A DNA stretch of 64,000 nucleotides from Nematocida ausubeli (taxonomy: Eukaryota). Location: positions 62,001 to 126,000 of the forward strand of contig NW_026515634.1 in NCBI RefSeq assembly GCF_000738915.1, read 5' to 3'. The notes under the pieces were generated by a model. It saw nothing but the letters and a program-made list of their open reading frames with translations, did not search any database and had not been told where the DNA came from. The translations under genes and the position numbers were made by a program. Below are positions 1-64,000 of the stretch, one piece after another (the first letter of the stretch is position 1; every line of letters starts with the position of its first letter).

Positions 1-309
1 AGAATATTTCTATAGAGGCACTTGTATACAGCGCACACCCCAATGCGATCCTACGTCCATTGCATAGTTTTCATGACGATCTACATGCTCACTTTCAGCC
101 CAGGCTCAAACAGGCAGCAGAATTGCTGTAGACAAATTGCAATATAGCATTTAGAACAAAAAAGACTATTCTTTCATTAATAGAAAATTAATTATGCTTA
201 TTATGTTAAATATAGCACATACGGCGCATAATTAAAATTTAGACCCAAATTATACTAAGTCTGGAAATATTGTGTTCTATATAACTCTGAATGAAATATA
301 AGACTACAC

Positions 310-1002
310 ATGATAATAAATATTAATGTGCAAGAAGACATTTCTGATCTGTATCTAAAGCAGCCACCATCCATATTCAAACAGCTGAGATCGTTTTCAT
401 ATAAAAACCTTCTTGAGCTTGTGAGAACACTTACCAGCATCACCATACTTACGCTCTTTCTCCTGTCTGGATACAGCACACTTAAAGGCATCTATGCTGT
501 GGACAGAGTTGAATTCTACAACATTCTCCTGCTCTTTGCGTCTACCGCGCTTGTTGTATCTGTAAAGTTTCTAACTCGCAAGAAAACTTCTTCAAATGCT
601 AGAGTCTGTGAGAAGATGTTTCTTCCCATTATGCTGTCGCTACTTATTACTAGCGCTGGCATATCCATTGGTCAGTCCTGGATCTTTTTTTTACTCACAA
701 ATACAATTGTGCAAGACAGTGACTATCCTCTAATTCTGCTGAGCCATTTGATTATGTTTTCTTTGCCGTCTTTTCAATGCTTCGCAAAGCATGCTAACTT
801 TATAAGGCTTTTTCCAGGCATTCTTTCTTTTATCGCCATAGCAGAGAACAGAATTGGCAAATATAGAAAAGAGAATGTACTTATTTTCAATCAGTCTCTT
901 TCAATAACTGGAGCCACAGCGTGTCTGCTTGTTATTCTGACTGTTTTGTGCCCATTGGTTCGAATCTATCTGGAGGAATTTAGACAGTATCGTTATATAT
1001 AA
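310..1002 (+). CDS. Hypothetical multi-pass membrane protein
   Basis: 230-aa ATG ORF with ~5-6 hydrophobic segments; no recognisable family. Confidence 0.65.
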   Translation: MIININVQEDISDLYLKQPPSIFKQLRSFSYKNLLELVRTLTSITILTLFLLSGYSTLKGIYAVDRVEFYNILLLFASTALVVSVKFLTRKKTSSNARVCEKMFLPIMLSLLITSAGISIGQSWIFFLLTNTIVQDSDYPLILLSHLIMFSLPSFQCFAKHANFIRLFPGILSFIAIAENRIGKYRKENVLIFNQSLSITGATACLLVILTVLCPLVRIYLEEFRQYRYI

Positions 1003-1220
1003 ATGTAAATTACTTAAAATTATCTTTGGGGGATTTTTTCTTATTTCACTACTTCTTTCTATTTATTCATGTAAACGAATACTCTGCCAAAGCGAGCTGG
1101 TGAAAAATTATTATAAGCATGCAAAAATATTCGACTTGCGAAAGGCCCTGCTACAGAGTGCCACCACTATACTTACACTAAATAAGTTAATATCAAAGAG
1201 AATTCTTAGGTTTATTTGTT

Positions 1221-3644
1221 TTAGAAGTCCTGGAAGTACACATCGAGTGTGCTGTCTATTTCCTCCGCAGGGCTAAGCTCTGGGTCCTTTTCAATGTCCT
1301 TTTGGTCAAAGTTTGAGTACACATTGCTACCTGCCTGGGGAGTCCAGCAAACAGGCAATTTCTGTTTTTTCATCTTCTCCCAGTCAAAGTCTTTGAAGTA
1401 AACGTGGTTTTTTATATCCTCAACAGATTCTGTGCCCAGGCGCTTCTCCACGTTTTTCTCTAGCAGGCCTGCTATAAAGGACCGCATGGGCTCTTCTATC
1501 TGGTCAATATTTGCTGGCGGGTCGTTTTGAATTGCCTCCTTTATTTGCTTCACGCTAGAGCCAGTGAATGGCGGCGTCTTAAGAACCAGCTGGTATGCCA
1601 GAACCCCAAGACTCCACCAGTCAACCTTTTTCGTGTAGTGCTCATCTATCATCTCTGGCGCAATTGCAGGAATGCTTCCGCATAGAGTGTGCGCTATTCC
1701 TTTAGCTGCGCCAATTGAGCACAGCTCCATGTTTATCAGCTTGATATATCCGTTTTCTGCAAACATCACATTCTCCAGCGCAAGGTTTCGGTAGATAATG
1801 TTCTCAGAGTGCAGCCACTCAATTGCTATTACCAGCCCAGCGAGAATCATCTGCACCTCTTTGTCCGAGATATCACGGGTTTGCAGATGATAGTACAGAT
1901 CGCCGCCCTGCACAAACTCCGTTATGAAAAATATGTGCGTTTTTGTCTGGAAGCAGCCCAGCAGCTGCAGAAGAAATGGATTGTTTGAGGTTTTTGCTAT
2001 TTCTAGACAGGTTCTCTCAGTGTCCATCATGTTTTGATAGTTGTGATCAATTATTGTCTTTTTCTTGACTGCCTTGAGACAAACTGTTTTATGCCCCCAT
2101 GCACACAGATACACCTTCCCATCTCCCTCCTTGTGCAGCAGAGAGATGAACTTGAACTCCTCAATTGATATTTTGCTGGACTTCTTTTTGCGAAGCTTGG
2201 GCATATATGCAATCAGCCCTGTCAGAAGCTCCAGAGTTATTCCGCAGGACTTGAACAGCATGCTTCGGCACGCTGTGTGATATGTATTCTGGCAGACTGT
2301 GCACTCCAGCGCTATTGCAAGCATGCCGATTCTTTCTCCACAGTGGCAGCACCACACAGCGCCAAGCATTTTATCTTTAGCAAGCGAGTGCTCCACGCTG
2401 TATCTTTTTGTAGGCACAGGATTCTTCTTTTCTGCATCTGAAGACAAGTCTGAAGAGTTGCTTTCACCGCCAGAGCTATCATGGTTTGCACCTTTTCGCT
2501 TTGGCTTGGAGACTCTGCTCGCCACTGTATCTGTTTCCTTGGGCTTTTCGCGGATGTCAATCGCTGCAATGATTATGCTCAGCCTCTCCTGCTTCATCTT
2601 TTCCAGCTGCGCCTCCAGCTCGGCCTTCTCAGACTCGATCTCTTTCTTCTTCTTGAACTCGTTACACTCAAAGAAAATAAGATGTGTGCAGCGCATGTGG
2701 CATGTGAACTTGCACATATCGCACCTATAGTACTCTTCTGTGTCCTCGTTGTTGTCGCTATTTCCGCAGACCCCACACCGGTAAAGAGAGGTGCTTTCAA
2801 TCCTACGCAGAAGATGCTCTGCAGACCGCTTGGTAATTATGGTATTAGATGCACGGCTGATGCCATCTGAGTCTAGAACACACTTTCCAAACGAAATTGA
2901 AAGCGTGCTGTTGTCTGAGATGTTATAGTAGAAGTTCCTCACCCCTATGTCTTCTGCATCTACCAGGTCCTGTATGGGAAAAAAAATGTCCCCAACCATC
3001 ACATTGTCTTTTGTCATGATGATAAACTCCAGCCGGTATGTATTTTTAAACTCAATGCTTATCGGCTTGCTCTCATCAATTTCATTCTGTGCAACTTGTC
3101 CAATAAAGATCTCATCTGCATATATACTAATTACTATGTCTTTATGTAAGGGGTTCTTACTAAGTAATTCTACAATTGACAAGTGGGTTCTTCCGCTACG
3201 TTTCACTTTTTCGCAGTCTTCTTTTTTTTCTGTGTTGAATATCAGAGCTGGATTGCAGTTTTTTTTCGTTGAAAATGCATCTGATAGAAGTCGCTTGATT
3301 AGCGCCATCTCTCTCTCCAGGAAGTATATAATTCTTCGCGCCTTTTCCACTCTTTCTAGTAGCTCAGCCGTGGAATTCTCTTGCATAAGGATGCTGTACC
3401 CCTCTATAAGATCCTTTTCCTGCTTTATCCGCCTTGCAATTATTTTTGCTCTGCTGGTGTCTCTGGCCTCCCAGCTTTCCAGGATGCTCTGCGGATTGGT
3501 TTCCTTCCCAGAGAGAAAGGGGTTTTCATTCTTCAGCTGCTCAATTTGGTACCTTGCTGCTTCTGCCTCCGTCTCGGAGAGGGTTGGCAGCATGTCAGTG
3601 AGCTTTTTAATTACATTCACGGTGTTCGGGAGTTTGTCAGTCAT
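1221..3644 (-). CDS. PKC1: Protein kinase C (Pkc1-like; HR1, C2-like, two C1 domains, kinase domain with degenerate catalytic motifs)
   Basis: Two C1 fingers (H..C..C..C..C..H..C..C), AGC kinase fold (FLLQLLGCFQTKTHIFFITEFVQGGDL, APE, VDWWSLGVL, AGC tail NFD); first ATG at 3644 (track start 3674 is GTG). Confidence 0.85.
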   Translation of the reverse strand: MTDKLPNTVNVIKKLTDMLPTLSETEAEAARYQIEQLKNENPFLSGKETNPQSILESWEARDTSRAKIIARRIKQEKDLIEGYSILMQENSTAELLERVEKARRIIYFLEREMALIKRLLSDAFSTKKNCNPALIFNTEKKEDCEKVKRSGRTHLSIVELLSKNPLHKDIVISIYADEIFIGQVAQNEIDESKPISIEFKNTYRLEFIIMTKDNVMVGDIFFPIQDLVDAEDIGVRNFYYNISDNSTLSISFGKCVLDSDGISRASNTIITKRSAEHLLRRIESTSLYRCGVCGNSDNNEDTEEYYRCDMCKFTCHMRCTHLIFFECNEFKKKKEIESEKAELEAQLEKMKQERLSIIIAAIDIREKPKETDTVASRVSKPKRKGANHDSSGGESNSSDLSSDAEKKNPVPTKRYSVEHSLAKDKMLGAVWCCHCGERIGMLAIALECTVCQNTYHTACRSMLFKSCGITLELLTGLIAYMPKLRKKKSSKISIEEFKFISLLHKEGDGKVYLCAWGHKTVCLKAVKKKTIIDHNYQNMMDTERTCLEIAKTSNNPFLLQLLGCFQTKTHIFFITEFVQGGDLYYHLQTRDISDKEVQMILAGLVIAIEWLHSENIIYRNLALENVMFAENGYIKLINMELCSIGAAKGIAHTLCGSIPAIAPEMIDEHYTKKVDWWSLGVLAYQLVLKTPPFTGSSVKQIKEAIQNDPPANIDQIEEPMRSFIAGLLEKNVEKRLGTESVEDIKNHVYFKDFDWEKMKKQKLPVCWTPQAGSNVYSNFDQKDIEKDPELSPAEEIDSTLDVYFQDF

Positions 3645-3668
3645 ATGTAGATTGTTTGTTTGTTTTTT

Positions 3669-4757
3669 ATGCACGGGTCACAGTATATAAGACAAATCTC
3701 CATAAAGCTCAAACAATATCTAAAACAGTGTGAAGAAAGCGGCAACTTCGCCCCCTCAGCCGCAAAGAAGACAGTTCTTGATTGTCTTGTACCTTTGTCA
3801 GAGATTGTTTTAAAAAGCCCCGCCTCCTCTCATGCTGCGCAGCCATCTGATGTGATCCCAGTGGAAAGCCCATACATATACGCCTTAATTGCAGAGTATC
3901 TATGCAGTCAGAATGCTGTAGACAGCGCGCGCATCCTTCTGGAGGAGATTGATGAGATGCTTCCTGTGAAAAGCACACACGAGACAGTGTGCATCCCAAC
4001 AGTGTATCTTCCTTGGGCAGAAGAGCTGAATGCAGTTGCCCCCAGGCTAATCACAAAAAAGTCCTTAAGCTATACACAAATGACAGACATCAAAAAAAAG
4101 TGCCAGAGAATAATTAACTCGCACAAGGAGGCAGAAGCACCAACCGATCCTGTTACAAAGCTCTATGGTATTATAGAGAGCGCGCTGAAAGAAATGGACA
4201 AATGGGACAACTGTACTGAGCAGCGAAAGGATGTCTTCCAGCGCGCGATTATTGAGATCAAGGAATGTTTCTTTGAAGAGAATGAAACACTGGTCTACTT
4301 TGACGGACATATAGGCCATGTGTATTCAAAGTACACCGCGCAGTATGAAGAAATAAAGCAGGTTTTAGGCCTTTTTGTCATTCCCACCCGCCACAACGAG
4401 GTGAAGCAGCTGGTCCATGCAAAGAGAGCGTGCTTCCCAAAGAGCGGAATAACCCTTGAAACTTTCTATCACATTGGGAAGAAGATGGAGAAAATGAACA
4501 TCACGCCATATGACACGGAGGTGGAAGTTGAGTCAGCAGTTCCTCCCATTTTGTCTTTTCACTCAACCTTCTTCTGCCCAGTTCTTCGGTCGGAGTGCTC
4601 TTTTGACAATATGCCGTGTGTACTTACATGTGGGCACATAATAAGCGTAAAGGCTGTTGAAAAAATTGCGTCTTTCAAAGGTGTTATTTTTAAGTGTCCT
4701 TACTGTCCAAAGGATGTGAATGTTAAGGATGTTTTTAAGATAAAGATGACCATCTAG
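3669..4757 (+). CDS. RMD5: Rmd5/RMND5-like GID-complex degenerate RING protein
   Basis: C-terminal FHSTFFCPVL...LTCGHIIS...FKCPYCP signature; LisH-like LIAEYL near N-terminus; ATG at 3669. Confidence 0.75.
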   Translation: MHGSQYIRQISIKLKQYLKQCEESGNFAPSAAKKTVLDCLVPLSEIVLKSPASSHAAQPSDVIPVESPYIYALIAEYLCSQNAVDSARILLEEIDEMLPVKSTHETVCIPTVYLPWAEELNAVAPRLITKKSLSYTQMTDIKKKCQRIINSHKEAEAPTDPVTKLYGIIESALKEMDKWDNCTEQRKDVFQRAIIEIKECFFEENETLVYFDGHIGHVYSKYTAQYEEIKQVLGLFVIPTRHNEVKQLVHAKRACFPKSGITLETFYHIGKKMEKMNITPYDTEVEVESAVPPILSFHSTFFCPVLRSECSFDNMPCVLTCGHIISVKAVEKIASFKGVIFKCPYCPKDVNVKDVFKIKMTI

Positions 4758-5474
4758 CTATAATTGTATAATAAAAGGCTCTTTTTAACTTTATTAAATA
4801 CTCTTTTACCATACCACATACTCTTCTAAATTTAATAGAGCGTAAATATCTGAAATAAGAGAATGCGCGCAACACACTATATTTTTTTAAAGAAAATATG
4901 CTTTATTCTTCCTATGGTATTCACCATAAGCTCAGGAATTTAGGAAAAGGAAAAGCGTAGAAAATCCCAGAATGTTAAAAGTATAACACAAAAATGTTTT
5001 TATTAAGTAAGGTATGCCAAGGCAATAGTATAATCAATAACAACAGTGACAGACATAACCAAGCAAGACAATTCTAACGCAAGACAATATAATAGTGCTA
5101 AACATTCGGGTCAGCAGATTTCTTACAAACCGCCAGTCAATAAACAGTCCTTAATCAAGTCTATCTCATTCATCAATTGCTATTTATCTATTGGAAAATA
5201 TTCAGATACTGATCACTGCACTTTCTTTATATCTTCTCCCGCATAGCATACCATACTACGCTTTGTGTTTCTGTCAAATGCATACTATTTTCTAAATAAA
5301 GGACATAGCAACTTATTAGCTGTAAATTACCCAGGGCAGTCTATAAAATACCCAGGGGTAACTATTTCGATAATTAAGCATTTGATTGGATGTTTAGCAA
5401 TAGAAAACACCCAATCAGTGTGCAGAATCTTCTCCTAGTGAAAGTATTTACTGTGCACACTTTTCCAGTATCTA

Positions 5475-6002
5475 ATGAAAAGCGCTTTTAGAAGTCTAGC
5501 TATAATTATAAGCATTTCTTTACTAGGATATTTTGAGCTTTCCAATGCAGCAGAGAACCATATGGAAGAGTGCATAGAGGAGTCTATTGAAGAGTATAAA
5601 GAAGTAATATGCCAATACACAGACAGCAGAATAGATGCAATGCACGCATGCATCGCAGATATAATGAAGAGTTACAAACAGATGCAGACGTCCAATCTAT
5701 GCAGCAAAATTCCAGACCCAATTAAAACCTCATTTGACCTCTTAGAGATGTTTTATGAAAGCCCTACATGCGAAATAAAGCAGATCCTTAGAGAGATGCG
5801 CAGCACACTTTGCGAGATGGAAAATATAATAGAGACAAGCGAGATAGAAGAAATATGCATAGATAAAATTAAGTATGCACACTCTGTTATACGCACAATT
5901 GGAGAGGACATATCTGAGCTGATTCAGTTCTACATAATACTGGATATAAACATAAATCGAATGCAAGAGTTTATTATGCAGGGAAGTCTTGGGTATAAAT
6001 GA
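5475..6002 (+). CDS. Hypothetical secreted protein
   Basis: 175-aa ORF with signal-peptide-like N-terminus (MKSAFRSLAIIISISLLGYFELSNA); acidic and helical. Confidence 0.65.
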   Translation: MKSAFRSLAIIISISLLGYFELSNAAENHMEECIEESIEEYKEVICQYTDSRIDAMHACIADIMKSYKQMQTSNLCSKIPDPIKTSFDLLEMFYESPTCEIKQILREMRSTLCEMENIIETSEIEEICIDKIKYAHSVIRTIGEDISELIQFYIILDININRMQEFIMQGSLGYK

Positions 6003-7428
6003 AGCCGCTAGTGATTATATACATCTATAGTGTGCACCTACTCTGACCCCATTAACATACCCCTCTATAAATTGCAGCAGACTAGCACAGGATCCACATA
6101 GTATACTGAGAATTTAATTTATAAAGTATTTCAATTTTACAAATTTGTATTGCTGCTACTCTGATCCTATTTACGAGTCACTGTCACTATTATAGGTCAA
6201 ATAAAGGTGATCTATCGATTATGAACATGAGTTATCCAAAAACCTTATTAAAGAAAGTCTTCTAGTGATAGTGCATTCTTAGTCTCTATTTTTAGGATTA
6301 GGTTGGTTATTTTAGTGAAATTAGTGTGCTTTTTTGCATGTACAATTATATTTTTATATTATTAAGCTTTCTATGTGCACTAGCATATCCACAAGAAAAA
6401 GTTCTGCTAGACTGTTTTTAGCTCAGTTTAAATTTCTTTTAGAGTTTTATTTCCCAAGAGCCTTGTGTATAGCATAAGATGGGCTATCCCAATAAATAGT
6501 TCAGAATGAATATTAGCTTCTTTGCATGTATAGAATAATTTGTTTATGTGTTAGTTTATTCAATAATATCCAACCATGCACTATAATCTGCATGTACATT
6601 GTCTATTCATTAAACTGCATTTATACAAGATTTATGTATGTATCCTATATTCCCCATCTCTAATCTACCTCTTCTGTACTATGTCTTCATTCTCCTGTCT
6701 ATGTCTTCTTATTATCCTTTCTTCTACATCTTTGCAAAAATAAACTCTACAATATTTGCACTACCATTACTGTTCAGAAGGGTTTGTTTCTTCTAAAAAA
6801 AAGATAAAGACACACGAAAATCAGAAAACTGCACTTTTTGAAGAACCACTCTCGGCAAACACTCGGCGCAATGTAGAAAGCTGAACAAACTCTGCATCAC
6901 ATGCCAGCCACATAAAGAACAAAAAGGCCATGCCCAGACATGAAAACCTATGCGTACACCTGCAAAGAACTATACACGCATACAACACATGATATACATA
7001 CACGTATATGCATAATATACACATACTACACATATGCAATATGTATGCTGATAGAGACACATCAGAAGTAGACAAGAATGTATTCCTCAAGCATGCTATG
7101 CAAGTACCAAGACACAAGCTGTCTATCTGACCTACCCATCTGCACACACCTCCCTACATCAGCAGGTCTTCCTCCAGTGCCTGCTGCACATGCCTTGTAC
7201 ACACTCTCCCACTATATTAATTTTTCGTCATATGGCCCTCCAAGATGCGTAATTTGCACATAGACTGGGCTATACATCGCAATTAAGTAAACAAACAGCA
7301 GAACATGGTCTAGAGTGCAATTAGAAGGGCCCAATACACATATTTCCCAATTTGATCATTTTTTTGGGGTATTTAAGGGACACGCACTCTCCATTTCAGA
7401 ACACCAGGAGAGCTGCATCTGTCTCACG

Positions 7429-7921
7429 GCGCAGTGCAGAGAAGAGGGCTGGCTAGGAGGTGGCAGGAGCAAGCCGGCACTAACCCTGCCGGTGGGTCGT
7501 CCACTATTATCATTCCCTTCGGGGTAGTCTATAAGGCCATATGGAGTAGCTTGGATGCCAACTTTGTCATTAGGAAATTCCGCGCATGTTCTTTTTACCT
7601 TGATGCTTGTACATTTAATATTTAGAGCCGCTGCGTTGTCTAAGCCGAAGTGGCACTGAACTATGCGTGCACTGGACTTCCCTGCTCCTGTCCTCAGCAC
7701 CGACTGGCCCTCTCCTCTGCGCGGCGCGCGCGATGGCCTGCCGTGCTGTCTGCAGCGCTCCGGCAAACAGCAGCATGCGCGGGCCGCTGGGTTCTCAGGC
7801 CAGTCGCAAGACGCCGCTCTCCCTGCATATGCAGCAGCTAACCACTACATGTGTATGCAGCGAGCGAAGATGTGCTGTGTGCAGGCAGTACATGGCGCCC
7901 GTACATGGCCGGTACACACTA
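7429..7921 (+). ncRNA. Candidate telomerase RNA
   Basis: CTAACCCT at 7480-7487 just inside a long-range helix (7434-7450/7706-7722; 7462-7471/7683-7692); crossing helices; three-way junction 7730-7807; two 3' hairpins then ACA at 7916-7918; boundaries approximate. Confidence 0.55.
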
Positions 7922-8894
7922 TTATTAATAAACAGCCGCTCCCGATCTGCCTGCTGTCTTGCTGTACTGTGTCCGCCCTTTGTGTGCTCAACTAATATTC
8001 CTTGTCCGCAAGCCTCGAATGGCTTTTTATCTTAAACTCTTTTACTGTGCTTCTAATTTTCCTTGGAGTAGTAGTGGGAATAAAATGTTTCTTTTGGTAG
8101 GCATTAGTTTTCTCTACCTCAAGGGCATGCAGTCCTTTTCTTCAAGTCAGCAATCTAAATAGATTGTGGTAAAATTCCCACTTTCAATAAACCCTGTGAC
8201 AAAAGGACATCTATGATAAATGCACTTTCCGGACGATTTCTCGTATATCAAAAACTGACTATATAATAGTTAGAATAATTCAGAAAAAAGAATATGTCCG
8301 AACCCAAGAATACAATTATCAAAAATGCATCCGGTCAAAGGCACCAAAAACATCCACAGGATTCCAATAATAAAACTCCCTGGACAACTTCACTCTCTAT
8401 TCTCGACTATTATCTCCGGACTAGCTCGTCGCCCCCTTTTGGGCACGTCATAGATGTTATCTTTTTCTTTGAGTTTTGGCTATAGACCTAGCTGCTGTGA
8501 GCGGCTCTGCTTGTTTATATGTTACTGGCTTGTGCTCTGAGTTTTTTGATCTTTATGTTACACTACTGTCATTTGTCATATTATATTTGTTTTGTAAAAT
8601 CCAATACATATTGTTAGACATCTATAAGTCTATAAGTATACAATGATAAATAATTTATAAACAGTTTAGTATGGCCATGTCTAAAATCTTAAGAATAAAT
8701 TTAGCATGTCTATTTCTGCAGACTTTAATAAATTTTAAACATCTTCAGAAATAAGTATAAAAATAAATAAAAAGAGAGCTTTTATTCTAACCAATAAAAA
8801 TCTTTCTAGTTAAAGAAGTGCCTATAAAGGCAGTCTATCGTATGTAAGGGTGTAGTCCATACGCTGCAAGTGTGGAAGCACTTTTATGCGTATT

Positions 8895-11561
8895 TTAAAG
8901 AATGCTTACAACTTTGTTAAACTTTTCAATATCATCTTCACTTCTACATATCTGGTCCTTCAGATTGTTGAGCGTTTGCATAACCCGGTTATATATACCA
9001 TTTGTATTAACAAACCATGAACATTCGTGTGTGATGTATTCAGACTCATCAATCATGCATAGGTTTCTCCTAATAAGGGCTGCATCTGGATTCTCTTCTG
9101 CACAGAGGTACACCAGCCATATAAAGTGCAGATGGGATATTATCCGATCTGCCTTAGAAGCACACCTTTTTATTATAAGCATATCAATTTCATTTGAAAG
9201 CTTCATATCCCTATTTTTAAATATGTATTGGAAAATACTTCTGTTCAATGCGCTCATTAGTAATGGATGACTGGATTCGAGTGATCTGTCGAAATAGTCC
9301 ATAAAATAGCCGATCCATGCAATGAAAACATCCATATCAGCATCTAGAATGAAGTCAAGGTAGTATTCAAGGTTTGTATGGTATGTAAAAAAAATATATC
9401 TCGGCTGGCCTAGCTGCATTCTAGGGAAGCAGCCTGGATTGTTTTTTTTAGATTCGAGCCCTGCATACACAATTGCAGGGAATAGAATTATCTGTGTGGA
9501 CGGGTTTTTTAGCTCGGTGCTTCCTAGTATGTTAGAGACAAAACGGATAATGGGATGGTTAGGAGATAGGTTTTGGGTCATGCTGTATAAAATAGAGCAA
9601 GATAATATGTCCTTTTTGTACAAAAGGTCATTGATTTTCTTCACCAGAAGGAGCCTATTGATCTCAGAAAAGTTGCTTTGGACAACTTTGCGAACCTGTT
9701 CTTTAATCAACACTATATTATTGTTACGAGTGTCAATATTTCTTATTTCATAGTTAATGTATGTAGTAAACAGATTTTCAATAAACGCAGTATCATTTTT
9801 AGATTTGTCAGCTATTTCATTCATTTTCTCCATTCGATCATCCTTGAACATCATAACAGCGGGACTCATGCCAATACTGCTATGATTTTCAGATATATCC
9901 AAGACTATCGTGTTCTTAATATTGTTATGCTCAAATATGATAGTGATGCAGCCAGATATGTCATATCTCCCATTATGATATTCATCAATTGAAAGGTCAG
10001 CAAATTCTATCTCTATATTACTTGTCTTGGATAGACGTTTAAGCAGTTCTTCGGCGTACTCTTTAATGTCATCACATAATTCATTGTCCAGCTCTCCCTC
10101 TTTTTCCTTTAAACTCTGTGCAAAGCCAAGTATCTTTTTCTTTTCTTCTTTAGAAATATTTACTATTTCAGCAATAACCAAGAGCATGTTTATAAGACCG
10201 CAGTCTAGCTCGTTTCTATCCCTGCAGTATGCAATTCTAGGCTCGTCTAAGCACGCAACAACATTGCACCACCTTATCTGGAACTCTGCCTTTGTTGTGT
10301 CGAATGACTTGTTCTCTTCGGGAGCGAAGAATTCTTTCAGACTTTCAGAGACATTCCCCATATGATCAGTTTTATATGTGAAGTCAGATGGGTCATAGGC
10401 AAGGCAGCAAAAGAGAGAAAGAATCATGCACTCTACACAGTTGCTGTACTTCTCTAAATTTTCAGTAGAGAATGCTTTTGTTTTTGGGTCGCGCATAGGA
10501 ACAGATGTGTATGCAGGGATCTGTGTACTGTCTATAAATGGGAAGACTCGATACTTATTTAAAATCTCTTGAGTTTCTTTCATTAAGGCCATAGAAACTG
10601 TGTCTGTTTCTGTACTGGTAGGCTTAAACAGTCTGTCATACACACAGCCACCTTTACTTGGTGATTCTGTGTGTGGAGCATATTTCTCTGTCATTTCGTG
10701 CACTGTCTGAATAAACTCTTTTGCCCGCTGTGCAGTGTCTATAAACCCAAATATGTACGATTGGATCAGAAACTTAGGACTGTCCAGAAACTTTCCTGTA
10801 GAAAACTCATCCAGTGAGCACTTGTCTACCATCATGCTAAGTACTTCATGATTGGTTGCATTCTTCTGGAAGAAAATGATCATTTGCTTAACTTTCTTCT
10901 GTTGGAATGTTTGTACTTTGTCTTCCACAGGGTTTAGCCATGGAATTTCCATGGGCACTTCGAAGTATATTTCATCTTTTTTGCTTGGTTCATAGACCTT
11001 CAGTACAGTGTTACTGACTTTAATGGGAATATTCACTCCCTCAGAAAAAAGAAGCAGCATAGCCAGAATCTGTAATGCATGCTTCTCTGTTGTCTTTGCT
11101 CGCAAAAACTGAATGAAGGACTGGTTACCTCGTGTCTCTATAGTTATGTCACCAGTTGGAGATGGAAACAGCTCAATCAGATGATTATGGTACTTTTCAG
11201 CGTATTCATCCATTTTATTGTCTGTTAGTGCTTTGTATGCGGCATCTTGGTTTTCATTTCTGGCAAACACACAGATATCATATGGGCTAGCAGCCTTTGG
11301 GTCTTCCTTTACATTATAGTCTATATCTATCTGCGGTGCAAAAAATCTTTTGTTGTACATATACTCCATTTTTTGGTAGATGTATCCCCGAAGGAAGTTA
11401 AGAGGGCCCTCAGGATTTATTCTTATAGGTGTTGCATCTGCTGCAATTTCAAACTGCAGAGCGGCCTCCACTTCATCCAATGTCATGTCTGCTCTAGATA
11501 TATTCATCATTAGAACACTGATTAAGGCAACTGCCTTGATCCAAATAACCGAAAAAATCAT
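8895..11561 (-). CDS. Nematocida large-gene-family-type secreted protein (~888 aa)
   Basis: Signal peptide from ATG 11561 (MIFSVIWIKAVALISVLMMNISRA); shares motifs GPLN, KRFF.P.I, LFPS..G, LLL.SEG, LFCCLAYDP with 47391-50123. Confidence 0.8.
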   Translation of the reverse strand: MIFSVIWIKAVALISVLMMNISRADMTLDEVEAALQFEIAADATPIRINPEGPLNFLRGYIYQKMEYMYNKRFFAPQIDIDYNVKEDPKAASPYDICVFARNENQDAAYKALTDNKMDEYAEKYHNHLIELFPSPTGDITIETRGNQSFIQFLRAKTTEKHALQILAMLLLFSEGVNIPIKVSNTVLKVYEPSKKDEIYFEVPMEIPWLNPVEDKVQTFQQKKVKQMIIFFQKNATNHEVLSMMVDKCSLDEFSTGKFLDSPKFLIQSYIFGFIDTAQRAKEFIQTVHEMTEKYAPHTESPSKGGCVYDRLFKPTSTETDTVSMALMKETQEILNKYRVFPFIDSTQIPAYTSVPMRDPKTKAFSTENLEKYSNCVECMILSLFCCLAYDPSDFTYKTDHMGNVSESLKEFFAPEENKSFDTTKAEFQIRWCNVVACLDEPRIAYCRDRNELDCGLINMLLVIAEIVNISKEEKKKILGFAQSLKEKEGELDNELCDDIKEYAEELLKRLSKTSNIEIEFADLSIDEYHNGRYDISGCITIIFEHNNIKNTIVLDISENHSSIGMSPAVMMFKDDRMEKMNEIADKSKNDTAFIENLFTTYINYEIRNIDTRNNNIVLIKEQVRKVVQSNFSEINRLLLVKKINDLLYKKDILSCSILYSMTQNLSPNHPIIRFVSNILGSTELKNPSTQIILFPAIVYAGLESKKNNPGCFPRMQLGQPRYIFFTYHTNLEYYLDFILDADMDVFIAWIGYFMDYFDRSLESSHPLLMSALNRSIFQYIFKNRDMKLSNEIDMLIIKRCASKADRIISHLHFIWLVYLCAEENPDAALIRRNLCMIDESEYITHECSWFVNTNGIYNRVMQTLNNLKDQICRSEDDIEKFNKVVSIL

Positions 11562-12148
11562 TTTATAAATAGAATAAATTATTTTCAATATATATATTAA
11601 CGGATAGATGTAAGGGGTACAAGTTATTTGCTTATTGATCCACCAGCTGTATGTATTAATCAACAGTTTTTATTAAAAATTGTCCAGTATAACCCGAAAT
11701 ATCCATGAGTATTTAAATCATGATTGGTAAAACATTTAATTAGTCAGCGCTGCACCAGTAAATGATCTACTCTCTAAGGTCCAATCATAGAATCTCTAAG
11801 CGATCCAATCGAATAACCAGAAGTAGTTTGTTATCCTGCAGAAAATTAAAAGCTTAAATATACTCATGCATTACAAGTAAATTTTATATAAGAAAAGAGC
11901 AGCTCCATAAGGATTTACTCGCTTAAATATAAACCTGGCTAGCCAGAAAAAATATTCTGCTAGGAGCTGGATTATATTTTATCTATAGCGCGTATGGGGA
12001 GAAAGGGCCTAATACAAGGGAATAAATATAAAAGCAGACCGGGTGCACACTAATGCTTCTTTATTATTTTCTGCTTTATGTTTTCTGTATACTCGCATGA
12101 AGACTTGAGTATACGTGTCTATTCTTTTCCTATATGCACACGAGCTCG

Positions 12149-13663
12149 CTAGTAGGAGCCTTTTTCAAAGCCGCATGCCTCGCAAACTGTCCGGCCTGCG
12201 GGGTTTTCCAGAGTGCATACATTGCATGCCCATGCGGTTTTCTCTCTGCAGTCCTTTGCAATATCTACAAGCTCCTCTAGCTTCCCATTTAGCACATCGT
12301 CTTTAAACCTTTCAGAGTCCGCAAGAGAAACACATGCTGCAAGCTCGTCTGAGAGAACACCCATGTCTGCCAGCTCTAAGAGCACCTCTATATCTGATAC
12401 GGATCTCAGGCTCACCTGACATATGGATTCATCAGACAGCCGCTTCTGAAAGTGTTTTTTTAGTTTGCTCAGCCCCATGCCCCGTCTAAAAGGGCTCTTT
12501 TCTGCGTTTATACAGAATATGCCTCTATTTTGGGTAAGCCCGTGCGTTGGGCGCACAGCCAGATACTCCACAGGTATTCTGCTGCCTGTGTGCGACCCCT
12601 CTTTGTCCCTCCATGTTACATCCACCGACTTGGCAGACATTTCAAGAGGATTTACAGATGCCTGCAGAAGACCGTCCAAAGCAAGCTCCATCCCAAGGTG
12701 GGTGACCATGCACTCAAGTATTTCAGATGATGATGAAGTTCCGCTGAGGATCAGCGTTACGAACTTGGACCCTTTTCTTTCCTCAGCAGCCCACTCAGCA
12801 AATCGGTTCTGCATCTCTGCAATAAATGCTATCTCCAGGGCAGTTATGTATGGCGTCGGGTCGTTTGTTATTCTTGTGTACACCATCCCAACTATCTCCA
12901 TTTGCAGTAGATCCAGAACTCTCTTCAGAGATTCGTCAGAACCTGTCAGCATTTTGTCATTTGGATCTATGATGAAACCATCCACCAGCCCTTTTTGGTT
13001 TGGTGTGATTGTGGTAAATACCTCTGCTTTTCGGCCATTTGGCACGTCGGCATACTCTGAGTATCGCCCAACCAGAAAATGGACTGACTGCACATTCATC
13101 TCTTTCTGCTCAATGAGAATTTGCTCCAGGATTCCTCTGTCGTGCACCTCAATGTGGTCTATTGGTCTAAACGGCTGCTGGCCAAGAGAGATCTCCTTTG
13201 GCAGGCACTTATTGCACCGGTGCTCTGGGCGATGGGTGCGGCAGGCAGGCGGCAGATGTGTTTCAATCAGAAGTGTCTTTTCCTTTGACGCTAGGTACTC
13301 TTCATATGCACCCTGCGAGATAAACCTCCGCTCCTTGAACTGATCTGACACCCAGGAGTCTTCTGCCATGCAATTGCTGCACATACCAGATGGCCCGTGG
13401 CTGCACAGCGTGTTTTTTTCGTCCAAAGACGGCTCCCTCTCCTCCTCAGCAGGCTTCTCAACCTCATACTCAGCAGAGAGCATCTCTCCATTCTCTAGGC
13501 CATTTTCACCTACTGTTCCATCTATGCTCTTTCCATTGTGCATGATGTCGGTGCATAGCGAATTCACCCGCTTGGCCACCTCTTCTTTTATCTGTGCAAT
13601 TGTTGTGGTCTGCAGAACCTCAATTCGCATAGTTCTGTCTCTTCCTTGGACTCGAATAATCAT
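12149..13663 (-). CDS. NPL4: Npl4 (Cdc48/p97 cofactor)
   Basis: N-terminal UBL (MIIRVQGRD), CSHGPSGMCSNC and C..H.P...C.KC zinc motifs, QQPFRPIDHIE, MPN-like core, C-terminal NZF finger. Confidence 0.9.
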   Translation of the reverse strand: MIIRVQGRDRTMRIEVLQTTTIAQIKEEVAKRVNSLCTDIMHNGKSIDGTVGENGLENGEMLSAEYEVEKPAEEEREPSLDEKNTLCSHGPSGMCSNCMAEDSWVSDQFKERRFISQGAYEEYLASKEKTLLIETHLPPACRTHRPEHRCNKCLPKEISLGQQPFRPIDHIEVHDRGILEQILIEQKEMNVQSVHFLVGRYSEYADVPNGRKAEVFTTITPNQKGLVDGFIIDPNDKMLTGSDESLKRVLDLLQMEIVGMVYTRITNDPTPYITALEIAFIAEMQNRFAEWAAEERKGSKFVTLILSGTSSSSEILECMVTHLGMELALDGLLQASVNPLEMSAKSVDVTWRDKEGSHTGSRIPVEYLAVRPTHGLTQNRGIFCINAEKSPFRRGMGLSKLKKHFQKRLSDESICQVSLRSVSDIEVLLELADMGVLSDELAACVSLADSERFKDDVLNGKLEELVDIAKDCREKTAWACNVCTLENPAGRTVCEACGFEKGSY

Positions 13664-14373
13664 AAAAAAATAGTAAACAAATCGAAAATACTTAAAGATG
13701 CATGCAATATCTCTGCGGCTATTGGCAGACTGCTCTGCCGGCTATATATCTACCACCAGGGAGCAAGCCCCAGCGCATGCTCTCATTAATAATTGTTATT
13801 TTATTCCACAATTATTTGCAATGTGTGTCTGTAATAGAAGGCATGCTAGTAGACACAGAATATGATATGACAAGGGAAAGCTATATACATATTTCAATCT
13901 GTAAAAATGCATCTATTAATAAATATATACTGGCATAAGGGCATTCAGTGTTTTAAGACATTAGTTAAGACTTCTAGAAAGGGTGGGTTTTATTAAGAAG
14001 TGTATTCAAGTTTGCTCTAAACAAAAGTCCCTTCTCAGATGAGCTTTTCCTGCACATAGCTGTATCCCATTGAATAAGAGATAGAGTGGATGGAATTTAA
14101 GAACAGAATAGATCTTTGGCCAAATATAAATATTAATAAGCACATTTTTATTATATTTAAGCAGCAATTTGCCTGTGCCTATATAGTAAGTCTTTTGTAC
14201 TAGAAAGCGCTGTCTGTAATCTGGCCTCTTTTTAGCATGCACTATTTTCTAAAAGCTCCTTTGAGGTATATAGTTTATGTTTGACTGTTTCGTGATTTTA
14301 ATAGTCAGTGCAAGTTATGAAATAGTAATGCAGATATCTGCTAGTAATGGAATGACTGCATATACTGTTTAAA

Positions 14374-14967
14374 CTACTTCTTGCACCTTTTTTTGTTTGG
14401 CTTTGCCACTTTCTCCTCCAGCCTTTCTATCATTTGATTATACCGCTGCTGTCTCTCTTCTGCTCTTTTTTCTAAGTCCTTTGCAAGTATTTCAGCTGCC
14501 TCTCTTTCTCTTCTTCTTTTCTCTTGCCTTCTTTTGTTCATCATGAGCGGCTTTGCCTTTGCGTAGTCTTTAAACTCCTCTACTTTCTTGTCCTTGATCT
14601 GCTCATTAATTATTTGTCGGTACCTATCCTCCTGCTCATCCTCCCCAAGCATCATGGCGTCAATTACTTTTACCATGCGACCCTTGTGCTTTTTGTACAG
14701 GGCAATTATTTCGTCTTGCTCCTCTTGCGACCCTTCGTATATCTCCCTAAATCTGTCAAACATGTTCTTTGTGATTATCTCTCTGTCAGCTGCGTTTTTC
14801 TCCGTAAGCAGCTCATATGCCTGGTTGAGGCGGATAAACTGCTCCTCTGAGCCGCCAGGCCTGTCTGGGTGCATTTTCATCGACAGTTTCCTGTAGCTCT
14901 TGCGTATTTCTTCATGGCTGCTTTCTAGTGTGCATCCAAGTATCTCTGCTGCTTCTTCTCTTTTCAT
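14374..14967 (-). CDS. J-domain protein, DNAJC9-like
   Basis: HPD J-domain followed by YEGSQEEQDEIIALYKKHKGRM and a basic/acidic tail typical of DNAJC9. Confidence 0.8.
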   Translation of the reverse strand: MKREEAAEILGCTLESSHEEIRKSYRKLSMKMHPDRPGGSEEQFIRLNQAYELLTEKNAADREIITKNMFDRFREIYEGSQEEQDEIIALYKKHKGRMVKVIDAMMLGEDEQEDRYRQIINEQIKDKKVEEFKDYAKAKPLMMNKRRQEKRRREREAAEILAKDLEKRAEERQQRYNQMIERLEEKVAKPNKKRCKK

Positions 14968-15416
14968 ATAAAAATTCTATTTTCGTGGAGAAGATGTGCA
15001 TGCGAGATTTTCTTTTCTTACGACAGGCTGAGAGCTAGGCATAAAAATAATATGCTTAGGGCAAGGAATGCTATTCTTCCCTCTAGCTAGCTCAAAAAGA
15101 AGAAAACACATATCTATGTAGAACAAGCTGCAGCAAGCAGAGATATACCGTTTCTAGTAGAATTCGGATTATATCAGATTATATTCATGCAGATGTACTA
15201 TGAAGTTATCAAGACAACTATACTACTTATTGCAGCTGCATATAATTTGTTTGTATAAAAACGCGTTAAATACTGCTTTTAGAAATTAGCAGCACAGTGC
15301 ACTTATATGAGATAGTGCTCTTTCAATGCACAGGCATGCGTAAGAGTAGTCTTTTGCTAGAAGCAGCAAAATTATCCTAGAGAATGCACATAGTTTAAAA
15401 ACAGATTCACATAGAT

Positions 15417-16052
15417 TTATTTGTTCTTTTTTTCGCGCAAAGGCTCTTCTTCTTCTACTTTGTCCTCGCATTCATCCCATCCATACAAAGGCACGAAACT
15501 CTCTAAAACACCGCAATCTGCATAGAGATTTGGGAAAAGCCAGAAAGATCTTCTAGTTACCAGCCAGATGGATAAATAAATAACAACCCTAACAATCGTG
15601 ATTGCAATGAGGAATATTACTATGCCCATCAGCAGATAGAATAGATACCCCGTGCCCACTTTCACACTGCGCGGCCATATTGGGAACATTGCAAGAGCAA
15701 CAGCAGCAAAGAACAGCATAATGCTTATAAGATACATCATTGATTTTGACCCTTCTTTTAGCCAGATGTACTCATGGTTAATGTTGAACTCGTAGGAAAT
15801 GTCAAGGATGTGGTGCTCGTCAGAAGGCCTCACCCTTACAATATAGTGGTTGTCAAGGAGAATACCCATAACCTCCTTTGCCTCAGATGCAAGTAGGCCC
15901 TTTTTGCTCATCAGGTGCTTAACTGCATCGGAGCCTTTAAATATTGATATTCTCTTCATTTTATTTAGAATGGACTCAGTTGTGTCAATGTCCCGGAGGC
16001 TTTTTTCAGCAAACCCCGGTGTAAAGTGTCTTGGCGTGCTCATTTCAGCCAT
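15417..16052 (-). CDS. SEC62: Translocation protein Sec62
   Basis: FKGSDAV, YIW..EG, MFPIWP..V, FWLFPNLYADCGVLESFVPLYGW signature; two TM helices. Confidence 0.9.
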   Translation of the reverse strand: MAEMSTPRHFTPGFAEKSLRDIDTTESILNKMKRISIFKGSDAVKHLMSKKGLLASEAKEVMGILLDNHYIVRVRPSDEHHILDISYEFNINHEYIWLKEGSKSMMYLISIMLFFAAVALAMFPIWPRSVKVGTGYLFYLLMGIVIFLIAITIVRVVIYLSIWLVTRRSFWLFPNLYADCGVLESFVPLYGWDECEDKVEEEEPLREKKNK

Positions 16053-16081
16053 TATTTGTTTTAGAAAAAGAATTAATTAAT

Positions 16082-16564
16082 ATGCGTATATGCGTGCAAA
16101 ATGAATGCTGTCTCAGAATTTTGTCCTTTTTGAATGTTCTCAAGACATCGCCCCTTCAAAAAATAGAGCTAGAAAACATTCTATGCGAGATAAATAGGCT
16201 AATAACCATAGTTACCGCAAAGCAGGACATCCCATCAGTAGAGATAGAAAAAGTCAGTGAACAGAAGTTTGTAATTAAAAATACCCACATAGAGAAGGAG
16301 GAAGCAGGCGTGAAAATAGAAAAAACAGATATTCTGGAGCTGAAGGCATACTTTGAAGCACATCCAATAGACACGCTGGAGGAGGCCGCGGAGTATATAA
16401 AGGTGCTCTACGAGAACAGAATATGTATTGTCTGTCTTAGAAGGGCGTGTGCAATAACACTTACGGCCCCCTTGGTTGTTAGAAGAGTCAATGGCTCAGT
16501 GTTTGTGTATCACACAGAATGCGTAGAAGAAGGTAAAAGGAGAAGACTATACCCGAGTGAATAG
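16082..16564 (+). CDS. Hypothetical protein
   Basis: 160-aa ORF from ATG 16082; C-terminal C..C ... H..C possible zinc site. Confidence 0.55.
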   Translation: MRICVQNECCLRILSFLNVLKTSPLQKIELENILCEINRLITIVTAKQDIPSVEIEKVSEQKFVIKNTHIEKEEAGVKIEKTDILELKAYFEAHPIDTLEEAAEYIKVLYENRICIVCLRRACAITLTAPLVVRRVNGSVFVYHTECVEEGKRRRLYPSE

Positions 16565-16987
16565 AGCTGTGCAGTAAGAGAAACATGCAAGAGTAGGTTG
16601 CATGATGCATATGTAAATGGCTGTTGATCTCAAAGAGTCTGCTGAGTGCATCTATTCAAGATGGCCTCGCATGGAGAAAAATAGCAAGATATCAATGCTA
16701 GACAGCTGAAATAAGGCAGAAAAATGATTGATATATGCGGCTCTAGATCTCTTTCTGCCAGATCTCCCTGCATATATAGAAAGACTTAGAATTTAAAGAT
16801 AAAAGAGATGATATTGCCATGGACACCAACTTATCGCAAACGCAGCACCAAGCGTATTTGATGCCATATTAAAACAGGCTGCACTTAGTTTGCTTTTCCA
16901 GTGGGCCATAATGGCAGATGCATTATATTGCTAGAGTGGCATGGCAAATAAAGAAAAAAGAACAAAACAATTTATTATTTGTGGTGT

Positions 16988-17533
16988 ATGGGATTTATTG
17001 TCTCCAGGCTATACAAAGGGCAGTCTTTCTTTATTCTTATACTCAGGACAGGACTGCCGCCAGATGACTCAACAGCAAGCGAGTTTCTTTCTTCTTTCTT
17101 TTCCAGGTTTAAAATAACATATACATACAAAAACGAGTGCATATCATACAAAAAGCTAGTCCGAAAAGAGAAAAGCATCTCAATAATTGAAATGCACGAT
17201 GCAAACCACCTGCATCTCTTCTGGGACTGCATAACAGGAATGCACTCTGTCATATATTTTGTCCACTCTCTATCGAATGATAATGCACTCACAGTTATTG
17301 GGCAGATAAAGTGTGTCCGGGATGTAAATCAAGGGGCGTCTCTTCTACTTGTGGTTATCCAGAACCAGATGGAGGCGGAGGAGTACATGCTCTTTAAAAA
17401 AGGCCTGCAAAAAAGCCTTGATGGCGCGCTTTACCGAATTATAAACAGCACAGCAGAGTCCCCAAGCACGCCAACAGCGCATGTAGATGACATATTCCAG
17501 GAATTTTCGTGGGCTCTTAACCAAGCTGAGTGA
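16988..17533 (+). CDS. Degenerate Arf-like small GTPase-fold protein
   Basis: MG start and Arf-sized (181 aa); segments ILIL, LFWD, VIYFVHS, LLLVVIQNQ, FQEFSWAL echo Arf structural elements, but no P-loop. Confidence 0.5.
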   Translation: MGFIVSRLYKGQSFFILILRTGLPPDDSTASEFLSSFFSRFKITYTYKNECISYKKLVRKEKSISIIEMHDANHLHLFWDCITGMHSVIYFVHSLSNDNALTVIGQIKCVRDVNQGASLLLVVIQNQMEAEEYMLFKKGLQKSLDGALYRIINSTAESPSTPTAHVDDIFQEFSWALNQAE

Positions 17534-17875
17534 AATGCAAGAGTGCACTGTATTTATTCAGACCAGAAACCGCTAGAGGACTTCTAATCGCTATTGATTC
17601 GAGTTGTATAAACTGAATTTTGCTATTAATCAAAGCAGACTGAACTATCTATAAACAACACATACCTTCTAAGTATTTATTTTCATTTTTATTAAACTGT
17701 TTTATAAGCTAATTCTTCTTGTGCACTTATGCATGCCTAGCACTGTAAAAGTAGCTAGCCTATTTCTATATATCTGTGCTGCCAGCCAGAGAGTATTGGC
17801 AATATGCACGCAGTACATGTTATAGTTAGTGCTAAGTTAAATTAACTAGATGCCTATAAATATAATTTCTGCATT

Positions 17876-19084
17876 TTATTCTAATTTGGCCTGCTCGTCA
17901 GCGTCCTTATCCATATAGTCTATGTCTTTCACGCGGTATGCCACAATGTATCCTGCAGCGTGGTGCGGAGGAATAAATAGCGATCCTTTCCCATAGTAGA
18001 CATAATACCCGGGCTGGGTTATTTTTCCAGCTATTTCCCCTTCTTCATCAACTATGACAATTGGACCATCGTACAGGGACTGCACAATAAGAGCGTCTGA
18101 GTCTGTATTAAATGGATCATTGAGCAGCATGTACCCACCTTTGTTTATCCGCCCTACCAGTACATCTACGATAACATCAGACTTAACGAAGCTAAGGCCT
18201 AGTGGAAGTATTGTTATTTCGCCTGAGGGATCCTCCTCTGGCTCATCTAGTGACGTGTATACACAGTTGAGCCTCTTCTTCCACTGAAGGCCTGCAAGCA
18301 CTCCTGTTATTTCCTCAATCTGCTCAGCATCCTGTGCAGTGTCTATAGAGACCAAGTTAGAAGTAGTTACCTGCGGAATCATGGTCATATCTGTATCCTG
18401 GAAGATCCAGTACCTAAACGGCCTATAGTCTAGAAGTATGCTCTCAGGAAGGTGCCCGTCAGAATTGAGCCATCCTGTTAACGCCATTCTAGTGCCGCGC
18501 GTCATCATCTCGACCTCATGATACGACCGTCCAGAAACCTCAAATATCACAAGTCTATTCGCAATTGGCGCGATTCTTTTTGCAATAGTACGCCCGTCTG
18601 ATTCATAGAGCACAAGCGCACCGTTTTTCTCATTTGGATCTGTGCTCTCTTTCTTCTCGGCACCAGCTTCATCAGATGTGGATGCGAGCGGGTCATTTAA
18701 GTAGAAGGAAAACGCTAGAACCCTCTGGCCCACACAGTCATCGTGGGGCAGGAGAAAGTCTCCTGATTTGTATATGGAGGCAAAGAGATCCATCCTTTTC
18801 TCCTTTACCTCCTTTTTGATATTGCAAAGATCTATATCCATTTTGTCTTTCAAGAACTCAAGAAATGGCTGAAAAGACGCGTCGTTTTTTAGCTCATACG
18901 TTTGGTAGAAGTGAAAAAGGTCGGTGTTTTTTTTGAAGTACTCTCTGCTTAGTGCCTCTTGGTGCACTTTTTCAAATAGGTCCTGCGGCAGAAAGTTGTC
19001 TACTACTCTGTGGTAGAAAGGGGCCGAAAATTGTGCCCCTTTTTCCTTGGGGCTATCTCCTAACTCATTTTCGCGCTGTTTCAT
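17876..19084 (-). CDS. TPA1: Tpa1/OGFOD1-like 2OG-Fe(II) prolyl hydroxylase
   Basis: TDLFHFYQT, GDFLLPHDD (HxD), RVLAFSFYL, SYHEV, RMALTGW; ATG at 19084. Confidence 0.8.
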   Translation of the reverse strand: MKQRENELGDSPKEKGAQFSAPFYHRVVDNFLPQDLFEKVHQEALSREYFKKNTDLFHFYQTYELKNDASFQPFLEFLKDKMDIDLCNIKKEVKEKRMDLFASIYKSGDFLLPHDDCVGQRVLAFSFYLNDPLASTSDEAGAEKKESTDPNEKNGALVLYESDGRTIAKRIAPIANRLVIFEVSGRSYHEVEMMTRGTRMALTGWLNSDGHLPESILLDYRPFRYWIFQDTDMTMIPQVTTSNLVSIDTAQDAEQIEEITGVLAGLQWKKRLNCVYTSLDEPEEDPSGEITILPLGLSFVKSDVIVDVLVGRINKGGYMLLNDPFNTDSDALIVQSLYDGPIVIVDEEGEIAGKITQPGYYVYYGKGSLFIPPHHAAGYIVAYRVKDIDYMDKDADEQAKLE

Positions 19085-19190
19085 TAAAAAGAAAAAATTT
19101 CTGGGAGTGAATAAAGTAGAAAATGATTTGCTGATTCTATGGGGTAGAAATAGGAGAAAAAGTATAAATAGAAATGCAAATAAAGAAATC

Positions 19191-19988
19191 ATGCCAATAC
19201 AAGGAGGAGAATTAAATTACAACAAAGAAGAAAATAAGAAACCAGTAGATGACAAATCTAAGACTGACGACAAGTCCAAAGTCGATGACAAGTCCAAGAC
19301 TGGCGACAAGCCTAAGGTCGATGACAAGTCTAAGACCGGCGACAAGCCTAAGGTCGATGACAAGTCTAAGACTGAAGACAAGCCTAAGGTTGACGACAAA
19401 TCCAAGGTGGATGACAAGTCTAAGCTAGGCAAAGATGCAGCAGGTGCCACTGGAATATCATCTGCTACTGAGAAAAAGATAGACTCGCTTCTGCCAAAGA
19501 CACAGCCAACAAAGCCATCAGACGAGAAGCTTGAGTCCAGCAAGATTACGGATGCCACCAAAGCAACAGGAAGCATAGGCTCATCAAAGCCTAGCGATTC
19601 CAAAGGTCCCAGCGTGCCACCAAAGACTGGAGCAACAGGTCTTCCAAAGATGCCAATGGGTGCAGCAGGACCCACCACCAAGCCCCCAGGATCAGCCCCC
19701 TCGGGAAACGCACCGACCAGCACCAAGCCTCTCGCACCTGGTGCCAAAGGACCAGCCGGACAGCCAAGCAAGCCTTCAACTGGCTCAAAAGAAACTGGTG
19801 CTGCTGCATCATCATTGTCTGGTAGCTCGGCTCCAAGAAACCCAGAGAGCTCTCTTAATCGGGGCGCAATTGACTCCACCCAGGAGGATGACGAGTCTAA
19901 TGCTATCGTGCGGTTCTTCAGAAAGATCAAAAACGCTATTGCTGGCTTCTGCTGCCAAACCGAGGACAACATAAGACACGTGGCTTAA
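19191..19988 (+). CDS. Low-complexity repeat protein with C-terminal amphipathic helix and CC
   Basis: ATG at 19191; DDKSKT/GDKPKV repeats; Pro/Gly/Ser/Thr-rich middle; IVRFFRKIKNAIAGFCC. Confidence 0.75.
   Translation: MPIQGGELNYNKEENKKPVDDKSKTDDKSKVDDKSKTGDKPKVDDKSKTGDKPKVDDKSKTEDKPKVDDKSKVDDKSKLGKDAAGATGISSATEKKIDSLLPKTQPTKPSDEKLESSKITDATKATGSIGSSKPSDSKGPSVPPKTGATGLPKMPMGAAGPTTKPPGSAPSGNAPTSTKPLAPGAKGPAGQPSKPSTGSKETGAAASSLSGSSAPRNPESSLNRGAIDSTQEDDESNAIVRFFRKIKNAIAGFCCQTEDNIRHVA
19245..19425 (+). repeat. Coding tandem repeat, 18-bp subunits in a 36-bp period
   Basis: Repeated gtcgatgacaagtc(c/t)aagac(t/c)ggcgacaagcctaag encoding VDDKSKTGDKPK. Confidence 0.85.
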
Positions 19989-20702
19989 TAAAGAGTCATA
20001 CTTAAAATATTTATCTTCTACATTACAATTTATTTCTTAAGTGCACTAGTCTTTATTTCAGCAGTATAGACTTGCACATATTTGCACTATCAACAGAGTT
20101 ACATGCACTGTAGGGCCTTCTCAAAATACCATCTCAGCGATGCTTAATTTACTCTTTACCCGGCATATGCTGTTTATCTATGTATTTATATATAGCATTA
20201 TTGTCTCTGTCTTGAGGACACGAAATCCTGTCCTCTTCTCAACAGTGTAGACTCATGCTATTTACTGCCTTTTGGGGCTTGGCTGTAGGCTAACGCACTA
20301 CGGAGGGGTCTACTTGTTTGCGCATCTTGAGTTTAGTGATCTGAGTTTATTGAATCTATATATCATGCCCCCACATTCTGTCACAGTGTGTTTGTAAAAA
20401 CATAATACTAATTGATATCAAATTAAATGACTATAAATAGGTAGTAAAAATAAATTATATCTAGTCTAGTAGACCGAGTTTAATATTTTAAGGGGAAAGG
20501 CTCAGATGTGCTTTTAGTTGAATCTTTGCATTTTAATTAATAATTATACATAAAAGACAGGAATACACAGATACACTGTTTAATAATAAATTTGACAGTA
20601 TTCTCTAATAAAAAGAGTTTATAATTTGTATTTGAGACTAATTAGAGCTACAGAACAATTTTATCAAAACCCAAATATATTTCTGCCTGCATTGTTTAGT
20701 AT

Positions 20703-21314
20703 ATGGAGAAGAATATTTTAATAAGTTTTCAGATTATGTCCATATTAGTTGTATTTTTTTGTCTCTATCTTCTAAGCATGAGTTCCCAGACAAAGTCAAG
20801 CACAGAAGAAGTAGGTTTTTACAATTTTAAGGAAAAAGCAATTGATGGAAACGAAGTGAACTTTTCCAGATATAAGGGAAAGGTATGTCTTGTTGTGAAC
20901 ACTGCATGCAAGTGTGGGCTGGCTAAGAATGGATTTGCCACAATTAAAAAGCTGCAGGAGAACTTTAAAGACCTGCAGATTCTTCTCTTTCCAAGCGCAA
21001 TAAGCACGTTCATCGACCAGGAGAAGGATAGTTCTGAGGAAATAATTGAGGAAATAGCAAAGTCCGGGATAGTACTGAAGGACGAGAACATAGTTGTATT
21101 CAAAAAAAGTGTTATTAACAGCTCAGTAGGGATATTTAACTGGCTTACGTCTACATATGAAAAAAGCGGATGGTTTAACATAAAGTCAATTAAATGGAAC
21201 TTTACCATGTTTGTGGTTGATAAGACAGGAAGAAGAGTGGACAGGCACGATCCAACCAGTGCAACTTATCCAAATGTTGAGAAGTCAGTTAATAAGTTTT
21301 ATAGCGAATTATAA
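20703..21314 (+). CDS. Cys-type glutathione peroxidase with N-terminal signal/anchor
   Basis: GKVCLVVNTACKCG, ILLFP...DQE, IKWNFTMFVVDKTG motifs; hydrophobic N-terminus. Confidence 0.9.
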   Translation: MEKNILISFQIMSILVVFFCLYLLSMSSQTKSSTEEVGFYNFKEKAIDGNEVNFSRYKGKVCLVVNTACKCGLAKNGFATIKKLQENFKDLQILLFPSAISTFIDQEKDSSEEIIEEIAKSGIVLKDENIVVFKKSVINSSVGIFNWLTSTYEKSGWFNIKSIKWNFTMFVVDKTGRRVDRHDPTSATYPNVEKSVNKFYSEL

Positions 21315-21413
21315 GGGGGTTACAAGACAGCAGAAAATTATACAGATGTAAAGTAAAAGCAGCCAATAGGATCTTTTAATAAAAAGTATAAAGCTCCGCC
21401 CAATTCCCCCTAT

Positions 21414-21818
21414 ATGAAGCAAAATACAGAGAACAGTGAAGAGAGAAGAACTAACAATCAGGAACCAGAGAAGAAGACCACTGAAGGAGAGAAGGATTTG
21501 ACAGAGCATGAAAAGGAGATGCATGACAAAGCAGAGAAGCAAACAGAGGAAGCAACAACAAAGGTCACTGGGTTCTTCCAAGTATTAACCGCAAAAATAA
21601 AGGGAGGCGCAGAGGGGGTTCGCTCTGGCATCCATAAATCAATGAATAAGAATAAGTCCAAATCAAACTGCACTGAGAAGAAAGATGGACCAAACTGCAA
21701 GGACAAGTGCGATCCAGAGGCATCAAAGTGCTCTGAGAAGAAGCATGAGCCAGACTGCAAGGACAAGTGCGAGGCAGACGCATCAAAGTGCAAGGATAAG
21801 AAAAAAGAGATGCAATAA
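21414..21818 (+). CDS. Hypothetical hydrophilic protein with Cys/Lys repeats
   Basis: 134-aa ORF; duplicated P.CKDKC...ASKC unit (60-bp period). Confidence 0.65.
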   Translation: MKQNTENSEERRTNNQEPEKKTTEGEKDLTEHEKEMHDKAEKQTEEATTKVTGFFQVLTAKIKGGAEGVRSGIHKSMNKNKSKSNCTEKKDGPNCKDKCDPEASKCSEKKHEPDCKDKCEADASKCKDKKKEMQ

Positions 21819-22051
21819 AATGCATATCCATAACCTATAGTGCCAGTTTGCGCTGATTTTAAGACTATTGTCTAAGTGACCATAAATAAAAGTTAATAGT
21901 CTGAATGGAATGTTATTATATGTATTATATTTAAGCTAATTTATTAGAGTGTTCTATAGATATATTATTGGCCTTTAATGCAAGGAAAATGGCGTGGAGA
22001 GTGCATACTCTGTCTCGAAACACAGGAAGTGACTGGGCGCATATTAACGCA

Positions 22052-22363
22052 ATGTCGTGCTTGCAGATCACACTTTTTCTAGTAAGCACCACAATATGTG
22101 TGCAGGCAGAATTTCGGAACTGCAAAGAAACCCTCGAAACCATTCCTATTCTAGACGAAGACACATTTTTTCAGCAGGAGTACGCCTCAATAGGTGTGCA
22201 TCTAAAAGACAGAAAGATCCAACTAAAGCTTGCTTCAGAGCGCGAGGCTGCAAGTCTTCTGGACACCATACTTTACATGCAAATGATGTACAGACTCCGT
22301 TTGGGTCTTTCATCAATCACACAAAATCACACATCCACCATGAAAACACCAACAGGGCCATAA
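22052..22363 (+). CDS. Small hypothetical secreted protein
   Basis: ATG at 22052; signal-like MSCLQITLFLVSTTICVQA. Confidence 0.45.
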   Translation: MSCLQITLFLVSTTICVQAEFRNCKETLETIPILDEDTFFQQEYASIGVHLKDRKIQLKLASEREAASLLDTILYMQMMYRLRLGLSSITQNHTSTMKTPTGP

Positions 22364-22720
22364 ATGCGCACAACTTATTACTGCTCTGCTATTTCCTACA
22401 GTGCGCATGAATTATTACATGGTTTAATTACAGCTGCATCAAAACAACTTTGTAAAATGCCCTGAGATTGGATGTATAGCCTGAACCTAATATATACAAT
22501 GTTAGCTGGGTATTCATATTTCATACAGCAGGCCAGTGCAATGAGTGCTCTTGTGCAGTACTAGGCTCTTGTCTAACTAAACAGAAAAAAGTAAACTCCA
22601 AAAAGAAAAGCTCTCTCGCAATAAAAATGAAAATCTTCACATACTTACACTATTTTTTCATGCATAGTAACACGGCTGTTTTCAAGTGGGAGTGTAGAGA
22701 TATTTACTTTATTCATTTTT

Positions 22721-24445
22721 CTATTGCTCCTCGCTGTTTATTCTCTGCGATAGAATAAGGGCAGTGTCTGTGTGCCTGTGCGAGTAGCCATCCGCACATA
22801 CCAGAGGATACGCCTCAGTGCAAGGACACTTAAGCCACCTATGGACAAGAGATGTAGTCTGCGGCTCAAACACGCTTTGCTCCTCACACTGCGAAAGATG
22901 CTCCTCAATCTCCTCGGGCGGAAGCACTCCCTCCAGCTTCTTCTGCAGATCTATCTTTTTCATTTGGACAAGCAGGATGTACTCCTCAACTGTTCCCATA
23001 AGAAAGAGCCTGTGGATAATAACTGGCTTGGTCTGCCCAAGTCTCCAAATACGGGCCATTGCCTGCAGATCGTTTGCAGGGTTCCAGTCTGAATCAACTA
23101 TGATCATGCGGGTGGACTTTACAAGCGTAAGACCTTCTGCTCCACACTTTGCAGAGAGAATAATCACTTTCTGTCCCTTTGCCTGGAAAGAGGACAGCGC
23201 GTCCTCTCTCAGAGCAATATTCATCTCGCCATGGAATGCAGACACGTCTTTTGGCGAGATTGGGACTTCCCTGCGCGTTGCCATTCCTTGGATAGACTCC
23301 TTTACCTTCTTTATCACTTCAATGTATCTTGAAATGATCACAAGAGACTGCTTCTCTAGAAGTATATCTTTGGCAAGCGCAAGAAAAACACCCCACTTGC
23401 TGGGAGAGGTGCATGTGTGGATCCTCAGCCTCTGGATGTCCTGAATGCCGCCCCTTGAGGCAATGTTTCTATAGAATGACTTGTACGCCTCGTACTCTTT
23501 GTTTTGGATGATCCATATAATCTCGTCCTTCTGTGGCAGTCTAAGGCTGGTTCGCTCTATTTTTCTTCGGAGAACCGCATCGCTTGCAATGCTTGACAGC
23601 TCTTTGATCCCCTTTGCAGTCTCTGCGCGCCCGTCCACAAGCGCCAAAAGTGTTTTGTATTCCTGCACTGTGTTCTGAAAGGGCGTTCCGGTTAGCAGAA
23701 GCTTTTTGCTGCCCATTTTCTTAAGCGCCTGCAGTGCTTGTGAGGTGCTTGTTCTTAGCCTGTGCGCCTCATCGCAAATAACCAGCTGGAACTTGTGCCG
23801 CTCTGTATCAAGCGTAGCAAGCTTTTCGTAGCTGACCAGAAGAACGTGCTCTATCCCCCGATACTTGTTTGGGTGCTTCAGAGCGCCATTAAACACCCGC
23901 AGAGACGCAGCCCACTTGTTTATTTCCTTCTCCCACACGCCAACAAGCGAGCACGGGGAAACAACTAAAACAAGCCCTCCAGCTCTGCAAAATATTCGGG
24001 CAATTGCCACCGCCTGGAACGTTTTCCCAAGCCCCATTTCATCAGCCAGCAGAGCTCCGTTTGCAGAGCGCAGCCTTTCAAACATGAACTGCACTCCTTC
24101 AATCTGGTAGTCTTTGAAGAATCGCAGGTGCGACGGCTCTATATATGCTCTCTGCGTAAATATGAGAGACCCCTCAGGAGGCGGAGGAACTTGCACCTTC
24201 CTGATTATAGGGCGCTGCGCAGCCACAGCCTGAGGAGCCTCTCGCGTTATAGTGTCTTTGATTCCCCTTCTGATGTCAGTGGACACAATATACATGGATC
24301 CCTCAAATGCAGTGTTTGTGGTTGGCATGACCCGGTCCATAGGAATGCCTGCTGTGGTGAACAGTGTATATGCTCCGCCTGTTCTCTTAAGGATGCCCTC
24401 TGAATGGTCCTCGTTCATGCGCTTTCGCTTATAAATACATTGCAT
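22721..24445 (-). CDS. Rad54/Rdh54-like SNF2 ATPase
   Basis: LLADEMGLGKT, CDEAHRL, LTGTPFQN, GAEGLTL, DSDWNPANDLQAMARIWRLGQ; start uncertain (ATG 24445 or 24418). Confidence 0.9.
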   Translation of the reverse strand: MQCIYKRKRMNEDHSEGILKRTGGAYTLFTTAGIPMDRVMPTTNTAFEGSMYIVSTDIRRGIKDTITREAPQAVAAQRPIIRKVQVPPPPEGSLIFTQRAYIEPSHLRFFKDYQIEGVQFMFERLRSANGALLADEMGLGKTFQAVAIARIFCRAGGLVLVVSPCSLVGVWEKEINKWAASLRVFNGALKHPNKYRGIEHVLLVSYEKLATLDTERHKFQLVICDEAHRLRTSTSQALQALKKMGSKKLLLTGTPFQNTVQEYKTLLALVDGRAETAKGIKELSSIASDAVLRRKIERTSLRLPQKDEIIWIIQNKEYEAYKSFYRNIASRGGIQDIQRLRIHTCTSPSKWGVFLALAKDILLEKQSLVIISRYIEVIKKVKESIQGMATRREVPISPKDVSAFHGEMNIALREDALSSFQAKGQKVIILSAKCGAEGLTLVKSTRMIIVDSDWNPANDLQAMARIWRLGQTKPVIIHRLFLMGTVEEYILLVQMKKIDLQKKLEGVLPPEEIEEHLSQCEEQSVFEPQTTSLVHRWLKCPCTEAYPLVCADGYSHRHTDTALILSQRINSEEQ

Positions 24446-24725
24446 TGCTCGTTTTTTAAGATTTGCAAGTTTTATAACTAATTGTTCTAGAATATCTTTA
24501 CCACCAGGAGAAGAGCTGCAGCAGATAACATGGTCTAAACTATTTGAGAGAATTGCCCTAGCCAAAGAGTAGCTTGTCTTGTTAAATATGAAAACATGCT
24601 TTCAACTGCAGAAACTCCCAGCTTGAGGATAGCAGACTGCTGCATTAGAAGAAAATAGGATGTATAAATAGAGAATTGAAGCGTGCGCTGCCTAGATAAT
24701 GCAAGAAGTTATATGTGCTGTTTTA

Positions 24726-25508
24726 TTATATAGTCTTAGCAAATATCAGCACCTGCAGAAGTGCGCCTGCTATTCCTCCTACAAATTGGCCTACCCAGTA
24801 GACCCATACATCAGTCCACACGCCTGAAAACAGTGTTCCAGGCAAAGTTATTGCCGGATTGAATACACCACCACTTGACCCAAGACCAAGAAGAGATAAG
24901 AATCCCAAGGTAAATCCAATTGCAATGGGCGCAAACGCAGATCTGTTTGGGGCCTGTGATGTAATTACACGCAGTTTGTCATTGTCCTCAACCTCATCAG
25001 GCACTTCAATCTTTACCTGTGTAGGAGGATTGAAAACATTGATGGCGACAGAGAATGCAACGTATGTAAGAATACCAGTAAGAATTATCTCTGTGAGAAT
25101 TGCATTTCCTATACTGGCAGACCCGCCAATCGTTGACCGCGTATACCCAAGCAGTATAGATGATGCACCAGGCTTGGTGAGCAGCATGGCAGCTGATGCG
25201 AGCATGGCACCGCATGCCTGCATGACTATGTAAGCAAGCCCCATCCAGATGGGAAGCTTTCCCGTAACTATGGCTGCAAGGGTAATTGCAGGATTAAAAT
25301 GTGCTATAGTAACATCCATAAATGAATATATAATGGCAACACTTGACAAAGCAATTGTTAAGGTTACAGCAATGTTGGCCACTCCATCAGCACAGGGAGT
25401 TATATTTACACCTGTTACTACAGAGTACACAGCAAATGCAAAGAGCGCTGTGCATAGTCCCTCTGCGAGAAGTGAGCGCACTATGATCCAGTTGAATGTA
25501 AGGCCCAT
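24726..25508 (-). CDS. Aquaporin (MIP family)
   Basis: Two NPA motifs (HFNPAIT, FNPAIT), six TM helices, WVYWVGQFVGG. Confidence 0.95.
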   Translation of the reverse strand: MGLTFNWIIVRSLLAEGLCTALFAFAVYSVVTGVNITPCADGVANIAVTLTIALSSVAIIYSFMDVTIAHFNPAITLAAIVTGKLPIWMGLAYIVMQACGAMLASAAMLLTKPGASSILLGYTRSTIGGSASIGNAILTEIILTGILTYVAFSVAINVFNPPTQVKIEVPDEVEDNDKLRVITSQAPNRSAFAPIAIGFTLGFLSLLGLGSSGGVFNPAITLPGTLFSGVWTDVWVYWVGQFVGGIAGALLQVLIFAKTI

Positions 25509-25949
25509 ATTTTTTATTATTAAAAATACACAATATATATATAATTTTGTCTGTAGTAAAATAACAAATAAATAGAAGACTCTTTTAAATCATAAAAACT
25601 TGCATGGTAAATAAAGCCTTTGTATTTGAAATGCAGTGATTAAATTCTATTGTATTCGAGTAGGGCTTCTTGCTATGAAAAATCCAAATAGATGCATCTA
25701 TTTTTCAATTGAAAATTACCTTATTCTACAATATATACTTGAAATTCTGCTGGATATTTTTCTAAGGCTCTGCATCTGTTTAAAGCGGAATTGTTTAGGC
25801 CTTGCAGCAGACTGAGCTGCAAGTCTGCTCTGCTTGCTAAAGAAAAGCTGTAAACACTTGGCTGCTGTAGCACGCCATCTTCTAAAACACTGCTCTCTAA
25901 AGCTCTCAATATAGTCTGATTCAGGCATAGTTGCATTTATTTAATAGAT

Positions 25950-27122
25950 CTACTCTTGCGCATCATTTGAGTCCTCAGCATCACCTGCTATCAGGGAAGA
26001 TACCTGCCAAACTTGAAGTATGTTATCATTTGCTACGCTGGCAATCTCCCAAGGCTCGTGCGGATTCCATGAGATATCGCACACTGCATCGGTGTGTCCG
26101 CCGTGTATGAAAAGAAGCTCTGGCGGGCCGTCCTCCTTGTCTTCCTCATCCTGCTCCTTTCCTATGTTTGCTAGGTCCCAGAGCCGCACTCTTCTATCTG
26201 CACCGCAGGAGGCAAGCACTGTCTCGTAGTGCGGTGACCACTCAATTTGCGTTACATCTCCATCATGCCCAAGAAGCCTGTGAAGCGGTGCAGAGTCGTT
26301 TCGGATGTCCCAGATGGAAAGTGGGCCCTCTTTGGACCCAGTTGCCAGCCATAGGGGATTCTCTAGCGAGAACTTGACACTCAGAGTTTCTCCTGTTGCA
26401 AACGCCTTCTTCTCCTTTGTTCGTTTGTCCACAATGTGAGTTCCTGACTTGTCGAGTGCCAGTGCAATCATGGCTCCATCGCAGGAAATTGCAATATCAT
26501 TGATCTCCTCGCTCTCCTCAATTGTCATTATTGGCTTTTCTCCTGCACTGAGGTTATACACACACACCAGGCCATCATACCCTGCACTGCACAGCTCGCC
26601 CTCAACCACTGGGTTCCATGCCAGCCCAAAGCCGCCCTTTGTGTGCCCGCTGAACACAATAGAAGGAGACGCCTCCTTCCCAAACGACGGATGCTTTGTG
26701 TAGTCATATACGTGCACCTCTGGGCAGTCATACTTCACTGCAATCAGGTTGTTGTTTGATGGCATGTACCTTGCTCTGTTTATCTCAAATGCCATTGGTA
26801 TTTTCTGCGCGATCTTGACCTTGGACTCTCCAAGGCCGTATCCTCCATCCTCCAGCGTGCGCACAGCAGCATCTCCAACAGTATCTGGAAGGGTCACAGA
26901 AAGTATCTGCAAATAGTCCTCCTCCTGCCCTGATGTCTGGGTGGAAAGAAGCAGGCGCTGCGTGGTGCTCTCTGTCTCCTCGCTTCTCACTGCATCAGGG
27001 AACCACTGAACTGTAAGGGACGGCCAGGTGAGCGCATGCGATAAAAGCATGTCGTACAGATAGGGAACATTTTTTCTCCATGTTTTGAACTCTTCGCATA
27101 TAATTGTCTCTTCCGGATCCAT
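25950..27122 (-). CDS. HAT2: Histone-binding WD40 protein Hat2/RBBP4-7/Msi1
   Basis: EEFKTWRKNVPYLYD, LTWPSLTVQW, EINRARYMP, DGPPELLFIHGGHT. Confidence 0.92.
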   Translation of the reverse strand: MDPEETIICEEFKTWRKNVPYLYDMLLSHALTWPSLTVQWFPDAVRSEETESTTQRLLLSTQTSGQEEDYLQILSVTLPDTVGDAAVRTLEDGGYGLGESKVKIAQKIPMAFEINRARYMPSNNNLIAVKYDCPEVHVYDYTKHPSFGKEASPSIVFSGHTKGGFGLAWNPVVEGELCSAGYDGLVCVYNLSAGEKPIMTIEESEEINDIAISCDGAMIALALDKSGTHIVDKRTKEKKAFATGETLSVKFSLENPLWLATGSKEGPLSIWDIRNDSAPLHRLLGHDGDVTQIEWSPHYETVLASCGADRRVRLWDLANIGKEQDEEDKEDGPPELLFIHGGHTDAVCDISWNPHEPWEIASVANDNILQVWQVSSLIAGDAEDSNDAQE

Positions 27123-27213
27123 TTCTTTTTCAATTCAGATTTTAATTCTAGAATATAATTATAATTCTGGAAATTTCCATATAATATAACAGCAAAAAAT
27201 TTACTGTTCGAGA

Positions 27214-28461
27214 ATGGATGTTAAAGGATACTACAGAATGCTAGGCATAGACCCAAATGCATCTGAAGGAGAAATAAAGGCTGCGTACAGAAAACTTGCC
27301 AAAAAGTACCACTCAGATGGGCAGACCGTGGCAAGTGCCATGAAGGCGTGCAAAACCGACAAAGAGCGAGAGGAGCTAAAGAAGAGCATGGACGCCAAGT
27401 TTTCCGAGATAACGGGGGCATACGAAGTACTGTCTGTGAAGGAGAAGAAAGACCTGTACGACAGAGGAGTCGATCCAAACGAGCAGGGAGGCGGCTTTGG
27501 AGGCTTCAGCGGCTTTGGAGATGGTGACTCCTTCTTCTCTTCATTCTTCGGCGGATCAATGGGATCTATGTTCGGCGGAGAAAGAAGAAGCCAGAAAAAC
27601 ACCCCAAAGATAGAGAAGGTGACCATTACACTTGCAGACGTTCTGACAGGCCTAAAGATAAGCAGGAAAATCACCCGAAAGATCGTGTGTGCTCCATGCA
27701 AGTCCACAGGATCAATGAACACAAAAACATGCAGTCGGTGCCGCGGAGCAGGTGCATACGCAGAAATCACCAACATGGGAGGAATGCGTCTGCAGAGAGA
27801 GGTTATGTGCAGCTCCTGCAATGGGCATGGAATAACTAAATCAGGCCCTAGCTGTTCATCGTGCGCAGGAAATGGATACCTTAAGAAGTCAGAGAACATT
27901 GAAATATCAATACCAGCAGGTGTGGTAGATGGGTACAAGATGGCATACAAGGGAATGGGAGACGAGGCAAGCGGCTTGGCCACAGGCGACTTAGTTGTTG
28001 AGGTTAGCGTTAAGGAGGATGAAACCTTCGCCAGACTTGCGCCAGAGCACTTATTCGCTGAGATTGATGTTCCGCTTGCAGATCTTCTTACAATGAAGCC
28101 AATTAGGCTTGTCACAATAGATAAAAGAGAGATTACAATTGGATATCCATCTTTGCAGAGCGTGGACATAGGAGAGGACTACCTGCGTGTAGATAGAGAA
28201 GGACTACCCATGAAGAATGGCGGAAAGGGTTCGCTTTTTGTGCGAATCATTCCAACATTCACATCATTGAGCAAGACAAAGGAGCTAGGAATGGAGCTAA
28301 TCAACCACGCAGCAACAGCGCAGCTCGCTACGTACAAGGGAATCTTCATTTCTAAGCACAAGATAAACGAGTGGTACAATGAGCAGCAGCACAGCTCCAG
28401 CCGCCATTCTCACTCTCACTCGCACCGCGAAGACACAGGGCAGACATGCCAAACCATATAG
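27214..28461 (+). CDS. YDJ1: Type I DnaJ/Hsp40 (Ydj1-like)
   Basis: J-domain (HSD variant), G/F region, four CxxCxGxG-like repeats, C-terminal CQTI CaaX. Confidence 0.85.
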   Translation: MDVKGYYRMLGIDPNASEGEIKAAYRKLAKKYHSDGQTVASAMKACKTDKEREELKKSMDAKFSEITGAYEVLSVKEKKDLYDRGVDPNEQGGGFGGFSGFGDGDSFFSSFFGGSMGSMFGGERRSQKNTPKIEKVTITLADVLTGLKISRKITRKIVCAPCKSTGSMNTKTCSRCRGAGAYAEITNMGGMRLQREVMCSSCNGHGITKSGPSCSSCAGNGYLKKSENIEISIPAGVVDGYKMAYKGMGDEASGLATGDLVVEVSVKEDETFARLAPEHLFAEIDVPLADLLTMKPIRLVTIDKREITIGYPSLQSVDIGEDYLRVDREGLPMKNGGKGSLFVRIIPTFTSLSKTKELGMELINHAATAQLATYKGIFISKHKINEWYNEQQHSSSRHSHSHSHREDTGQTCQTI

Positions 28462-28767
28462 TGATGAAAGAAAAAATAAACTAACTATTTAAGAGCATAC
28501 TTTGCTTCTCCTGTGTTTATGGTTCTACATAGATGTTTTTGCTGCACTTTCTCTGCCCAAGACCTGTTATTTAGGCAGAGGCTGGTATAGGTTGCATCGC
28601 ATGTATATAAATGTATATAAGCACTCTGTAGTGTCTCTTTTCTTCTTTTAAGTGCATTCTGCAGTAGCCCATTAACTTGAGAATATCCAGTAACCCGAAA
28701 TATTTCGTGCCTGTGGAATACGCAGCACTGCAAATATTTAGATGTTTTGCAATTTTACTTTTCATTT

Positions 28768-29319
28768 ATGTTGTATGAAGCATTCTTCACTGCACTCATT
28801 GGAATATCGTGGGGTGCCTTTTTCCTTATCAACCCGCTCACAAGGCACGGAAGCGCAGGAAAGGCATCAACATCTATTGGATCAATTGACAAAGACTGCT
28901 TTATTATTTTCTATTTAAATGGAATGGCTTTCTTTATTCTTATTTACTTTCTTAAATGCACCAGCAAAAGCACCTATCTGCTTGGCTTCCACATCCTTAG
29001 AAGGCTCATTGAGTCTTCCGTATATTCGTACAGCCCCACAAGCACCATGAATTTTATGCAGTTTGCCACCGGCATTGTATACTACCCCATGCTGCTGATG
29101 CGGTCAACAGAGAGCCAGACCGTGCGTGTCCCTCTATTTGTGGCTGGCACTCTTCTGCAGACTGTGCTGCACTACCTTCTTTTCAGAAAAAAACAGCATG
29201 TAAAATATCTGCACTATGTGTCGGAAATGATCATCCACAGTGCAATAACCCTAGACTATCTCAACCTTGCATGGATTCTATCATTTACTGCAATTAATAT
29301 TCTTAACAGAAATAAATAA
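28768..29319 (+). CDS. Polyprenol reductase (Dfg10/SRD5A3-like), reduced
   Basis: HGS..K, HILRRLIES...S.M...F..GIVYY, LHYVSEMII motifs; hydrophobic; ATG at 28768. Confidence 0.65.
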   Translation: MLYEAFFTALIGISWGAFFLINPLTRHGSAGKASTSIGSIDKDCFIIFYLNGMAFFILIYFLKCTSKSTYLLGFHILRRLIESSVYSYSPTSTMNFMQFATGIVYYPMLLMRSTESQTVRVPLFVAGTLLQTVLHYLLFRKKQHVKYLHYVSEMIIHSAITLDYLNLAWILSFTAINILNRNK

Positions 29320-29362
29320 TAGAGCATTCTTCATCTTTTTAGTTTTAAAATGTTTTGCCCCT

Positions 29363-29590
29363 GCAGGTAGGTGGAAGCTTTCGATAGAGGTAGAAATATC
29401 TTTAGGAAGGTCTGAGAGTAGCCAAGCACAGATTGAAATGATCAAAGGGAAACCTTACGTGGCAGCTGACCAGAAATAGTTCCTGTTCTAGTAACAGTTG
29501 AGATGGCTGCTGCTAGCCGGATAGTCAAATCGAAAGGTGGGCCAATGTGTACGTCCATAACTTAATTCAGACTACTCTCCACATACCTGT
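29363..29590 (+). ncRNA. RPR1: Nuclear RNase P RNA
   Basis: CR-I GGAAGGTCTGAG at 29405-29416 and CR-V ATAACTTAATTCAGACTACTCTCC at 29557-29580 (P4 GTCTGA/TCAGAC); P1 CAGGTAGGTGGA / TCCACATACCTG; T-rich 3' flank. Confidence 0.9.
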
Positions 29591-30065
29591 TTACTTTTAA
29601 TTTCATTCTTCTTGCTCTTTTTATCTTTTGGTGCAACCAAGTGCCTAGTGTTTAAATATTTATTCTTACTAAACTTATCTTCTTTCTGTACTATTTCTCT
29701 TCTATAGCACCAGATCTACTGCACTGTATACTTCTAGCCAGAGCCAGAATATATAAAAGCTATCTTGCCATATAGTACAAAAGTGCTACTAGCAAAGAAT
29801 ATGTTTTCTCCAGTATTAAAACACAGCTGCAGAATAGGTGCAATAGCACTGCAGATTTAATACAAATACTTGCAGCTCCAACTGTTCTAATACAACCTAA
29901 ATACCTTGGTAGCTTTTTCTGTTATGGCAATGCATTTAAATTGAGTATTCAACAGCAAGCAATATCCATGTGTATCGAGATCTTTTATGCTTGTGCCTTT
30001 CTGGTGGCAGTTTTTTTAATGCCATTCACTTGTTATTCCTCTGTTTTCCTTATTACTTTGTAATT

Positions 30066-30638
30066 ATGCGTGGATGGCTAAATATACTTATTTATTTTAT
30101 TTTCTTTGGTTTTCATATGCACATGGGATATTTGCTGCTGCCAGAGGAACAGGCCGAATTGCTGAACGATACTGCACTTAGCTACTCACTTGCCACAAAT
30201 GCAATAGAGAGTATTGATAAACCTGCCATTTCGAACCCACTTTTTATTTTTGATAATTCTATGATAGAAATACTTACAAGCAACGTAAATATAGAAAGTG
30301 CTCTGTACCCAACTGAAGAAGATCTGGTGGGTGTGGATATCCCAAAAGACACAAAGGAATGCGATGAAATCGAGTACAAAGTGGAGATTGACTTTACAAA
30401 AATAGGAGAGGAGTATGAGCTGATAGGAATTGAAAAGGAGCAGAGCGATGTCATGCAGATAAACAGCATAGGGCAGTATCTGTACGAGGTGTCAGCTGAC
30501 AACGCCAAATATGTTACGAAATGTGCTACAGTTGATGATAATGTGTATATAGTGCTCACAGACACAGGAACTGCATACAGTATTGATAAGTCGTGCGTTG
30601 TGAGGAAGCAGAACGACAGAAGGCTTGAAGATGTGTAG
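30066..30638 (+). CDS. Hypothetical secreted protein
   Basis: ATG at 30066; signal-like N-terminus, acidic body. Confidence 0.65.
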   Translation: MRGWLNILIYFIFFGFHMHMGYLLLPEEQAELLNDTALSYSLATNAIESIDKPAISNPLFIFDNSMIEILTSNVNIESALYPTEEDLVGVDIPKDTKECDEIEYKVEIDFTKIGEEYELIGIEKEQSDVMQINSIGQYLYEVSADNAKYVTKCATVDDNVYIVLTDTGTAYSIDKSCVVRKQNDRRLEDV

Positions 30639-31514
30639 TGTATTATGTTGTAGATATGACTTGAGTGCCCATTCCTGCTGACCTGGGCCGGCTTTTTTGC
30701 CATAAAGAATAAATGAAGTTTGCTATTATACTTTGCACCATCAGTGCACCGCCTTATATTTCGTATATATTCTTAAAGCAGCTTCTGTAGCTGCATTTCA
30801 TTTTCTACAGGCTATGCTGTTTCCAACTACTGCTCTAATGAGAAAAGGAAAAAGATGGCAAGGCCAACAGCACCTCATAATATTTCGTATAGATCAGTCA
30901 AATAAATAGAAAGGAAAGAGACAAAATTCTGGTTATCAAAGATCCTATTCAAAAGATAAGCAGCTAGCCTGACTGTGGCCCTCCATTTATATGCCAACCT
31001 AGGTGATTTATTTACAATAGCAAGTGCTATTCCTGTTTCTCTACTTACAGGCCCTGGGGTTTATATACTCTATGCATTATTGGGTAGAGCGTGTACAGCC
31101 AAGACAAACTACACCTTTCTCCACTAATTCACCACCAATGCTTAAATACTTACTACTCCATGCAAATACTGCAAAATATCCTTGAATGGCATTTAAATAT
31201 AACATACTCTAATAAAGCACAGAAAAGCCTACGTACACGTAGGAATATAGCCCGAATAAACCGAATGCATATTTGTGCTATGTATGCAGAGACTATTTAA
31301 CCCATAGCATAAACCATAGTATAACTCGAATTTCTTTGTATCCTGCATTATAGTGCATCTTCCTACCCGAGCAGATTCACTAAATTATATTAGTTAATGC
31401 ACTTGCTCCTTTCAAACAGCATATACCCATAGTAGTCTCTGTGCAAACTACGCAAATATCATATTACAGCTAAAGTGCCTCTGTATGTTATATCCCCGCA
31501 CTGTGTGATTGAAC

Positions 31515-31787
31515 TTACCCGCCAACCTGTGAGCTGAACACTTCTAGTAAACTGTCATTGGTCAGGCCAATGCTGTCTGCTGTTTCCTCTCCGCTTATAG
31601 TAACTCCATTGTGTGTAAATCTTAGCTTGTGCGCATTTACTTGTGACCTGTCTGCATACTCCTTGAACAGCTTGCCTAGCTTTGTTTTCCTTTTCATGAC
31701 GAACGAATATGTTTTTTGTGACTGATCAACAACCCTTAACTGCAGGGTTGGTTTTGCGCTTTGCTCTTGTACCTCTTGAATATGCAT
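31515..31787 (-). CDS. SMT3: SUMO (Smt3)
   Basis: FVMKRKTKLGKL, LRFTHNG, TADSIGL, ends QVGG. Confidence 0.9.
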   Translation of the reverse strand: MHIQEVQEQSAKPTLQLRVVDQSQKTYSFVMKRKTKLGKLFKEYADRSQVNAHKLRFTHNGVTISGEETADSIGLTNDSLLEVFSSQVGG

Positions 31788-31918
31788 GCGAATTTATATT
31801 TTTTAATATTTTATACCCCATGTTTAATGATGAGAAATTCAACTCGACCTAAGTAGGATTTGAAGTCATAGTTACTCTGAAAACATATTTATTTATTAAT
31901 TACCTGCTGTAAACACCT

Positions 31919-32482
31919 TTATCTGATATTCTTGAAAAGACACGACATGATTCTTTTAATGTTTCTAAAGAACTTGTTCTCTCTTTTTTCCTTTTTTCCC
32001 TGGTCTGTTTCTTCTATTTTTTCTATTATGCTGTTCATGCTAACCATTGACACATTGATCCTGTAGTCAAGCACCTCAAGAAGACACATTTCGTATTCGT
32101 TTAGTGCGCGCTTGTTTATCATCAGTATGTTGGCCCATGTTCTGTTAATGTACGATCTGTCTATGAGATATTTAGAAGTGACCACCAAGCACACCGAAAA
32201 GAGAATATATGTGCTGTTATAAAGCAGTGAGGCAACCTCCAAAGATGCGCCTTTGTCTTTGCATGCCTTTGGGTTGCGCTGGGCTTGCTGCACATATGCG
32301 CCCAGTCTCTCTCTGGCAGTGAAAAGAAGAGAGACTGCTGCGAGCACAACTGTGCTTGATAGATTAGCTCGCTTCACCACATATATTATCTGATTGCTGT
32401 TTGGTGCATCTGTTATTTGCAGCTTAGATAGCGTGTTGTGCACTATCTCGTTGCGTAGAACTTCTTCTTTTTTATCTGCCAT
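31919..32482 (-). CDS. Pcl/Pho80-family cyclin
   Basis: VCLVVTSKYLIDRSYINRTWA...LNEYEMCLLEVLDYRI cyclin box; start may be 32482 or 32554. Confidence 0.75.
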   Translation of the reverse strand: MADKKEEVLRNEIVHNTLSKLQITDAPNSNQIIYVVKRANLSSTVVLAAVSLLFTARERLGAYVQQAQRNPKACKDKGASLEVASLLYNSTYILFSVCLVVTSKYLIDRSYINRTWANILMINKRALNEYEMCLLEVLDYRINVSMVSMNSIIEKIEETDQGKKEKRENKFFRNIKRIMSCLFKNIR

Positions 32483-32820
32483 TCTGGAATATCTACTCCT
32501 TCCTCTATTTACTTTACTTTGCTTTCTTCTATTGGTGCGTTGGCTTAGGCGCATGGACCAATCAGAAGAATATCACTCTTTTTATCCAAGCAGCATGCAT
32601 CATTGCAAGCAGAGTATATTATGCAAGCAGGCTGTGGTGTTTGCCCAACAACTAGAGCACACACCTGCGCTGTGCACGTTCATTATTGCTGAAACTTCTT
32701 TTGGCCTTTGCCATCTGCATTTATGGTTTATAGAAGCCTTTTTTAATATGCGAATAAAATGCTGAAAAGAAGTATATAGAAGATAAATAAGAATATTACA
32801 ACATACATTTAGTTTATACT

Positions 32821-33990
32821 TCATACCTTCTTGTAGTCCATACGCCCCTCCAGCTTTTTCTGGTCTGCTATCTTTCGGACACTCCGTGTAAGATCTTCCT
32901 GAACAATGAAGTCTCTGTCATCTCGAATTGCAAGCATACCTGCCTCGCTGCAGATATTCCGGATGTCTGCCCCGTTGAACCCGTGCGACATCTTGACAAT
33001 AGTGTTGTAATCTATATCTCCCTTCTTCTCCATTTTAGCTGAGTGTATTTTGAGAATTTCCAGCCTGCCCTGGCTTGTGGGAAGTGGTATTTCAATCTTT
33101 CTGTCCAGTCTTCCCGGGCGCAGCAGTGCTGGGTCTAGAATGTCTGGCCTATTTGTGGCCATAATAACCTTAACTCGGCCTAGCTCTTCAAACCCATCCA
33201 TTTGGTTCAGCAGCTCCATAAGCGTGCGCTGCACCTCCCTGTCAGATGACGTGCTCTCTGAAGACCGCTTCCCTCCAATTGCATCGATCTCATCCAGGAA
33301 GATAACACATGGCTGGTTCTCCTTTGCATATGTAAACATCTCTCTAATCATCCTACTGCTCTCTCCAATGTACTTCTCAATGATGGCAGAGCTCACTACT
33401 TTCAGGAAGTTTGAGTCTAGCGTTGCAGCCACTGCACGTGCAAGAAGCGTCTTTCCTGTTCCAGGCGGTCCATACAAAAGCACTCCCTTTGGTGCTGACA
33501 CTCCCACTCTGCTGAATATTTCTGGGTTCTTTATTGGAAGCTCAATCACCTCCCGAATCTCTCTTACCTGCTCGGCAAGCCCTCCTATGCTCTCAAAGGA
33601 AATGTCACCCGGCTTCTCAATGGACATGGCATGGACAGTTGGGTCCACCTCTCTTGGAAGATGCCTCATTATGGTGAGCGTGGTTATGTCCAGGGCCACA
33701 CGGGCTCCAAGAACCAGAAGGTTTCTGGGAATGCTTTTTCTTGCGCCCACAATGTATCTGGGTCCTTGCGACGTCTTGACTATGAATCTGTCCTCGTCCA
33801 ACTGCTTCAGCACTTCACCCACCATCTGCCCTATGCTCTGCAGGGCATTGATATCTCTCTCTGTTTTTTCAAACTCCAAAGTCTGGTTCTTTATCGACTC
33901 GTTTATGTTGCGCATGGTTTCCATCACCTCCGCATGCTCAGTGACTATTTTCTGGTACTTCAAAAGGGCGTCTTGCTTGTTTTGGTCCAT
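32821..33990 (-). CDS. RPT4: 26S proteasome AAA-ATPase Rpt4
   Basis: [51 protein letters not shown]. Confidence 0.95.
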
Positions 33991-34579
33991 AATAAAAAAT
34001 ATAAATTATGCAATATTTATATGGATTCTTTTCCTTATCTTGCAGGGCTTCATAATGTGCCTGCAGCAGAGCAAGTTTGTCTTTCATTTTCTTGTTTTCT
34101 TTCTTTAAATAAGACAGCCTAGGCTAGCCAGAAAAATATAAATAGTCAGAATACACAAAGAAGAATTGACTCCATGCGAATATTCCTAAGATGCATGCAA
34201 TATACTGCAGCCTCTTTTTACTTGAAATTCTATTTATAGAAAAACAGCAAGAATGCTTTTGTACTGAATATGCAGACACTAAAGACTAGCAAAATGGATT
34301 ACTTTTAAATGATCACAGGGCTCAATCAAAATAAATTGCCTTTATTCAATGGCAGCCCTAGAGCTATGGCTACAAGCCACACAAGCTGCAGCACTGTGTA
34401 TAGGCAATAAACTTGTAGATGCCCGCGTGCAAACCAGAATATGGTGCATGATCGGTTGCAAGGATAGGTTTGGCAGGCCTTTGCATGGCACTCTCTTATA
34501 TATTAGTACCATGGATGTCTCTCTTTGATGGCCAATTAAATAATCTCCATTCTTTAAATACGCAAACTCCTGATCTTCT

Positions 34580-35203
34580 ATGCGAGTTATCTCTGAGTAT
34601 CTCTTCGCAATCGACCAATGGAAGCTCTTGGAGCAGTGGAAAATATACGCGATCAATACATTGCCTCTGGGTAACAAAATAAAAGATGAAATTCTACAGA
34701 TGATGGAATACCGGTCTGTATACGACATGCACATAAATGTGTACCGCAGCAAAACATACAAGATGCTCTCAAAGCACAGCGGGCAGCTAAAGTATGAAAT
34801 ACAGGAGTATGCCAAGCTGGAGAAAAGAATGCTTCTCCACCTCAACAAGCTGCGCTTTCACCTGCTCCCTCTCATCCGGCACGACATGTGCTATCTCAAG
34901 TACTTTATATGCAACAATGTGGAAGTAAAGAAGTTTGCCAAGCCAGCACAAAGCAAGTACTACACGCACATACTTGAGCTGCTGTTCATTGAAGAGTTTT
35001 CTCCTGCACATGTGCACCTGCACGCAGGCAAGCTGCACATATATTTAAGAAAGTCTCTTTTCATCAATATTGATATACGGAGCACACTTGGCCGTGCAGA
35101 TGAAGTGCTTGTGGTTGCGCCTGCAGACAGAGCACTGACACCGCGGCAAAAGAATCTTCTGCGAGGGATCTTTGGTCTTCCTATCCGGCAGATGTTCTAC
35201 TAG
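34580..35203 (+). CDS. Hypothetical protein
   Basis: 207-aa ATG ORF with coding-like composition; no family recognised. Confidence 0.6.
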   Translation: MRVISEYLFAIDQWKLLEQWKIYAINTLPLGNKIKDEILQMMEYRSVYDMHINVYRSKTYKMLSKHSGQLKYEIQEYAKLEKRMLLHLNKLRFHLLPLIRHDMCYLKYFICNNVEVKKFAKPAQSKYYTHILELLFIEEFSPAHVHLHAGKLHIYLRKSLFINIDIRSTLGRADEVLVVAPADRALTPRQKNLLRGIFGLPIRQMFY

Positions 35204-35211
35204 CAAAATGA

Positions 35212-35282
35212 TGGTCCTACCGAGAATCGAACTCGGGTTACGGGATTCAAAGTCCCGGGTGCTACCGCTACACCATAGGACC
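35212..35282 (-). tRNA. tRNA-Gln (anticodon TTG)
   Basis: Cloverleaf GGTCCTA TG GTGT-AGCGGTA-GCAC C CGGGA-CTTTGAA-TCCCG TAAC CCGAG-TTCGATT-CTCGG TAGGACC A; TTTT just downstream. Confidence 0.97.
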
Positions 35283-35385
35283 TCATAGGTGTGCCCCTTA
35301 CAGACCATCTCGCAATTATCCTGCTCTTCTAATTCTTTAAGAGACAGCGCACACTATGGGCCATAATGTAATTTTTGCATTTTCC

Positions 35386-36003
35386 CTATGGGCTCTGGTT
35401 TTCGGGTTCTTTTTCTTTGTATGCCTCCAGGACTCTGTTGTAGTACAGTGCGCCTTCTCTTTGAATTGCCTCAAGGACCCGGGTATTTACGCACCCTTTG
35501 TTTACTCTAATGTACTCCAGCGCTATCACGCACTGGGCTATTCTCTGGGTTGCCTCAAAGTATTTCTCTTCCACATTGTATTTTATGCAGTGCAAAAGGT
35601 ACTCCTCAACTTCATCTGCAGGCTGTGTCTCTATTGCAGACTCAAGCGCCTTTATGTACTCCATCGTATTAGTTGACTCGCAAATCACATTGAAGAGATG
35701 CAGAATTTCTGGTACTTCTGTCTCCACCATGGCGATCTCAAATAAAGAGGAAGCAGACGCCATCTGTGTATATGTCTGCTTCTCTATTATTTTTTCTCGG
35801 AGCAGATGATTGATTGTCTGCACCTCCTCTGGTGACAGTTCTTTTCCGTTGACTTTTAATTCCTGCAGCCTGCACCGCAGCTCCTCCTTCACGCTTTCCT
35901 TCTTCTCTCTCTTCCACTTCTGAAATGTGCGGCTGTCTATATTTGGGTGCTGGCCGTCCTCGCTATCCTCGTCTAGTATGTCTCTGCAGTGCGAATAGTC
36001 CAT
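35386..36003 (-). CDS. CDC37: Cdc37 (Hsp90 kinase co-chaperone), shortened
   Basis: MDYS....DEDSEDGQHPNIDSRTFQKWK matches the Cdc37 N-terminal signature; ATG at 36003. Confidence 0.8.
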   Translation of the reverse strand: MDYSHCRDILDEDSEDGQHPNIDSRTFQKWKREKKESVKEELRCRLQELKVNGKELSPEEVQTINHLLREKIIEKQTYTQMASASSLFEIAMVETEVPEILHLFNVICESTNTMEYIKALESAIETQPADEVEEYLLHCIKYNVEEKYFEATQRIAQCVIALEYIRVNKGCVNTRVLEAIQREGALYYNRVLEAYKEKEPENQSP

Positions 36004-36187
36004 ACAAAATATTTTTGCGCAGATCATCTAGTTTTATACATGCTTCCTGCTCTGTATACTCTTTCAGAGAGATGCTTTCTTTGCAGAAAACAGCCACTCT
36101 GCATATTTCTGCAGTGGCGTGTCTTTTTAATGCGTGTGGCATCTTCTGGAGAGGGTTCTATTTATAATTATTTTTTTTGCGCTGTGC

Positions 36188-37489
36188 ATGGAACACACCC
36201 CCTCTTTCTCCTCGATATACCCAATAGACGGGATCCAAACAGCAAATAAGAACATACATAGCTACTTCATGAAAAATGACAACTCGTACTGCGTGGACAG
36301 CCAGCACCGATACGCTGGATACAGAAAAGAGACAGACAGGACGTACATTGTAGTCATATCAAAGTATGAGAGCGTCACAGGAGACTACACCTACAAGCAC
36401 AACAGTGCCTCTCCGGAAATAGAGTGTCTAATTGGGGAAAGAAAAGACAATCTGCAGACAAAGAAGGTCTCTCTGTCTAACCTGCTCAAGACCATCAAGG
36501 AGATAGAGTACTCTCTGCCTGGCATGGAAGAGGTGCATGCAGGCGAGATTTTCATTGGCCTTGTATATCCAGATGGTCTGAACCGGGTGAGCATTCTAAA
36601 CATGGTAGACTCCATTCTGAACCACTCTAGGTTCAAGGGAGTTCTTCTCCTTCCACTGTCCCTCAGCGTGTGCTTGGGGATGGGGCTTTCAAATGCTGTG
36701 GTTTACATTGAGGCAGACAAAACGGTCTCTCTCATCGAAGACAACTGCATCTTTGACACCTTTACAGAAGGCAGGCCGGGCAGCACCACTCTGTACGGAA
36801 GCGATGTTGTTGAGGAGTTTCTGAGAAAGGAAGAGCCTGCCAAGAGTGTAGAGGAGATGGTTTGCTTTATGTGCAGCGCGGCCTTTGAGATATCAGAGTT
36901 CAGCATGCATTTCCTTAACAAGCACATGATAGATATCTATGCCAACCAAAGACACAGCGATACTCTTCTGCACAAGTGCCGGCCCAAGGAAGAACCCGCA
37001 CAGCCCGAGGAAGAGGCCCCAACTGACGTGGTTGCAGTGGGGAAAAGCATGCTTCAGAAGCTTTCTCCTGCAGAAAGAGTTGCCAAGATTAGATCAACTG
37101 TTATTTTTATAACTGAGCAGGATGTTCCAGAGCCAGAAACAGTACTAAATACAGCAGCAGATACTGCGCCAGACACAGCACTAGATACAGTGCCAGATAC
37201 AGCAGAAGCAGGGCCATCAGAGAGCACACTACCAGAGGAAAGCGAAGAGACCACCCGAGGGTTTGAGCAATGCGCAAAGAACAACTCTGCAATGCTGCCT
37301 CCAATCATTGAAGATGCAGCCTCATCATCTGTCATATGCATACATGACTCAAAGAAGGCACAAACTGCATGGAATGGAGTCTTTGCTCTGGTGAATATCG
37401 AGCCATCCAAGGACCTCTGGCTCACAGATAAAGAGTGGCAGTCCGTGGGCCTGCGCGTTCTGAAGGAGAAAGTTCTTTTTCCCATATAG
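36188..37489 (+). CDS. ARP8: Actin-related protein, Arp8-like
   Basis: YPI.G near N-terminus; SVCLGMGLSNAVV; C-terminal AWNG...KDLWLTDKEWQSVGLRVLKEKVLF. Confidence 0.65.
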   Translation: MEHTPSFSSIYPIDGIQTANKNIHSYFMKNDNSYCVDSQHRYAGYRKETDRTYIVVISKYESVTGDYTYKHNSASPEIECLIGERKDNLQTKKVSLSNLLKTIKEIEYSLPGMEEVHAGEIFIGLVYPDGLNRVSILNMVDSILNHSRFKGVLLLPLSLSVCLGMGLSNAVVYIEADKTVSLIEDNCIFDTFTEGRPGSTTLYGSDVVEEFLRKEEPAKSVEEMVCFMCSAAFEISEFSMHFLNKHMIDIYANQRHSDTLLHKCRPKEEPAQPEEEAPTDVVAVGKSMLQKLSPAERVAKIRSTVIFITEQDVPEPETVLNTAADTAPDTALDTVPDTAEAGPSESTLPEESEETTRGFEQCAKNNSAMLPPIIEDAASSSVICIHDSKKAQTAWNGVFALVNIEPSKDLWLTDKEWQSVGLRVLKEKVLFPI

Positions 37490-37693
37490 ACAGCATGTGC
37501 CTCAAGATGCACAGGCCTTCAATATATATCTGCTCAAAGAGATATAAATAATAAATGTTCAATGCTACATGCGCTTGGTTTAGTTCTTTAAGAATCTTTT
37601 CCTATGTCTTTTTGCACTAATTCTGCCTTTTCTATGCATGTGTGCATTTGCAGTTATTCTGCTATTTATTGCAGTGGATTCTCACAAATTTTT

Positions 37694-38314
37694 ATGGAAA
37701 AAAAGTACTCTGGCATGGTCTTTACCAAGACTCCGTCGCTTGTTCCAAGAACCGAGGAGGAGAAAGAGATATTCGCCAACCTCAACAGAAAGATACACAA
37801 GAACGATTTGGAAGATGACTTCTTTGAGCTTGCTCTGGGTCTGCGCGAGGGCCCAGAAGAAGACTCAGACAGCGACATGATGGACGCATCTGATGGCGAG
37901 AGCCACTTTTCGCTTGATGAGGAGCACCCACTTGGGATCTCTGCTCAGAGCTGTCCTGCAGAAAAGAGCGATGCTCCTGCTGAGTCGCTCAAAAAAGACT
38001 GCTTTGCCTCTCTTATTGAGCAGGTGAACAAGCAGAGCGGCGGGTCCTTCTCTGCTCTTTCCAAGCTTTTTACAAAAGAGAAAAGAGTCAAGAGAACAAG
38101 AAGACCGGAAGTGTCAATTGAGGAGTGCAACAACATCCTCAGCCGAATGGGATCGCATGCCTCAAACTACACAGAGACGTACGAAGAGGAGGAAGCTCAA
38201 GTAAAACCAAAAGCGAGAGCAAAAACCCCAAAGAAGCAGAAAGTTGAGGAAAAGTGCGAGAACTGGGAAGACACGTTTACTAGCACAATACAGAACCAGC
38301 CAAATATTATATAG
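37694..38314 (+). CDS. Hypothetical acidic protein, possibly Ltv1-like
   Basis: ATG at 37694; SLVPRTEE and NDLEDDFFELA reminiscent of Ltv1. Confidence 0.5.
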   Translation: MEKKYSGMVFTKTPSLVPRTEEEKEIFANLNRKIHKNDLEDDFFELALGLREGPEEDSDSDMMDASDGESHFSLDEEHPLGISAQSCPAEKSDAPAESLKKDCFASLIEQVNKQSGGSFSALSKLFTKEKRVKRTRRPEVSIEECNNILSRMGSHASNYTETYEEEEAQVKPKARAKTPKKQKVEEKCENWEDTFTSTIQNQPNII

Positions 38315-38995
38315 CTTGCTGTGCTTTATAAGGCGCAGGCAACAAAGTGTTCACTGCCCTATTCTATATGTGTCTGAGAACCTCTTTCATATACGAGCTA
38401 TAGTGAATAAGACGTTATGGCAGGAAGGCCTTGCTTTTTTCATGTTTAGCACGATATGATATAACCCGAAACACTGAAGCAACAGCTTGTGCAAGACTCT
38501 TCAAACTAGCTCTAACTATACGGCAGGATGTATATCTGGCTTATGCAGTGTGCATTTTTATGGAGCCTTGCTGTACATTTTGCTTAGAGATATGGTCTCT
38601 ATCAGTATTCACACAAGTTTCCTTGTACTGCTATATAAACCAGCAAAGTAACCATTTTATTCAATAAACAGATGATAAGAGCACAATAAATATATATTTA
38701 TCGTTTACTTTCTAATTATGCATTCCAAGTTGAAGCCATCCATTTTAGAAGACCTTCTTCTGTTTCTTGTGTGTTTGTGCATTTTTCTTATTTGAAATTT
38801 AAAGTCTCCAGTGTTTTTGCAGTGACTATTTTTTTGAAGAGCTTTGGTTCCTAAATATTTTGAAGCCAGCAAAAGTACTATAGAGCAGTCATTTAAAATA
38901 TATTGAAGAAGTATAAATAGTGTGCTACAAACAGATTTTATTTGTTTAGCAAAGGAGTAGAGCACAGGGCCAGCACAGAGTATGCATGTGCATAT

Positions 38996-39856
38996 CTATG
39001 CAATTGTGTGCGGATCCCAGCATGTTCTGTGCTCCAATGGGAAGTTATTGAGGTACTCCTCATCTTCTGGGTCCAGCTCCTGATCCAGGGCCTTAAAGTT
39101 CTCAATGATCCGCTCTGGATGGACGCTCTTTGGGATTACACAGCAGTCCTTGTTCATTGACCACTTGAGTATCTGGTTTGCAAGAGAGCCCTTTTCCTTC
39201 ATCTTCTTCAGCTGCGGGTATTTCTGCAGGTACTCCTCAGAGAGAAGATATCCTCTGCCTAGAGTGGAGTACGACTGAACAACTACATTGTTTTCCTGGC
39301 AGAATGCAACCACATCCTTTGGGTAGCACAGAGGAGACAGCTCGATCTGATTTACCTGCGGCTTCTTGTCAAACTCCTCAAACAGGTCTCTTAGGTGTGT
39401 GCACATAAAGTTACTGACCCCAATATTGCGGACTACCCCTTCATCCTGCAGCTCGAGCAGAGCTTTGTACGAGCCATGCCGCAGACTCTTGTTCTGCGGG
39501 CTCTGCAGGTCAATTCCCTTTGCGCCTGGCCAGTGGATTAGAACCAGGTCCAGGTACTCAAGGTCCATAACCTTAAGGCTTTCTCGCACAGAGGCCATTG
39601 CCTCTGCATATCCCTGGTTTGAGGTGCTCACCTTTGTGGTTATGAAAACATCCCCCCGAGCTATACCTGTCTGCTTAATGGCCTCGCTGACCTGTTTTTC
39701 ATTCTTGTACACCTGCGCAGTGTCGTACAGTCTGTAGCCCTCCTTCATTGCGGTGCTTATGGCTACATCTGCCTCTTCGCACTTTGTTTCGTACGTGCCC
39801 AGCCCAAGAATATCAATTTCATTGTGGTTGTTAAGTGCAAGCTTCCTCATAAACAT
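38996..39856 (-). CDS. Aldo-keto reductase
   Basis: LGLGTY, GYRLYDTAQVYKNE, VFITTK, LDLVLIHWP, IGVSNF, NQIE, IPKS. Confidence 0.95.
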   Translation of the reverse strand: MFMRKLALNNHNEIDILGLGTYETKCEEADVAISTAMKEGYRLYDTAQVYKNEKQVSEAIKQTGIARGDVFITTKVSTSNQGYAEAMASVRESLKVMDLEYLDLVLIHWPGAKGIDLQSPQNKSLRHGSYKALLELQDEGVVRNIGVSNFMCTHLRDLFEEFDKKPQVNQIELSPLCYPKDVVAFCQENNVVVQSYSTLGRGYLLSEEYLQKYPQLKKMKEKGSLANQILKWSMNKDCCVIPKSVHPERIIENFKALDQELDPEDEEYLNNFPLEHRTCWDPHTIA

Positions 39857-39940
39857 AAAAAGTTTTTAGCCTTAATAGTTCCCCAAATGCAAAAGGCCAA
39901 GATCTTTAGGTCCATAAAGCCCAAGTAATTTTTTTTACAA

Positions 39941-41224
39941 ATGAATGAAAAAATTCTTGGCCTCCAAGAACCAGTTCTGAGCGAGTACGTTGAAAATCTT
40001 CTTCCAGTATTTGAGCAGAGGAAACAGGAGCTGATCATTCTGGTCACAAACATGCCGCAGAAGCATTCATTTGCAAACCACATCTGCGAAGAGCTGCTGC
40101 AGAGATATACAAAAGAGAGAATTGTGGAGCTGGAGGTTGAAATGCTCAAGTATGCATCAAAAGACTACTTTCTTATCACAAATGCATGTGTGTATCTAGA
40201 GAGGCGGTGGAACACCGCGCTTATCCAAAAAATTCTAAAAGAAGCTGCAGGCGACGAAGAGCGCTATAATATTCTTCTTTCCCTCACAACAGAGCCATCA
40301 GAGGAAGACGTATGTAACGACTTCACAGTTGACGTGCAGATAACTCTGCCAGAGGGCTTTGAAAAGCTGAAGGAGATGTACCTAATACTCACTGACCTTC
40401 GGGCAAGAAACATAATACAGTCAGTTCGAGACGCCTTCACTGCATACAAGATCATCATGGCGTACAACGGAAATATATATTATACGCTGGGCGAAATAAA
40501 TGCGCTGATTGACCTGGAGAGTGTGGCCTTTGGAGATGCGCTAGGAGGTCTCTTGCTGGGCATACTGTACAAAAAGGAAGAGATAACATATTTCTCAAAT
40601 ATTCTCATACGTCTTCTGAAAAGAAACAAAATGCACACCCACTCCTTTATCCAGCTTCTGCTCACAGCATACAATCTGAAAGACGCCATTTGGGAGAAGC
40701 TGCAGGACGTTGTACCGCATCTGTACATACGCCTTGGTGCAGACAGAAAGCTAGGAACATGTCTTTTGTACACGCTAAACTTGCGAAATGCAGTCTTTCT
40801 GTACGAGATTATGAATGGAGATGTTCCTGAGATAGAGATATTTGACAAGTGTGTGGAGGGAAAGGAGTCCACTCCAGATGAGTCCGTACGTGCTGCTGTA
40901 AGGGAAGTTATAAGCATACCGCATGAAGAGACATACAGCACGCCGTGTGGAGTAGAGGTTGATCTATCAGCTAGCACGGACTGCAAGCCGCCAGTCCGGT
41001 ACTCTGAGGTTGAAGACAAGATACAGTTCTGCGCGTTTTTTATAAAGCACACTGCGCCCACCATTACACATCTTAATAACATCTCTGTTGAGTACAAAGA
41101 TGTAATTAAAAACATGACAGAGCAGGAGATTGCTGTTTTGGTTGGTTGTGCTCTGGCTCAGAAGAACTCGCTTGTCCATAAAGAGCTTTTAGTTAACAAA
41201 ATATACAGGATAAGAACAAATTAG
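39941..41224 (+). CDS. Hypothetical helical protein, possibly reduced cap-binding subunit CBP80/Sto1
   Basis: 427-aa ORF; MPQKHS and APTITHL weakly resemble CBP80 segments; identity uncertain. Confidence 0.55.
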   Translation: MNEKILGLQEPVLSEYVENLLPVFEQRKQELIILVTNMPQKHSFANHICEELLQRYTKERIVELEVEMLKYASKDYFLITNACVYLERRWNTALIQKILKEAAGDEERYNILLSLTTEPSEEDVCNDFTVDVQITLPEGFEKLKEMYLILTDLRARNIIQSVRDAFTAYKIIMAYNGNIYYTLGEINALIDLESVAFGDALGGLLLGILYKKEEITYFSNILIRLLKRNKMHTHSFIQLLLTAYNLKDAIWEKLQDVVPHLYIRLGADRKLGTCLLYTLNLRNAVFLYEIMNGDVPEIEIFDKCVEGKESTPDESVRAAVREVISIPHEETYSTPCGVEVDLSASTDCKPPVRYSEVEDKIQFCAFFIKHTAPTITHLNNISVEYKDVIKNMTEQEIAVLVGCALAQKNSLVHKELLVNKIYRIRTN

Positions 41225-41412
41225 TTAAATAAAAATCATTTTACAAGACTTTGGCAGAGCATACTCTTTTTCTTCCACCTTTTGTGTGCGCCCAGCATGC
41301 AATGCGCAATGGAGACACATTCTGGAAGCACGCTGCTTTCTTGCATCTGTCTAGCAGGCCGCCGTTGAGCATTCAGAATGGTAAAAATTATTTTTATTTG
41401 TCCCCCTGTATT

Positions 41413-41715
41413 ATGGATTGTTTATTAGCATACAGATTAATAGAACTCGCAAGCTCAAGAAAGCCAGAAGCTTCCGAAATTGAAAAGGTCATTGAAGTCG
41501 CAGGAGGAAAGGCCGTTGCAGAGAAAGTCAACGCACTTCTCAAGGCATTTGAGGGCAAGAACTCTGACGAGCTGATTGCAAAGGGTGCTTCTATGCTCCA
41601 GTCCGCTGCACCAGTTGCCGCATCTTCTGCATCATCCGCAGCAGCTGCTGAGACTAAGGTAGTTGAGGAAGAGAGCGAGGAAGAAAGCTCAGGAGACATG
41701 GACCTCTTCGGTTAA
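41413..41715 (+). CDS. RPP2: 60S acidic ribosomal protein P2
   Basis: LLAY.L, EGKNSDELIAKG, Ala-rich hinge, EESEEESSGDMDLFG tail; ATG at 41413. Confidence 0.92.
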   Translation: MDCLLAYRLIELASSRKPEASEIEKVIEVAGGKAVAEKVNALLKAFEGKNSDELIAKGASMLQSAAPVAASSASSAAAAETKVVEEESEEESSGDMDLFG

Positions 41716-41882
41716 GTAAGTGTCAGTTTTCAAACATACTATTAGAAATAAATATATTTCCAGCTGACTAGTGCACGGGCCAAACTGTAAGTTGCTTAGT
41801 GTCTGTGCTGCCTGCCATGGAGAAAAAGCAAGCAGCAAGGAACAGAGCCTGCATATTTTATTTTAAATAATTTTACGACTGC

Positions 41883-42668
41883 ATGATTGAGGTGAACTTT
41901 ATAGACATATTTGCAAACGGAGGCACGCCAACAGACATACTCAAAAAGAAAATGACACCAACTGTGTGCATCTCCTCAGCAAAGCCAAATGCAGCGCTGA
42001 AGGTGGAGGTGGTGTACTCCATTAGCTCCTCTAACACAGACTACGACCAGATACTGTGCAGCGAGACAGTGGAAAACATTCCTGCAGGGATGGTTGAGTT
42101 TGACCTGGAGACAGAAATACCAGATCTGTCAAAGATCCCGCGGGAGCAGCTGCTGGGCCTAGCATCGATACTTTTCCTGTTTTACACGGAAGAAGGCCAT
42201 CAGTTTGTTCGGGTAGGGTATTTTGTAAAGATAGACTACCCAGGAGTGCAGCTGATCGAAACACCAAGAGAGTACCAAGAAGACGCATTTGAGCTTGAAG
42301 AGATGGAGTACTCATCAGAAGGCGCGCGTGCAGAAGAGGCAGAGCAGATGGTAGAGAAGGAGGCCATGCAGCCCATAGGGACAGAAGAGAACGCAGAAAA
42401 AGAAGAGGACAGCCAAGAGCAGGAGAACCCAGAGGACGACGTGTCAATTGGGGCCGAGGAGGCAGAGGAGGCAAACAAAGAGGAAATAAAGCCAGAGGGT
42501 GTTCACGATGGAATTCTCTTCATAACCGAAGAGAACTTCAAAGCAATGGATATTGACATGAGCAAGATTGAAGGACAGATTCTGGACCCTCCTCTAGTAA
42601 CTGTCTTTACAGAGGCATGGACTGCAGCAGAAGAGGAAGAGAACTCTCGCCAGCCAGAGGAAGAATAG
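41883..42668 (+). CDS. ASF1: Histone chaperone Asf1
   Basis: YDQIL, IPAG..EF, PDLSKIP...LLG, FVRVGYFV; acidic insertion. Confidence 0.88.
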   Translation: MIEVNFIDIFANGGTPTDILKKKMTPTVCISSAKPNAALKVEVVYSISSSNTDYDQILCSETVENIPAGMVEFDLETEIPDLSKIPREQLLGLASILFLFYTEEGHQFVRVGYFVKIDYPGVQLIETPREYQEDAFELEEMEYSSEGARAEEAEQMVEKEAMQPIGTEENAEKEEDSQEQENPEDDVSIGAEEAEEANKEEIKPEGVHDGILFITEENFKAMDIDMSKIEGQILDPPLVTVFTEAWTAAEEEENSRQPEEE

Positions 42669-43087
42669 TAATACAGAATATTAATCATTAAATCAGTATT
42701 TGACGAACGCATTTATATAAGCCCCTTCTATGCACATTTGATTCTTTCTTCAGTACACAAAAGGGCGCCTATAGGCAGTATTTATATTTTCTCTTATTAT
42801 ACGTTGTACACCTGCAGTTTTTAAAATAAGATGCATAATGTGTAGTCAAGAGACATATTCAGCAGTGATAAGAATATGCATATATGTGTGTTTAAGCAAC
42901 AGAACATATCAGATGCTTCTATTGGCACAGTCTTGCCTTTTAAGTACTGCAGTGCTGCACACAATAAGATCAATTTTAGAGCAGTTTAAATCCATCTTTA
43001 TTTATGGTATAGCGAGGATGCAAAGCCTATAGAGACCAGAAGACCTATAGAGAGCTGGCTAGAAAGCTACAGCAATCTGCACTTGGG

Positions 43088-44905
43088 CTATAGGAGTATT
43101 TCGCCACTCTTGCTCCGATCATTAAACTCCCAAAATATCTTTTTGGCTGCGTTCTTTGGTATAGCTTCCGTCTGGTGTGCATCTATAGAAACAGTGCGAT
43201 TTTTGTACCGTATTCTCATGTCTCTTTGAAGCGCCTGCACCTCAAGAAGTTCTTCCTTCTCTGTTATTTTTAGCATCTCAACATACTCCCAGTTGAGCTG
43301 CATTTCTCTGTAGAGCATTTTCTCTTTATATGTGAAGGGAATCCGTATTCTTAGGGGGCTGAAAGAAAGAACAGAAAAAGGTGTTTTTATGAGCTTCTGT
43401 ATGTGGGCTTCTATCACTTTTTTTTCCTTGCTCTCTGCTGCTGTGTATCCAGGGACAATGCATATCCGGTGGGCAACAATTTTCTTGTCCATAGGAATAG
43501 TCAGTACTTCCACTGCGATGCTGACTGCCTTGCTGTACGTTCTACCTTTGTACTTCAGATATATTTCCTTCAGTGTGCATGTTGTGTTTACAAAGAACTT
43601 GTATTTGTTCCCAGAAGAGCTTAGAGGCGGCATAATCTGCATCTCCTTCTGTGCTGTAGACAGAAGGTTGCTTGATATGACTTGTGTATCCGAGGGAGGC
43701 CTGTGGATGAGTATTCCTGTTATCTGCACCGCGCTTGGGTGCACCTCAAAAGTCATTTCACCCTCTGTATATACTTCTTCTACGCGAACTTCTTTGTCTT
43801 CGCTTTCTGATGTTTCTGTTTTTCTGGGATGCGCACTCTCATCTATTTTGTAGACTGCTTTTGTTTCTGTAGTAGAGAGAGTGTCTTTACACTGCGTTGT
43901 GTATTCACCCACGCCTGTTTCAATTGTTATTTCTGGATCAGGCATTGCACCCTTGCAGTGCATATACTCGTCCAGAACAAGGTCGTAAGGCGTTCTTTCC
44001 AGAACCAGATCACTCTCAAGCGAGATTATCGACTGAAGGGTTTTTTTAGAGCTTTCTATTTTGTTGGGCGTACACATGCCGCACTGGATGCTTTCCATAG
44101 AAAGGCCCATTAGAGAATACTTTGTGGCATATCCTGGGCCAAGGTACAGAGACAGCATGTAGAAGAAAGTGCTGGACTTATGCGGAGATAAGCGCACCTG
44201 TGTGTACATGCTGAGAATGCTTGGGGTTCGCTTGGCTTTGGACAGGCTGAGGCCAACCAGCACAGCATTTATAGCCCGGTCCTCCTCCCCGCTGTCTTCC
44301 ATTCGGTCTAGGGCAGTGGAGATGTATGCAATCCCATCCATTGCAACTATACTTGTAGGGCTCACGAGCACTGTCAGAAGCACTTCATAGATGACATATG
44401 GAAGAACTGCAGTAAGAGAGTATGTGGTGGGCATGTTCTCCTGAATGCACTGCTTCGCCTCTTTCAGCCTGTTTATCTTTATGAAAAACACCACTACCTG
44501 CAGGCACACAGGATGCTTGACATTAAACGTAGGCACCTCAGACTTCTTAATTGCGCTCTGAACTAGTATATGGATATTTTCATTCACACACTGAACAATA
44601 CTCTGCATGGAAAGCTCTTCATTTGCAGCCAGAATCTTAGAGTAGTTTGGAAGCACAAATCCCTGCGCAGTGCATGGCTTGATGCATGCCTTGCCATCTT
44701 CTGCAATAAGATAGCCATCTATGAAGTAGAGTGGCTCAGCCATGGAGAAAACACTTATTTCAGATATTGGGAATATCTCAACATGCACGGAGAGAATCTG
44801 AGGAAGGATAAAGGCCTTTCTCACCTGGTCACTTGGCCTGTACTGCACTGTAAGCGAGTGCCTTATCCCAGAAGAAAGGATCTTCAGAGAATTCAAAACA
44901 ACCAT
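43088..44905 (-). CDS. Hypothetical protein (605 aa)
   Basis: Long ATG ORF; no motif recognised. Confidence 0.7.
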   Translation of the reverse strand: MVVLNSLKILSSGIRHSLTVQYRPSDQVRKAFILPQILSVHVEIFPISEISVFSMAEPLYFIDGYLIAEDGKACIKPCTAQGFVLPNYSKILAANEELSMQSIVQCVNENIHILVQSAIKKSEVPTFNVKHPVCLQVVVFFIKINRLKEAKQCIQENMPTTYSLTAVLPYVIYEVLLTVLVSPTSIVAMDGIAYISTALDRMEDSGEEDRAINAVLVGLSLSKAKRTPSILSMYTQVRLSPHKSSTFFYMLSLYLGPGYATKYSLMGLSMESIQCGMCTPNKIESSKKTLQSIISLESDLVLERTPYDLVLDEYMHCKGAMPDPEITIETGVGEYTTQCKDTLSTTETKAVYKIDESAHPRKTETSESEDKEVRVEEVYTEGEMTFEVHPSAVQITGILIHRPPSDTQVISSNLLSTAQKEMQIMPPLSSSGNKYKFFVNTTCTLKEIYLKYKGRTYSKAVSIAVEVLTIPMDKKIVAHRICIVPGYTAAESKEKKVIEAHIQKLIKTPFSVLSFSPLRIRIPFTYKEKMLYREMQLNWEYVEMLKITEKEELLEVQALQRDMRIRYKNRTVSIDAHQTEAIPKNAAKKIFWEFNDRSKSGEILL

Positions 44906-44931
44906 ATATTTGTTTACAGAGGTAAATAAAT

Positions 44932-45945
44932 ATGAAAATAGGAATAAATGGAGCAGGAAGAATAGGAAAAATGGTCATTAGGATAGCTCTGCAGCGGGGA
45001 ATAGAAATTGGGTGCATTAATGACCCGTTCATTGATGCAAAGTATCTGGCGTATCTTATCCGCAGGGACTCCACCCATGGGACCTTGAAGGAGTTCTCTG
45101 TGGAGCACACAGATTGCTCTCTTCTCATTCGAAAGGAGGGAATGCCTGACATGGAAATAAAAGTGACAAATAAGAGAGATCCGTCTGAAATTGAGTGGGG
45201 AAACTACGGTGTTGAGTACGTGGTTGAGTCTTCTGGGGTATTCAAAACCGTGGAGGACTGCCAGAAGCACCTGCACTCAGGAGTAAAAAGTGTAATCATC
45301 ACAGCCCCAAGCCCAGATGCACCGATGTTTGCTATAGGGATAAATGAAAAAGAATACAAAGGAGAGAGCGTAATTAGCAATGCCAGCTGCACGACAAACT
45401 GTCTTGCTCCAATTGCAAAGGTGATTGAGGAGTGCTTTGGCATAGAGGAGGGGCTTATGTCCACAGTGCATGCCCTGACAGCAACTCAGCGAATAGTGGA
45501 CGGCATGTCCATGAAGGAGTACCGAGATGGAAGAGGCGCGCTGCAAAACATCATTCCTGCAGCAACCGGAGCTGCAAAGGCGATTGGGCAGGTCATTCCA
45601 TCCCTCAAGGGGAAGCTGACCGGAATGTCTTTCAGAGTGCCAGTGGCCAATGTGAGCGTGGTTGATCTGACTGCACGTCTGAAGACAAGTGCTACACCTG
45701 AGCAGATAAAACAGGCACTAAAGCAGGCAAGTGAGACTAGTCTAAAGGGCATTCTCAGCTACACAGATGATGCTGTTGTAAGCAGTGACTTTATCGGTGA
45801 CAGTGCAAGTAGCATCTTTGATGCCTCTGCGTCAATCTTTTTGTCTGACAAGTTTGTCAAGCTGATTGCGTGGTATGACAATGAGTGCGGGTACTCCCAT
45901 CGAGTGGTTGATCTTCTCATCCACATAAGCAAGTTCCAAAAATAA
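44932..45945 (+). CDS. GAPDH: Glyceraldehyde-3-phosphate dehydrogenase
   Basis: [39 protein letters not shown]. Confidence 0.98.
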
Positions 45946-47390
45946 ATAGTCTGCTTCTTCTCATGTCATTTTTTATTTTGTTCTTTCCGCAAAGGTATTT
46001 CATGCATGGTGTCTATGCCAGATCAGGTTATATCAATAAAAGGCTCTTGAAATTTAATGTTAGCCTTTTACACTAGTTATCACTCCTGAAATAATTTATA
46101 TCTAGTATAATAGTCAAACCCAGAATATTCTGGCACAAAAAGGCAGTATATTAAGATTGAATAACTATGCTCAAATTAGAGGGGCTTCTAACTAGACATA
46201 TACCTATATGCTTTCTTAAAAGGAGTTATTTATAAGCTTTTTCTTTATTTAGACTCCTTTTAAGAAAACAAGTCTGCTGCTTGTACTTTGGCTAAGAAGA
46301 GTGGCAAGAAAGAATTTCTTTTATTTACATATGCACTTTCTGCTAATTCAAACAGTAAAGCTTATATCCAATCCACATCATCAGTCTTCCTGCTAAAATA
46401 TTCACAGCAAGAAGGAGTGATTGCGCTAGCCCTAGTTGATGCAATGAGACTGACATGCATGTAAAGGAGAGTTCTTTATGCATTTATATGTTTGCACTTT
46501 GGCCTAATTATACTTATATAAAGTAATTAATTAAGGTCCTATAACTATATATTCTTCTGTGCATGCAAATATAGCTGAAAATTCTTGCCATCTATGTATA
46601 GTTCTCGTATAGGAATACAAATCAGTATCCTGTTCATACAATCAATAATTTACCAGGAAGGCAGAGGGGGAGTGACAGATAAGGTCACATGGTCCAATCA
46701 TTAAGCCTGGTCCATTAACATACAGAATCTCTTGTAGTGTGTTGCCCACCACCAAAACTTAAAGAGGTAGCAGTTACTTCATACTTTCTACACTGCTGAC
46801 TGAGCAAGAGAGTTTCACGTCAGCAAGGCAGTAGAACCAACAAATATAAACCATCTGAAGCAGTGCACTTCTTATGAAAGTATTTTCACTTTTAATTGCA
46901 CGCTATATTTAGACAGATGTGCTATATTTAAAGGACAGTAGTATTCTTGGCTTTTCAGTAGGAATAATTCTAATTTCAATAGTTTTGTAAATCAGAACTC
47001 CCAAAGAGGCCTCTCTATTGCATATATTAGAATATACATCTGGTTAAACTGTTTGGGCTGTGCAGATTTAGAGCACTTTTCTTTTTACAGAAGAGTAGAC
47101 TAAGGGGCTCTTTTATAAAAAACTCTTTGCATATTTTGTATGCATATATACTGGCATATAGCTTTTGTTTATAAAAGAAAAAAGACTCTCATGTAGTGCA
47201 ATATAATACATGCTCAGTGAAAACATTAAGATAGAAAGTCTTTCTCCTGCACACTCAGAATAGTTAACACTAAAATACAATAGAATTTACACACTCAGGC
47301 TATTTTCTAAAAAGGTTTTAGTAAAATATATTCTCTGACCGGTATAGGAAATTCATGCCTTAAAAACCAGTAATAATTTTTTTTAGTTTG

Positions 47391-50123
47391 ATGAAGTTAT
47401 TCTGGATTATAAACCTAATGATTGCTCATGCAGTCTTTGCGCGGCTTGATCTAAAGGATATGGAATACTTGCAGAACTTGCCAATTGGTGTAAGGAACGC
47501 GTATATAATACGCGCAGATGGTCCTTTGAATCCCCTTCGCGCAAATATTTTAGACGCAAACGGATATATGCAGTGTAAGAGATTCTTTTCTCCTGAAATA
47601 GAAGTAGATTATAAACTGGAAAAAAACCTGCCTCGCGGTGCTGTCCTGTACAAATACGATTTTACAAGATGCCCTGAGAAGGACAAAGCATATGTGCCGG
47701 TAGACACCAAGAAAGCCAACTACGAGTATCTCAGCAAATACCATACGACACTTATTAAAATGTTCCCCTCAGAACAAGGATATCTATCAATCATAACAAA
47801 GAGACAAGACTCACTCTACCAGTTCCTTATATCTCCAGAGGGCATGCAAAACGCCAAATACATTCTGGCATCGCTGCTTCTTCTCTCAGAGGGCATAGAC
47901 ATTAGTCTGTCGTTTGAAGAAATTAATGAAGAGAAGCATCTTGTGCTGACGAACCAAGACAGAACATCTGTTATTTTTAGCACACGAATGTGTACTTCGT
48001 ATGCAAATGCTAAGAATAGTACCATGGAAGATGTATACCACAGCGAAGTGGCGGATATTTTTGAGTTCTTTAGGGACTGGAAGGACTGCCCTGCCTTAAA
48101 GGAAGGAGGCATATATGCAGATCCAACCAACTTCAATGATTTTCTGAAAGGCAGGTTCCTCAATGGCATGCGCTTTCTTATACAGACATACATTTTTAAG
48201 TTTGTGGATAATCAGCAAGACTATGCTGAATTCATAGAGGCTGTTTACTATATAATAATGAGTCACCTGCCAAAGAATTTCAAGGAACTTCCAGAGAATG
48301 ATCCTATTACTGCTGTTTTTCATAAGTGTTTTGTGAAGAATAGTGATGCTAGTGCTGAAATGGAGTATATTATGTCTCTATGTGATCTTAAAAAGACAAT
48401 ATATGACAACACTGCCTTTCCCTTCTATCCCGCCAGGCAGATCCCGCCTTCATATATGAAAGTGCTGAGAAACAGGCAGGAGAACGAGGATGTTAGCAAA
48501 ATCCAAGAAATATATAGAATGCGCTCAGTGGAAACTTCCATTCTAGGCCTTTTCTGCTGCCTGGCATATGATCCAGAGACAAAGAAGTACACGACTGAGC
48601 ACATGGGAGATATATCTAGTTCCCTAGCAAAGTTCTTTGCTAAATTTAGCAGTCCATCTGACATAAACAGTCACAAGATGCACGAAGAATGGAGCAAAGT
48701 TCTAAGGCCTGTGCGAATGACCAGAAACCCAGAAAATGGTGCCAAACATGAAATTGTAAGCGGCCTTTTAAGCATTCTTAATGCTGTTCTAGCACTAACA
48801 GAGAAAAAGCCTGATGTGCTGACGGCATACACCACGCTGCAGAGCATATGCTATGACAAAAAAGTAAATGCACTCAACCTAGAGGAGATAAAAAGAAGCA
48901 TATTGATAATTCTTAATCCTTTGCTGAAGAACAAAAGGGTAAAAATAATAAGCAGTCTGTTTACAATAGGTAAATCAGTAAATGGAAAGCCTGACATATT
49001 TGCGAAGATTCAGATAGAGAGCATGGATAGGAATATACAGAAGACCATGGTTCTTAACATCGACCCTGATGTATCCTACCTCTCTTTTGCGCACAACTCA
49101 ATAAACATTTCTACTCCTGCGCAGAATAAGCTCGCATACATAAAAACGAAGTTCCTGAATATGGACACCTACCTAGGATATGCTATTTCTATATATGCGG
49201 CCAATGCAGAAATTGAAATAGCAACCTGCAAGATTCGTTCTGTTTCCATCTCAATGCAAAAGATAGAGAAGCTCATCAGAGGCAGTAATGAGAACATAAA
49301 CCAAGTGTTCATGCACGGTCTGTCTTATCTGCTAAGGAATCAGGTAGATCTTTTCAAGTCTTTCTTGATTAGCTCTCTTTCCGAAGATCTCCCCAGTGAC
49401 AACCCTATGGTGCGCTTTACGTACAATATCCTGGGAAGCATGGCTCTTGATGAGCTAGAAACAAGAAGAAGGATTCTGCTATATTTTGTGTACAACAGAT
49501 ACAGCACAGGGTACTATCCTGGGATTGACTATTTTTTGGATAACTGGGCGCTTGCAGAGCCAACTGAATCAGACATATTTAGCACTTTTAACAATATAAT
49601 TGATCTGCATTCATCAGAGATCATGAGCCTCTGTTTGGCATCTCTTATAAAAATACCAAATAGCGTCTACCGCACACTGGATCTTTTGAGAAGTAGCCCA
49701 AGCGCCAAAATAATCTTCGATATTATCTTCGAATATGGCTCAATATCCCATTTGTCTCGCATTCACCACGCAATGAACAAGTCTTGGCCACCAGGAATAT
49801 ACAGCAAAAATTTGATTCCTTACATGTGGTTTTCATTTGCATGCTCGCAAGCCACCCGAGATATTACGTTTATCAAATACACGTATAATCTTATTGATCC
49901 ATTAGCAATATCTGATGATGAGATCACAGAGATCTATGAGTATGCAGACTCAGAGAAAATTCTAGAGTTTTTAATAAGAGAAAAAAATACTTTAATTATA
50001 GAAGATAGTAAGAAAAGCCTTGAGAAGTACTACAAGCTGAAAAAGCACTTTACATCAATCTCTCCTAACTCCAGCATCTACCAAAAAGTGTCTGCCTCAG
50101 TATTCCACTGTTTAAACAAATAA
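47391..50123 (+). CDS. Nematocida large-gene-family-type secreted protein (paralogue of 8895-11561)
   Basis: Signal peptide MKLFWIINLMIAHAVFA; GPLNPLR, KRFFSPEI, MFPS..G, LLLLSEG, LFCCLAYDP, RFTYNILGS. Confidence 0.8.
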   Translation: MKLFWIINLMIAHAVFARLDLKDMEYLQNLPIGVRNAYIIRADGPLNPLRANILDANGYMQCKRFFSPEIEVDYKLEKNLPRGAVLYKYDFTRCPEKDKAYVPVDTKKANYEYLSKYHTTLIKMFPSEQGYLSIITKRQDSLYQFLISPEGMQNAKYILASLLLLSEGIDISLSFEEINEEKHLVLTNQDRTSVIFSTRMCTSYANAKNSTMEDVYHSEVADIFEFFRDWKDCPALKEGGIYADPTNFNDFLKGRFLNGMRFLIQTYIFKFVDNQQDYAEFIEAVYYIIMSHLPKNFKELPENDPITAVFHKCFVKNSDASAEMEYIMSLCDLKKTIYDNTAFPFYPARQIPPSYMKVLRNRQENEDVSKIQEIYRMRSVETSILGLFCCLAYDPETKKYTTEHMGDISSSLAKFFAKFSSPSDINSHKMHEEWSKVLRPVRMTRNPENGAKHEIVSGLLSILNAVLALTEKKPDVLTAYTTLQSICYDKKVNALNLEEIKRSILIILNPLLKNKRVKIISSLFTIGKSVNGKPDIFAKIQIESMDRNIQKTMVLNIDPDVSYLSFAHNSINISTPAQNKLAYIKTKFLNMDTYLGYAISIYAANAEIEIATCKIRSVSISMQKIEKLIRGSNENINQVFMHGLSYLLRNQVDLFKSFLISSLSEDLPSDNPMVRFTYNILGSMALDELETRRRILLYFVYNRYSTGYYPGIDYFLDNWALAEPTESDIFSTFNNIIDLHSSEIMSLCLASLIKIPNSVYRTLDLLRSSPSAKIIFDIIFEYGSISHLSRIHHAMNKSWPPGIYSKNLIPYMWFSFACSQATRDITFIKYTYNLIDPLAISDDEITEIYEYADSEKILEFLIREKNTLIIEDSKKSLEKYYKLKKHFTSISPNSSIYQKVSASVFHCLNK

Positions 50124-50563
50124 ATGCATATTTTTGTGCACTTACATTGCAAAACATAGAAGAAATAAATCATTTTATCTAGCACTAAATTTCACTATAA
50201 ATCACACTATACTCTATGCTATAAATGCACCCTATATTACCACATGCACAGCATAGTATTCTGTGAACTCTTTCTTCTTTTTCAAGACTAATATATAATT
50301 TAATTACAAAGCTTTGTATGTTCTGGCTGGCCTTTGACGTCATTTAAACACTAGCCCTAAAAGACTAGTTATCCGGTTCGCTTATTTTAGTTGGAATTCC
50401 AACGTTAAATCAATCTGTCTGAAAAATAAAGTTTTAAAATAAATATTACGAGTGGCTCTACTAGTAGTAATTTTAAATAAACCTTCACTTTTGGTTTTCC
50501 TAGTGGCAAAAATAAATCTAATTTAATAATATCTTTTTTTAAGAAAATAAGTTTAATATTTAT

Positions 50564-51343
50564 ATGCAAGAAACAGATGCTTTAAAATCATATGGATTGA
50601 CTGCAGAAGAAGTTGCAGATTCTACAGTGGTAGGAAGAAAGAAGCAGGCAGAGGCAGAGTGGAACACTCTCCATCAGTCTATTAGCTGGTTCTTCTTTAG
50701 GCACATGCCGTACATTTTGTTTCTCACAATTGGATTCTTTTTTATTACTCTCAACATGACAACTCTGCTGAGGCATCCAGAAAGACTTTACATTGCAAAC
50801 GAGTCTCAGATAAAGATGCTCAAAAACTGTATGTTCGGAGGAATCGGAATAAGCTGTGTGTTCTATGGGTCAATTTTATTAACAATGCTGACAACCAGAC
50901 TGTCCAACCTTCCAAGCATATGGAGCAGAATAGCCTCTTTTGTTGTAAGAGTTGTGCTGTTTCTGTTGTTTACTGCGCCCATCTGCTACATGCTGCTTAT
51001 ATACATAAACACGCTATCCTTTATGCAGACAGGCGCTTTTATGATAACAGTGTACATATTTACAATGTACATTGTGACAGCAGGAATTCTTTCAATCTCA
51101 AACTATCTATACAAAAAACTAACCAGACCTACAGGCATTTCAAAAAAACACATAAATGATGTGTCTGACCCAAGCAGCAACAAAGGCTTCCTGTTCTACA
51201 CCCTGGCTTTTGGCTTGATTTTGGTGGGCTCTGTAGGGATTTTTATACTGCCATGCCTAGTTAATGTATACCACATGATAATGAAGACCCAAGGTATTCA
51301 AATTATAGATAAAGCATATTTAAAATATATTAGCATAGCATAG
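50564..51343 (+). CDS. Hypothetical multi-pass membrane protein
   Basis: 259 aa with ~5 hydrophobic helices. Confidence 0.7.
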   Translation: MQETDALKSYGLTAEEVADSTVVGRKKQAEAEWNTLHQSISWFFFRHMPYILFLTIGFFFITLNMTTLLRHPERLYIANESQIKMLKNCMFGGIGISCVFYGSILLTMLTTRLSNLPSIWSRIASFVVRVVLFLLFTAPICYMLLIYINTLSFMQTGAFMITVYIFTMYIVTAGILSISNYLYKKLTRPTGISKKHINDVSDPSSNKGFLFYTLAFGLILVGSVGIFILPCLVNVYHMIMKTQGIQIIDKAYLKYISIA

Positions 51344-51944
51344 CATAGTATATTTTCATAATTAAATTAGAAATTAGATAAGCTGATTTATTTAGATCTT
51401 TCTTGTTTTTATTGATTTGAGTTATTCAAAAATACGAAATAATAGATATATTTGGGCTGCCACATCTAGAAGAATATGCACATGCTAGCTTCGATTATAA
51501 TTTTCTAATCTATAAATACACATAAAGCATTCAATAAATGCAAATCTAGAATAGTGCGCCAAGAATATTCATATAACTTGAAAAAGCTGTCTAGAGTGGA
51601 GCAGGATGCTACTTTTTCTCTGAAATATTAGTCTTAGCTTTCTTATTTGCTATATAGTTTATTTATCCTTGCCTATTTGTAGACACCTGGTTTTTGGATG
51701 CTAGCTTTCTTTTTATTTCTTCTATTAATTTGAATTGTTCAATGCAAAACTTATTCAGAATATATATGCATGTATTTGTAGAGTTTATATTCTAGAAAGC
51801 ATACAAAAATAAGAACGCAGAAAACCATTCACATGACAGACTAAAATACACTTCTGCTGTATATATACCACAATTATCTCTGTAAATAAATCTGATGCGA
51901 TATTGTAGATCATATCAGAAGAATTTTACTAATATAGGAAGCAT

Positions 51945-54737
51945 ATGAATTTCAGAATGAAAAGAAATATATTTGCATACAGTACATATACACTTATATT
52001 AGTGCTGGTGGTTAACCATGCACTATCTACCGTGCTACCATACGGAAATCCATTAAGCGTCGCAGGAGAGAACTACAATGCAAGCATAAACCACCTAGAA
52101 ACTCAGAAGAATCTATCTGGGCTGCTCGCAAGCGAACAGATAGAACAGATATCCAGAATTGTTCAAAAAGCGTTTTCCACAGTGGAAAACAAATACAAAA
52201 TAGGCGAAGATCATACGAAGGCAGCACGAAAGAAACGTATTGCAAGAAGTGTGCCGAGCTCGAATATAGCCCCAATGAAATATACTAAAGACATAGACGA
52301 TCTTGTCATGGGTATAAAGCAAAGGGCCCCAAGAGACGAAATACAGCAAGACGAGTATAACAGAGCCATGTACAGAATACTAGAAGAAATGGAAAGAGAA
52401 ATAAAGATGAAAGGAGAATCAATTCAAAATATGCACAAAACAGTACTTAATGAAAAGAATCAAAGAAGATCTCCTCCACGAGCTGAAAACCTCAAGTGGG
52501 ATGAGCTAATAAAGAATGAACTAGGCACAGGCAGCTTTGACTATTTGAGTAGCATGCTTTCAATAGAGAACCGAGATAATCCTATCCCACAGGCAATTGC
52601 CCACAGTTGGCAGCAGCTGTGCACACATAAGGATTTAAACACTCTTTCATCGGAGCTGAATCTTTTTAATAGGCTTTCTGTCCACAGTACCAATGCGAAG
52701 ATAGACAAAATCTTGAGAGTAATTCAAATGATGTCTAAGAAAATTAAACTACGTGCTGTGAATAACAAAAGCATGCAGGACATTGCCTCTGAATACACAA
52801 AGTTTAAGGACCAGCTTTCCTCTAGGGTGCACGATTTTGAGAGCAAAATGAGTGCACAACTGCACAGCGCATGCTATGACGTAGTAAAGGAGCACATAAT
52901 AGGTAGTAGAGAGATAATTGAAGACTTTGACCGTACACTTACCAATCAATATAATACTGCTTTAGTAAACTTCAGAAATATAATAAATTCAGAGCTACAG
53001 ATTCTACTGAATGCCCAGCAAAGCTATGCAATTAAAGGAGAAATAAACAGACTGCTAGACACTGTAGTGCTATACTACCAGCTGCACGAGAATATGCTCA
53101 AGAGTGATTCTGACAGAGTAAAGTACTTGAAGTATATGTTTGAGAGGGAGATGGGGATTTCTGGATCTGGCCGCTCACCCTACCATAGACTAGAGGAAAA
53201 CTCTATTCCTCTTCTAATTAATTTAGTCAACACACTGAGCAGCTCATTTACATCTGTAATAAAAGAAGAAGCCGACAGTGTAAGCCAGATTAACGCGCAT
53301 GCAATAAAACCAGGAAATTCTGCAAACCAGCCAGAATTGCAACACCCAGTGCGTGTCTTACCACCAGCACGTGAATTACCATCTCCAGCTCCAATTACAA
53401 CAACAACTGCCAAGCCAACAACCACCACTCCGCAGCCTACTCTCTCTCCTGTAGACAAGATGATAAATGATATAAGAGGAGAGTTTTGGAGAATTCTGCA
53501 TACAACTGGCGAAGACAGAAATAGCACGCAACAGATATTAGCAAAAGCAGCAGAAGACTTTGGAAAAGACTGGAAACCTGAAAGTCCTGAAAATCACCAC
53601 GGTAGAGAGGTTACATGTCTTGAGGATGCTCTAGGCTTACATAAAAATGCAACAGCACAGGAGATCTATGATGGGCTGCTCGCATGGGAGTCCCAAGAAT
53701 CTAAAAAGACATCCAATTCCAGCAAAGTAAAAGAAGACCTTATAGAAGAGATTGCCAGAATAAACAAGTCTTTGGCCGCAGTGAAGGACAGTGTAGACCA
53801 AGCAAACAAGATTCTTGCAGATGAAACAAAAGAATTTAATGCTCTGGCAGCGACTCAAAGCACTCTTATAGCAGATAAAAATGGCATAGTCAAAAAGCTA
53901 GATACTCTAGTTGCAGAGCACAATACTACAATGGCTAATCTTGAGGTTCTTACCCAGAAAGTAGCTGATCAAGAAGTCTGCCTAACTACAACACTTGCAG
54001 ACAAAATGGATATATTAGAGAAGCTGCGGGAAATAAAAGAGAAGAAACAGAAAAGCGAGGATGCTCTAAAGAGAATAGAGAATGCAAAGCGTGTTGTAGC
54101 AGGTACTACTGAGTTGCTAGACTTCTTGCAGAAATATAAGTACTCAGAGTGTGCTGATGCAACTGCAAGTAAATGCAGCTCTTCTAAAGAGGAGTCTCTG
54201 CGCCTTCTGTTGAATAAAGCAGGTCTTCCTATGGAGATGGATGTCTCTAAATTAATATCCAAACTGCGAGAGATTTCAGAGAAGCGACAGATAAATATTG
54301 ATACAGTGCAAAGCGCGCTAAATACCTTAGATGGCGAAAAGGCTCTGAATCTAGAGCAGTCAAACAATCTTGCAGAGAGAGTATCCAGAATGGGCACACT
54401 AATGGCAAACAGTCAAAATATAAAGAAAGATCTTTCAGAGCAGCTTGAAAGCTTGATCAGTGCAATACACGAAGAAAAAGAAGAACAGAGCGAAGACATA
54501 TCTAATTTCAGCAAAATACTTGACAGGATTGAGAACAGAATAAAACAGATGCATCGCGATGCGTTTGGGGTGGAGGAGAAGCAAGATGCATCATTGGAGA
54601 CAAACCCCACCACCCGTATAACAGATCTTAAAAAGAAGTACAATGAAACAATAAATAAGATTGATGATCTGCAGAACAGCTACACTAAAATAATGAGTAA
54701 TCTTGATAGTTGCAGAAATCCTGACCCTGAGCCCTAA
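51945..54737 (+). CDS. Large secreted coiled-coil protein with Pro/Thr-rich hinge
   Basis: Signal-like N-terminus, RKKRIAR, PAPITTTTAKPTTTTPQP, long heptad-rich C-terminal half. Confidence 0.8.
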   Translation: MNFRMKRNIFAYSTYTLILVLVVNHALSTVLPYGNPLSVAGENYNASINHLETQKNLSGLLASEQIEQISRIVQKAFSTVENKYKIGEDHTKAARKKRIARSVPSSNIAPMKYTKDIDDLVMGIKQRAPRDEIQQDEYNRAMYRILEEMEREIKMKGESIQNMHKTVLNEKNQRRSPPRAENLKWDELIKNELGTGSFDYLSSMLSIENRDNPIPQAIAHSWQQLCTHKDLNTLSSELNLFNRLSVHSTNAKIDKILRVIQMMSKKIKLRAVNNKSMQDIASEYTKFKDQLSSRVHDFESKMSAQLHSACYDVVKEHIIGSREIIEDFDRTLTNQYNTALVNFRNIINSELQILLNAQQSYAIKGEINRLLDTVVLYYQLHENMLKSDSDRVKYLKYMFEREMGISGSGRSPYHRLEENSIPLLINLVNTLSSSFTSVIKEEADSVSQINAHAIKPGNSANQPELQHPVRVLPPARELPSPAPITTTTAKPTTTTPQPTLSPVDKMINDIRGEFWRILHTTGEDRNSTQQILAKAAEDFGKDWKPESPENHHGREVTCLEDALGLHKNATAQEIYDGLLAWESQESKKTSNSSKVKEDLIEEIARINKSLAAVKDSVDQANKILADETKEFNALAATQSTLIADKNGIVKKLDTLVAEHNTTMANLEVLTQKVADQEVCLTTTLADKMDILEKLREIKEKKQKSEDALKRIENAKRVVAGTTELLDFLQKYKYSECADATASKCSSSKEESLRLLLNKAGLPMEMDVSKLISKLREISEKRQINIDTVQSALNTLDGEKALNLEQSNNLAERVSRMGTLMANSQNIKKDLSEQLESLISAIHEEKEEQSEDISNFSKILDRIENRIKQMHRDAFGVEEKQDASLETNPTTRITDLKKKYNETINKIDDLQNSYTKIMSNLDSCRNPDPEP

Positions 54738-55236
54738 GCTACATAGCCTCGTCTAACTGAAGAAAGCGGATTTAGCCAGCGCAGTCTGAGAGCACTTTTA
54801 TGTCTGGGCAGCCCTTTTGGCAGCAAAAAGAAAACTGCAGTGTCTCTAGTAAATCTCGGGTTATGCAGTTATAAAAATAAAAGTTGTTTTGCATCCTTTG
54901 AATACAGCTGTGCGCTATTATAATTGTATTAGCCTCAAACAGCAAGAAGAATGTATTGAGTTATTAGATTCTAGTGCAGTTCAAGCTATATCAGACTTAT
55001 AAGTAGACAGCCCAAAATTAGTTGATATATACCAGATGCCACTATACGCGGGCGTGTATGATGAGAATTTAAGACAGTTCTATATACTGCATATTAATAT
55101 GCAGATTCAAACTCTTTAAGTATTCTGTGGTACAGTATGCCCAGCAGGAAAGAAATCTATACTCTTCTATGTATGCAAAATAGAGTAGAGAAAATAATGT
55201 TCGGCAAGCTAAACTCTTTGATCTTTTTATTACTTA

Positions 55237-56706
55237 TTAACCAGACTCTGAGCCAGACTCTTCAGGCACTGCAGATTCATTCTGTTCGGTCTCGTCTGTT
55301 TCCTCCGAAAGATCTCCGCTTGTGGTGTCGCTGGCTGTTTCTTCGTCCTCGTCCTCATCAGAGGGTGCCGCTGCCCACACCTCGTTCAATACCTCATTCA
55401 GGCAGCTTATCTCCTTCTTTGCAAGATAGGTTTCAAGCGCATTGTACTCAACCTTCTGGATTCCATTAAACATGTATTCCTTCTTGTCCTTCATAATAAC
55501 ACGCACATCAAAGGTTTTTGCTGTTCTTGAGCTCAGATTCACTCTGCTAAACTCAACAGTCTTAATAAGGTCGTACTCAATATACACAATCTGCGGAACA
55601 AATAGGAAACCTTTCTTAAGCGGATAAAGATACCCCTCATTTGCCTTGAGAGAGCATCTCAGCGCCTTTCCACCCGTGGACATAGAGAATGAGCCTGTGT
55701 GCATTGCAGCAATCCCAGAGAGCTTCTCAACCATATTTACAACGCACTCAGAAAGACTGCCTTCTTGAACATAGCTGATCCCTGCATCCTCAATTCTCTT
55801 CTTTTCCTCCTCATCAATTGGCAGCTCTGCCTCCTCCTCTGGACTCTGTATCACAGTGTTTTTCCCAACGACCATCTTTACCTTCTCTTCTGATATCAGC
55901 AGGTTCACAAAGTGGTACCGCGTCTGCCCCTGCCGCACAGGCGTGCTCAGCTCAAAGATAAGATACGACATTTCGTCCACACCCTCCTCTGTGCTTCGCT
56001 CCAGATAGAACATCCGGGATATCGCGTTAAACTGGATCTGGTGGCTGTATCTTTTCCCAATCAGGTGCATACCTCCTGCTGTAAGCGTAATTTTGTACTT
56101 TCCTCTTGGTAGGATGGAGGTGACTTCGTCAATTGAGAAAATCTCCAGCTGGTTCGATCCAGAGGTGGTGCTTTTAATGAGGTCAACCAGCTGAGCCACA
56201 TTGCTTTCCTCCTTCAGGCATCCAAACCGAATCTCAGAAACCCCAAAGTACGTTTCTTTTATGTCTATAATGCCCTCCCCCTTTCGCTCATAGGCATTTG
56301 AAATGGCTTCCAGCGGCACATCAAAGATTGACTTGTTCTGAACTTTGAAGCCAACTGCCATGTCCTGCACCTCAACCTGGCCATGCACATTCCCTTCCAC
56401 ACAGAGCGCTTTGTGGTAAATGTTCAGCTTGTAGTGCTTCTTCACATACTGCTTGATGTTCTCCACGTGCTCTGCCGTCACCCCATCTACAATGTGCATA
56501 TTTCCGCCCTGAATAAGTATCTTTATTGTGTGGGATACCACTCCATAGTGCTCTATGATTTCTTTTATCGCATCTGCTGGTATTGTGATAATCTCAGAAA
56601 CCCCTTCTATCTTTACACCTATTCCAGAGGACGCCATCTTCACTACTGCTCTCTGCAGCCCTTCCTTTCGGCTGTAGTACACATTTTCCAATGTCAGAAC
56701 TTCCAT
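55237..56706 (-). CDS. POB3: FACT subunit Pob3/SSRP1
   Basis: EIRF, LPRGKY, PVRQGQTRYHF, CSLKANEGYLYPL, VEFSRV, TFD; acidic tail. Confidence 0.93.
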   Translation of the reverse strand: MEVLTLENVYYSRKEGLQRAVVKMASSGIGVKIEGVSEIITIPADAIKEIIEHYGVVSHTIKILIQGGNMHIVDGVTAEHVENIKQYVKKHYKLNIYHKALCVEGNVHGQVEVQDMAVGFKVQNKSIFDVPLEAISNAYERKGEGIIDIKETYFGVSEIRFGCLKEESNVAQLVDLIKSTTSGSNQLEIFSIDEVTSILPRGKYKITLTAGGMHLIGKRYSHQIQFNAISRMFYLERSTEEGVDEMSYLIFELSTPVRQGQTRYHFVNLLISEEKVKMVVGKNTVIQSPEEEAELPIDEEEKKRIEDAGISYVQEGSLSECVVNMVEKLSGIAAMHTGSFSMSTGGKALRCSLKANEGYLYPLKKGFLFVPQIVYIEYDLIKTVEFSRVNLSSRTAKTFDVRVIMKDKKEYMFNGIQKVEYNALETYLAKKEISCLNEVLNEVWAAAPSDEDEDEETASDTTSGDLSEETDETEQNESAVPEESGSESG

Positions 56707-57122
56707 TTTATAAAAAATATTCCCAGCTGTCTATAAAAGCACAAATTTTATTTCTGTACACACTGGTGCTGATAAAGCAAAGCCACACCAAACAAGTTCC
56801 TTATAGTCATGCAAAGCAAAAAGGCGCGGTGGAATTGCTTTCTTTAGAGTCCTTCCAATATAGTCTACTCCAGAGCTCTCTGGCCATGCGTACAAAATAG
56901 TAATATTGTGAAACTAATTATTCAAACAGATGCACCCATGCAAAGTGCTTCTATTTTCTCTATGTATTCCAGCATGAGCGGTTTTCCAGTAGAATAGAAC
57001 ACATGCATAAATAGAATTTACTTAAATATAGCCTTTATTTTTAGTTTATTCCGGCTTTTTATGTCTGCATATGTGCACATACACTACGATACACATTCAA
57101 TTCGCAGTGAAACGTGGCTGCA

Positions 57123-57680
57123 TTACACGGAAGGCTCATCGCTTAGCTTCTTTATAAGATAGTCGATTGCCTCTTCTATTCTAGCATGCTCATCATTGAT
57201 ATCCTTCTGAAGTTGGTCATCAAGCACAGGCTCTTCTTTTTCCTTTAGTATTTTGTACATTATTTCTGTTGGACTTTCAAATACTACTGTGTCCAGTCTC
57301 TCATTTACAATTGCATCGCTGTCACGCGGAATATCCCCAATCGAACCATTGTTCGCCTCGCTGTGGAGCTTGAGGGAGATCGAGAATTGAAAGGGCTTTT
57401 CATGAGTATCCACAAAGTATAGCTTTGCTGTGATAGTGAACTCCCCCCACCCGCACTCTTCGATTTCAAAAGGCGGAGTCTCTACTGTTCGGGTCGGATT
57501 TGCAAATGTTTCGTGTGTCTTGAATGTAACACTTCGGATAAAGTAGCTGATATCTGTGTTTTTGTAGCCTCTTATGTAGACCTTCCATCTGTGCGTGGCG
57601 TCAGTTCCTGGCTCAGATATCCGAACAGCAGATGTCCCATATATTATTGCGCGCGAAAGGTTGGCATGATTTATTCTCAT
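57123..57680 (-). CDS. YAF9: YEATS-domain protein Yaf9
   Basis: IIYGT, THRWKVYIRG, HETFANPTR, PPFEIEECGWGEF. Confidence 0.9.
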   Translation of the reverse strand: MRINHANLSRAIIYGTSAVRISEPGTDATHRWKVYIRGYKNTDISYFIRSVTFKTHETFANPTRTVETPPFEIEECGWGEFTITAKLYFVDTHEKPFQFSISLKLHSEANNGSIGDIPRDSDAIVNERLDTVVFESPTEIMYKILKEKEEPVLDDQLQKDINDEHARIEEAIDYLIKKLSDEPSV

Positions 57681-57694
57681 GTATTGAAAAGAAA

Positions 57695-57988
57695 ATGAAA
57701 AAACACGAATATCATCTACAGCTGTACAGAGAGAAAGACACGAAGAGAATATACTTTATCACAGGCGCAGGGCTGATTGCAGGAAGTATTCTTGGTGGAG
57801 TGCAGGGTATACTTTCTGCCCTGCGAAGAACCCATGGAAAGAAGAGAGGAATGGAGTACTTTGCTGTGAAAAGTGCGCAGCGTCTTGGAAGTGCAACTGC
57901 AATTGCAAGCTGTGCGTTTGCTGTCAGTGAGCACCTTCTCTCGCAGATTCCTCAGACTGCAAGTGTTCTTACGCGCATGCTCGAATAA
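57695..57988 (+). CDS. Tim17/22/23-family mitosomal translocase subunit (short)
   Basis: TGAGLIAGSILGGVQG glycine zipper, then AQRLGSATAIASCAFAVSE; ATG at 57695. Confidence 0.6.
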   Translation: MKKHEYHLQLYREKDTKRIYFITGAGLIAGSILGGVQGILSALRRTHGKKRGMEYFAVKSAQRLGSATAIASCAFAVSEHLLSQIPQTASVLTRMLE

Positions 57989-58644
57989 ATGCAAGTGCAT
58001 CCATGCTTAGAAGTCTTTTTTCTGGCAAGACTGCATATATGTGCAAAATATGGGTTTACTAGAGTGTTTACTAGAGTGTATATAAATGCAGCAGTATATA
58101 TGCATGTGCAGCAGATAACTAGCTAGACTTTCTATTGCACTTGATATGTGCTTAGTTTAAAACAGGCTACTGTGCCTTGAATTCATGAATAGGCGGACAG
58201 CGCGTAAATAAATATCCAATTTATAAAATTATATGCCCCTCTTTTATTATAATATGAAGCTCTTATTTAGGAATACCTCTTATTGAGATATCCTGTTTAG
58301 AGCAGATGAGCATATCACTATTGGCACCATGCAAGTATCCATATGCTTGGAAGATTTGCACATTCCAAAACTAGCCGGATGCACTAAAGATCGTAGCATG
58401 CCCTGTACCTGCACAAAGTCACGTGCAGGATCTATTAATTACATTCATCTTCTAGTTCAAAGAAGGCGCACTTATCATTTCTATTATTGCATGTAAATAA
58501 GCACTGCCTCATATTTTTCAGCTGCCAAGGCGCAGTGTATTGTTGGAATACTACAGTAATACACCATGCCGTCTTCAATGTAATGTTTTTTCGGGCCATC
58601 CCTTTGTGCATCTTCTGCTTTTTTGTGCTGTAAAAGAGAAAAGC

Positions 58645-60963
58645 TCATCTATTCTTCTCTGCGGGGTCTTTCCACATGAAATAGTCGCACTGCCTTGCTG
58701 CGCATGTGTAAAAAATCTTGCCTTTATTTGGGCCATCTTTTTTCACCATCAGCTCTTTTGCTTTCACATTACAGCTGCACACAACGGTTCCCTTTGGAAG
58801 ACTGCGCACAAATGAGTTATCTCCAGCATTTTCACTTATACTGTGGCTCTGGTAAGTGTCTTTCTGTTTCATAATATCATGCACATCCCGCCCGTTAATG
58901 TTGTTCTTGTTTATATCCAGCGCGGTTTGGAAAGAGCTTTTGTAGTTTGTATATGTGGGGGGCTCTTTATTTGGCTTTGTCTTTTTTGATTCTCTGCTGT
59001 CTTTTTGTGCATACTCCCGCCGCGGCTTGTATCCTGGGCTTTCCTTTCGTTCATACACTGCTTCTTTTTTTTGATATGCACTCTTTGGTGTATATCCCTT
59101 CGAGTAGCTAGATGTATTTTGTTTGTACGCAAATGGCTTGGAGGCGCCCATTTCTAGATCGGGGTCCTTCTCGCTGAAATCACTTTTATTCTTGGAAAAC
59201 TCTTCCTTAAATTTTGGCATATTCTTCTCAATTGCCGCATATATTTCTCTATACTTGGTGATTTCTTGGTCAATAAGACTCTTTGCTGAAAGCTCGCCGC
59301 TGCATACCTTCTTAAGATTGCACTCAAACTCCTTTCTTAGCTGAGGCTCGCTGATCGTCAGCCCAATGCTTTTGTACCCGTTGATGAGAGAGCGCCCAAG
59401 CCATGTGCTCTTTATTGAGTTTTTGTTAACCACCTCAACGTACTTTCTTTCCTTGATTCTTTCAATGTGGTCGTGTATGGTAGCGTCCGTTCCAATCCCA
59501 TTGCCATCCATTTTTGCAATTAGCTCTGCCTCTGTGAGAAAGTGCGGCTTTTCTGTGTGCGAGTCTTTTTTGCTTGGGGTCCACGGCACCTTCTGCCCCT
59601 TCTTTAGGCCCAGATCGCCCTCAGTGTCTCCCCACTTTTCGTATATAAACACCTCAAGATAGTTCTTCTTTGTGACCTTCAGGGTCTTCCGTATGAATGT
59701 TTCTCCGTTTATCTGGCACTCAATCAGCTCCTCCTCTCCCTCTGCATTTGCGCTGTAGCAGGCTAGGAACCGCCTTGCTATATACTCATAAACAGACCGC
59801 TCCTTTCCATTCAGCGCAGATCCAGACTTGAGAGGGTATATTGGCGTATGCGCCTGGTCATTGTGGTTGCCCTTTGAAGGCACTCCTGGCTTCAGGTTTT
59901 TCGCATACTCACCAAGTACGGAGTCTCCTTTTAGTGCTGCCATTGGATCCTTTGAGTTGAAGTTGCTTGGAAATGCATCCGTCTCTGTTCTGGGATAGCT
60001 AATGTATCCCGATGTATACAGTGACTCTGCGATATTCATGAGCTCGTGGGAATTGGCCACACTCTTCCCCCGCGCAAAGAATTTCTGCAGCTCAACTGTC
60101 CTGAGCGGCCACGGCCTAGATTTGTACCTCTTCTTTGTTTCTATCTTGCTCACTATGAGATCTGCCCCACTGACTGCACCCAGCTTGATATTTACATATT
60201 CCTCGTCATACACCAGCCCTCTTTCCCACTTAAACACACCTTTCTCTCCATTGTGCTGCACATCTGCCTGAATTGTCCAGTTTTTTTCCTCGACAAAATT
60301 CTCAATGCTCTCCTCTCTTGCACAGACAAACCCAAGCGTAGGAATCTGGCAACTGCCATAGCTGATGACAGACTTTGCCTCAATGATGTTCTGCAGCTGA
60401 AGTGTTTGTAGTCTTGTCAGCGCAGCGCCAATTCGCAGATCTATCTCTATCCTAGACTCCACTGCCTTTGACTCGTTTATGTTCAGCTCTCCAAGATTCT
60501 CCATCGCGTGCATTACATCGTACCTACTTAGCCCAGAGAATCTTGCGCGCTTTACCCGCTGAATTCTGTCCTTCACCACATTTGCTACCTGCATGCCTAT
60601 GTTTTCTCCCTCTCTATCACAGTCTGTCCAGATGATAAGCATGTCACACTCAGTGCTAAGCTGCTTTATTGTCTTAAAAACTCCCTCCATGGTGCTTGGA
60701 ATAGACCACTTTAATTTATCCTCAAACAGCTCGCTTGGATCTATTTCTGTCCAGCTGGTTTTCCTTTCAAACTCCAGAGAATACAGATGACCAAGCACGC
60801 TTGTAAATACCATTTGGCACTGTGCTCCCTCAACCTGCCCATCAAATCTGAATACAGAACAGTACTTATTAAGCCCCTTAGTGGGCCTTGCAGCCCCACC
60901 AGAGAGAATATCTGCAAGTGACTTTGCTACCGAAGGCTTTTCTGCCACATTCAAAATTCGCAT
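58645..60963 (-). CDS. TOP3: DNA topoisomerase III (alpha-like, C-terminal GRF zinc finger)
   Basis: LNVAEKPSVAK, WTDCDREGENIG, SYGSCQIPTLGF, ISYPRTET, GIGTDAT; C.C...GPNKGKIFYTC...C. Confidence 0.95.
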   Translation of the reverse strand: MRILNVAEKPSVAKSLADILSGGAARPTKGLNKYCSVFRFDGQVEGAQCQMVFTSVLGHLYSLEFERKTSWTEIDPSELFEDKLKWSIPSTMEGVFKTIKQLSTECDMLIIWTDCDREGENIGMQVANVVKDRIQRVKRARFSGLSRYDVMHAMENLGELNINESKAVESRIEIDLRIGAALTRLQTLQLQNIIEAKSVISYGSCQIPTLGFVCAREESIENFVEEKNWTIQADVQHNGEKGVFKWERGLVYDEEYVNIKLGAVSGADLIVSKIETKKRYKSRPWPLRTVELQKFFARGKSVANSHELMNIAESLYTSGYISYPRTETDAFPSNFNSKDPMAALKGDSVLGEYAKNLKPGVPSKGNHNDQAHTPIYPLKSGSALNGKERSVYEYIARRFLACYSANAEGEEELIECQINGETFIRKTLKVTKKNYLEVFIYEKWGDTEGDLGLKKGQKVPWTPSKKDSHTEKPHFLTEAELIAKMDGNGIGTDATIHDHIERIKERKYVEVVNKNSIKSTWLGRSLINGYKSIGLTISEPQLRKEFECNLKKVCSGELSAKSLIDQEITKYREIYAAIEKNMPKFKEEFSKNKSDFSEKDPDLEMGASKPFAYKQNTSSYSKGYTPKSAYQKKEAVYERKESPGYKPRREYAQKDSRESKKTKPNKEPPTYTNYKSSFQTALDINKNNINGRDVHDIMKQKDTYQSHSISENAGDNSFVRSLPKGTVVCSCNVKAKELMVKKDGPNKGKIFYTCAARQCDYFMWKDPAEKNR

Positions 60964-60987
60964 TGAAATTTTATTGAGTTTTCTTTA

Positions 60988-61437
60988 TTAAACATGTCTT
61001 CTCTTTTTTGAAATATCACTGAAATCGTCCCTTGCCTGGCCGCCTTTCACTCCTCTTCCAAACTGTCGGTTCTCAGCAAACCCGCTGTCTAGGTCTATAT
61101 ATAGAGGCAAGTGCCCCAGCATGTACTTGGAAAAGAACTTCCTTGCTAAAGACGACATCTCGGGGTTTTCAAAATGCACAAAGGCAAATCCGCACGGCGT
61201 GTATTTTTTGGCATCCAGTCCCATAATAACGCGCTTTATCCTCCCGCACTGCGAGAAAAGAGTGTATAGCTGTGCCTCTGTGGTCTTTTTTGATAAGTTT
61301 CCCACATATATAGTCCCTGAAGTCAGAAGCTCTTTAAAGTAGTCGTCTTCTGTTCCTGTGTATCTTCGGTCAAAGTACATTGTTTTAAGCTCATCTTCCT
61401 TCAAATAGTTGTACACCTCAAATGCAGACTTATCCAT
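60988..61437 (-). CDS. CBC2: Nuclear cap-binding protein CBP20
   Basis: Y.DRR, TIYVGNLS..TTEAQLY.LFS.CG, IMGLD....TPCGFAFV, RQFGRG..GGQ; start 61437 or 61494. Confidence 0.93.
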   Translation of the reverse strand: MDKSAFEVYNYLKEDELKTMYFDRRYTGTEDDYFKELLTSGTIYVGNLSKKTTEAQLYTLFSQCGRIKRVIMGLDAKKYTPCGFAFVHFENPEMSSLARKFFSKYMLGHLPLYIDLDSGFAENRQFGRGVKGGQARDDFSDISKKRRHV

Positions 61438-62323
61438 AAAAAAAGTAAATTTTACACGATATTTTAGCCTCTGTGCTACATTCTCATAAAACATCTATAG
61501 CACATGCCAATTTCAGCAAGTTTTTTCTTTTTCTCCCCTAAACTATATTCTTACAAGATCTACGCGGTATCTGACACTCCGCACTATATTAATTACGCAG
61601 AGTTCACTAAAATCCAACAACCCCATCTAAAATATCTAAACTGGTTAATTGTAATTTTATGAATGTTCGCTGTGCGCTGTACAGACATATCAAGCTGAAT
61701 GCATTTGTTGGTTTTCCTTGCCTCAAGGGTATTGAAACCTTCTCTCCGGGACAGCAATGTAGATTAATGTTGGTTATTGCCTCCCGGGCTTTGGCTAGGC
61801 CAACACGCTACAAAGGGCGCTTCTTATTTACGTCTCAGAATATAGTGATCTGTTGTGGAAACTTTGTTTGTGCTGTCAACAAACTTTAGTAAGTATCCAC
61901 TTTACAAACCATATAGACGATGAGAAATAAATTATGCCCAAGTTTATTATGACCAAGTCTAATATTTCGAAGAGGAAAATTCAGCTGCATTTGATATATA
62001 TAGAGAGAATATGTACACAATATGCTCAAAGAAGCCCTATACTCTAGTATAAGGCCTTATATTGCTGGATAACATTCTTTGCATAAATGAGTGCTTTAAA
62101 AGAAACTCAATAAATATTCTTGCTTTAAAGCGCATGTTTTATTATTTGTAAAAGCATATTCATTAGCATGAGTTTATTAGAATTGAATATATTTATGTCT
62201 TAAAAAGCCTGCATCTCCACTGAAAATAGGGTTTATCAAACCTTACATAGTTTATAATGCCTTTGTTTTCAGATTCTTAATCTTTCTCACCATCATTCTT
62301 GTAATAATTGTTTTCACTATTTC

Positions 62324-62570
62324 TTATTCTTTCAAATTATAATGTCTTCTTTTTGATACTCTAATGTCTTCCTCTCTAACTAGATATGAATTATCTCTGC
62401 ACTTCTCCACTATTATTCCTTCTACTACCAATCAACCCTTATATGTTTTCTAGCTTTCTCAAATTTTCAGATTCTGGAATTCTCACTCTTTCATCTCTTT
62501 TAAATTCTTCTCTTATTTCTTTTTAAACAAATTTACACTTGGTCATTCTTTACTATTTTTGCCTTCTTCT
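62324..62570 (-). mobile_element. Degenerate Ty3/gypsy LTR-retrotransposon integrase C-terminal remnant
   Basis: Frameshifted minus-strand pieces NSKE*PSVNLFKK / IREEFKRDERVRIPESENLRK / GIIVEKCRDNSYLVREEDIRVSKRRHYNLKE* resemble microsporidian gypsy Pol ends. Confidence 0.55.
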
Positions 62571-63352
62571 ATTAGTGTCTATTCTTTCCTTTTTCGTTCG
62601 AGTGCCTCTGCTTTTTATCTTGATCGCTTCCATATACAATGCACAATCTTAATCTCTTTCTCTTTTTTGAAGAGGCATTTGCGTTTTAGGTTCTTGCGTT
62701 TTTGCAGTTTCTTCGAATATCTTTGTCTCTTCTATTTAAAAGATAAAATGTACACTTTCCTAGAATTAAAATTACTTGAAGACTTTTTTTCTGTATAAGT
62801 TATACATATATAGAGTGTGCAAGACTTCGCAAACTTATATGCCACAGACCCGGCATAATGTGTATAAAACAGCTGCAAAGTGACTTATAATACTGAAAAA
62901 AATATGTATATCATGCACACTACAGTATAGATTGTTGGAGGTATACTTTTCGGAGAAGACTAGCTAAAGGTACACTAAAAATATACAGTGTTATATCCCA
63001 CAGTCCTAAAACATAAAGTAGGGCATGTATTACTATGAAATAGCACATCTTGAGATTTATCATCTTAGAAAATGCTCTGTATAATTTAAGTACAGACATG
63101 TTATATCAAGAGACAAATGTATACGCAGGGTTCTTTGGCTAGTGAGTAATATGTTGTTTGATGCCAATAAAGAACAAAAGTTGCATAGATCCTTCTAATT
63201 TAGCATTGCTTCTTACAGAGTAGAGCACTAATTTAGTAATTTACTTTTCTGTATAGAATGGAAAAAGTGACTTTATGTTTAAAGATTACTTACACTGAAA
63301 AATACTAGAAAATATTGCGCTTGCTATTTATTCAAAAGTAGCACAAATGCCA

Positions 63353-64000
63353 TTATATGTACACTGCTTTCTGCACGAAGTCTCTTGCGCGCATAGCTAG
63401 CAAGGTGCAGCCCCATCGAAGAAATTGGGCATACTCCTTTCCCGAAAGCTTAGAGTACCCAGAAAGTCTCTCATAGAAACAAATTGGGATTTCGTCTATT
63501 TTCTGGTGACAGTGGTAGAGTATCTCCATTTGGTATGCAAAGCCCTGCGCCTTAACGTTCCTAATTGCATAGTTAATAACATCCCTCTTGTAGATGCGGT
63601 AGCTATTTGTCATATCACTGTTTCTTTTCCCTGTAAATATGTATGCAAGAATGTTTGCGCCCTGGCTTGTCATCTTTCTGGAAAAGGGCCAGTTGCATGT
63701 TCCGCCCTCTCCGGTATACCTAGAGCCTATAACAACCCCTGCTCGGGTTTCTTTGATCTTTTTGAGAAGCCGCAGGATTTCGCGCGGGTCGTGGCTTAGG
63801 TCTGAGTCAAGAATCACTACATAATCCCCTGACGCATGCTCCAGTCCTCTTTTGTATGCATTCCCCAGGCCAAGCTTCTCCTTTCGCGTAAGCACTTGCG
63901 CAGTTATCCCCAGCTTGTCTGCAATGGCGGTGCAAGCGGCAGATGTTCCATCGCTGCTGCCATCATCTACAATGATGATTTCATACTGGACAGCCTTTAA
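63353..64000 (-). CDS. DPM1: Dolichol-phosphate mannosyltransferase (5'-partial, runs off the window)
   Basis: Frame open to 64000: YEIIIVDDGSSDGT, KLGLGNAY, LDSDLSHDP, GSRY, DMTNSYRIY, QMEI, ER..G.SKL. Confidence 0.93.
   Translation of the reverse strand, partial: LKAVQYEIIIVDDGSSDGTSAACTAIADKLGITAQVLTRKEKLGLGNAYKRGLEHASGDYVVILDSDLSHDPREILRLLKKIKETRAGVVIGSRYTGEGGTCNWPFSRKMTSQGANILAYIFTGKRNSDMTNSYRIYKRDVINYAIRNVKAQGFAYQMEILYHCHQKIDEIPICFYERLSGYSKLSGKEYAQFLRWGCTLLAMRARDFVQKAVYI

Follow-up and report, generated by a model that had tools for sequence, protein, structure and literature searches.

Genomic context of the island

The analysed window is a 64-kb stretch (64,000 nucleotides) of Nematocida ausubeli or a very near form. 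The proteins flanking the island are 91% and 99% identical to N. ausubeli proteins, while identity is 71% to N. parisii and 51% to N. minor and N. major. The island is situated in a 2.9-kb gap between a lineage-specific gene (5475-6002, + strand) and an 888-codon gene (8895-11561, - strand) without Pfam match. A PKC-like kinase and a RING gene (3669-4757) are found upstream and NPL4, DnaJ and Sec62 downstream. The gene at 5475-6002 is fast evolving. It has a single homologue cluster with 91% identity, shows no Pfam match and lacks a counterpart in the RING-NPL4 gap of L001, a distant relative analyzed below. Among all 300-nt windows of the stretch, GC content above 54% was found only in 7501-8000 and 19501-19900. 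The first-pass annotation described the island as GC-rich; its central core, 7500-7699, has only 46% GC. The second GC-rich stretch, 19501-19900, falls within an ORF (19191-19988) without Pfam match. Upstream of the island, a low-depth contig of run X13 with 5% divergence lies on an AT-rich low-complexity stretch (6656-7117).

Transcribed unit

Contigs of 8 of the 21 listed sequencing runs were compared with the window. Discrete contigs with bare flanks were found on the island in all four of the runs X13, X14, X16 and X20. They extend over 7403-7945 in X14, 7410-7944 in X16, 7414-7917 in X13 and 7535-7889 in X20. The first three runs represent one sample, two of them guessed to be RNA and one of unrecorded kind, and X20 is on record as rRNA-depleted RNA. 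In X13, X14 and X16, several hundred bases are uncovered on each side, except for short or low-depth pieces which partly fit elsewhere. No contig of run X21 was placed on the stretch. The contigs outline a unit of about 540 nt (7403-7945, probably + strand) without credible ORF, so that at the contig level the island possesses a discrete non-coding transcript, as expected of a telomerase RNA. The feature is larger than the 7429-7921 first proposed, both in these contigs and in the near-invariant zone 7392-8051. Contigs cannot reveal strand, true ends or level; contig depth was 300-460 compared with 10-15 for the neighbouring gene, depth being a poor measure of level. Two ORFs of 110 and 100 codons (starts 7663 and 7733) were rejected, as both extend beyond the contig ends; the former has no Pfam match.

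A TATA-like word, GGGGTATTTAAGGG, is present at 7366-7379 (+), with the 5' ends of the contigs 24-35 nt further downstream, and may act as promoter. It is flanked by listed polymorphic sites at 7365 and 7380. An AATAAA at 7927-7932 (+) is positioned 12-13 nt before two contig ends and may direct polyadenylation. The TATTTAA at 7370 and AATAAA at 7927 reported earlier are therefore present, and both words are common on the + strand of the window, with 14 and 92 copies, respectively. The word GGGGTATTTAA has one copy in the 64-kb window and two in L001 gaps. These two copies (7148-7164 and 19114-19125) are in gaps without long downstream ORF and may mark unannotated small genes or RNAs. The + strand is favoured because the TATA word lies 24-35 nt upstream, AATAAA is near two ends and the variant C7720T retains its pair on this strand alone, as G-U. 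The folding z score of 7429-7730 was -3.3 on + (0 of 100 shuffles as good) and -2.7 on - (1 of 100). For the whole unit, 7403-7945, it was just -2.0 (306 shuffles).

Conservation within the species and in a second genome

The zone 7392-8051 (660 nt) is nearly invariant between haplotypes, while the flanks differ by 8-17%. A 671-nt haplotype contig (7381-8051) shows 2 differences and a 735-nt contig (7317-8051) shows 7, of which 5 are before 7392. Flanking pieces taken for comparison show 13 differences in 140 nt and 17 in 170 nt. Only 2 of the 40 listed variant sites fall in 7392-8051, which represents 44% of the stretch concerned; as 40 of 88 variant sites were listed, the full-length contigs provide the unbiased count. 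Loss of heterozygosity along a tract is an improbable explanation, given that polymorphisms occur in these same runs within 10 nt to either side. The zone is under strong purifying selection. Further downstream, at 8190-8236, haplotypes with 9 bases in place of 45 were observed in three runs.

In runs X3 and X2, one contig of a second genome matches 7591-7641 and then 7993-8041, and very deep contigs of run X7 lie on the same two blocks. This contig shows the pseudoknot block and not the template region. Its 30-letter loose end fits 7561-7590 by eye, with most of 7569-7590 kept; ATTAGG, AATTC and CGCATGTT are shared, and one base is inserted before 7591. Hairpin B, described below, is retained. 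Two substitutions, C7568 to U (opposite G7605) and G7582 to A (opposite U7668), fit pairs if the partner strands are unchanged, position 7668 being outside the visible part. The distal block (block II, 7993-8041, strand not assigned) is kept in the second genome, lies beyond the RNA-type contig ends and has no Rfam match. It could be a separate small RNA, part of a longer precursor or a DNA element. An exact U17 m1 word occurs in it, as does a short hairpin with a U-run behind it.

Predicted secondary structure

The predicted core is enclosed by two long-range helices. The P1a-like outer helix pairs 7429-7452 (+) with 7704-7727 (probabilities 0.88-0.99), and its segment 7434-7450/7706-7722 has 16 of 17 positions paired including 2 G-U, as had been proposed. 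The P1b-like inner helix pairs 7462-7471 (+) with 7683-7692 in 10 of 10 positions (probability 0.90), likewise in agreement with the first proposal, and is placed 8 nt before the template. The 3' strands of both helices together occupy 7683-7727 (+), assigned on complementarity and pair probabilities. Template and pseudoknot are thus surrounded by a core-enclosing helix, and two X20 variants in P1 support it: C7720T changes G-C to G-U and G7723T changes an A.G mismatch to A-U. Altogether 5 variants were seen within the species; these 2 favour P1, and the other 3 disrupt pairs predicted in weaker helices.

Crossing helices with the complementarity of a pseudoknot were found 3' of the template. 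The P2a-like strand 7549-7557 (+) pairs with 7637-7645 (9 bp, -9.5 kcal/mol), extending the 7 of 7 pairs of 7549-7555/7639-7645 noted before. Hairpin B (7568-7605, +) has a P2b-like stem (7568-74/7598-7605) and a loop composed of UUC, the P3-like 5' strand GCAUGUUC (7584-7591) and a U-run (7592-7596). It is weak by itself, with -3.1 kcal/mol when the loop is held open. Hairpin A (7649-7673, +; -5.8 kcal/mol) presents in its loop the P3-like 3' strand GAAC-U-AUGC (7658-7666) with a bulged U7662. The second pseudoknot helix of the first-pass annotation was recovered as 7581-91/7658-69, an 11-bp duplex with the bulged U7662 and -12.6 kcal/mol. The pseudoknot frame with P3 amounts to -116 kcal/mol versus -119 for the free fold of the window, loop penalties being uncounted. 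The U-run follows the P3-like 5' strand instead of preceding it and is, as cautioned earlier, off the canonical triple-helix position. Ahead of the P3 5' strand, UUC is all that three genomes have in common, and the U5 run after the strand is UGUGU in L001.

The core is followed by a long hairpin (7735-7785, +; probabilities 0.96-0.99) and a three-way domain (7799-7910, +), a possible stand-in for CR4/5, whose arm 7823-7860 is capped by the loop CUAACCA. P6.1 (a 4-bp stem with NUNGN loop) is absent from this 3' domain; across 7403-8060 it matches a single place, 7492-7504, within the core. No Sm-site word was found in the unit. The arm loop, 7838-7844, is identical to the template loop in 6 of 7 positions.

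Candidate template

The candidate template CUAACCCU (7480-7487, +) is composed of a 6-nt TTAGGG unit and a 2-nt alignment part. The 8-mer CTAACCCT at 7480, identical to the mouse telomerase RNA template, occurs a single time on both strands of the 64 kb, in line with the earlier claim. Three further permuted 8-mer matches (15585, 15586 and 29246) are all within ORFs. A TTAGGG template of at least 8 nt arose by chance in 2.1% of 20,000 transcript shuffles, and the 8-mer alone is modest evidence. Within the species it is free of variants in the haplotype contigs. On rodents, PMC4993307 states only that some have a 2-nt alignment region.

The template forms the loop of a 7-bp hairpin (7473-7493, +). 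The first-pass annotation mentioned a local hairpin as a caveat, and this proved stronger than stated: the stem 7473-79/7487-93 has a probability of 0.97 and its opening costs 12.6 kcal/mol. In the protein-free fold the template is unpaired just as a 7-nt loop, and 12-14 kcal/mol are needed for the open fold. With an alternative helix, 7489-94/7670-75, the template would lie in an open internal loop. The block 3' of the template (7491-7511, +; GGUGGGU ... CUAUUAUC) is common to L001, with a tile p of 0.29 that is not significant alone. Two CTAACC copies in the transcript were obtained in 0.35% of shuffles and a shared loop word of at least 6 in 4 of 306; chance accounts for the second CUAACC loop no better than for the template itself.

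A syntenic element in a distant relative

L001 is a metagenome contig with an orthologue of the RING gene and the same gene order over 7 of the 17 window proteins tested. Its syntenic RING-NPL4 gap is 570 nt long, and the putative homologue (11109-11684, - strand) fills it completely. It lies on the strand of NPL4 and begins at the stop codon of that gene, so processing of the NPL4 transcript might release it. The two longest words shared by the island and the minus strand of L001, GCATGTTCT and GAACTATGC, are both P3-like strands, bulged U included, and each is exact and unique in 21 kb of L001. Sharing of a 9-mer is itself common (14.6% of shuffles), while two shared words forming 8 Watson-Crick pairs were found in 26 of 22,769 shuffles (p about 0.001; this null names no helix). 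The P3-like helix was the sole helix kept of 7 tested, was matched in 0 of 3000 shuffles, and 7 other L001 gaps scored 5 or less. A looser null of shared-8-mer duplexes, which truncates the bulged helix, was not significant (18,886 of 43,002).

Each P3-like strand lies in a hairpin loop in both species. Hairpin B of L001 (11208-11167) keeps GG/CC and the loop length (23 and 22 nt in the two species) and has a 10-bp stem of other letters. Hairpin A retains the identical 9-mer and the upstream AGUGG. Eight bases after the A strand is the word CTAAACCT, identical to the window 8-mer in 7 of 8 positions. At the place matching the template, CUAAACCU has a 6-nt unit and a 2-nt repeat, for TTTAGG, and is followed by the GGTGGGT...CTATTATC block as in the window. 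In 0.7% of shuffles, a template-like word whose CU ends are repeated appeared no more than 50 nt from the matching block. In this putative distant homologue the candidate template would not be strictly invariant (7/8). The template-like word of L001 is partly paired, and neither the template hairpin nor the P2a-like helix is kept there. Base pairing joins the two ends of the gap (probability 0.98), and the pseudoknot frame with P3 amounts to -198 kcal/mol versus -194 for the free fold, loop penalties being uncounted.

No match to the L001 gap was obtained by nhmmer or whole-island local alignment. Tile alignment gave 0 of 32 tiles with p<0.05 on the minus strand and 3 of 32 on the plus strand, with a chain score of 11 of 948. 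A covariance model built from the single window sequence reached at best E 0.65 in the gap, and the gap has a folding z score of -1.2. The L001 blocks were chosen after inspection, and no tile is significant alone. The island and the gap element are very probably homologous. Their cyclic order of A, template, block and B is the same; the closing helix alone sits in a different place, so that the two would be related by circular permutation. A CTATGC at 11155 of L001 allows the canonical order and pairs with -3.8 versus -10.4 kcal/mol.

Other candidate relatives were rejected. L001 7148-7549, with the same TATA word and a CTAACCC 88 nt later, has a z score of 0.16 and chance-level alignment and is not syntenic. 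L002, from the flanking-gene alignment to viral contigs, is an unrelated RING match. Motif scans gave 0 matches in metagenome contigs, with a pattern that fits the window-like form only and not the one-base insertion of the second genome, and 0 in viral contigs. Flanking-gene alignment found no relative among prokaryote genomes. Separately, window 7631-7642 and L001 11335-11346 (+) each agree with the Rfam snoR27 guide in 11 of 12 positions. The snoR27 model itself gave no match in the window, where a D' box at the right place is missing, and E 1.2 in L001.

Comparison with known telomerase RNAs

With P6.1 absent, the island is not placed in the CR4/5-type subtype of vertebrates and Pezizomycotina. 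Human telomerase RNA has a bulged U in the 3' strand of P3 and an 8-nt linker between P1b and the template, both like the island. According to the available part of PMC4993307, vertebrate RNAs also have a similar size range and, in some rodents, the 2-nt alignment region; in them a distant P1 helix defines the boundary by way of a single-stranded linker, as is proposed for the island. Unlike them, the island is devoid of an H/ACA domain (an H-like ACACUA stands at 7916, with no hairpin-ACA after it) and of P6.1, its U-run flanks the P3 5' strand on the opposite side, and its template is in a local hairpin (PMC4993307).

As far as the accessible text of PMC3592445 describes the filamentous ascomycete and fission yeast RNAs (Neurospora crassa TER), the shared features are a TTAGGG template (a candidate one in the island) inside core-enclosing helices, a two-helix pseudoknot 3' of the template and a three-way domain further 3'. 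In contrast, N. crassa TER has 2049 nt against about 540 nt here, where the template is 8 nt. The island also lacks a template-adjacent 5' boundary hairpin and a 4-bp/NUNGN P6.1, has about 6 unpaired bases at the pseudoknot junction and could not use spliceosomal 3' cleavage (PMC3592445). A three-way domain without P6.1 is described for budding yeast and echinoderms in the available parts of PMC3592445 and PMC4993307, and unpaired pseudoknot-junction bases for budding yeast (PMC3592445). Compared with yeast TER, the island is far shorter, has no Sm site and carries a short canonical template (PMC3592445, PMC4993307, each in part).

Telomerase RNA as the likely identity

The island is a real conserved structured non-coding RNA, and it is likely the telomerase RNA of this N. 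ausubeli-like microsporidian. The telomerase reading of the first-pass annotation gains from the transcript unit, the selection, the kept P3-like helix and the absence of a competing Rfam family, and loses from the missing P6.1 and the 7/8 template in L001. Rfam telomerase models gave no match on the island at E up to 10, which speaks against it; no rival family such as RNase MRP matched either. The high depth of 300-460 for a telomerase RNA, the template locked in a hairpin in silico and the unexplained second CUAACC loop also speak against it. Further points against it are that no Nematocida telomere repeat turned up in the literature examined and that, among Nematocida, TERT was found annotated for N. 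ferruginous alone.

The available parts of PMC4435813 and PMC3514677 describe Nematocida as basal and as having lost splicing, with U2 and U6 reported missing and UTRs reported very short. In the proposed mechanism, RNA polymerase II would start about 30 nt below the TATA word and terminate past AATAAA; as splicing has been lost in the genus, spliceosomal cleavage would play no part. Since an Sm site and an H/ACA end are also missing, a plain polyadenylated end is the simplest reading. The P1-like helices, given their complementarity, would close a 300-nt core, and TERT binding may open the local template hairpin. The 3' CU of CUAACCCU would align the chromosome end and six bases would be copied, giving TTAGGG repeats, with the P1b-like helix 8 nt upstream presumably setting the boundary. 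Complementarity and cross-species conservation suggest that GCAUGUUC in hairpin B pairs with GAAC-U-AUGC in a pseudoknot or loop-loop helix equivalent to P3. The conserved UUC may supply base triples and the 3' three-way domain may replace CR4/5 without P6.1.

A wider reading is offered tentatively, with somewhat more doubt than trust: the microsporidian telomerase RNA would be a compact RNA built on a kissing P3 helix, matured without spliceosome, Sm or H/ACA, and naturally circularly permuted within Nematocida. In this joint reading, the N. ausubeli-like order would be template, B, A inside P1 and that of L001 would be A, template, B. The ends in L001 might have moved into a variable pseudoknot loop, and the one-base template change would predict TTTAGG telomeres. 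Engineered circular permutants of yeast telomerase RNA are reportedly functional.

Alternative explanations

An unlikely alternative, though the one which survives best, is a new structured non-coding RNA unrelated to telomerase, a conserved loop-loop scaffold whose two CUAACC loops bind a protein. CUAACC is presumably a branch-point or STAR-type word. The two 7-nt hairpin loops, CUAACCC and CUAACCA, are in the same register (two CTAACC in 0.35% of shuffles), a stable stem closes the first, and the contig depth is high. In either species the two conserved strands are also presented by hairpin loops, which differs from the H-type pseudoknot that known telomerase RNAs form. At the corresponding place, however, L001 reads CUAAAC, a change that destroys the CUAAC word and preserves the template logic, and no CTAACC is found on that strand of its gap. 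Under this reading the microsporidian telomerase RNA would also still be missing, although the genus possesses TERT.

A diverged pre-rRNA processing RNA, of snR30/U17-like or RNase MRP-like type or a snoRNA cluster, is improbable. The helix with the bulged U resembles P4 of RNase P/MRP, and the strand order in L001 is that of P4. No CR-V word is found, however, and a 220-nt tail follows P1. The stretch 7631-7642 matches the Rfam snoR27 guide consensus in 11 of 12 positions, and no Rfam match at E up to 10 was obtained on four stretches of the island; by contrast, the nuclear RNase P RNA of this genome, elsewhere in the window (29366-29587, +; RF00009), scores 72.9 bits. The window also carries a tRNA gene at 35212-35282 (-). 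The snR30/U17 version is taken seriously because block II has an exact m1: AUAUUCCUU at 7995-8003, near the 3' end of the 660-nt zone, is the 9-nt m1 motif of C. elegans U17, and the length of the zone is close to the 606 nt of yeast snR30, as given in the available text of PMC7601244. Against this, m2 reads AAACUCU in place of the AAACCAU of all 14 species listed there (PMC7601244), no ACA, required 7 nt after m2 according to the accessible part of PMC2664660, is present in 7935-8198, no basal stem is found, and block II is outside the RNA-type contigs.

An mRNA for a 34-codon peptide (7555-7659) with structured untranslated ends is highly improbable: the TATA word and AATAAA bracket the unit, depth is high and 2 of 4 loose-end substitutions in the second genome are silent (by eye), but the one-base insertion before 7591 shifts the frame (by eye), L001 differs by one base in the same loop, the ORF has no Pfam match, and the leader of 150 nt and the trailer of 285 nt vary no more than the ORF does, in a genus with reportedly very short UTRs.

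Telomere repeats and TERT in microsporidia

Returning to the telomerase RNA reading, the available parts of four sources (PMC12449221, PMC10542269, PMC13174016, PMC11592040) report TTAGGG for the outgroup Mitosporidium (one contig), Hamiltosporidium, Binucleata and Gurleya, TTAGG for Encephalitozoon, Ordospora, Vairimorpha and Nosema, and TTAG or TAGG elsewhere in microsporidia. Since Nematocida is basal and the outgroup has TTAGGG, this repeat is a parsimonious guess for Nematocida, not an observation. No Nematocida telomere repeat was found in the text of 10.64898/2026.01.30.702766 or in the text and 23 supplements of PMC10393165. The first-pass annotation was aware of no characterised microsporidian telomerase RNA, and none turned up in the literature searched on telomerase RNA with microsporidia or Encephalitozoon, from which most subscription journals are missing. 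In the accessible portions, a survey of 18 Encephalitozoon ncRNAs nowhere names telomerase (PMC5499648) and an Encephalitozoon telomere inventory contains TERT only (PMC10158259).

If the reading is true, the island provides a seed telomerase RNA for a group in which the repeat shifts from TTAGGG to TTAGG, TAGG and TTAG, and this shift becomes testable at the template. It would show how, once splicing is lost, a fungal-lineage telomerase RNA matures, and a circular permutation arisen in nature would reveal the core connections that are fixed. As a laboratory system, Nematocida in C. elegans is tractable. In a supplementary table with TERT on six sheets (numbering to 11), TERT is annotated in three N. 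ferruginous genomes and for no other Nematocida.
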